Shown: positions 1 through 32,000 of the stretch, one piece after another
Position numbering within the stretch: position 1 is the first letter of the stretch
How the letters are laid out: every line of letters starts with the position of its first letter
Assembly (NCBI RefSeq): GCF_009734345.1
Contig: NZ_CP032551.1
Coordinates: 300,001-332,000 of the forward strand
Origin: Pseudidiomarina andamanensis
GTDB lineage: Bacteria; Pseudomonadota; Gammaproteobacteria; Enterobacterales; Alteromonadaceae
Direction of reading: 5' to 3'
Length of the DNA: 32,000 nt
Translations under genes and position numbers: made by a program
Notes under the pieces: model-generated
The model's database searches: none
Told to the model about the DNA's origin: nothing
What the model saw: the letters and a program-made list of their open reading frames with translations, nothing else

Positions 1-451
1 GCAATTGATATTGTTTCTCGACCATACTCGGTAGTTCCTGACCGATGACAATGGCGCTAATCTGATTCATCGGTAAATCCAATCGGAAATATTGCCACAG
101 TAATTCCTGAGCGGTTGTGGCACGATACTCCTTGCCATCTTCATCGATTAACACAGCTTGACCATTTGATTGTTCAAGCTTGGCGAGCGTGCCGCGCAAT
201 GGGTGTGAGAAGCGCATGGTTAACTGAACAGCACTTGAGTACCAATCTACATAAAGCCCGTGGCGATCATCCGCACGTAAGTCGAATAAGGCCATTTGAC
301 CGCGCAAGCGCCAGTTATCCAGTTGCTTAAGTTGTTGCTGCTGCGCGAGCACCGCCTCGGCATCAACATCACGCATACTTGGTGGCTCAGGAACACTGCT
401 GCAAGCAGTCAACCAAGCACTTGTGAGTACTACTAAAAGGAGACGTTTCAT
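1..451 (-). CDS. lolB: Outer-membrane lipoprotein LolB, N-terminal ~150 aa (gene runs off the window edge)
   Basis: Absent from the ORF track because it is open at the window edge. The reverse-strand ATG at 451 gives MKRLLLVVLTSAWLTAC-SS (lipobox LTAC). It continues NWRLRGQMALF..YVDWYS..HPLRGTLAKLE..LIDEDGKEYRATTAQELLWQYFRLDLPMNQISAIVIG with no stops to position 1. It is colinear with E. coli LolB and divergent from hemA, as in enterobacteria. Confidence 0.85.
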   Translation of the reverse strand, partial: MKRLLLVVLTSAWLTACSSVPEPPSMRDVDAEAVLAQQQQLKQLDNWRLRGQMALFDLRADDRHGLYVDWYSSAVQLTMRFSHPLRGTLAKLEQSNGQAVLIDEDGKEYRATTAQELLWQYFRLDLPMNQISAIVIGQELPSMVEKQYQL

Positions 452-477
452 TGGTTTTGCTATCCCTGTTCGTGCGC

Positions 478-506
478 TTTTCATCATGCGGGCTTTCACG
501 TACAAT
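478..506 (+). promoter_or_regulatory. Candidate sigma70 promoter for hemA
   Basis: TTTTCA (478-483), 17 bp spacer, TACAAT (501-506), about 45 nt upstream of the hemA ATG. Hexamer match only. Confidence 0.3.
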
Positions 507-551
507 TGCCAGCGTTTCGCAGTAGTTAGAGGCTCGCAATTTTTTGCTATT

Positions 552-1802
552 ATGACCATTTTCGCGCTAGGTGTTAACCACAAAACCGCTTCCGTGTCGT
601 TACGGGAGCAAGTCGCCTTCTCGCCAGAGCAGCTGCATCAAGCGTTGCCAGCTTTGCGTGAACAAACTGGCGTGGCTGAAGCCGTTATCTTATCTACCTG
701 TAACCGCACCGAGTTATATTGTCATGGTGTGGCATCCACCGATATGTTGATTGGTTGGCTTGCAGGCTATCACCGTATTCCGTTGGAACAGTTGCGCGAG
801 CATTGTTATGCCTACGAAGATGGCGCAGCTATCGAGCACCTAATGGCTGTGGCTAGTGGCCTCGATTCTTTGGTTCTCGGTGAGCCACAAATTCTTGGAC
901 AAGTGAAGCAAGCCTATCAATTCGCACGTAACCAAGCGAGCGTGGGAACGGTACTTGAGCGACTATTCCAGAGCACCTTTCGGGTAGCAAAAACCGTGCG
1001 CAGCGAAACCAAAGTCGGCGAAAATGCGGTATCGGTGGCGTTTGCGGCAGTCAACTTGGCGCGCCAAATCTTTGCGGAGCTGCCAGAGTCGCGGGTATTG
1101 TTGGTTGGAGCAGGCGATACAGCTGAACTCGTTGCGCAGCATCTCACTGAGCATGGTGTTAAACAATTAATGGTAGCCAATCGTACGTTGGCACGTGCGA
1201 GTGCAGTGGCTGAGCGCTTCCAAGGTCAAGCGCATACGCTGGGTGAGTTACCTGAGTTATTACCGCAAGCTGATATTGTGATTAGTTCAACGGCCAGTCC
1301 GTTACCCATTATCGGTAAGGGTTTGGTCGAGAAAGCGTTGAAGGCGCGTAAACGGCAACCAATTCTACTGATTGATTTGGCCGTGCCGCGTGATATTGAA
1401 GAACAAGTGAATGAATTAGATGATGCCTTCTTGTACACGGTTGATGACTTACAAGGCATCATTACAGAAAACCTTCGCAACCGCGAGGAAGCAGCCGCTG
1501 ATGCAAAAGTCATTATTGCTGAGCATTCCGAAGCTTTTACGGCTTGGATACGCCAGCTTGATCATGTTGACGTGATTCGTGATTTTCGCCAGCGCACTGA
1601 ACAGATGGCTGAAGAACAATTACAACGCGCTCGCAATCAGTTAGCTGCGGGCAAAAGTGCCGATGACGTGCTGGGTGAGTTCGCCCAACGTTTAACCAAA
1701 CAATTTCTCCATCAGCCGACGCGAATGATGCGTGAAGCTGGCGCCGCGGGTGATTTCGAAACCTTAGCGGTATTTCAAAAATTAATAGCAGATGACGAGT
1801 AA
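552..1802 (+). CDS. hemA: Glutamyl-tRNA reductase
   Basis: MTIFALGVNHKTASVSLREQVAF.. matches the E. coli HemA N-terminus ([23 protein letters not shown]). The active-site region LSTCNRTELY is present. I chose the start at M44 of the tracked ORF because the 423 start would overlap lolB. Confidence 0.95.
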   Translation: MTIFALGVNHKTASVSLREQVAFSPEQLHQALPALREQTGVAEAVILSTCNRTELYCHGVASTDMLIGWLAGYHRIPLEQLREHCYAYEDGAAIEHLMAVASGLDSLVLGEPQILGQVKQAYQFARNQASVGTVLERLFQSTFRVAKTVRSETKVGENAVSVAFAAVNLARQIFAELPESRVLLVGAGDTAELVAQHLTEHGVKQLMVANRTLARASAVAERFQGQAHTLGELPELLPQADIVISSTASPLPIIGKGLVEKALKARKRQPILLIDLAVPRDIEEQVNELDDAFLYTVDDLQGIITENLRNREEAAADAKVIIAEHSEAFTAWIRQLDHVDVIRDFRQRTEQMAEEQLQRARNQLAAGKSADDVLGEFAQRLTKQFLHQPTRMMREAGAAGDFETLAVFQKLIADDE

Positions 1803-1814
1803 GGTCCTCACCGC

Positions 1815-2906
1815 ATGATGAATCCTTCGATTATTCGAAAATTAGAAGCGCTACTTGAGCGTTATGAAGAAGTACAACACTTGTTAAGTGACCCAGGCAT
1901 TATTGCGGACCAAGATAAGTTTCGGGGCTTGTCGCGTGAGTATTCTCAGCTGGAAGAGTTGGTGAAATGTTTTACCAGTTACCAGCAAGCGCAAGCTGAT
2001 GAGGCGGCAGCGCAAGAAATGATGCAAGAAGACGACGCTGAAATGCGCGAAATGGCGAAAGTGGAATTAGATGAAGCGAAGGCGAAGCAAGAAGAGCTCG
2101 AGCATGAACTACAAATTCTCTTATTACCGAAAGATCCGAATGATGACCGTCCATGTTATCTCGAAATTCGTGCGGGTGCTGGTGGCGATGAAGCTGCTAT
2201 TTTTGCAGGCGATTTATTCCGTATGTACAGCCGCTACGCCGAACAGCATGGTTGGCGTGTCAGCATGGTGAGCTGTAACGAAGGTGAACATGGCGGGTTT
2301 AAAGAAGTAATTGCGCATGTATCTGGTGATGGTGCGTATGGGCGCTTTAAATTCGAGTCAGGTGGTCACCGTGTGCAGCGTGTTCCTGAGACGGAATCAC
2401 AAGGTCGTGTACACACCTCGGCTTGCACCGTTGCAGTGTTGCCAGAAGTACCTGATGCCGAAGCTATAGAAATTAATCCAGCTGATTTGCGCGTCGACAC
2501 TTTCCGAGCTTCGGGTGCGGGTGGTCAGCACGTTAACCGAACGGACTCGGCGATTCGTATCACGCACATTCCAACAGGTTTTGTGGTGGAATGTCAGGAC
2601 GAGCGTTCGCAGCACAAAAACCGAGCCAAAGCGATGTCGGTATTGCAAGCGCGCTTGCAACAGGCTGAAGATGAAAAACGTCGTCTCGAAGAGCAATCAA
2701 CGCGTCGTAGTTTAGTTGGCAGTGGTGATCGTTCAGAGCGTATTCGCACCTACAATTATCCGCAAGGGCGAATCAGCGATCATCGTATCAACTTGACCTT
2801 GTATCGTTTAGATGAAGTTCTTGAAGGAGCGCTTGACCTTATTCTCGACGCTATTGTACAAGAGCATCATGCCGATCAGCTCGCTGCACTTGCTGAAGGT
2901 CAATGA
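1815..2906 (+). CDS. prfA: Peptide chain release factor 1
   Basis: Full-length colinearity with E. coli RF1, including the PxT-type decoding region ([17 protein letters not shown]) and the GGQ motif (SGAGGQHVN). Confidence 0.97.
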
Positions 2907-3763
2907 TAACGACACCAATGACGCTTGCTGAAGCGTTGCGATGGGCAACGCAACAACTCACCAACAGCGAGAGCGCCAAGCTTGACGCCGAGGTGTTGTT
3001 AGCACATATCGTTGAGCGCGATCGTACCTACTTATTTACGTGGTCTGACCGATTGTTGGAACCGTCCGAGCAAGAGAGATTCGCGGCGCTTATTCAGCAA
3101 CGTCAGCAAGGTATTCCGATCGCTCATTTAGTTGGGCAGCGTGAATTCTGGTCGTTACCATTAGCTGTCAACGATAGCACCTTAATTCCGCGCCCCGATA
3201 CCGAAGTATTGGTCGAGCATGCCCTGAGCTTACCGTTACCTGTAGAGTCTGCAGTGCTTGATTTAGGCACTGGTACCGGTGCCATTGCGTTGGCATTAAA
3301 AAGTAGTCGTCCCAAGTGGCGAGTTATGGCAGTCGATAAAATGGCAGAAGCTGTTGCCTTAGCTAAACAAAATGCCGCTACTTTAAACCTTGCTGTTGAC
3401 GTGAAGCAAAGTGATTGGTTTGCAGCAATTGAGGCGCAACAGAAATTTGATCTGATTGTTTCTAATCCTCCTTATATTGATGCGAATGATCCGCACCTTG
3501 AGTTAGGTGACGTAAGGTTTGAGCCGAAAAGTGCGTTGGTGGCGGCAAATCAAGGCTTGTCAGATATTGAAACAATTATCACTAAAGCAACAGGCTACTT
3601 AAAGCCGCGAGGTTGGCTGTTGATTGAACACGGTTGGACGCAGGGCGCTGCGGTTCGAGAACTCATGCAAAGCGCACAGTTTAATGCGGTTACGAGTATT
3701 CGAGATTATGCTAATCTTGAGCGCGTAACAGTCGGACAATGGAGTAATGCCAATGGCCAATGA
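2903..3763 (+). CDS. prmC: Release-factor glutamine N5-methyltransferase (HemK/PrmC)
   Basis: ATGA overlap with the prfA stop. The SAM motif [12 protein letters not shown] and the NPPY motif (VSNPPYI) are present. Colinear with E. coli PrmC. Confidence 0.95.
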
Positions 3764-4358
3764 TTTCATCTTCGCTGAAGAAAATGACCAAGAAGAAGTA
3801 CCGGACCATACGACGGAAGCCGGTTGGAAGGTCTTAATTGTTGACGATGAACGCGAAGTGCACGCGGTTACGCGCCTTGCTCTCATGGATTTGGTGTTTG
3901 AGGGGAAAGGGCTCAACTTTTTAAGTGCCTACTCGCGCCGTGAAGCAGAGCAGTTGATTTCTGAGCATGACGACATTGCCATTGTGTTGCTTGACGTGGT
4001 GATGGACACCGATGATGCCGGTCTGCAAGTAGCGAAGTATATTCGCGAAACGGTTGATAATCGCACCAGTCGGATTGTGTTGCGCACAGGGCAACCAGGC
4101 CAAGCACCAGAGCGCTCCGTTGTTATTAATTACGATATCAATGATTACAAGGCGAAAACTGAGTTAACCGCTCAGAAATTATTTACCTGTGTGATGTCAG
4201 CGCTGCGCTCGTATCGCGACATTATTCGGGTGAAAGAACAACTCGAACGAGTTGAACATGAATTAAGTTTTTACCAAAACTGGTTGTTAGAACATCAACC
4301 GCAAGTGCGTCAGCAAGTTGCTGATGCCTATCAACGTTTAACCGAAAATAACGATTAG
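3747..4358 (+). CDS. Stand-alone response-regulator receiver protein (DUF3369-like REC plus a short coiled-coil tail, no recognisable output domain)
   Basis: Canonical receiver residues are present: VDDE acidic pair, LLDVVMD phospho-acceptor Asp, RTGQ Thr, and DYKAK Lys. The RTGQPGQAPE..YDINDYKAKTELTAQKL signature resembles the REC variant usually fused to HD-GYP domains. Here the protein ends after about 60 further residues. Confidence 0.7.
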   Translation: MPMANDFIFAEENDQEEVPDHTTEAGWKVLIVDDEREVHAVTRLALMDLVFEGKGLNFLSAYSRREAEQLISEHDDIAIVLLDVVMDTDDAGLQVAKYIRETVDNRTSRIVLRTGQPGQAPERSVVINYDINDYKAKTELTAQKLFTCVMSALRSYRDIIRVKEQLERVEHELSFYQNWLLEHQPQVRQQVADAYQRLTENND

Positions 4359-4372
4359 AAAGGACGTTCTTG

Positions 4373-4744
4373 ATGTCATTTATAGCTCTAAAACATCTCC
4401 ATGTCACCTTTGTGGCCATAAGTGTGGTATTATTCATGCTTCGTTTTTTCTGGCGCAGTATTGGCGCCGGCATGGCGAACCAGAAGTGGGTAAAAGTAGT
4501 TCCACACATCATCGACACAGCATTGTTGCTGACCATTGTCGGTATGCTGATTCACTGGCAAATGTGGCCGTGGGAAACACCATGGTTGATTAATAAAGTG
4601 ATTGGCTTAGTGGGCTATATTTTGTTTGGTTTGGTAGCGATGAAGGCTTCTGTTAGCTGGCTGCGTTATGTTGGTTTTGTGGGGGCGCTGAGCTGGATTA
4701 TGTTTCTGCTGCACATCGCCTTCAGCAAACAAGCACTGATTTAA
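4373..4744 (+). CDS. sirB2: SirB2/YchQ-family small inner-membrane protein
   Basis: About 123 aa with four hydrophobic helices. It occupies the position after prmC and before sirB1/ychA, as in the E. coli prmC-ychQ-ychA-kdsA block. The ATG at 4373 is preceded by AAAGGA; the tracked start at 4370 is a TTG. Confidence 0.75.
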   Translation: MSFIALKHLHVTFVAISVVLFMLRFFWRSIGAGMANQKWVKVVPHIIDTALLLTIVGMLIHWQMWPWETPWLINKVIGLVGYILFGLVAMKASVSWLRYVGFVGALSWIMFLLHIAFSKQALI

Positions 4745-4746
4745 AA

Positions 4747-4847
4747 AATCGTTATTCGTTATTGGTTATTCGTTACTCGAAGGTGTTTTGACGAATAACG
4801 ACAAGGGAGCGTGAGCGACCGATCGAATAACGAATAACGAATTAAGG
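4747..4847. repeat. Intergenic heptamer-array inverted repeat (family copy 1)
   Basis: The left arm tcgttattcgttattggttattcgttactcg (4749-4779) is the complement of the right arm cgaataacgaataacgaatta (4824-4844). There is an internal cgaataacg at 4792-4800. The same CGAATAA/TTATTCG arrays recur at 20782-20936 and 23063-23237. Confidence 0.8.
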
Positions 4848-4851
4848 GTTT

Positions 4852-5655
4852 ATGCGTTTTTCATACTTAGAACATGTTGCTCATGAAATTCTCCCAACTA
4901 TTGAAATAGTGTGGGAGATTAGTCGTACCTTTCATTCTGATAGTGATCAGTACGTTAGTGATTATTATCAGCAGATTCGCGAAATGACACACAAACATGA
5001 AGCACTGACGGGTATTGAAAAACTGCAGGCAGTGATTCACGACTTTTATTTCGATTTAGGCTTTAGTGATGCGCCAGAGCCAATAGTTGGTGCGCAGCGA
5101 ATTTTGCTCGACCGGGTGATTAGCTATCGTACCGGCTTGCCGGTTAGTTTGGCGCTGTTACTGCAAGAGACGGCAGCGTATGCGGGCATTCAGACCGAAC
5201 TCGTGGATTTCCCTGGCTACCCGTTACTGCGTTTTGATTTTGAACAGCAAAGTTATTTTGTTGACCCACTGCATGGCGAGTTGCTTGAAGGTCATCAAGT
5301 GCAGGAACGCTTCGAGGATGTCACCGATGATGCACTTGAGTTTTCATGGGATATGTTCGAAGCAGCCGACCAGAAGACCATTCTGATGCGCTATTTGACT
5401 GAGCTCAAACATGCGATGATTCATGACCGCGAATTTGCCAATGCACTCACTGTTGTTCATATGTTGCTGGCGATTTCTCCGGATGATCCATACGAAATTC
5501 GTGATCGTGGTTATGTGTTAGAAGAGCTCGACTGCCAACAAGCAGCAGTTGACGATTACCAGTATTTTGTCGAACAATGCCCAGATGACCCAAGTGCACA
5601 GCTGCTGCGCTTGCAACTAGAAACGTGGGCGGCCCCCCAGCACGTCCTTCATTAA
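4852..5655 (+). CDS. sirB1: SirB1/YchA-family protein (transglutaminase-like N-terminal region plus TPR-like C-terminus)
   Basis: 267 aa, similar in size to the roughly 269 aa I recall for E. coli YchA, and in the same syntenic position between ychQ and kdsA. The assignment rests on synteny and overall similarity. Confidence 0.7.
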   Translation: MRFSYLEHVAHEILPTIEIVWEISRTFHSDSDQYVSDYYQQIREMTHKHEALTGIEKLQAVIHDFYFDLGFSDAPEPIVGAQRILLDRVISYRTGLPVSLALLLQETAAYAGIQTELVDFPGYPLLRFDFEQQSYFVDPLHGELLEGHQVQERFEDVTDDALEFSWDMFEAADQKTILMRYLTELKHAMIHDREFANALTVVHMLLAISPDDPYEIRDRGYVLEELDCQQAAVDDYQYFVEQCPDDPSAQLLRLQLETWAAPQHVLH

Positions 5656-5679
5656 AAAATAGAATAATAAGGGGTTCCT

Positions 5680-6930
5680 GTGGAAAGCTCTGCATTGATT
5701 ACCAATGACGGTATTATTTTTGGCTTGCTGGCCGTAATTCTCGGTCTTATTTTTTATACGCAAACCAGTTCAAATAGTTTTTGGCAAAAGTTTTATAAGT
5801 GGGTTCCAGCCTTATTACTTTGCTATTTTATTCCTTCGTTGCTCAACACTTTTGGCATTGTCGATGGCGCCAACACCGGAATCTATCCGCTGGTGATGGA
5901 TTATCTACTGCCAGCCTGTTTGGTGTTGCTAACATTAAGTTTGGATTTGAAAGCCATTCTGCGACTCGGTCCAAAGCTACTTATTCTCTTTTTAACCGGT
6001 ACTGTCGGTATTGTTATCGGCGGGCCGATTGCGCTGCTGATTGTTAGCGCTATTTTCCCTGAAATGCTCGGCGGTGCAGGCCCAGATGCCGTATGGCGCG
6101 GCATGACCACCATCGCGGGTAGCTGGATTGGCGGTGGTGCTAACCAAGCCGCAATGAAAGAAGTATATGAAGTTGGCGGTGAGATTTTCTCAGCAATGGT
6201 CACCGTTGACATTATTGTGGCGAACTTATGGATGGCTGTGTTGCTGTATATGGCGGCGAATAACAACGCCATCGATAAGCGAATTGGCGCGGACACTAGC
6301 GCGATTGAATCGATTAAAAGCCGGATGGAACAGTACGAAGCTGAACATCGTCGCGAATCAAAATTACCGGATTTGATGTTTATTGTGGCGGTTGCGTTTG
6401 GCGTGACTGGTTTGTCGCATTGGGGTGCCGACGTCATTGCACCGTATATTGCCGATCATGTTCCAGCGTTAAAAGACTTTAGTTTAGACAAGAAATTCTT
6501 CTGGTTGATCGTGATTGCAACCACGGTAGGCGTCGCGTTGTCGTTTACACCAGCACGCAAGCTTGAAGGCGTTGGCGCATCGAAATATGGCTCTATGTTT
6601 GTCTATATTTTGGTTGCAACCATTGGTTTGCATATGGACGTGACAGCCATTGTGGATGTGCCAAAATACTTCTTGATTGGTGCTATTTGGATGATTATTC
6701 ACGCCAGCTTAATGTTGGTGGTCGCTCGTCTACTCAAAGCACCAGTATTCTATATGGCAGTAGGTAGCCAAGCGAATGTTGGTGGCGCAGCTTCGGCACC
6801 CGTTGTGGCTTCTGCGTTTCATCCATCATTGGCGCCGGTAGGCGTATTGTTGGCAGTGTTTGGTTATGCATTAGGCACCTACATGGCCTATATTTGTGGA
6901 CAGATTTTGCGCGTCATTGCCAACGGCTAA
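5680..6930 (+). CDS. DUF819-family polytopic membrane protein
   Basis: GTG start after AAGGGG. 416 aa with about 10-12 TM helices. The motifs IAGSWIGGGANQAAM and VGSQANVGGAASAP are as I recall for DUF819 proteins. Function unknown. Confidence 0.7.
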   Translation: MESSALITNDGIIFGLLAVILGLIFYTQTSSNSFWQKFYKWVPALLLCYFIPSLLNTFGIVDGANTGIYPLVMDYLLPACLVLLTLSLDLKAILRLGPKLLILFLTGTVGIVIGGPIALLIVSAIFPEMLGGAGPDAVWRGMTTIAGSWIGGGANQAAMKEVYEVGGEIFSAMVTVDIIVANLWMAVLLYMAANNNAIDKRIGADTSAIESIKSRMEQYEAEHRRESKLPDLMFIVAVAFGVTGLSHWGADVIAPYIADHVPALKDFSLDKKFFWLIVIATTVGVALSFTPARKLEGVGASKYGSMFVYILVATIGLHMDVTAIVDVPKYFLIGAIWMIIHASLMLVVARLLKAPVFYMAVGSQANVGGAASAPVVASAFHPSLAPVGVLLAVFGYALGTYMAYICGQILRVIANG

Positions 6931-6952
6931 TGCGTGCAGTACTTCGAGTTAG

Positions 6953-7816
<864 letters not shown>

Positions 7817-7836
7817 TTCGTTTGCTTTAAAACTAC

Positions 7837-7862
7837 AAAGGCGCTCAACGAGCGCCTTTTTT
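7837..7862 (+). terminator. Rho-independent terminator after kdsA
   Basis: aaaggcgct / agcgccttt stem with a 5 nt loop, followed by a T-run (7857-7862). Confidence 0.8.
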
Positions 7863-7956
7863 AATGCGAAAACATAATATAAACACCCTGCATGGCTTTT
7901 GTCGTTGTTATTCCCATCCTTTGGCTTGCGCTCATACACAAACTGATTTAAATTAA

Positions 7957-7979
7957 AACGCATGTTTAAAATGTGCGTT
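7957..7979. promoter_or_regulatory. Candidate TetR-family operator (23 bp near-palindrome)
   Basis: AACGCAtgTTTaAAAtgTGCGTT. Nine of 11 positions are self-complementary about the central A. It lies 36 bp upstream of the TetR-family gene start. A weaker related dyad (aaacgtgc..gacgcgttt) follows at 7982-8013. Confidence 0.4.
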
Positions 7980-8014
7980 CTAAACGTGCAGAATATAAAG
8001 CGAGACGCGTTTTT

Positions 8015-8647
8015 ATGGCAAAACGAGTATCTACGAAAGATAAAATACTGAATGCTGCGGAGGCGCTGTTTGCCGAACATGGATTCGAGCAAACTTCATT
8101 GCGTCAAATTACCGCAGATGCAGAGGTAAACCTCGCTTCGGTTAACTACCACTTTGGCTCAAAGAAAGCATTGATTCAAGCGGTCATGGCGCGTTATCTC
8201 GAAGTTCTAATGCCCGCACTTGATCGTGAACTGGTGCAACTTGTTGAGCAACCGCAGGTGACCACGCGTGCGGTTTTTGATTGTTTTCGAGGGCCGTTAA
8301 ATGAATTGCGCGAAGTTCGTAAGCACGGGCCGACGATATTTTTAAGTCTGCTTGGCTACGCCTACGCTGATATTCAAGGCCATCTGCGTCGCTATACTAT
8401 GGATCATTTCGGCGATGTGATGCAGCGCTTGTTGGCAACGTTGCACCTAGCGAACCCGCAATTGAGTCCCGTTGATATGTTCTGGCGCTTGCACTTCGTG
8501 TTAGGTGCCACTGTGTTTGCTCAAGTATCAGGCCCTGCACTTCGCGAAATAGCTGCGGCAGATTTTGGTGAAGCTATTGCCGCTGACCAAGTGATTGACC
8601 GTTTGATTCCGTTTTTAGCTGGTGGGGTCGATGCACCCACCGAATAA
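8015..8647 (+). CDS. TetR/AcrR-family transcriptional regulator
   Basis: N-terminal HTH region KDKILNAAEALFAEHGFEQTSLRQITADAEVNLASVNYHFGSKKAL is typical of TetR. I chose the start at M15 of the tracked ORF (MAKRVSTKD). It lies directly upstream of fadE. Confidence 0.88.
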   Translation: MAKRVSTKDKILNAAEALFAEHGFEQTSLRQITADAEVNLASVNYHFGSKKALIQAVMARYLEVLMPALDRELVQLVEQPQVTTRAVFDCFRGPLNELREVRKHGPTIFLSLLGYAYADIQGHLRRYTMDHFGDVMQRLLATLHLANPQLSPVDMFWRLHFVLGATVFAQVSGPALREIAAADFGEAIAADQVIDRLIPFLAGGVDAPTE

Positions 8648-8666
8648 TGGACTATGCTTTTTAAGT

Positions 8667-8680
8667 AATGCTTAAGCATT
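8667..8680. promoter_or_regulatory. Perfect 14 bp palindrome between the TetR gene and fadE
   Basis: AATGCTTAAGCATT is exactly self-complementary and is followed by cttttct. It could be a protein-binding dyad or a weak hairpin terminator or attenuator. Confidence 0.3.
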
Positions 8681-8720
8681 CTTTTCTGCCCGTTGTACCG
8701 ATAGGTTAAGGTGTTTTGAA

Positions 8721-11024
8721 ATGGAAATTATTATTCTTTTAGTCGTTGTGGTGGTATTGCTCGTCGCGGTACCAGATATTCGCCGCAGCTTAATTACACG
8801 ACCTGCGTTTGCATTCTTTAAACGCGTACTACCGCCGTTATCGCCAACAGAACGCGAGGCTATGCAAGCTGGTGACACATGGTGGGATGCCGACCTTTTT
8901 AGCGGACGTCCAGATTGGCATAAGTTCCACCAGACGAAAGCGCCGCAGTTTACCGAAGCTGAGCAAGCCTTCATTGATAATCAGCTAGAAACCTTACTAG
9001 CGATGCTCGACGATTTCCGTATTGTTCAGCAAGATTCAGACCTACCAAAGAAAGTTTGGGATTACATTCGCAAAGAAAAATTCTTCGCGATGATCATTGG
9101 CAAAGAATTTGGTGGTTTGGATTTTTCGCCAGCAGCGAATTCACACATTGTTTCGCGTATTGCGACACGTTCAATTAGTGCTGCGGTATCAGTCATGGTA
9201 CCCAACTCATTAGGCCCAGGTGAACTACTGACGCATTACGGTACCGATGAACAGAAAAATTATTGGTTGCCGCGTTTAGCGGACGGTACTGACATCCCGT
9301 GCTTTGCGTTGACTGGCCCAGAAGCTGGTTCTGACGCAGGTGCGATTCCAGACACTGGAATTATTTGTAAAGGCGAGTTCGAAGGCAAAGAAGTTGTTGG
9401 TATTCGCTTAAATTGGAGCAAGCGTTACATCACCTTAGCGCCAGTTGCGACAGTATTAGGCTTGGCATTCAAATTGTATGATCCTGATGGCTTGATGGGT
9501 GAGCAAAAAGACATTGGTATCACCTGTGCTTTGATTCCGACGAATCATCCGGGTGTTGAAACAGGTGAGCGCCACTTGCCGTTAAACCAAGCTTTTATGA
9601 ACGGTACAACCTACGGTAAAGACGTATTTATTCCACTCGATTGGATTATTGGTGGTAAAGATTACGCTGGAAAAGGCTGGCGCATGCTGATGGAATGTTT
9701 GTCAGCAGGGCGGGGCATTAGTTTACCAGCCTTAGCGGCGGCGACAGGCCATGTGACTGAGCGTATGACCGGAGCCTATGGCTATGTGCGTCAGCAATTT
9801 GGTATGCCAATTGGTCTGTTCGAAGGCGTACAAGCAGCCATGGGTAAAATTGGCGGTACTAACTATACCTTAGAGTCAATGCGCCGTTTAACAGTAACAG
9901 CACTATGTGAGGGCAAAAGTCCTTCGGTGATTACCGCAATGACTAAATATCACATGACAGAAATGGGGCGCCAGGTGATGGATGCAGCCATGGACGTTCA
10001 TGCTGGTAAAGGCATTCAATTGGGGCCGCGCAACTATTTAGGCCATGGTTATATGGCAACCCCAGTATCGATTACGGTTGAAGGTGCAAACATTCTTACT
10101 CGTAACTTGATGATCTTTGGTCAGGGCGCGACTCGTTGCCACCCGTATGTATTGGCGGAAATGGAAGCGGCTTCGAATCCAAATGAAGACGAAGGTTTGC
10201 AGCAATTTGATAGTTTGTTGCTCAAGCATATTGGATTTGCGGCGGGTAATTTCTTCGGTAGTTTATTTATGGGTCTCACTGGCGCCCGCTTTAATGCCAG
10301 CCCGATGAGCGGCCCAACGGCTCGCTATTACCAACAGTTAACCCGAATGAGTCGCGCACTTGCATTAACTGCCGATATGGCAATGCTAGTGATGGGCGGC
10401 GATTTGAAACGTCGCGAGATGTTATCGGCTCGTCTAGGTGATGTTTTAAGTCATCTATATATGGCGTCAGCAGTGTTAAAACGCTACGAAGATGACGGTC
10501 GTCAATCGGGTGATTTGCCATTTGTCGAATATGCTCTTGAGCATCATTTATACGAAATTGGTCAGGCGTTTAAAGGCTTTTTTGCAAACTTCCCAAGCCG
10601 CATTGTGGCCTGGACTTTGCGTTTGGCAATCTTCCCGTTAGGTATTCATTACAACAAACCATCGGATGCCAATTTGCAAGCTGTTGCGAAAAGTATGATG
10701 GAGCCCGGTGTCACCCGTGATCGTCATACTTTCTTATGTTATTGGAAGGATGATGCCAACGACATGACAGGGCATATGGAGCTTGCGTTTTTAGCTATGC
10801 GTGAGCATGCGGATGTCTACAAACGTATTCGCAAAGCGGTGAAGCTCGGCGATATTGCGGAAGATCTCAGTGGTGATGAGCTGGTGAAAGCTGCTCGCAA
10901 AGCTGAAGTGATTACCGCAGACGAAGCGAAATCGCTGAAGAAGACTGAGCAGCTACGAATGACCGCGATTGGTGTTGACCAATTTGCACCAGGTGTTATT
11001 GAGCAGCGCAAGTTTTATTCATAG
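8721..11024 (+). CDS. fadE: Acyl-CoA dehydrogenase FadE (long, membrane-anchored type)
   Basis: 767 aa with a hydrophobic N-terminus. Long colinear blocks with E. coli FadE: PNSLGPGELLTHYGTDEQKNYWLPRLA, IPCFALTGPEAGSDAGAIPDTGI, KRYITLAPVATVLGLAFKL, ITVEGANILTRNLMIFGQGATRCHPYVL, and LGDVLSHLYMASAVLKRYEDDGR. Confidence 0.95.
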   Translation: MEIIILLVVVVVLLVAVPDIRRSLITRPAFAFFKRVLPPLSPTEREAMQAGDTWWDADLFSGRPDWHKFHQTKAPQFTEAEQAFIDNQLETLLAMLDDFRIVQQDSDLPKKVWDYIRKEKFFAMIIGKEFGGLDFSPAANSHIVSRIATRSISAAVSVMVPNSLGPGELLTHYGTDEQKNYWLPRLADGTDIPCFALTGPEAGSDAGAIPDTGIICKGEFEGKEVVGIRLNWSKRYITLAPVATVLGLAFKLYDPDGLMGEQKDIGITCALIPTNHPGVETGERHLPLNQAFMNGTTYGKDVFIPLDWIIGGKDYAGKGWRMLMECLSAGRGISLPALAAATGHVTERMTGAYGYVRQQFGMPIGLFEGVQAAMGKIGGTNYTLESMRRLTVTALCEGKSPSVITAMTKYHMTEMGRQVMDAAMDVHAGKGIQLGPRNYLGHGYMATPVSITVEGANILTRNLMIFGQGATRCHPYVLAEMEAASNPNEDEGLQQFDSLLLKHIGFAAGNFFGSLFMGLTGARFNASPMSGPTARYYQQLTRMSRALALTADMAMLVMGGDLKRREMLSARLGDVLSHLYMASAVLKRYEDDGRQSGDLPFVEYALEHHLYEIGQAFKGFFANFPSRIVAWTLRLAIFPLGIHYNKPSDANLQAVAKSMMEPGVTRDRHTFLCYWKDDANDMTGHMELAFLAMREHADVYKRIRKAVKLGDIAEDLSGDELVKAARKAEVITADEAKSLKKTEQLRMTAIGVDQFAPGVIEQRKFYS

Positions 11025-11037
11025 TAATTAGTCAGAA

Positions 11038-11070
11038 ACAAAAAAGGGCTGTCGAGACAGCCCTTTTTTT
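11038..11070. terminator. Bidirectional rho-independent terminator between convergent fadE and ettA
   Basis: gggctgtc / gacagccc GC-rich stem flanked by an A-run (11037-11045) and a T-run (11064-11070), so it can function on both strands. Confidence 0.85.
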
Positions 11071-11087
11071 ATGCTTAATACCGACAG

Positions 11088-12755
11088 TTACACGCCAATT
11101 GGCTTATAACGAGTACGATGCGGTTCCATAGCCTGTTCGCCATGAGTCTTCTTCATATACTCTTCGTAGTCGGTGTAGTTACCTTCGTAGAAGTTGATCT
11201 GACCTTCATCACGATAATCCAGAATATGGGTCGCGATACGGTCTAAGAACCAACGGTCGTGCGAGATAACTAATGCTGAGCCAGGAAACTCCAGTAATGC
11301 TTCTTCAAGAGCTCGCAAGGTTTCAACATCAAGGTCGTTCGTTGGTTCATCGAGTAACAATAGGTTACCGCCAGCTTTGAGAAGCTTGGCAAGGTGCACT
11401 CGGTTGCGCTCACCACCAGATAGTTCACCAATGTGCTTTTGTTGGTCATTACCACGGAAGTTAAAGCGACCAACGTAGGCTCGGCTGTTAATTTCAAAAT
11501 TACCGATGCGCAGAATATCTTGGCCATCAGAAATTTCCTGCCATACGGTATTTTTGTCGACCATGCTGTCACGGAACTGATCAACGCTAGCTAATTGAAC
11601 CGTATCACCCAACTCTACTGTTCCTGAGTCTGGCTGTTCTTTACCAGTAATCATCCGGAATAGCGTCGATTTACCCGCACCGTTCGGGCCGATAATACCG
11701 ACAATGGCACCTTTCGGTACGCTGAAACTCAAATCATCAATTAATACGCGGCCGTCATAAGCTTTTTTCAGATGATTCACTTCAAGCACTTTGTCACCTA
11801 AGCGTGGGCCTGGTGGAATAAAGAGCTCGTTGGTTTCATTGCGTTTTTGATAGTCGCCACTTTGTAACTCTTCAAAACGAGCCATACGTGCTTTGCTCTT
11901 CGCTTGACGACCTTTCGGATTTTGACGAACCCATTCAAGCTCTTGCTTAATGCTGCGCTGGCGGGCTTTTTCTTGCTTCTCTTCTTGCTCAAGTCGTTTT
12001 TCTTTTTGCTCAAGCCAAGACGAGTAGTTGCCTTCCCAAGGAATGCCGTAACCACGGTCAAGTTCGAGAATCCAGCCCGCCACGTTATCGAGGAAATAAC
12101 GGTCGTGGGTGATTGCTACAACAGTTCCTTCATAGTCATGCAAGAAGCGCTCTAACCATGCGACCGATTCAGCATCCAAGTGGTTAGTCGGTTCATCGAG
12201 AAGCAACATATCTGGCTTACTTAGTAGCAAGCGACAGATGGCGACGCGGCGACGCTCACCACCTGAAAGTACTTTGATTTTTGAATCCCAAGGTGGCAAA
12301 CGCAGTGAATCAGCGGCACGCTCAAGCATGTTCTCGATGTTGTGACCGTCTTTCGCTTGAATGATTGCTTCAAGCTGACCTTGTTTTTTAGCGAGTGCGT
12401 CAAAATCGGCATTTTCATCTGCATAGGCAGCATACACTTGGTCGAGTTCGGCCAGCGCGTTCTTCACGTCAGCAACCGCTTCTTCAACCGTTTCACGCAC
12501 GGTTTTATCTTCATCAAGTTGCGGCTCTTGCGGCAGGTAACCAATTTGCGTACCAGCAAGTGGGCGTGCCTCACCTTCGTATTCTTTATCAACACCAGCC
12601 ATGATGCGTAGTAACGTTGATTTACCCGCACCGTTCAAACCAAGCACACCAATTTTGGCGCCAGGGAAGAATGATAACGAGATATCTTTTAAAATCGTCT
12701 TTTTCGGCGGGACGACTTTACTGACCCGCGACATGGAATAAATGTATTGTGCCAT
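11088..12755 (-). CDS. ettA: Energy-dependent translational throttle ABC-F ATPase EttA
   Basis: 555 aa, the length I recall for E. coli EttA/YjjK. It is near-identical to it over long stretches (MAQYIYSMSRVSKVVPPKK.., GVLGLNGAGKSTLLRIMAG, LSGGERRRVA, second cassette GIIGPNGAGKSTLFRMI, LSGGERNRVHLAK). Confidence 0.97.
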   Translation of the reverse strand: MAQYIYSMSRVSKVVPPKKTILKDISLSFFPGAKIGVLGLNGAGKSTLLRIMAGVDKEYEGEARPLAGTQIGYLPQEPQLDEDKTVRETVEEAVADVKNALAELDQVYAAYADENADFDALAKKQGQLEAIIQAKDGHNIENMLERAADSLRLPPWDSKIKVLSGGERRRVAICRLLLSKPDMLLLDEPTNHLDAESVAWLERFLHDYEGTVVAITHDRYFLDNVAGWILELDRGYGIPWEGNYSSWLEQKEKRLEQEEKQEKARQRSIKQELEWVRQNPKGRQAKSKARMARFEELQSGDYQKRNETNELFIPPGPRLGDKVLEVNHLKKAYDGRVLIDDLSFSVPKGAIVGIIGPNGAGKSTLFRMITGKEQPDSGTVELGDTVQLASVDQFRDSMVDKNTVWQEISDGQDILRIGNFEINSRAYVGRFNFRGNDQQKHIGELSGGERNRVHLAKLLKAGGNLLLLDEPTNDLDVETLRALEEALLEFPGSALVISHDRWFLDRIATHILDYRDEGQINFYEGNYTDYEEYMKKTHGEQAMEPHRTRYKPIGV

Positions 12756-12903
12756 AACAGCATGCGTTCCTTTTTGAGGCGATATTTAATAGCTAAAATC
12801 GTAATTGTTTATTTTAACCCTTAAGTTGGCGCTAACCCAAGTATATTGGTAAACTAGGCGCCACTTATTTTTTGTTCGACAGTTTGTAAAGTCAGGAGCC
12901 CCG

Positions 12904-14160
12904 ATGTTAAAACATGAAATGAATATTGCCGATTATGATGCAGATTTATGGCAGGCAATGACTGGCGAAGTTCAACGCCAAGAAGAGCACATTGAATTAA
13001 TCGCTTCAGAAAATTACACCAGTCCGCGTGTACTTGAAGCACAGGGCTCGCAACTGACGAACAAATATGCCGAAGGTTACCCGCACAAGCGTTATTACGG
13101 CGGTTGCGAATACGTTGACGCCGTTGAAGATTTAGCGATTGAGCGTGCGAAACAATTGTTCGGCGCAAAATACGCCAACGTACAGCCACACGCTGGCTCA
13201 CAAGCAAACTCAGCGGTGTTTTTAGCATTATTAAATGCTGGCGATACGGTTCTGGGTATGAGCTTGGCCCACGGTGGTCACTTGACCCACGGCTCACACG
13301 TCAACTTCTCAGGTAAATTGTACAATGCTGTGCAGTATGGTTTGGATGAAGCGACTGGCGAAATCAATTACGCTGAAGTGCGTGAGTTAGCTCTTGAACA
13401 CAAACCTAAAATGATTGTTGCGGGCTTCTCTGCTTACTCAGGAGTAGTTGACTGGGCAAAATTCCGTGAAATCGCCGATGTAGTGGGTGCATATTTGTTA
13501 GTTGATATGGCTCACGTTGCTGGTTTAGTTGCAGCGGGCCTATATCCAAACCCAGTGCCATTTGCTGATGTGGTTACCACTACTACTCATAAAACATTAG
13601 CTGGCCCACGTAGTGGTTTGATTTTGTCGGGTAAAGACGACGAAGACTTGCACAAGAAATTAAATAGTGGCGTATTCCCTGGTAGCCAAGGCGGCCCGTT
13701 GTGTCATGTGATTGCAGCCAAAGCGGTTGCATTTAAAGAAGCGATGGAGCCGGAGTTCAAAGCGTACCAGCAGCAAGTATTAGATAACGCGAACGCGATG
13801 GTTAACGTCATGCAATCACGTGGCTATAAGATTGTTTCAGGCGGTACTAAGAACCACTTGTTCTTAGTTGACCTCATCGATAAAGATATTACCGGTAAAG
13901 ACGCGGATGCTGCGCTTGGTCGTGCCTATATCACAGTGAATAAAAACTCGGTACCAAATGATCCGCGCTCACCATTTGTAACCTCTGGCTTACGTTTGGG
14001 TACCCCAGCGATTACGCGCCGTGGCTTCAAGCAAGCCGAAGCCGAGCAAGTAGCGAACTGGATTTGTGACGTCCTTGATAACATCAATGACGAAAGCGTG
14101 ATTGAACAAGTTCGAGAGCAAGTGAAAGCATTGTGTAAACAGTTTCCTGTTTATAAATAA
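12904..14160 (+). CDS. glyA: Serine hydroxymethyltransferase
   Basis: [19 protein letters not shown].. is colinear with E. coli GlyA. The PLP-lysine region [16 protein letters not shown] is present. Confidence 0.97.
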
Positions 14161-14180
14161 ATGAATTAAGGAACGAGCGT

Positions 14181-14630
14181 ATGCATTGTCCTTTTTGTGG
14201 CACACAAGATACCAAAGTGATTGATTCGCGCCTGGTGGCAGACGGCGCTTCCGTGCGCCGCCGCCGTGAGTGTACAGAGTGCAAGGAGCGCTTTACGACG
14301 TTTGAAACGGCAGAACTGATTATGCCGCGCGTGATTAAATCAGACGGTACTCGTGAGCCATTTAACGAGGACAAACTACGCAATGGTTTACTGCGAGCTT
14401 TGGAAAAACGCCCAGTGAGTCTAGAAGCGATGGAGCAGGCGATTCAGAATGTGAAATCGTCACTGCGAGCTACCGGTGAGCGTGAAATCACAAGCCAAGT
14501 TATTGGTGGGCTAGTGATGGAAAATCTTAAGGCGCTCGATAAAGTTGCTTACATTCGCTTTGCGTCGGTTTACCGTGCGTTTGACGATATTCGTGAGTTT
14601 GGCGAGGAGATAGCACGCCTCAATGACTGA
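14181..14630 (+). CDS. nrdR: Transcriptional repressor NrdR
   Basis: [33 protein letters not shown] zinc ribbon plus an ATP-cone. Conserved position upstream of ribD. Confidence 0.95.
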
Positions 14631-15738
14631 TCCACAGGCCTGTCATCAACGTTATATGCAACGCGCCCTTGAGCTTGCCGCTCAGGGGCGTTTTTCAACT
14701 GCGCCTAACCCAATGGTTGGTTGCGTGGTGGTTGCTGATGGCAAAATTGTTGGTGAGGGTTGGCATCAGCGAGCTGGTGAGCCTCACGCTGAAGTATACG
14801 CACTCGGTGAAGCGGGAGCCTTGGCGAAAGGTGCGGCAGTTTATGTCACGCTAGAGCCATGTAGCCATTTTGGCCGTACGCCGCCATGCGCCGATGCGTT
14901 GATTAAGGCTGAAGTAGCGACCGTAGTCGTAGCGATGAAAGATCCCAACCCTCTGGTTAGCGGCGAAGGGATTGAGCGCCTGCGCGCGAATGGCATTGAG
15001 GTGATCGTCGGTATTCTTGAACAGCAAGCGTTGGCACTTAACAACGGGTTTGTTGCACGAATGCAGCGTCAGCGGCCGTGGTTACGAGTGAAGATGGCCG
15101 CTAGCCTCGATGGTCGTACTGCACTATCAAATGGTGAGAGTCAGTGGATAACCAGTACCGATGCGCGTCGCGATGTTCATCGTTGGCGAGCTCAAAGTGG
15201 TGCGATTTTGAGTACAGCAAAAACAGTACTGGCTGATAATGCGATTTTAACCGCACGCCATCCGCAGGCCGAACGGCAACCAACTCGAGTGATTATTGAC
15301 TCGCAGGGGTTGTTAACCGGGCAAGAGGCCCTATTTAAAGAACCGTTCCCAATTATCGTGGTGCATGCGCCCGATACGATTGTCGAACGAACTTGGGCAG
15401 CGCATGTAGAATGCATCACCATTGTTCGCACGAATAACGGGCACATCGATTTAACACAATTGATGCATGTACTTGCCGACAAGCAGGTCAACTCGGTTTG
15501 GACCGAATGCGGTGCGCAGTTAGCTGGCGCATTATTGACGGCTGAATTAGTCGATGAATTGGTGCTGTATTTAGCGCCAAAATTAATGGGCCATCATGGC
15601 CACGGATTATTGAATTTGCCGGCATTTACTCACATGAGCCAAGTGCCAGAACTAACTTTAAAAGATGTTCGTCAGGTTGCGGATGATGTTCGAATTATCG
15701 CGGTTCCGCGCCGGGTGAGAGGAGACTTAACGTCGTGA
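14623..15738 (+). CDS. ribD: Bifunctional riboflavin biosynthesis protein RibD (pyrimidine deaminase/uracil reductase)
   Basis: Deaminase zinc motifs HAEVYAL and [13 protein letters not shown] are present, followed by a C-terminal reductase domain. There is an 8 nt overlap with nrdR. Confidence 0.95.
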
Positions 15739-16865
15739 CTCGTTTAAACAGTGCTGCAGAAATCATTGAAGATATTCGCCAAGGCAAGATGGTCATCTTG
15801 ATGGACGATGAAGATCGGGAAAATGAAGGCGATCTGATTCTTGCTGCAGAATGTGTCACACCGGCGGCTATTAATTTCATGGCGCGCTATGGGCGTGGCC
15901 TGATTTGTCTTACGTTAACCGAAGAGCGCTGCAAGCAATTACGTTTGCCGCTAATGGTTGATCAAAACAACTCACCTTATGCGACGAACTTTACCGTCTC
16001 TATCGAAGCGGCAGAGGGTGTTACCACAGGAATTTCAGCGGCCGATAGAGCACGTACCGTGCAAGCTGCCGTGGCAAAAGATGCGCAACCGGCAGATTTA
16101 GTTATGCCGGGCCACATCTTTCCGTTGAAAGCAAAATCAGGCGGCGTATTAAACCGTGCGGGTCACACGGAAGCTGGTTGCGACCTTGCGCGTTTAGCTG
16201 GTTTTGAACCAGCGGCTGTCATCGTCGAGATCCTAAATGAAGATGGCACTATGGCGCGTCGTCCTGATCTTGAAAAATTCGCAGCAGAGCACGATTTAAA
16301 GATTGGTACGATTGCGGACTTAATTGAATACCGGTCACTGAAAGAAAAAACCGTTGAGCGTAAAGCACATTGTAAATTACCAACAGCATATGGTGAGTTT
16401 GAACTGATTACCTATCAAGACACCATTGATAAGCAAGTACACTACGCATTGGTACATGGTGAAGTTGACCCTGATAAACCAGTGAATGTGCGCGTGCATT
16501 TGCAAGATACATTTAATGATCTATTTGCCACTCAACGCGCAGCCAAGCGCAGTTGGCCGCTCGGGCATGCGATGGAATACATCGGTCAAAATGACGGTGT
16601 ACTCGTGGTTATTGGTCGTCAACAAAGCCCGCAGGATATTTTAGAGCAGGTGATGAGTTTCGCTGCGGAAGACCGCGGTGAAGTGAAGCCAACGGCAGCA
16701 GCTTCGAATGCTTCGCGTAATGTGGGTATCGGGTCGCAGATATTAGCCGACTTGGGCGTGCATCACATGCACCTAATGAGTTCACCAAAGCGTTACTCGG
16801 CGCTATCAGGTTTCGGGCTTGAAGTAGTCGATTTTATCGAAGATGAGCAAGCTGGCGGCGAATAA
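15735..16865 (+). CDS. ribB: 3,4-dihydroxy-2-butanone-4-phosphate synthase fused to a degenerate GTP cyclohydrolase II-like domain (RibBA/RibBX type)
   Basis: GTGA overlap with ribD. The N-terminal half has DHBP synthase motifs ([28 protein letters not shown]). The C-terminal half aligns to RibA but lacks the HSECLTGD...CDCG zinc-Cys motif; [23 protein letters not shown] is found instead. Confidence 0.85.
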
Positions 16866-17741
16866 CTAAGCCGACAACTCCAAAACGCGGCGCCACAGTG
16901 TTTCATTGGTTGGCGCCGCAGTTCCAGCCGCTGCGCTTTGGCGTGCAACGAAACCATTCAGGTAGTCAATTTCAGTGCGGCGCTGCTGGCGCACATCCAT
17001 CAGCATCGACGAGTAGTTATTCGCCGTATTTTTAATAACGCTGCGGGCACTTTCAACCAAACTTTCCGAGTTTAATTGAATACCTTGATGTTCCGCTAAC
17101 CAACAAATCTCCTCGGCAACCTGATGTTGTAGCTCGGTAATATTGTGCTGTAGTAACTCACCATTGCGACAATCATGAATAACCGTGAACGGATTGATTA
17201 AACAATTAATGGCAAGCTTTTGCCAGCGACGTTGGTTGATGGCCGGACTCCAATTCAGCAGCGGTAACGCATTATTTAATACACTAAATAACTCAGCTGG
17301 GCGGCTACTCGAAGCATGCTCTACGCGTGCCCAACCTAACCAACTCTCGCCAAGGCCAGCGTGAACCACTTCATTGCCATTCTTGTATGCGCCATGTGTT
17401 GTCACCCAATGCAAAGCGCGCTCCGGCATGATGTTAATTTCGTTCTCAAGCATACCGTTGTAACTCAAAACAATCGAGGAACCCGCTGGTAACGGCGCCT
17501 GCTTTAACTCTTCGAGAAAATTGGCGACATCATAGGCTTTGATCGCAGCAAAAATTTGGGTTGGTTGCTCGATTGGAAATTGCTGTACACCAAACTCGAG
17601 CGAATGCGCGGCATGAATGATTTCAATCGCGCGTGCTTTGCCAGGCACGCGTGGCTTTATCGAGACATGTTCACCGACTCGACGTAAGTTAACGGCCATT
17701 AAACTTCCGACAGCACCTGTGCCAGCAACTAACCAATGCAT
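16866..17741 (-). CDS. panE: 2-dehydropantoate 2-reductase (PanE/ApbA family)
   Basis: N-terminal GTGAVGS Rossmann motif. WQKLAINCLINPFTVIHDCRNGELL and SSMLMDVRQQRRTEIDYLNGFV are colinear with E. coli PanE. Confidence 0.8.
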   Translation of the reverse strand: MHWLVAGTGAVGSLMAVNLRRVGEHVSIKPRVPGKARAIEIIHAAHSLEFGVQQFPIEQPTQIFAAIKAYDVANFLEELKQAPLPAGSSIVLSYNGMLENEINIMPERALHWVTTHGAYKNGNEVVHAGLGESWLGWARVEHASSSRPAELFSVLNNALPLLNWSPAINQRRWQKLAINCLINPFTVIHDCRNGELLQHNITELQHQVAEEICWLAEHQGIQLNSESLVESARSVIKNTANNYSSMLMDVRQQRRTEIDYLNGFVARQSAAAGTAAPTNETLWRRVLELSA

Positions 17742-19076
17742 TTATTCGAGCTCCCGATGATAATTTTGCTCTAAGCGCGTGAGTGACTTACGTAGCGCGA
17801 ATAAAATCAACAAACTTGGTAATACCATGATGGCTGTGAGAATAAAGAATAACTGCCAGTTTCCGTCTAGCCAGTTTACAACGTACCCGCTATAGGACGA
17901 GAGTAACGTACGTCCCAAGTTTCCGAGTGAAGCAAATAAGGCGTATTGAGTTGCGGTAAAGGCGCGATTCGCCAATAAACTAATGAACGCGACAAATGCG
18001 ACCGTAGACCAAGCAGCCGTAAAGCCGTCGATGATCACCGCAGCAAGGAACAGATTAGTATTCGGACCGACGCCAGCAATCCAGGCGAACATCAAGTTCG
18101 ATGCGGCCATTGCAATACCGCCTAACATAAGTCCGCGAACAATTCCTAAACGCAAGTTCACGAAACTGCCGAGAATAGCGAAGATGATGGTCACCCACCA
18201 ATTGACCATCTTCGAATACACCGCAATGTCATCGTTGCTAAAGCCTACTTCTTTATAGAAAACAATCGACATGCGGCCGAGAAAAGCTTCGCCAATTTTA
18301 AACAGAAAAATGAATGACAGCATGCCCACCGCGAGCTTCCAACCATTGCGCTTAAAGAACTCGGTGATGGGGTCAACAAGAGTATTGCGTAGCCAATCGA
18401 GCCAATGATTAAACGTTGGTATAGCCGGGCGGTAGCGAATTGATTCTTTCACTGCCAGTACAAACAGTAATTGCGCGACAATCACAAAGCACAAGACTAA
18501 ATAGGCGTCTTGCCAGAATAGGCTGGTGCCATCAACTAAGAAGAATGGAATAGCCCCAAGCCCACTATAGCCGCTCCACCAACCGGCCGTTGCCATGGCT
18601 GCGCCGGCTGACTGCAGACGCGCTTCATGCGGGCCAAAGGTTTCAATTCGAAACGCATCAATGGCAATATCTTGGGTTGATGAAAATATAGCGATGACTA
18701 AAGCCGCAAAGGCAACCCACCACAAATGTTCAACAACATTAATTTGAGTGAGTACGGCGGTGGCCAATAAAATACCCGTTAAACAGAGAGCCATCCAGGA
18801 GCGACGTTGCCCGAGCAACCCATTCAACAAAGGGAGTTTGACGCGGTCGATCAGTGGAGACCATAGTGCATTGATTGAGTACGCGATGAATACCACGCCG
18901 AACAGTCCGATAGCGGAACGATCGACGCCGACTTCCTGCAACCAAGCTGAGAGCATGGAGCCGATGAGTACCCATGGAAATCCGCTAATGACACCGAAGC
19001 CAAAAATTACCCAAACTCGGGGTTCACGATATACCGCAAGGTCTTTATACCAAGGCGTTGAATTCGGCAAACTCAC
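17742..19076 (-). CDS. ampG: AmpG-family muropeptide MFS permease
   Basis: 444 aa polytopic MFS protein. The N-terminal region (YREPRVWVIFGFGVISGFPWVLIGSMLSAWLQEVGVDRSAIGLF) and RRRSW loop are typical of AmpG. Its stop abuts the panE start. Confidence 0.85.
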   Translation of the reverse strand: MSLPNSTPWYKDLAVYREPRVWVIFGFGVISGFPWVLIGSMLSAWLQEVGVDRSAIGLFGVVFIAYSINALWSPLIDRVKLPLLNGLLGQRRSWMALCLTGILLATAVLTQINVVEHLWWVAFAALVIAIFSSTQDIAIDAFRIETFGPHEARLQSAGAAMATAGWWSGYSGLGAIPFFLVDGTSLFWQDAYLVLCFVIVAQLLFVLAVKESIRYRPAIPTFNHWLDWLRNTLVDPITEFFKRNGWKLAVGMLSFIFLFKIGEAFLGRMSIVFYKEVGFSNDDIAVYSKMVNWWVTIIFAILGSFVNLRLGIVRGLMLGGIAMAASNLMFAWIAGVGPNTNLFLAAVIIDGFTAAWSTVAFVAFISLLANRAFTATQYALFASLGNLGRTLLSSYSGYVVNWLDGNWQLFFILTAIMVLPSLLILFALRKSLTRLEQNYHRELE

Positions 19077-19663
19077 TGGACTGGTACTACTTCAATTTTT
19101 TTCAATACCGGAGGTTGCTTCGGAACGTTCGGCCAGCCGGTTTGTTCGTGGTAAAACTCAGTTTCTACGCTAGCGAGTTTTTCGAGAACTTCTTCACCAG
19201 AAACCACCCATCCGAATACCGCGTATCCCCAACCTTTGGTTGATGGATTTAAGGTTTCGTTATCATTCATATTGAAATAGAACTGACGAGTCGCTGAATG
19301 CGGATCGGATGTTCGCGCCATCGCAATCGTACCGTAATTATTGAGCTTACCATTTCCGGATTCATTGAATATTGGGTCAAACATGGTTTTCGCTTCGAAG
19401 TTTTTATCATAGCCGCCACCTTGCACAACGAATCCCGGAATAATGCGGTGGAAAATGGTGTTGTTATAACTTCCAGCCTGCACGTACATTAGGAAATTTT
19501 CGACGGTAATAGGGGCTTTAGCGCGATCGAGTTCGACCACTATATCCCCTTCAGTGGTAATGAATTTTACCTTCGGGAATAAATTGTCAGGTTGAACTTG
19601 GGCGGCAGAACTCATACTGCTCAAGAACATGACGACGGTTAGAAGCAGATAACGCATAATCAT
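19073..19663 (-). CDS. ppiA: Periplasmic cyclophilin-type peptidyl-prolyl cis-trans isomerase
   Basis: Signal peptide MIMRYLLLTVVMFLSSMSSAAQ followed by cyclophilin motifs (FHRIIPGFVVQGGG, GTIAMAR, FGWVVSGEEVL). There is a 4 nt overlap with ampG. Confidence 0.9.
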   Translation of the reverse strand: MIMRYLLLTVVMFLSSMSSAAQVQPDNLFPKVKFITTEGDIVVELDRAKAPITVENFLMYVQAGSYNNTIFHRIIPGFVVQGGGYDKNFEAKTMFDPIFNESGNGKLNNYGTIAMARTSDPHSATRQFYFNMNDNETLNPSTKGWGYAVFGWVVSGEEVLEKLASVETEFYHEQTGWPNVPKQPPVLKKIEVVPVQ

Positions 19664-20775
19664 CCTCGTGCTTTAAAAATAACGAATTTACTATTCTGTG
19701 CAACTTGGTGCACCGACTTAAATAAGCGTTTTAGCGGTTGATAATACGGTAGATGACGGTTCGCCACTACCCACAACTCGCCATTTTTACGTAAAACTCG
19801 CCGACTATCTTTGAACATTTGTCGCGCAATATGCTCGGTAACGGCATGTTCTTGATGAAACGGTGGGTTACAGAGAATTAAATCGGCGCTATCTGTGGCT
19901 TGATGCGACAAACAGTCGTCAACTTCAAACTCATAAAGTGGCAAAAGCGATTCAGGCAAGTTGCTGACGATATTGCGGTGCGTTGACGCAATCGCTAAAT
20001 AGGATTCATCCACAAAAGTGACGTGGCTAGTAGGCGACAATCGCGCATACTGCAACCCCAACACACCATTCCCGCAGCCTAAATCAATCACTTTTTCCGC
20101 CCCAACTGGCGGCATATTATCAAGCATAAAGCGTGCGCCGATATCGAGTTGATTGCGCGCGAATACACCCGCATGATGGTGCAAAGTAAGATTGAATTCA
20201 GGCACATCCCATGAGCTCATGAAACGCCCTTGATCAAGCGCAACTGAACGAGTCACAGTTTGAATGGTTCGACACTTTCTACGGATAAGTGAAACGTTGA
20301 GATGATCACAATAATGTGAGAATAGCTCGCGTACAGCTGGGGTAATCAGCTTACTCTTCGCCGCCGCAAAAATCGGTGTCCCGGCCGGCAACTCAGCGGC
20401 TAGTTTTGCTAATTGAAATTCGAGTAAACTTAGACTCTTCGGAATTTTTAAATACACCACATCACGATCGTCCGGCAACGGGTCAAGTGGCGCAAGTGCA
20501 GTTAACGTATCCGGCAGCTGATTGAGTTGAAGGTTATGCCGCCATCCACAATGGCTCACATACGAGTCACTTTGACTGGCCACATCAAGCCCAGCAAATG
20601 GCATTAACAATGCACCCCATTGATCATTTATCAATAATGGACGCTGATCGTCACGTTCAATAATCAGTTCGTGCAGTAATTCATCCGCCGCTTCCCAGGC
20701 TTGTAGTGTGTCGTGGGAGCGGACGGGATAGCGTTGAAGCTGCCATGTGCCAGCGGCACTTGTTAGTAAAGTCAT
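19660..20775 (-). CDS. rlmG: 23S rRNA (guanine1835-N2)-methyltransferase RlmG
   Basis: Colinear with E. coli RlmG/YgjO along the whole length (LQAWEAADE, DIGARFM, DLGCGNGVLGL, CNPPFHQ, NGELWVVANRHL, NSKFVIFKA). ATGA overlap with ppiA. Confidence 0.85.
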   Translation of the reverse strand: MTLLTSAAGTWQLQRYPVRSHDTLQAWEAADELLHELIIERDDQRPLLINDQWGALLMPFAGLDVASQSDSYVSHCGWRHNLQLNQLPDTLTALAPLDPLPDDRDVVYLKIPKSLSLLEFQLAKLAAELPAGTPIFAAAKSKLITPAVRELFSHYCDHLNVSLIRRKCRTIQTVTRSVALDQGRFMSSWDVPEFNLTLHHHAGVFARNQLDIGARFMLDNMPPVGAEKVIDLGCGNGVLGLQYARLSPTSHVTFVDESYLAIASTHRNIVSNLPESLLPLYEFEVDDCLSHQATDSADLILCNPPFHQEHAVTEHIARQMFKDSRRVLRKNGELWVVANRHLPYYQPLKRLFKSVHQVAQNSKFVIFKARG

Positions 20776-20781
20776 AAGCTC

Positions 20782-20936
20782 TTAATTCGTTAATCGTTAT
20801 TCGTTATTCGTTGTTCGTTAATTAAGGATGAAAACGAGTAACCAAAACATACGCATCGAAAAGTGTGTAAATCTAAATTCGTACTATCGAGCGAGCCTAA
20901 CCCACGAATAACTAATAACGAGTAACGAATAACGCG
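20782..20936. repeat. Intergenic heptamer-array inverted repeat (family copy 2)
   Basis: Left arm ttaattcgttaatcgttattcgttattcgttgttcgttaattaagg (20782-20827). Right arm cccacgaataactaataacgagtaacgaataacgcg (20901-20936). About 70 bp of unique core separates them. It lies between divergent rlmG and the fabH-like gene. Confidence 0.8.
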
Positions 20937-20973
20937 GTTATCAATGGTCGGACATTTCACTCGGTAACATTCG

Positions 20974-20982
20974 TGCTATGAT
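20974..20982 (+). promoter_or_regulatory. Candidate extended -10 element (TGcTATGAT) for the fabH-like gene
   Basis: tgctatgat lies 38 nt upstream of the GTG start at 21020. The -35 is weak (tttcac). Hexamer match only. Confidence 0.25.
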
Positions 20983-21019
20983 AGCGAAAAACGACAGATG
21001 ACTATATAGGTTTTAACTC

Positions 21020-22111
21020 GTGAAAAAATACGCAGAAATTACCGGTTGGGGAAAATGTTTACCACCAGCTGTGATGACCAATGATGACTTGGCTACTTTT
21101 TTAGATACCTCCGATGAATGGATCCGTACCCGTACGGGTATCGAGGAGCGTCGCGTCAGTGCTGTTGGTACTTCAAAAATGGCGACCGTGGCGGCGCGAA
21201 ATGCGCTGGCAGCTGCAGGCCTAGATGCCGAAGAACTTGATTTGATTCTAGTGGGTACTTGTACGCCGGATGAAATTATTCCAAACGTCGCTTCTGCAGT
21301 ACAACGTGATTTAGGTAACAAAACCGCTGCCGCGTTCGACTTAAACGCAGCATGTAGCAGCTTTTTATATGGCATGCATTATGCGACTCAAGCGATTCGC
21401 ACTGGCGCCCATAAAAAAGTTTTGATTATCGGCGCTGAGCGCCTGACGCGAATTCTAGATTGGACTAAACGTGAGAGTGCTGTGCTGTTTGGTGATGGCG
21501 CTGGCGCAATGATCCTAGAAGCAAGTGATGTCGAAAGCGGGTTGTTAGCTTCGCACGTTACTTGTGATGCTGATGCGCGTGATGTCCTTGCGCTCGAGTT
21601 TGGCATGAGCTTTGACCGCTTTGGTTTCGACGGCATTATGCCGTTTAACTTCGTTGGCCAAGAGATTTTCAAGCGCGCGGTAAAAGGTATGAACACCGCT
21701 GTTGAAAAAGTTTTTGCAGAAACCGGCCTAACAACTGATGACATCGATTCGTTAATTCCACACCAAGCGAATAAACGCTTGATCGATTATCTTGCGAAAA
21801 TGTGTAAGGTGCCGGAAGAGAAGACGGTCATTAACATTCAAAAATACGGCAACACGTCATCTGCAACATTACCTATTGCGTTTTGTGAAGCGGTAGAGCA
21901 GGGGATTGTGAAACCTGGTGACACGATTGTGTCGGCGGTATTTGGCGGTGGCTTAACTTGTGGTGCTGGCATCATTAAATGGGGCCAACGCGTAACACCT
22001 ATCCGTGACAACAATGAAACCTTGCCAAGTCAGGGTAAAACGGCGCTTGACCTCATTTTGCCACTGTATGAAGGTACCAAAGCAGCTTGGGAAAAACGCG
22101 GCAATGAGTAA
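21020..22111 (+). CDS. FabH-like 3-oxoacyl-ACP synthase III with a ~40 aa C-terminal extension
   Basis: GTG start. The KAS III catalytic triad context is present: NAACSSFLYG (Cys), IPHQANKRL (His), and YGNTSSATLP (Asn). At 363 aa it is longer than the ~317 aa I recall for canonical FabH. Confidence 0.85.
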   Translation: MKKYAEITGWGKCLPPAVMTNDDLATFLDTSDEWIRTRTGIEERRVSAVGTSKMATVAARNALAAAGLDAEELDLILVGTCTPDEIIPNVASAVQRDLGNKTAAAFDLNAACSSFLYGMHYATQAIRTGAHKKVLIIGAERLTRILDWTKRESAVLFGDGAGAMILEASDVESGLLASHVTCDADARDVLALEFGMSFDRFGFDGIMPFNFVGQEIFKRAVKGMNTAVEKVFAETGLTTDDIDSLIPHQANKRLIDYLAKMCKVPEEKTVINIQKYGNTSSATLPIAFCEAVEQGIVKPGDTIVSAVFGGGLTCGAGIIKWGQRVTPIRDNNETLPSQGKTALDLILPLYEGTKAAWEKRGNE

Positions 22112-22850
22112 TTTGGTGAAAGAAGAAGTTCGTCATAACGTTTTATGGTTAACTTTAGCACGCCCAGAGAAAAAGAATGCGTTGACGCAAGACATGTATA
22201 CCGCATTAAGTTCAGCTCTCCAGGCTGCTGACCGTGATAGTAAAATAGCGGCTGTTGTATTAACCGGCGAAGGTGACAGCTTTACCGCGGGTAATGATTT
22301 GAACGACTTTTTAGCTATCGAAGAGTTAGACGATAGCGCGCCGCCTTTTGAGTTTCTCTATACCTTAAGTCGACTCAGTGTACCGTTAGTCGCAGGTGTC
22401 AATGGTCTGGCAATCGGCATTGGGACAACCATATTGCTGCATTGTGATTTAGTCTATGCCAGCAACGACGCCGTATTTGCGCTGCCATTTATCAATTTAG
22501 GTTTAGTTCCTGAAGCAGCTTCAAGTTTATTGCTTCCACAACAATGTGGTCACTTGAAAGCATCCGAGTTATTGCTGCTAGGCGATAACTTTGATGCACA
22601 TGCGGCACTAAGCTATGGGTTAGTAAACAAAGTCGTGGCACCAGACGAGCTGCAAGATACGCTGGAGCAAGTTGCTTTAGCTTTGGCAAGCAAACCACAT
22701 GGTGGCTTACGTGCCGCGAAGAAATTGATTAAACAACCGGCTGAACCGGTTGCAGATAGAATTGAACGCGAAGCGAAGATATTTGCGCGTGCGTTGAGTT
22801 CTGAAGCTGCTCGCCAAGCCATAAAAGACCGCCTAAATAAAAAGAAATAG
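22104..22850 (+). CDS. Enoyl-CoA hydratase/isomerase (crotonase) family protein
   Basis: MSNLVKEEVRHNVLWLTLARPEKKNALT..LTGEGDSFTAGNDL..AGVNGLAIGIGTTILLHCDLVYA is a crotonase-fold signature. I chose the start at M34 of the tracked ORF, which overlaps the fabH-like stop by 8 nt. Confidence 0.88.
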   Translation: MSNLVKEEVRHNVLWLTLARPEKKNALTQDMYTALSSALQAADRDSKIAAVVLTGEGDSFTAGNDLNDFLAIEELDDSAPPFEFLYTLSRLSVPLVAGVNGLAIGIGTTILLHCDLVYASNDAVFALPFINLGLVPEAASSLLLPQQCGHLKASELLLLGDNFDAHAALSYGLVNKVVAPDELQDTLEQVALALASKPHGGLRAAKKLIKQPAEPVADRIEREAKIFARALSSEAARQAIKDRLNKKK

Positions 22851-22890
22851 TCAAAAGTGCTTAATTTCTCAGCAGTCAGCTGTACTTGCC

Positions 22891-22919
22891 TTGCGAGTGC
22901 ACTGGCTTTGAGGGATAAT
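22891..22919 (+). promoter_or_regulatory. Candidate sigma70 promoter for ffs
   Basis: TTGCGA (22891-22896), 17 bp spacer, GATAAT (22914-22919), placed just upstream of the SRP RNA. Confidence 0.5.
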
Positions 22920-22931
22920 GCCCGCCGTTAT

Positions 22932-23046
22932 GGTGACCTCATTGGTCCCCCCGCAACACGAACTGGCGAACCCGGTCAGGCCCGGAAGGGAGCAGCCGTA
23001 GTCAGGGATGTGGGTGCCGGGGTGCTGGCTGGTGAGGTCGCCACCC
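22932..23046 (+). ncRNA. ffs: Signal recognition particle 4.5S RNA
   Basis: ggtgacctcattggtcccccgcaacacgaactggcgaacccGGTCAGGcCCGGAAGGgAGCAGCCgtagtcagggatgtgGGTGCCGGGgtgctggctggtgaggtcgCCACCC. It is colinear with E. coli 4.5S RNA, including the conserved domain IV loop (GGTCAGGTCCGGAAGGAAGCAGCC). The 5' end ggtgacctc pairs with the 3' end gaggtcgcc, and the sequence ends in CCACCC. Confidence 0.93.
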
Positions 23047-23062
23047 AATCATCTTCCAAAAG

Positions 23063-23237
23063 CGTAATTCGTGCGCTTCGCTGTTCGTCCGTTCACTTCG
23101 TTCTTTGTTCGTTCGCTGCGCTTTTCGTGAAAAGCGTTACTCGTTATTCGATCGCTTTGCTTGTCGTTATTGGAAAAAACAGACACACTAAAGCAAAGGC
23201 GTTACTCGAATAACGAATAACGATTAACGAACAACGA
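23063..23237. repeat. Intergenic heptamer-array inverted repeat (family copy 3, left arm degenerate)
   Basis: The right arm gcgttactcgaataacgaataacgattaacgaacaacgag (23199-23237) faces a long degenerate CGTT-rich left arm (23063-23172). The reverse complement of 23134-23172 (ccaataacgacaagcaaagcgatcgaataacgagtaacgc) matches copy 1 (aataacgacaag..gcga..gatcgaataacgaataacg), so the core is in the opposite orientation to copy 1. Confidence 0.75.
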
Positions 23238-23246
23238 GATTTCCCC

Positions 23247-24341
23247 ATGCCGAAGAATGTAAAGCCGGTTTATTACGGCGACTACTTGCAACTTGATAAA
23301 CTCCTAGATTCTCAAGAACCACACAGCAAAATGTATGGGCCAGAAGCCCATGATGAGATGCTATTTATAATTGTCCATCAGGTGTATGAGCTTTGGTTTA
23401 AGCAAGTTCTGCATGAACTGCGCGCTATTTATAAAGAGTTTCGTGCGGAGCAGCTTGATGATCGCGCGCTGCAATTGGTTGCGCATCGCTTGCGTCGTGT
23501 ACTAACCATTCAAGATTTGATGAACGACCAAGTAGGAGTCATTGAAACGATGACGCCACAGGAGTTTTTGGAGTTTCGAGATTACCTTGTTCCAGCCTCG
23601 GGTTTTCAAAGTATTCAATTCAAAGAGCTCGAGATAATGCTGGGATTGACCCGTGATACGCGTATTGCGTTTGATCAGCAATCGTTTTATAACCGCCTTA
23701 ACGATGACCATCGCGCTTATTTAGAAGAGCTGGAAACGCAACCGAGCTTGTTTGATTGCGTCGATCAGTGGCTAGCTCGTATGCCGTTTTTGCAATTTGA
23801 CGACTTTAGTTTCTGGGATGTTTATCAGCAAGCTGTGCAAAATTCATTAGATAGAGATGAAGAAATTATTCGGCAGAATGCCGCTGATGACTCTCAATTG
23901 GAGACAGAATTAGCGAGTTTACAATTAAATCGGGACAATTTTTTGGCGCTATTTGATAACGAACGTTATAAATCGTTACAGGAAGATAACCGCGTCCGAC
24001 TATCGCAAAGAGCGATGCTCAGTGCACTGTTTATTACACAGTATCGCGAGGAACCAGCATTTCATCTTGCCCATCAAGTCATTACGTCGTTGGCTGAAAT
24101 GGATGAGAAGCTAACAATTTGGCGATATAAACATGCAATGATGGTGCAACGAATGCTTGGTACGAAAATTGGAACGGGTGGTTCGTCGGGCCATGATTAT
24201 TTGCGTCGTACCACAGAACAAAATAGAGTGTTCAAAGACTTCTTCGCGATGGCCACTTACTTACTGCCTAAAAGTGCGTTACCAGAACTTCCACTGGCGG
24301 TTCGGCAAGCGCTCGGTTTCTACTTTCGACATGATAAGTAA
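23247..24341 (+). CDS. kynA: Tryptophan 2,3-dioxygenase
   Basis: YYGDYLQLDKLLDSQ near the N-terminus. The proximal heme-His region WRYKHAMMVQRMLGTKIGTGGSSGHDYL is typical of TDO. Confidence 0.88.
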   Translation: MPKNVKPVYYGDYLQLDKLLDSQEPHSKMYGPEAHDEMLFIIVHQVYELWFKQVLHELRAIYKEFRAEQLDDRALQLVAHRLRRVLTIQDLMNDQVGVIETMTPQEFLEFRDYLVPASGFQSIQFKELEIMLGLTRDTRIAFDQQSFYNRLNDDHRAYLEELETQPSLFDCVDQWLARMPFLQFDDFSFWDVYQQAVQNSLDRDEEIIRQNAADDSQLETELASLQLNRDNFLALFDNERYKSLQEDNRVRLSQRAMLSALFITQYREEPAFHLAHQVITSLAEMDEKLTIWRYKHAMMVQRMLGTKIGTGGSSGHDYLRRTTEQNRVFKDFFAMATYLLPKSALPELPLAVRQALGFYFRHDK

Positions 24342-24342
24342 G

Positions 24343-24645
24343 TTAGCGGCGTTGCTCCATCCAGCGCAGCGCTTGGTGTAGCGCACTGAGCTGATGTGCT
24401 AGGCGTTCTGACAACCACTGGCTACGGCTGGTGGTTGTTGCATTTAGGAGGCTACTCAGGTTTTGCCGTACTTCCTTTATATAAGCTTGAGGCTCATTAG
24501 CATCTTGACTAAACAGTTGCGCATCAAACCAATCGGAAAAACTCTCCTCACTAATGTTCAATTGCGAAATACGCCTCTCTAAAGCATTAATTTCTGTTTC
24601 TAAGCGCAGGCGTAGTTGATCGCTAATAACGGTTTGACTAGACAT
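24343..24645 (-). CDS. Small hypothetical protein with similarity to the N-terminal half of primosomal protein PriC
   Basis: 100 aa. DWFDAQLFSQ..PQAYIKEVRQNLSSL..SQWLSERLAHQLSAL parallels E. coli PriC ARFDRHLFQT..LQACLDEAGDNLAAL..VAWLAEHLAAQLEAI. It is only about 60 percent of the ~175 aa I recall for PriC. The functional call is tentative. Confidence 0.4.
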   Translation of the reverse strand: MSSQTVISDQLRLRLETEINALERRISQLNISEESFSDWFDAQLFSQDANEPQAYIKEVRQNLSSLLNATTTSRSQWLSERLAHQLSALHQALRWMEQRR

Positions 24646-25015
24646 GCAGAAGCATTATTCCTAAAGTTAAAGTATCTAACTGATTGATGCTTGAGTCTAA
24701 CGTAAATTAATGAAGTACAAAATAAAGATTTTTGTGTCATAATTTTACGGGTAATTATGCAGTTTAAATTACGTTTTATGCAGAAGTGTTAAGATGCTGT
24801 AAACGAGGTTTTATCTATATTTAGTGTGAATTTTAGCTGATATCCGTTGTTGACATCGCCGCGTCGATCGTGGGAGTATTGATGCATTATTACCGTAGGC
24901 TTTCTATCGGTAATAGCTGCAAGTGTTGATTAAACTCTTTTCGTCACTCAAATAACTGGGAGGCTGGCGACATTAGGTCGTTGAGCTTAAAGTTAAGTCA
25001 AATTGGTTGGGAACT

Positions 25016-25798
25016 ATGACCAAAGTAATCAATAAAAGCAAAGTTGCTGCAGCCCTTATCGGGATGTTCGCAATTGCAGGTAGCGCTAGCGCAGCTGCCC
25101 AAGACATTTCTACGTTGCAAAACGAAGAAGCAAAAACACATACTGCTGACAAACGGTCTCAGCAAAAAATCGATTCTTTGTTCGAGCAGAGCCAAGAGTT
25201 GTTATATGAGTACCGTGCCGTTGTAGACGAATACGAAAACTTAAAAGTCTACAATGATCACGTTCAGCGTCTCGTTGATGATCAGAATGCATCACTGGCT
25301 TCTCTACAGCGCCAGATCGACGGCATTGAAGCAACCAAGCAAGGCGTGGTTCCTTTAATGTACAACATGATCGACGCTTTGGAGCAGTTTGTGGAGCTGG
25401 ATCTTCCAATTCACAAAGAGCGTCGTATGGCTCGTGTTGAGCGTTTACGCGAAATCATGAGTGCTTCAAACGTAACGACCTCAGAACAGTTCCGTCAGAT
25501 TACTGAAGCTTATCAAGCTGAAATGGATTACGGTGCTGGTCTTATCGCATACGAAGGCAAGTTACAGTTCGAAGGCGAAGAAATCTCTGTTGACTTCTTC
25601 CACTTAGGACGTGCTGCTTTAATGGCTCAATCTTTGGACCTGAAAAACGGTTGGATTTACAACAAAGATACGGGCGCATGGGAAGCTCTTGATGATGCTT
25701 ACCTGGGCGCTTTGACCAAAGCAATTCGTATGGCGCGGAAGCAAACCGCCCCTGATCTGATTAAACTGCCTATCTATGCAGCGGAGCGTGCAGAATGA
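25016..25798 (+). CDS. DUF3450-family periplasmic coiled-coil protein (TtpB-like first gene of a TonB2-type operon)
   Basis: The signal peptide MTKVINKSKVAAALIGMFAIAGSASA is followed by a coiled-coil-rich region. It sits immediately upstream of, and ATGA-overlapped with, the TtpC-like gene, as in Vibrio TonB2 clusters. The tracked start at 25007 is a TTG, so I chose the ATG at 25016. Confidence 0.75.
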   Translation: MTKVINKSKVAAALIGMFAIAGSASAAAQDISTLQNEEAKTHTADKRSQQKIDSLFEQSQELLYEYRAVVDEYENLKVYNDHVQRLVDDQNASLASLQRQIDGIEATKQGVVPLMYNMIDALEQFVELDLPIHKERRMARVERLREIMSASNVTTSEQFRQITEAYQAEMDYGAGLIAYEGKLQFEGEEISVDFFHLGRAALMAQSLDLKNGWIYNKDTGAWEALDDAYLGALTKAIRMARKQTAPDLIKLPIYAAERAE

Positions 25799-27156
25799 AC
25801 AAACTAGTGAAATCTTTGCTGGTCGCAGCAGCATTCTCATTATCAGCTGGCGCGAGCTCTGCTTACGCGCAAGATGAAGCGAAATCACTAGACCAATTAC
25901 TTGAACTAGTGAAAGAAAACCGTGCAGCGTCTCAGCGTATCAACGCGCAGCGCGAAGCTGAGTTCACATCAGAGCGCGCTGACAAACAAGCATTGTTAAA
26001 CGATGCGAAGCGTCAGCTAGCAAACGAAAAAGCTCGCGGTGAGCGTTTGCAAGCGGAGTTCGCTGAAAACGAAATCGCACTTGCAAACAAAGAACAAGAG
26101 TTGCAAAACGCTCTTGGTACTTTGGGTGAAATCGTTGGTGTTGCGCGTGGTGCAGCTTCTGAAACTATCGGTCGTATCGCGACTTCAATCGTAAGCGCAC
26201 AGTATCCAGGTCGTGAAGACGTATTGGAAACTATCGCTGAAGCAAAAGAAGTTCCGACGATTGCTGAGCTTGAAGAGCTTTGGTTAGCATGGTTAACCGA
26301 AATGAAAGAGTCAGGCAAAGTTGTTACTTTCAACAGCGATGTGACATTACTTGATGGTTCAACTGAGAACCGTGACGTAACTCGTATCGGTGTGTTCAAC
26401 TTGATTTCTCAAGGCGAGTACTTCAACTACAACGACGCTGCTGAAGAAATTCAGCCATTGGGTCGTCAGCCAGAAGATTATGTATTGGCAACTGTTGAAG
26501 CGTTTGAAGAAACTGAAACTGGTTACGAAGGTTTATACATTGACCCAGCTCGTGGTCAAATTTTGAACCTTGCAACTCAGAAGGCAACACTTGAAGAGCG
26601 CTATCATCAAGGTGGCACAGTTGGTTATGTAATCACTGTAGCTCTTATTGTTGGTTTCTTGATTGCTATCTACAAGTTCATCACTTTAGGTATTGAAGGT
26701 GCGAAGATGCGCGCTCAGTTGAAAAATACTGCGAACCCATCTGACAAAAACGCACTTGGCCGTATCTTGAAAGTGTATCAAGAGAACAAAACTGCTGACA
26801 CTGAGAACCTTGAGTTGAAACTTGATGAAGCTATCTTGCGTGAAACGCCACGCATCGACAGCGGCGTTAACATCATCAAGATTTTGGCGGCTATCGCGCC
26901 ATTGTTAGGTCTCTTAGGTACAGTTGTTGGTATGATCGGTACCTTCCAATCAATTACCTTGTTTGGTACTGGTGATCCGAAAATCATGGCAGGCGACATC
27001 TCAATGGCGTTGGTTACTACCGCATTGGGTCTGATTGCTGCGTTGCCATTGATTCTTGTACACGCGATTGTGGCATCACGCGCCAAGTCTATTGTTCATG
27101 TATTAGATGAACAGGCTGCAGGTATCGTCGCCGCGCACGCGGAGAAGAAGGAGTAA
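25795..27156 (+). CDS. ttpC: TtpC-like large MotA/TolQ/ExbB-family proton-channel protein
   Basis: 453 aa. It has a signal peptide, a long periplasmic coiled-coil N-terminal domain and a C-terminal MotA/ExbB channel domain (APLLGLLGTVVGMIGTFQSI, ISMALVTTALGLIAALP). Confidence 0.8.
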   Translation: MNKLVKSLLVAAAFSLSAGASSAYAQDEAKSLDQLLELVKENRAASQRINAQREAEFTSERADKQALLNDAKRQLANEKARGERLQAEFAENEIALANKEQELQNALGTLGEIVGVARGAASETIGRIATSIVSAQYPGREDVLETIAEAKEVPTIAELEELWLAWLTEMKESGKVVTFNSDVTLLDGSTENRDVTRIGVFNLISQGEYFNYNDAAEEIQPLGRQPEDYVLATVEAFEETETGYEGLYIDPARGQILNLATQKATLEERYHQGGTVGYVITVALIVGFLIAIYKFITLGIEGAKMRAQLKNTANPSDKNALGRILKVYQENKTADTENLELKLDEAILRETPRIDSGVNIIKILAAIAPLLGLLGTVVGMIGTFQSITLFGTGDPKIMAGDISMALVTTALGLIAALPLILVHAIVASRAKSIVHVLDEQAAGIVAAHAEKKE

Positions 27157-27160
27157 TCCT

Positions 27161-27685
27161 ATGGTCTACCTGGTGGAGCTCTGGGAATCTATCAGGGATT
27201 TTCTGGGTACCGGTGGCGACGTCTTGTACGTCGTCATGGGGGCGCTCTTTCTCATGTGGGTTCTCATGATTGAGCGTTATTGGTTCCTGACCGGCGTATT
27301 CCCTAAGCTGAAGAAACAAATCATCAGCGACTGGGATGCCCGGAAAGATACCACCTCATGGTACGCTCACAAAATCCGTGATGCATGGATTTCTGAAGCC
27401 GACGAAAAACTAAATGCGCGTATTTTGTTGATCAAAACCTGCGTAGCGATTTGTCCGTTAATCGGACTACTAGGTACCGTAACGGGTATGATTGCAGTAT
27501 TTGAAATCATGGCTGTACAAGGTACCGGTAACCCACGCTTGATGGCGTCGGGTATTTCGATGGCAACAATCCCGACAATGGCGGGCATGGTTGCAGCATT
27601 GTCAGGTATGTTCTTCGCCTCTCGCTTAGAAGCACGGGTGCGTCGAGCGAAAGAAAGATTGATCGACAGTTTGCCACATCATTAA
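27161..27685 (+). CDS. exbB: ExbB (MotA/TolQ/ExbB proton channel), TonB2-type
   Basis: The ATG at 27161 is preceded by GAAGGAG. The upstream extension in the ORF track overlaps ttpC. Channel motifs CPLIGLLGTVTGMIAVFEIM and ISMATIPTMAGMVAAL are present. Confidence 0.88.
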   Translation: MVYLVELWESIRDFLGTGGDVLYVVMGALFLMWVLMIERYWFLTGVFPKLKKQIISDWDARKDTTSWYAHKIRDAWISEADEKLNARILLIKTCVAICPLIGLLGTVTGMIAVFEIMAVQGTGNPRLMASGISMATIPTMAGMVAALSGMFFASRLEARVRRAKERLIDSLPHH

Positions 27686-27697
27686 GAGAGAAGAATT

Positions 27698-28099
27698 ATG
27701 GCACGTAAACGTTTTCGTGAAGAGGAAGATGCAGCGATCGATATGACGCCGATGCTCGACATCGTATTCATCATGTTGATCTTCTTCATCGTAACCACCT
27801 CTTTCGTTAAAGAAGCTGGTATTGACGTGAACAAGCCAGAAGCGAGTCAGGCGGAGAAGAAACCTTCTGCCAACATCTTTATCGCAATTCGTGCGAATGG
27901 CGAAGTTTGGATGGACAAGCGTATGGTTGATGTAGAGCGTGTAGGCGCGAACATCGAACGTCTATTGGCAGAACAGCCAACTGATATCGTAGTGATTCAG
28001 GCGGACAAAGAAGCCAAGCATGGTGTTGTCGTAAAAGTCATGGATCAAATTAAGGAAGCGGGTATTGACAAGATATCCATAGCCGCAGAGGACGATTAA
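27698..28099 (+). CDS. exbD: ExbD/TolR biopolymer transport protein
   Basis: 133 aa. DMTPMLDIVFIMLIFFIV contains the conserved TM Asp, followed by a periplasmic domain. It lies between exbB and tonB. Confidence 0.9.
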   Translation: MARKRFREEEDAAIDMTPMLDIVFIMLIFFIVTTSFVKEAGIDVNKPEASQAEKKPSANIFIAIRANGEVWMDKRMVDVERVGANIERLLAEQPTDIVVIQADKEAKHGVVVKVMDQIKEAGIDKISIAAEDD

Positions 28100-28100
28100 T

Positions 28101-28712
28101 ATGGTGCGCTTTATAGTATCAATACTATTAGGTGCTGCAGCTACGTTCCTTCTGTTCGCTTTCATGGCTTTTTTGATTAGCGGCGGTGAGGGACGTAACG
28201 AAGGTCCACCACCGACTGCACCGATCGAACTTGTAACAACGCCACCGGATTCGGATGTGGATCAGCGTCGCCGTACGCCACCACCACCTCCGCCTCCGCC
28301 TCAGCAACCGCCTGAGACTCCGCCAAACGAGCCTGATACTTCAGACTCAGATGGTATGAATCTCGACTTAGGTTTTGAGGTAGATGTTGGTGGTACCGAT
28401 ACAGGCTTGAACGCTGGCGGTTTGATGGTTCGCGACGGTGAAGCAACACCTATCGTTCGTATCAACCCACGCTATCCGCCTGCAGCGGCACGTGACGGTA
28501 TTCAAGGTTGGGTGCAATTGCGCTTTACAATCGACGAAACCGGCGGTGTAACTGACGTTGAAGTTATCGACTCAGAGCCACGTCGTGTGTTTGACCAAGA
28601 AGCTCGTCGCGCATTATTGCGTTGGAAGTACAAGCCGAAGGTTGTTGACGGTAAAGCTGTACGCCAGCCAGGTCAGACGGTCCAGCTCGACTTTACGTTG
28701 GATATGGAGTAA
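28101..28712 (+). CDS. tonB: TonB energy transducer (TonB2-type)
   Basis: N-terminal TM anchor, a Pro-rich spacer (RRRTPPPPPPPPQQPPETPPNEP), and a C-terminal TonB domain (YPPAAARDGIQGWVQLRFTIDETGGVTDVEVIDSEP..FDQEARRALLRWKYKP). Confidence 0.92.
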   Translation: MVRFIVSILLGAAATFLLFAFMAFLISGGEGRNEGPPPTAPIELVTTPPDSDVDQRRRTPPPPPPPPQQPPETPPNEPDTSDSDGMNLDLGFEVDVGGTDTGLNAGGLMVRDGEATPIVRINPRYPPAAARDGIQGWVQLRFTIDETGGVTDVEVIDSEPRRVFDQEARRALLRWKYKPKVVDGKAVRQPGQTVQLDFTLDME

Positions 28713-28715
28713 TAG

Positions 28716-30023
28716 ATGATGCACAAAAAACTCACAACATTAATTAGTGCGAGTGTATTGTGTACTGTGATGGCAGCCGCACCAGCGCCTGCCGCCTCAC
28801 AAGAAATCAATTACAACTTGCCATCGGCTGAACAAGTCGAAGCTGCCAAGCAAAGCCGCCGCAATCAGACGGTTAGCGAGCGTGTTGGCCGTCGTTTGAT
28901 GACTGCATTGGACTTATATACCGAAGAAGAAGACACTAAAGGTGCTATCGCTATTTTGGTGGAAATTGACCCAAGTAGTGAATTTGATACCGCTTATGTG
29001 AATCGTTTTCTCGGTAATCTCTATGCAGCGGACGGTCAAGAGCGTAAAGCATTTGATTTGGTCAAACGTGCAGCTGATGCTGATGTTCTAGGTCATGGCG
29101 ACCAAGCATTGGTGTTGAAGTTAACTGCAGACCTAGCATTGCAGCTTGAAGAATACCGTACTGCACTAACCTACTACGGTAAGTGGTTACAGTTTACTGG
29201 TGAAGCTGATCCAGATGTGTTTTTGCGAATTGCGAATGCTTTTTATGAGTTGAAGCAATTTGACAAAATTGTTCGCCCAGCAGATTTAGCAATTCAAGCT
29301 TATGAAGCTGAAGGTGAAGTCAACAAAAACCCATATGTGTTAAAAGTTGCAGCTTACTACGAGACTGAGCAGTACAAAGAAGCAATTAAAGTACTTGAAG
29401 TCGGTTTGAATAAACTACCTACTGAGAAAGTATGGTGGAGTCAGTTAGGCATGCTTTATATGCTGACTGAGAATATCGACAAAGCGTTACAAACGTTAGA
29501 AATTGCGTATCTTGCAGGTTATTTGGACAAAGAAAGCCAGATTAAGGCGATGATCCAACTGTTTGCTAACTCGCAAATTCCATACAAAGCAGCCACTCTT
29601 ATGGTTAAGCATTTAAATGCTGGCGATATTGAGAAAACTGCTCGTAACTACCAAAGTGCGGCAAGTAGCTTCGAGCAAGCTCGTGAATATGCTAAAGCAG
29701 CAGAAATGTACGGTTTATCAGCGAATCTCCAAGAGACTCAAGCTGACAAGGCCGAGTTCTTCCGTCGTCAAGGTAACGCTTACCTTCGCGCAGAACAGTA
29801 CATGAAAGCAGCTGACGCTTATATGAAAGCTTTAGACCAAGGTATTGAAGAGCCAGGTCGTGTATATATGTCTTTAACGGAAGCTTATTTCTATGAAAAC
29901 AATTTCCGTGAAGCATTGAAATATGTACAAGAAGCGAAGAAACATCGTGACCAGCGTCGCAATGCGGCAAGTTGGGAACAGTATATTCGCCAAAAAGCTT
30001 CTAATCGCGGCGTTTCACTGTAA
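28716..30023 (+). CDS. TPR-repeat periplasmic protein (TtpD-like last gene of the TonB2-type operon)
   Basis: Signal peptide followed by multiple TPR-like helical repeats. It occupies the terminal position in the operon, as in Vibrio TonB2 clusters. Confidence 0.7.
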   Translation: MMHKKLTTLISASVLCTVMAAAPAPAASQEINYNLPSAEQVEAAKQSRRNQTVSERVGRRLMTALDLYTEEEDTKGAIAILVEIDPSSEFDTAYVNRFLGNLYAADGQERKAFDLVKRAADADVLGHGDQALVLKLTADLALQLEEYRTALTYYGKWLQFTGEADPDVFLRIANAFYELKQFDKIVRPADLAIQAYEAEGEVNKNPYVLKVAAYYETEQYKEAIKVLEVGLNKLPTEKVWWSQLGMLYMLTENIDKALQTLEIAYLAGYLDKESQIKAMIQLFANSQIPYKAATLMVKHLNAGDIEKTARNYQSAASSFEQAREYAKAAEMYGLSANLQETQADKAEFFRRQGNAYLRAEQYMKAADAYMKALDQGIEEPGRVYMSLTEAYFYENNFREALKYVQEAKKHRDQRRNAASWEQYIRQKASNRGVSL

Positions 30024-30054
30024 TCTGATTACAGAGCATTGTTAAATATTGAGT

Positions 30055-30083
30055 AAAACCCCGCTTTTTAGCGGGGTTTTTTT
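30055..30083 (+). terminator. Rho-independent terminator after the TonB2-type operon
   Basis: aaaaccccgc / gcggggtttt stem with a 6 nt loop and a 7-T run. Confidence 0.88.
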
Positions 30084-30098
30084 GTTTCTCTTGAACTA

Positions 30099-30127
30099 TT
30101 GTTATAGAAGACATGTCGAATTAAAAA
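30099..30127 (+). promoter_or_regulatory. Candidate sigma70 promoter for the Cys-Gly repeat peptide operon
   Basis: TTGTTA (30099-30104), 17 bp spacer, TAAAAA (30122-30127), about 43 nt upstream of the ATG at 30170. Hexamer match only. Confidence 0.2.
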
Positions 30128-30169
30128 ATGCTAGTCTATTGATCGAGAACAACATAAGAGGAATTCTCC

Positions 30170-30514
30170 ATGAAAGCGATGAAAAAATCAGTTTCAGTAG
30201 CAGTGGGTGCATTATTAGTAAGTGCAGCGGGTGTAACAGCTTCTGCGAATCCATTTGGTTTTACTGAGTTACCTGGTGGCTATCAGCAAGAGCAGCAACA
30301 GCAACAGAAGCAAGAAATGCGTTGCGGCGGAAACAAAGATGCCAAGAAAGCCAAAGAAGGCAAATGTGGCGAAGGCAAGTGCGGTGAAGGCAAATGTGGT
30401 GGCGACAAAGCCATGGAAAAAATGGACGAGAAAGCTAAAGAACGCATGAGCGAGAAAGCCAAAGAAGGTAAATGTGGCGAAGGCAAATGTGGCGAAGGGA
30501 AGTGCGGCGCATAG
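30170..30514 (+). CDS. hvfA: Secreted Cys-Gly repeat precursor peptide (HvfA-like RiPP metallophore precursor)
   Basis: RBS AAGAGGA. Sec signal peptide MKAMKKSVSVAVGALLVSAAGVTASA-NP. The mature part is Lys/Glu/Gln-rich with 7 Cys, every one followed by Gly: MRCGG plus two blocks of EGKCGEGKCGEGKCG. It lies directly upstream of, and overlaps, a DUF692 gene. Confidence 0.8.
   Translation: MKAMKKSVSVAVGALLVSAAGVTASANPFGFTELPGGYQQEQQQQQKQEMRCGGNKDAKKAKEGKCGEGKCGEGKCGGDKAMEKMDEKAKERMSEKAKEGKCGEGKCGEGKCGA
30356..30508 (+). repeat. Two blocks of three 15 nt coding repeats (EGKCG x3, spacer, EGKCG x3)
   Basis: Block 1 (30356-30400): gaaggcaaatgtggc gaaggcaagtgcggt gaaggcaaatgtggt. Block 2 (30464-30508): gaaggtaaatgtggc gaaggcaaatgtggc gaagggaagtgcggc. 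All differences are synonymous third-base changes. Confidence 0.95.
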
Positions 30515-31314
30515 TTGGTTTAGGATTACGACGGGAGTTCTTAGCGGACGTTTTGCAACAGAATCCCGTCGTCGATTTTTGGGAAATCGCACCAGAAAAT
30601 TGGCTCGAGCGTGGCTATGAAGCAACCTATCAGCTTGATCGCCTGCGCGAGCATTACCCGTTGTTTTGCCATGGTCTCTCGCTGTCTATTGGCAGCCCCG
30701 ATCCGTTAGACGAATCTTTTATATTAAAGATTAAAGCATTTCTCGAACGCTTCAATATCGACCGTTATAGCGAACATTTAAGCTATTGCTCGGCAGGCGG
30801 TCATTTGTATGATTTACTGCCTATCCCTTTCAGTGAAGAAGCTGCCGATTATGTTGCACAGCGTGTGAAGCGCGTTCAAGAGCTATTAGAGCGTCCTTTG
30901 ATATTAGAAAATGTTTCGTACTATGCGCCGGCCGCAACGGAACTTAATGAACTTGAGTTCATTAATCGCGTGTTAGAACAAGCCAATTGTGAACTGTTAC
31001 TTGATGTGAATAATGTGTTTGTGAATAGCGTCAACCATCAGTACGACCCAATTCAATTTATCAAGGGATTACCAACTGAGCGCATCAGTTATGGGCATAT
31101 TGCCGGACACTTTGAAGAAGAACCTGACCTGCTCATTGATACGCATGGTGCACCAGTGCGCCCCGAAGTATTAGAGTTACTGGCATTAAGTTATGAGCAT
31201 CATGGCCCATTTCCGGTGTTGTTAGAACGTGACTTCAATATTCCACCTTTAGCCGAGCTATTGAAAGAAATGCAGGCAGTCAAAAATGTAACGCAACAGC
31301 CTGAGGTTGCATGA
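30502..31314 (+). CDS. hvfB: DUF692-family multinuclear non-heme iron oxidative enzyme (MNIO; MbnB/HvfB/BufB-like RiPP maturase)
   Basis: Motifs are as I recall for DUF692 TIM-barrel proteins: VGLGLRREF, DFWEIAPENW, HGLSLSIGS, YSEHLSY, ILENVSYY, LLDVNNVFVNSVNHQYDP, YGHIAGH, LLIDTHGAPV, and PVLLERDFNIP. The likely start is the GTG at 30502 (MRRIVGLGLRRE), which overlaps the precursor stop by 13 nt. The tracked 30472 start only reads through the precursor repeats in another frame. Confidence 0.85.
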   Translation: MRRIVGLGLRREFLADVLQQNPVVDFWEIAPENWLERGYEATYQLDRLREHYPLFCHGLSLSIGSPDPLDESFILKIKAFLERFNIDRYSEHLSYCSAGGHLYDLLPIPFSEEAADYVAQRVKRVQELLERPLILENVSYYAPAATELNELEFINRVLEQANCELLLDVNNVFVNSVNHQYDPIQFIKGLPTERISYGHIAGHFEEEPDLLIDTHGAPVRPEVLELLALSYEHHGPFPVLLERDFNIPPLAELLKEMQAVKNVTQQPEVA

Positions 31315-32000
31315 GTAATTTTCAGCGTATTCAACAACAATGGTCGCAGTGGTTGCGTCAACCGGATAGCGCTGAACGGCCAAATGTCGAAGGGCGACGT
31401 TTAAAGGTGTATCAGCGGTTGGTTCGTAACAACATAGAAAGTTTTATCACAAGAGGCTTTCCGGTGTTGTTCAGCACTCTGACTACAGAGCAGGAACGTG
31501 AAATGCTGCGCGCCTTTGTGGCAACGCATCAATCAAAGTCACCGCTATTTTCGGCGATTGGAGCTGAATTTGTTGAATTTTTAGCGACGTTTGAAGCGCC
31601 ATGGTTACCTGAATGGAGTTATCAACTCGCTGTTTACGAACGTATGGAAGTTGATGTCTATCATTTTGACTTGCCTTGTATTTTACCGCCGCTTGATACC
31701 GAACTAGAGCAAGTTGTTTGGCAAGTAAACCCATCACTGCAGTGGCATGCATTTGATTATCCCGTGCACACCATTCAACCTGACATCATTCCGAGTGAAC
31801 CGCTTGAGCAGCCATGTTATTTGGCGGTATATCGCGTTGATGACATCGGCAATGATAATTTCACGTCCGCGGTCAAATTTCTGCAACTTAATGCTGTTAC
31901 CATGATGCTTGTCGATTATTTGATTCAGCGTCCTCATCTTACACTGCTGGCAATTGCTGAACATCTAGCCGGTCAGTTACCACAATTTTCGCCAGAACAA
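31311..32000 (+). CDS. hvfC: DUF2063-family RiPP maturation partner (MbnC/HvfC/BufC-like), C-terminus beyond the window
   Basis: Absent from the ORF track because it is open at the window end. There is an ATGA overlap with the DUF692 stop. The 230 codons have no stop: MSNFQRIQQQWSQWLRQPDSAERPNVEGRRLKVYQRLVRNNIESFITRGFPVLFSTL..LRAFVATHQSKSPLFSAIGAEFVEFL. The pattern (R..VY..LV..N....L...FP ... H.S.SP....G..F..FL) fits DUF2063 proteins, which partner with DUF692 enzymes. Confidence 0.75.
   Translation, partial: MSNFQRIQQQWSQWLRQPDSAERPNVEGRRLKVYQRLVRNNIESFITRGFPVLFSTLTTEQEREMLRAFVATHQSKSPLFSAIGAEFVEFLATFEAPWLPEWSYQLAVYERMEVDVYHFDLPCILPPLDTELEQVVWQVNPSLQWHAFDYPVHTIQPDIIPSEPLEQPCYLAVYRVDDIGNDNFTSAVKFLQLNAVTMMLVDYLIQRPHLTLLAIAEHLAGQLPQFSPEQ

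Follow-up and report, generated by a model that had tools for sequence, protein, structure and literature searches.

A stretch of 32,000 nucleotides from Pseudidiomarina andamanensis (positions 300,001 to 332,000 of contig NZ_CP032551.1, assembly GCF_009734345.1; hereafter the window) ends in three overlapping genes, and we hold with considerable confidence that these are best explained as a three-gene hvfABC ('captophorin' or oxazolin-type) RiPP operon, in which an exported, cysteine-rich precursor would be modified by an iron-dependent oxidase and its partner protein and would then bind copper. What can be read directly from the locus is the structure of the genes, their family membership and translational coupling, the conserved metal-ligand motifs and the features of a signal peptide.

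An earlier note on this DNA, made from the letters alone, had described a three-gene layout with overlapping reading frames and a distinctive precursor, and this description was accurate in every detail checked. The note had also called this instance uncharacterised, but its identification is not new, since the identical P. andamanensis proteins are already named as members of the HvfA (WP_156265837.1), HvfB (WP_445936688.1) and HvfC (WP_310942367.1) families in RefSeq and family members are catalogued by the thousands. The hvfABC genes of P. andamanensis are therefore an ordinary, already known operon, although the observation itself is real and was correctly read. More than 3,000 HvfA homologs have come out of published searches; EGKCG is the commonest repeat of 'captophorin' precursors, and the characterized members of the EGKCG class are two, oxazolin and fontiphorin.

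Organization of the hvfABC locus

The features of the locus are collected in Table 1. The hvfA and hvfB genes overlap by 13 nt, with the hvfB start codon placed within the last EGKCG codons of hvfA, and the hvfC start codon forms an ATGA overlap with the end of hvfB (stop codon at 31312-31314). Because of these overlaps and the conservation of the start codon in relatives, the arrangement indicates that the three genes are probably co-translated. The hvfC gene runs 72 nt past the end of the window (to position 11571 of L005, an overlapping stretch in which the sequence beyond the window was read, and which is identical to the window across the last 10 kb compared).

Table 1. Features of the hvfABC locus (positions in the window, or residues of HvfA where stated)
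Feature	Position	Strand	Basis or content
Intrinsic terminator of upstream TonB2-type operon	30055..30080	+	11-bp stem, 6 G-C pairs, T tail
hvfA upstream region	30081..30169	+	Shine-Dalgarno-like AGAGGA at 30157-30162
hvfA, 114-aa RiPP precursor	30170..30514	+	Gene call, NF050137, repeat analysis, RefSeq WP_156265837.1
HvfA layout (residues)	1-25; 27-38; C52; 63-77, 99-113		Signal peptide; NPFGFTELPGGY, then Gln-rich stretch; RCG; two triple-EGKCG modules
hvfB, 270-aa MNIO (DUF692) maturase	30502..31314	+	NF003818, PF05114, 3BWW match, start conservation, WP_445936688.1
hvfC, DUF2063/RRE partner	31311..32000 (230 of 253 codons in the window)	+	NF050145, PF09836, PF22106, 3DEE, WP_310942367.1

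A strong terminator had been noted ahead of the three genes, and it is indeed present, is kept across the genus Pseudidiomarina and separates a TonB2-type operon from hvfA. A search of the plus strand of the hvfA upstream region for a σ70-like promoter found none. When 16 such regions were aligned, they shared a short AACTATT block (30094-30100) only, which is kept throughout the genus and followed 17 nt on by TGTC/CGTx, and these elements are too weak to call as a putative promoter or operator; in addition, a GACATGTC palindrome upstream of hvfA is confined to the three closest genomes.

The precursor peptide

Three criteria identify HvfA as a precursor of this family. By inspection, a basic n-region (K2, K5, K6) at its N-terminus is followed by a hydrophobic core (residues 7-22) and by A-S-A at -3/-1 before N26, and a similar layout in 65 homologs adds weight to the proposal that this is a Sec signal peptide cleaved after ASA. 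Its seven cysteines (residues 52, 66, 71, 76, 102, 107 and 112) are each followed by Gly, and six of them lie in exact EGKCG sequences that start at residues 63, 68, 73, 99, 104 and 109 and form two clusters of three. The protein also scored 37.7 bits against the NCBIfam model of the HvfA family (NF050137, KCGExKCG_twice; cut-off 19.5), with two stretches matched, while a search against Pfam, DUF2282 included, gave no match.

At the nucleotide level, TRF resolves the repeats into two arrays with a 15-nt period, each of 3.1 copies, and the six units differ at third codon positions only, so that all encode EGKCG. Since the units vary only synonymously, the repeat is kept at the protein level, and this pattern shows that selection acts on the peptide. 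The antisense 118-aa open reading frame that spans 30269-30625 arises from the hvfA repeat and was set aside.

Among the 65 precursors that adjoin HvfB relatives, the common order is signal peptide, NPF..GY and EGKCG repeats, and the NPFxxxxLxxGY motif is invariant. P. andamanensis HvfA has two triple-EGKCG modules, whereas its closest relatives have three; the P. tainanensis peptide is a three-module one.

The maturase and its partner protein

Three in-frame start codons are available for hvfB (ATG 30472, ATG 30487 and GTG 30502). In relatives, in-frame stops leave only the start that lies four codons before VGLGLR, so the start of hvfB is GTG 30502; the longer versions from ATG 30472 or ATG 30487, which are used by some gene callers, are ruled out by these upstream stops, and an exact look-up of the 280-aa version returned no match.

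The profile searches proposed in the earlier note placed all three proteins above the cut-offs of the NCBIfam HvfA, HvfB and HvfC family models, and the DUF692 and DUF2063 Pfam models also matched. HvfB scored 400.1 bits against NF003818 (HvfB family MNIO maturase; cut-off 360), matched Pfam PF05114 (E 6.8e-103), aligned with the Histophilus somni HvfB-like structure 3BWW (E 2.8e-72) and clusters with HvfB/BufB enzymes. It retains the motifs CHG, SEHLS, ILEN, LDVNN, GHIAG, DTHG and LERD, which align with 3BWW and MbnB and make H57, H92, E136, D168, N170/N171, H199, D213, H215 and E243 candidate iron ligands. The HvfB site-3 ligands N175, D242 and H244 have been shown to be essential, and the positions that align with them are kept in the P. 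andamanensis enzyme. The 230 residues of HvfC encoded in the window, out of 253, scored 193.8 bits against NF050145 (HvfC family; cut-off 142), and HvfC matches both Pfam domains, PF09836 and PF22106, as well as structure 3DEE (E 7e-6).

Relationship to characterized systems

One of the closest known systems is the oxazolin HvfABC(X) system of nontypeable Haemophilus influenzae (PMC11252979; bioRxiv 10.64898/2026.06.05.730506), which shares with the P. andamanensis locus a precursor that carries a Sec signal peptide and ends in EGKCG repeats, the gene order of precursor, MNIO and DUF2063/RRE partner, passage of the HvfB- and HvfC-family models and metal-ligand motifs in common with 3BWW. The earlier note had described the H. 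influenzae HvfA class as defined by signal-peptide-bearing substrates with EGKCG repeats, which agrees with the published description (PMC11252979). The two precursors differ in that P. andamanensis HvfA carries two triple EGKCG runs and one extra Cys (RCG), whereas the H. influenzae peptide carries three AEGKCGEGKCG doubles and an N-terminal disulfide pair. P. andamanensis HvfA also scored 23.1 bits against the H. influenzae HvfA equivalog model (NF050188), below its cut-off of 95, so it is a family member and not an ortholog of H. influenzae HvfA. Further differences are the absence of a DoxX/HvfX gene from the P. andamanensis locus and the host, which is a free-living bacterium of marine or saline settings and no pathogen.

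Fontiphorin (FonABC of Fontimonas thermophila, of the 'captophorin' class; PMC12668002) resembles the P. andamanensis system in its EGKCG repeats, its seven Cys sites that include a run of three, and its MNIO with a PME1 partner, while the linkers and N-region of P. andamanensis HvfA differ in sequence. Fontiphorin binds Cu(I) and carries 5-thiooxazoles (PMC12668002), and the predicted P. andamanensis product may resemble it in this. The bufferins (BufABC, with DUF2282/Buf2 precursors; PMC11626156, PMC12452194) likewise combine a signal-peptide precursor, a closely related MNIO and a DUF2063 partner, and their product is a periplasmic thiooxazole copper sink to which the P. andamanensis peptide may by analogy be compared. 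In contrast to the bufferins, the P. andamanensis precursor has no DUF2282 match, its HvfB scored 276.7 bits on the BufB equivalog NF050167 (below the cut-off of 310), and ECF sigma, NrsF and DoxX genes are absent from the locus.

Proposed maturation pathway

The behavior of characterized homologs is the basis for the chemistry proposed here, for the sequence in which modification and export would take place, and for the proposed binding of copper. HvfA would be translated as a 114-aa precursor and bound in the cytoplasm by HvfC through its RRE domain, for which NPFxxxxLxxGY may be the docking site. HvfC would pair with the iron-dependent oxidase HvfB, which would use O2 to convert each EGKCG Cys by four-electron oxidation (-4 Da) into a 5-thiooxazole. 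Six modified sites are expected, with R-C52-G as a possible seventh. The modified peptide would then be exported by the Sec pathway with removal of the signal peptide after Ala25, and the Lys/Glu-rich mature peptide of ~89 residues would bind periplasmic Cu(I) via its thiooxazoles.

Several published results bear on this pathway. HvfBC and FonBC place -4 Da modifications, now assigned as 5-thiooxazoles, on every EGKCG Cys, and the products bind Cu(I). Cleavage of the HvfA signal peptide has been seen in E. coli (PMC11252979). The seven sites of FonA include a triple repeat, and the system tolerates R at position 3 (PMC12668002). Modification of the isolated C52 is nevertheless doubtful, because one-repeat FonA peptides showed no modification in vitro (PMC12668002).

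It could be argued that HvfB instead performs methanobactin-type chemistry and turns each Cys into an oxazolone and thioamide pair. The oxazolone/thioamide groups named in the earlier note correspond to the original oxazolin assignment (PMC11252979), they survive in the NCBIfam name, and a loss of 4 Da fits this pair and a 5-thiooxazole alike. However, the HvfBC product has since been reassigned from oxazolone/thioamide to 5-thiooxazole by the group that first proposed it and by an independent one, on the basis of alkylation, HMBC and comparison with methanobactin, so that part of the earlier reading is superseded. Methanobactin (MbnABC) and the hvf system do share the MNIO superfamily (PF05114) and a four-electron oxidation of Cys to a copper ligand, and at this level the description of the operon as methanobactin-like stands. 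It does not extend further, as P. andamanensis HvfB, which groups with HvfB/BufB enzymes, scored 37.5 bits on the MbnB equivalog TIGR04159 (cut-off 325), and methanobactin, unlike the hvf products, has a leader peptide instead of a Sec signal, a different partner (MbnC), oxazolone/thioamide chemistry and a life as a secreted chalkophore taken up by a TonB-dependent receptor. We thus consider methanobactin-type chemistry highly improbable for this enzyme and retain the 5-thiooxazole pathway.

Genomic context and physiological role

The physiological role is the least certain part of this explanation. The mature HvfA peptide would most probably act as a sink for copper when the cell meets metal or oxidative stress. 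The locus itself gives a link to copper stress no local support, since a copper-responsive regulator, DoxX gene, copper-resistance gene or identified promoter is lacking nearby. The earlier note had seen no regulator or DoxX gene before the end of the window; this holds, and a search for DoxX, sigma/anti-sigma and copper genes within the 30 kb before the cassette and 9 kb beyond the window found none. The cluster is consequently not of the four-gene hvf form with HvfX, as a DoxX-family gene is missing from it. The DoxX (HvfX) component is optional in hvf clusters (PMC12452194), and a DoxX gene lies near hvf in 9 of 81 loci, with Alteromonadales contributing none of the nine. A 41-aa membrane open reading frame after hvfC was considered as a fourth hvf gene that replaces DoxX and was ruled out, as it travels with apt and not with hvf: a profile search found it in ~108 clusters, all in Alteromonadales, and in Kangiellaceae, Glaciecola and Ningiella it immediately precedes apt-dnaX at loci where hvf genes are absent from the neighborhood.

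The gene neighborhood invites a different view of the role, in which the peptide is a chalkophore that scavenges copper and its uptake is energized by the upstream TonB2-type system. A DUF3450-ExbB-ExbB-ExbD-TonB-TPR cluster precedes hvfABC in ~20 Idiomarinaceae and three Alteromonadaceae loci, in three genomes examined that lack hvf this cluster is likewise missing upstream of orf41-apt, and a chalkophore was raised as an idea for oxazolin (PMC11252979). Yet the conserved position of hvfABC behind the TonB2-type operon is confined to one taxon, and a functional link between the two was judged unlikely, because a strong, conserved terminator lies between them and the genes upstream of hvfA in other Alteromonadaceae are unrelated (pilus genes, nadE, glnB, glycosidases or RND efflux genes). 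Moreover, Sec export ends in the periplasm, the locus has no outer-membrane exporter or TonB-dependent receptor, and the published inducers of hvf-type clusters are metal excess and not starvation. Copper acquisition is in our judgment very unlikely, and so is its most elaborate form, namely that the DoxX-less hvfABC of Idiomarinaceae is fixed behind the TonB2-type operon for acquisition by a periplasmic or released, TonB2-coupled chalkophore and not for buffering, with triple-EGKCG modules that give a copper stoichiometry or geometry unlike that of the paired sites of oxazolin. The peptide might also serve mainly as a periplasmic buffer against redox or oxidative stress, or as a ligand of another soft metal (Zn, Hg, Au), as the literature ties hvf-type clusters to oxidative stress and several heavy metals and a copper gene is absent from the neighborhood of the P. 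andamanensis locus. This role is unlikely, given that all characterized EGKCG or DUF2282 products bind Cu(I) and that copper is the common inducer.

Significance

The hvfABC operon of P. andamanensis has little importance beyond its correct annotation. Its precursor may still be a small substrate that is easy to work with, since it has six or seven sites and two triple modules and its cluster lacks DoxX, and in this way HvfA could help with questions that concern the class as a whole, including its physiological role, the processing of isolated or triple sites, the dependence of copper stoichiometry on module layout, and whether NPFxxxxLxxGY is a docking site for the partner protein.

Assignment of the operon to the HvfABC family

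The operon that begins at hvfA encodes a RiPP precursor (HvfA), an MNIO enzyme of the DUF692 type (HvfB) and a partner protein with DUF2063 and RRE domains (HvfC), and all three proteins score above the cut-offs of NCBIfam family models: 37.7 bits for the HvfA-family domain (cut-off 19.5), 400.1 for the HvfB-family MNIO maturase (cut-off 360) and 193.8 for the HvfC family (cut-off 142). Pfam matches were also found in HvfB (PF05114) and HvfC (PF09836 and PF22106), so the profile searches proposed in the earlier note bear out its assignments. HvfB aligns to the Histophilus somni structure 3BWW (E 2.8e-72) and retains the ligand-bearing motifs CHG, SEHLS, ILEN, LDVNN, GHIAG, DTHG and LERD, which include residues aligned with the HvfB site-3 ligands published as essential; the N-terminal domain of HvfC matches 3DEE.

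The related systems that could be confused with this one are separated from it by narrower models. A bufferin identity is ruled out by the BufB score (276.7, below the cut-off of 310), as is that of a methanobactin system by the MbnB score (37.5 against 325), and the precursor, which falls below the H. influenzae HvfA equivalog model (23 against 95), is not orthologous to the Haemophilus protein. Because the family models are passed and the narrow HvfA, BufB and MbnB models are not, the genes are assigned to an HvfABC family system. The earlier reading of an HvfABC-type RiPP metallophore operon thus stands, while its description as methanobactin-like was too loose.

Positions of features in and around the operon (window coordinates unless L005, the P. 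andamanensis contig that reaches past the window end, is named)
Feature	Position	Strand	Description
TonB2-type operon	25007-30023		directly upstream of hvfA; DUF3450, long ExbB/MotA protein, ExbB, ExbD, TonB, 435-aa TPR protein
Strong terminator	30055-30080	+	precedes hvfA
hvfA	30170-30514	+	114-aa ORF (ORF list and sequence)
NPFxxxxLxxGY(M/Q/L) motif	30248-30283		HvfA residues 27-38
hvfB	30502 (GTG) to stop 31312-31314	+	270 aa
hvfC	from ATG 31311 past window end	+	230 of 253 codons inside window
hvfC end	72 nt past window end (L005)
orf41	L005 11616-11741 (117-242 nt past window end)		conserved 41-aa single-helix membrane ORF, MAHDENFRD...LPAILGWYKFFSA
Receiver protein gene	L005 11766-12161		stand-alone, CheY-like, 131 aa; between orf41 and apt, gaps of 24 nt and 8 nt

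The precursor and its repeats

By inspection, the HvfA N-terminus is built like a Sec signal peptide, with K2/K5/K6, a hydrophobic core over residues 7-22 and A-S-A at -3/-1 before N26, as had been proposed earlier, with cleavage after ASA. All seven Cys residues (52, 66, 71, 76, 102, 107 and 112) are followed by Gly, and six of them lie in exact EGKCG units that form two triple clusters (residues 63-77 and 99-113), so the earlier description of the 114-aa product agrees with the ORF and its translation. In hvfA, Tandem Repeats Finder detects two arrays of a 15-nt unit, with 3.1 copies per array; the six units, all encoding EGKCG, vary at third codon positions only, which argues that the repeat is kept at the protein level and not by recent DNA duplication.

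The nearest relatives, Idiomarina sp. 34-48-12 (HvfB 93% identical) and P. tainanensis (84%), have 142-aa precursors with three triple-EGKCG modules, against two in the window. This difference (hvfA 30356-30514 compared with loci L006 and L007 of these relatives) is a clean 81-nt in-frame indel with GGYGGYGAYAAAGCC direct repeats at its bounds, and the only other difference in length is one Gln codon. Three NCBI assemblies carry the 114-aa form, as do several metagenome contigs of independent origin, so the two-module gene is not an assembly collapse.

A segment NPFxxxxLxxGY(M/Q/L) directly follows the signal-peptide cut in 65 of 65 alignable EGKCG precursors (loci L005-L085). It is a plausible candidate for the site where the RRE of HvfC docks. 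The motif goes unmentioned in the one preprint on this class that was searched for it, and an alanine scan of FonA reported there, the precursor of fontiphorin from Fontimonas thermophila, found no single position essential (PMC12668002).

Gene overlaps and the upstream region

Gene callers give hvfB 270, 275 or 280 aa, and the window contains three in-frame start candidates. In relatives, in-frame stop codons rule out every start but the one that lies four codons ahead of the conserved VGLGLR, so translation is assigned to the GTG, with the 13-nt hvfA overlap that had been noted earlier; the ATGA overlap of hvfB and hvfC is likewise upheld. At 30464-30504, the GAAGGNAAATG/GAAGGGAAGTG codons of each EGKCG unit place a Shine-Dalgarno-like GAAGG ahead of an ATG or GTG that is in frame with hvfB, and the last such unit serves the real start.

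The strong terminator previously reported ahead of the operon was located, and no σ70-like promoter was found between it and hvfA (30081-30169). The sole upstream block kept across Pseudidiomarina is AACTATT (30094-30100) with TGTC/CGTx 17 nt later, a pair that bears a vague resemblance to an ECF-type promoter. Only the three closest genomes share the GACATGTC palindrome found at 30110-30117.

Genomic neighbourhood and related loci

L005 is identical to the window across the last 10 kb compared and adds 9.3 kb beyond its end, in which the receiver protein gene is followed by apt, dnaX, ybaB, recR, htpG and adk. As the earlier note had suggested checking, this region was searched for DoxX, sigma/anti-sigma and copper genes, and none was found; nor was a good terminator before apt. 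Upstream, the TonB2-type operon is complete and closes with a conserved terminator, and the remainder of the window holds housekeeping genes. Also in the window are a 416-aa DUF819 membrane protein (5680-6930) and a 118-aa ORF without family match, uncalled in public annotation (22857-23213).

A genome scan with HvfB yielded 80 loci, the majority with an EGKCG precursor directly upstream (2 to 18 units). The order TonB2 operon-hvfABC-orf41-(receiver)-apt is kept in ~20 Idiomarinaceae and a few Alteromonadaceae loci, whereas genes 5' of hvf in the remaining Alteromonadaceae are unrelated to the TonB2 operon; the adjacency is conserved in Idiomarinaceae and not elsewhere. The receiver protein occurs in Idiomarinaceae and a Corallincola MAG (L081) and is missing in Alteromonadaceae. 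Of 81 loci, only 9 have DoxX close to hvf, and all 9 are outside Alteromonadales.

The family of orf41 (~108 clusters, Alteromonadales only, all annotated as hypothetical) matches no Pfam or NCBIfam model. Its members always sit just 5' of apt-dnaX, including in genomes without hvf genes nearby, so orf41 goes with apt and was rejected as an hvf accessory.

Several Nitrosomonas loci (L056, L066, L070, L071) carry a two-domain multicopper-oxidase-like gene directly 5' of hvfA, and three of these (L066, L070, L071) have bacterioferritin and DUF2325 genes farther upstream; unlike these, the Pseudidiomarina locus lacks a copper-related neighbourhood.

Predicted chemistry and significance

In H. influenzae, HvfB and HvfC are both needed for a -4 Da change on each of six EGKCG Cys residues, the modified HvfA binds Cu(I) and shows absorbance at 302 nm, and its Sec signal peptide is cut in E. 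coli (PMC11252979). The modification, formerly described as oxazolone/thioamide, was reassigned to 5-thiooxazole by the original authors and an independent group, so this part of the earlier reading is superseded. FonA has seven modified sites, including a three-repeat run, which provides precedent for the triple modules of HvfA; its Lys position accepts Arg, and a one-repeat peptide is unprocessed (PMC12668002). R-C52-G may also be modified, though this is uncertain.

By analogy with these homologues, HvfBC would install the -4 Da change on each EGKCG Cys of a peptide that would be exported by Sec and bind Cu(I). Published evidence leans towards a role of EGKCG peptides in copper sequestration under metal or oxidative stress.

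HvfA searches return >3,000 sequences, a dedicated profile gave ~2,000 non-redundant precursors of the Buf_EGKCG/oxazolin type, some from clusters that include DoxX and some from clusters that lack it (PMC12452194), and EGKCG is the commonest repeat among the 6,906 captophorin precursors that contain repeats (PMC12668002). Exact RefSeq look-up names the P. andamanensis proteins HvfA family oxazolone/thioamide-modified RiPP metallophore (WP_156265837.1), HvfB family MNIO-type RiPP peptide maturase (WP_445936688.1) and HvfC family RiPP maturation protein (WP_310942367.1). This hvfABC operon is therefore already known and annotated as part of a catalogued family, apart from its organism-specific biochemistry.
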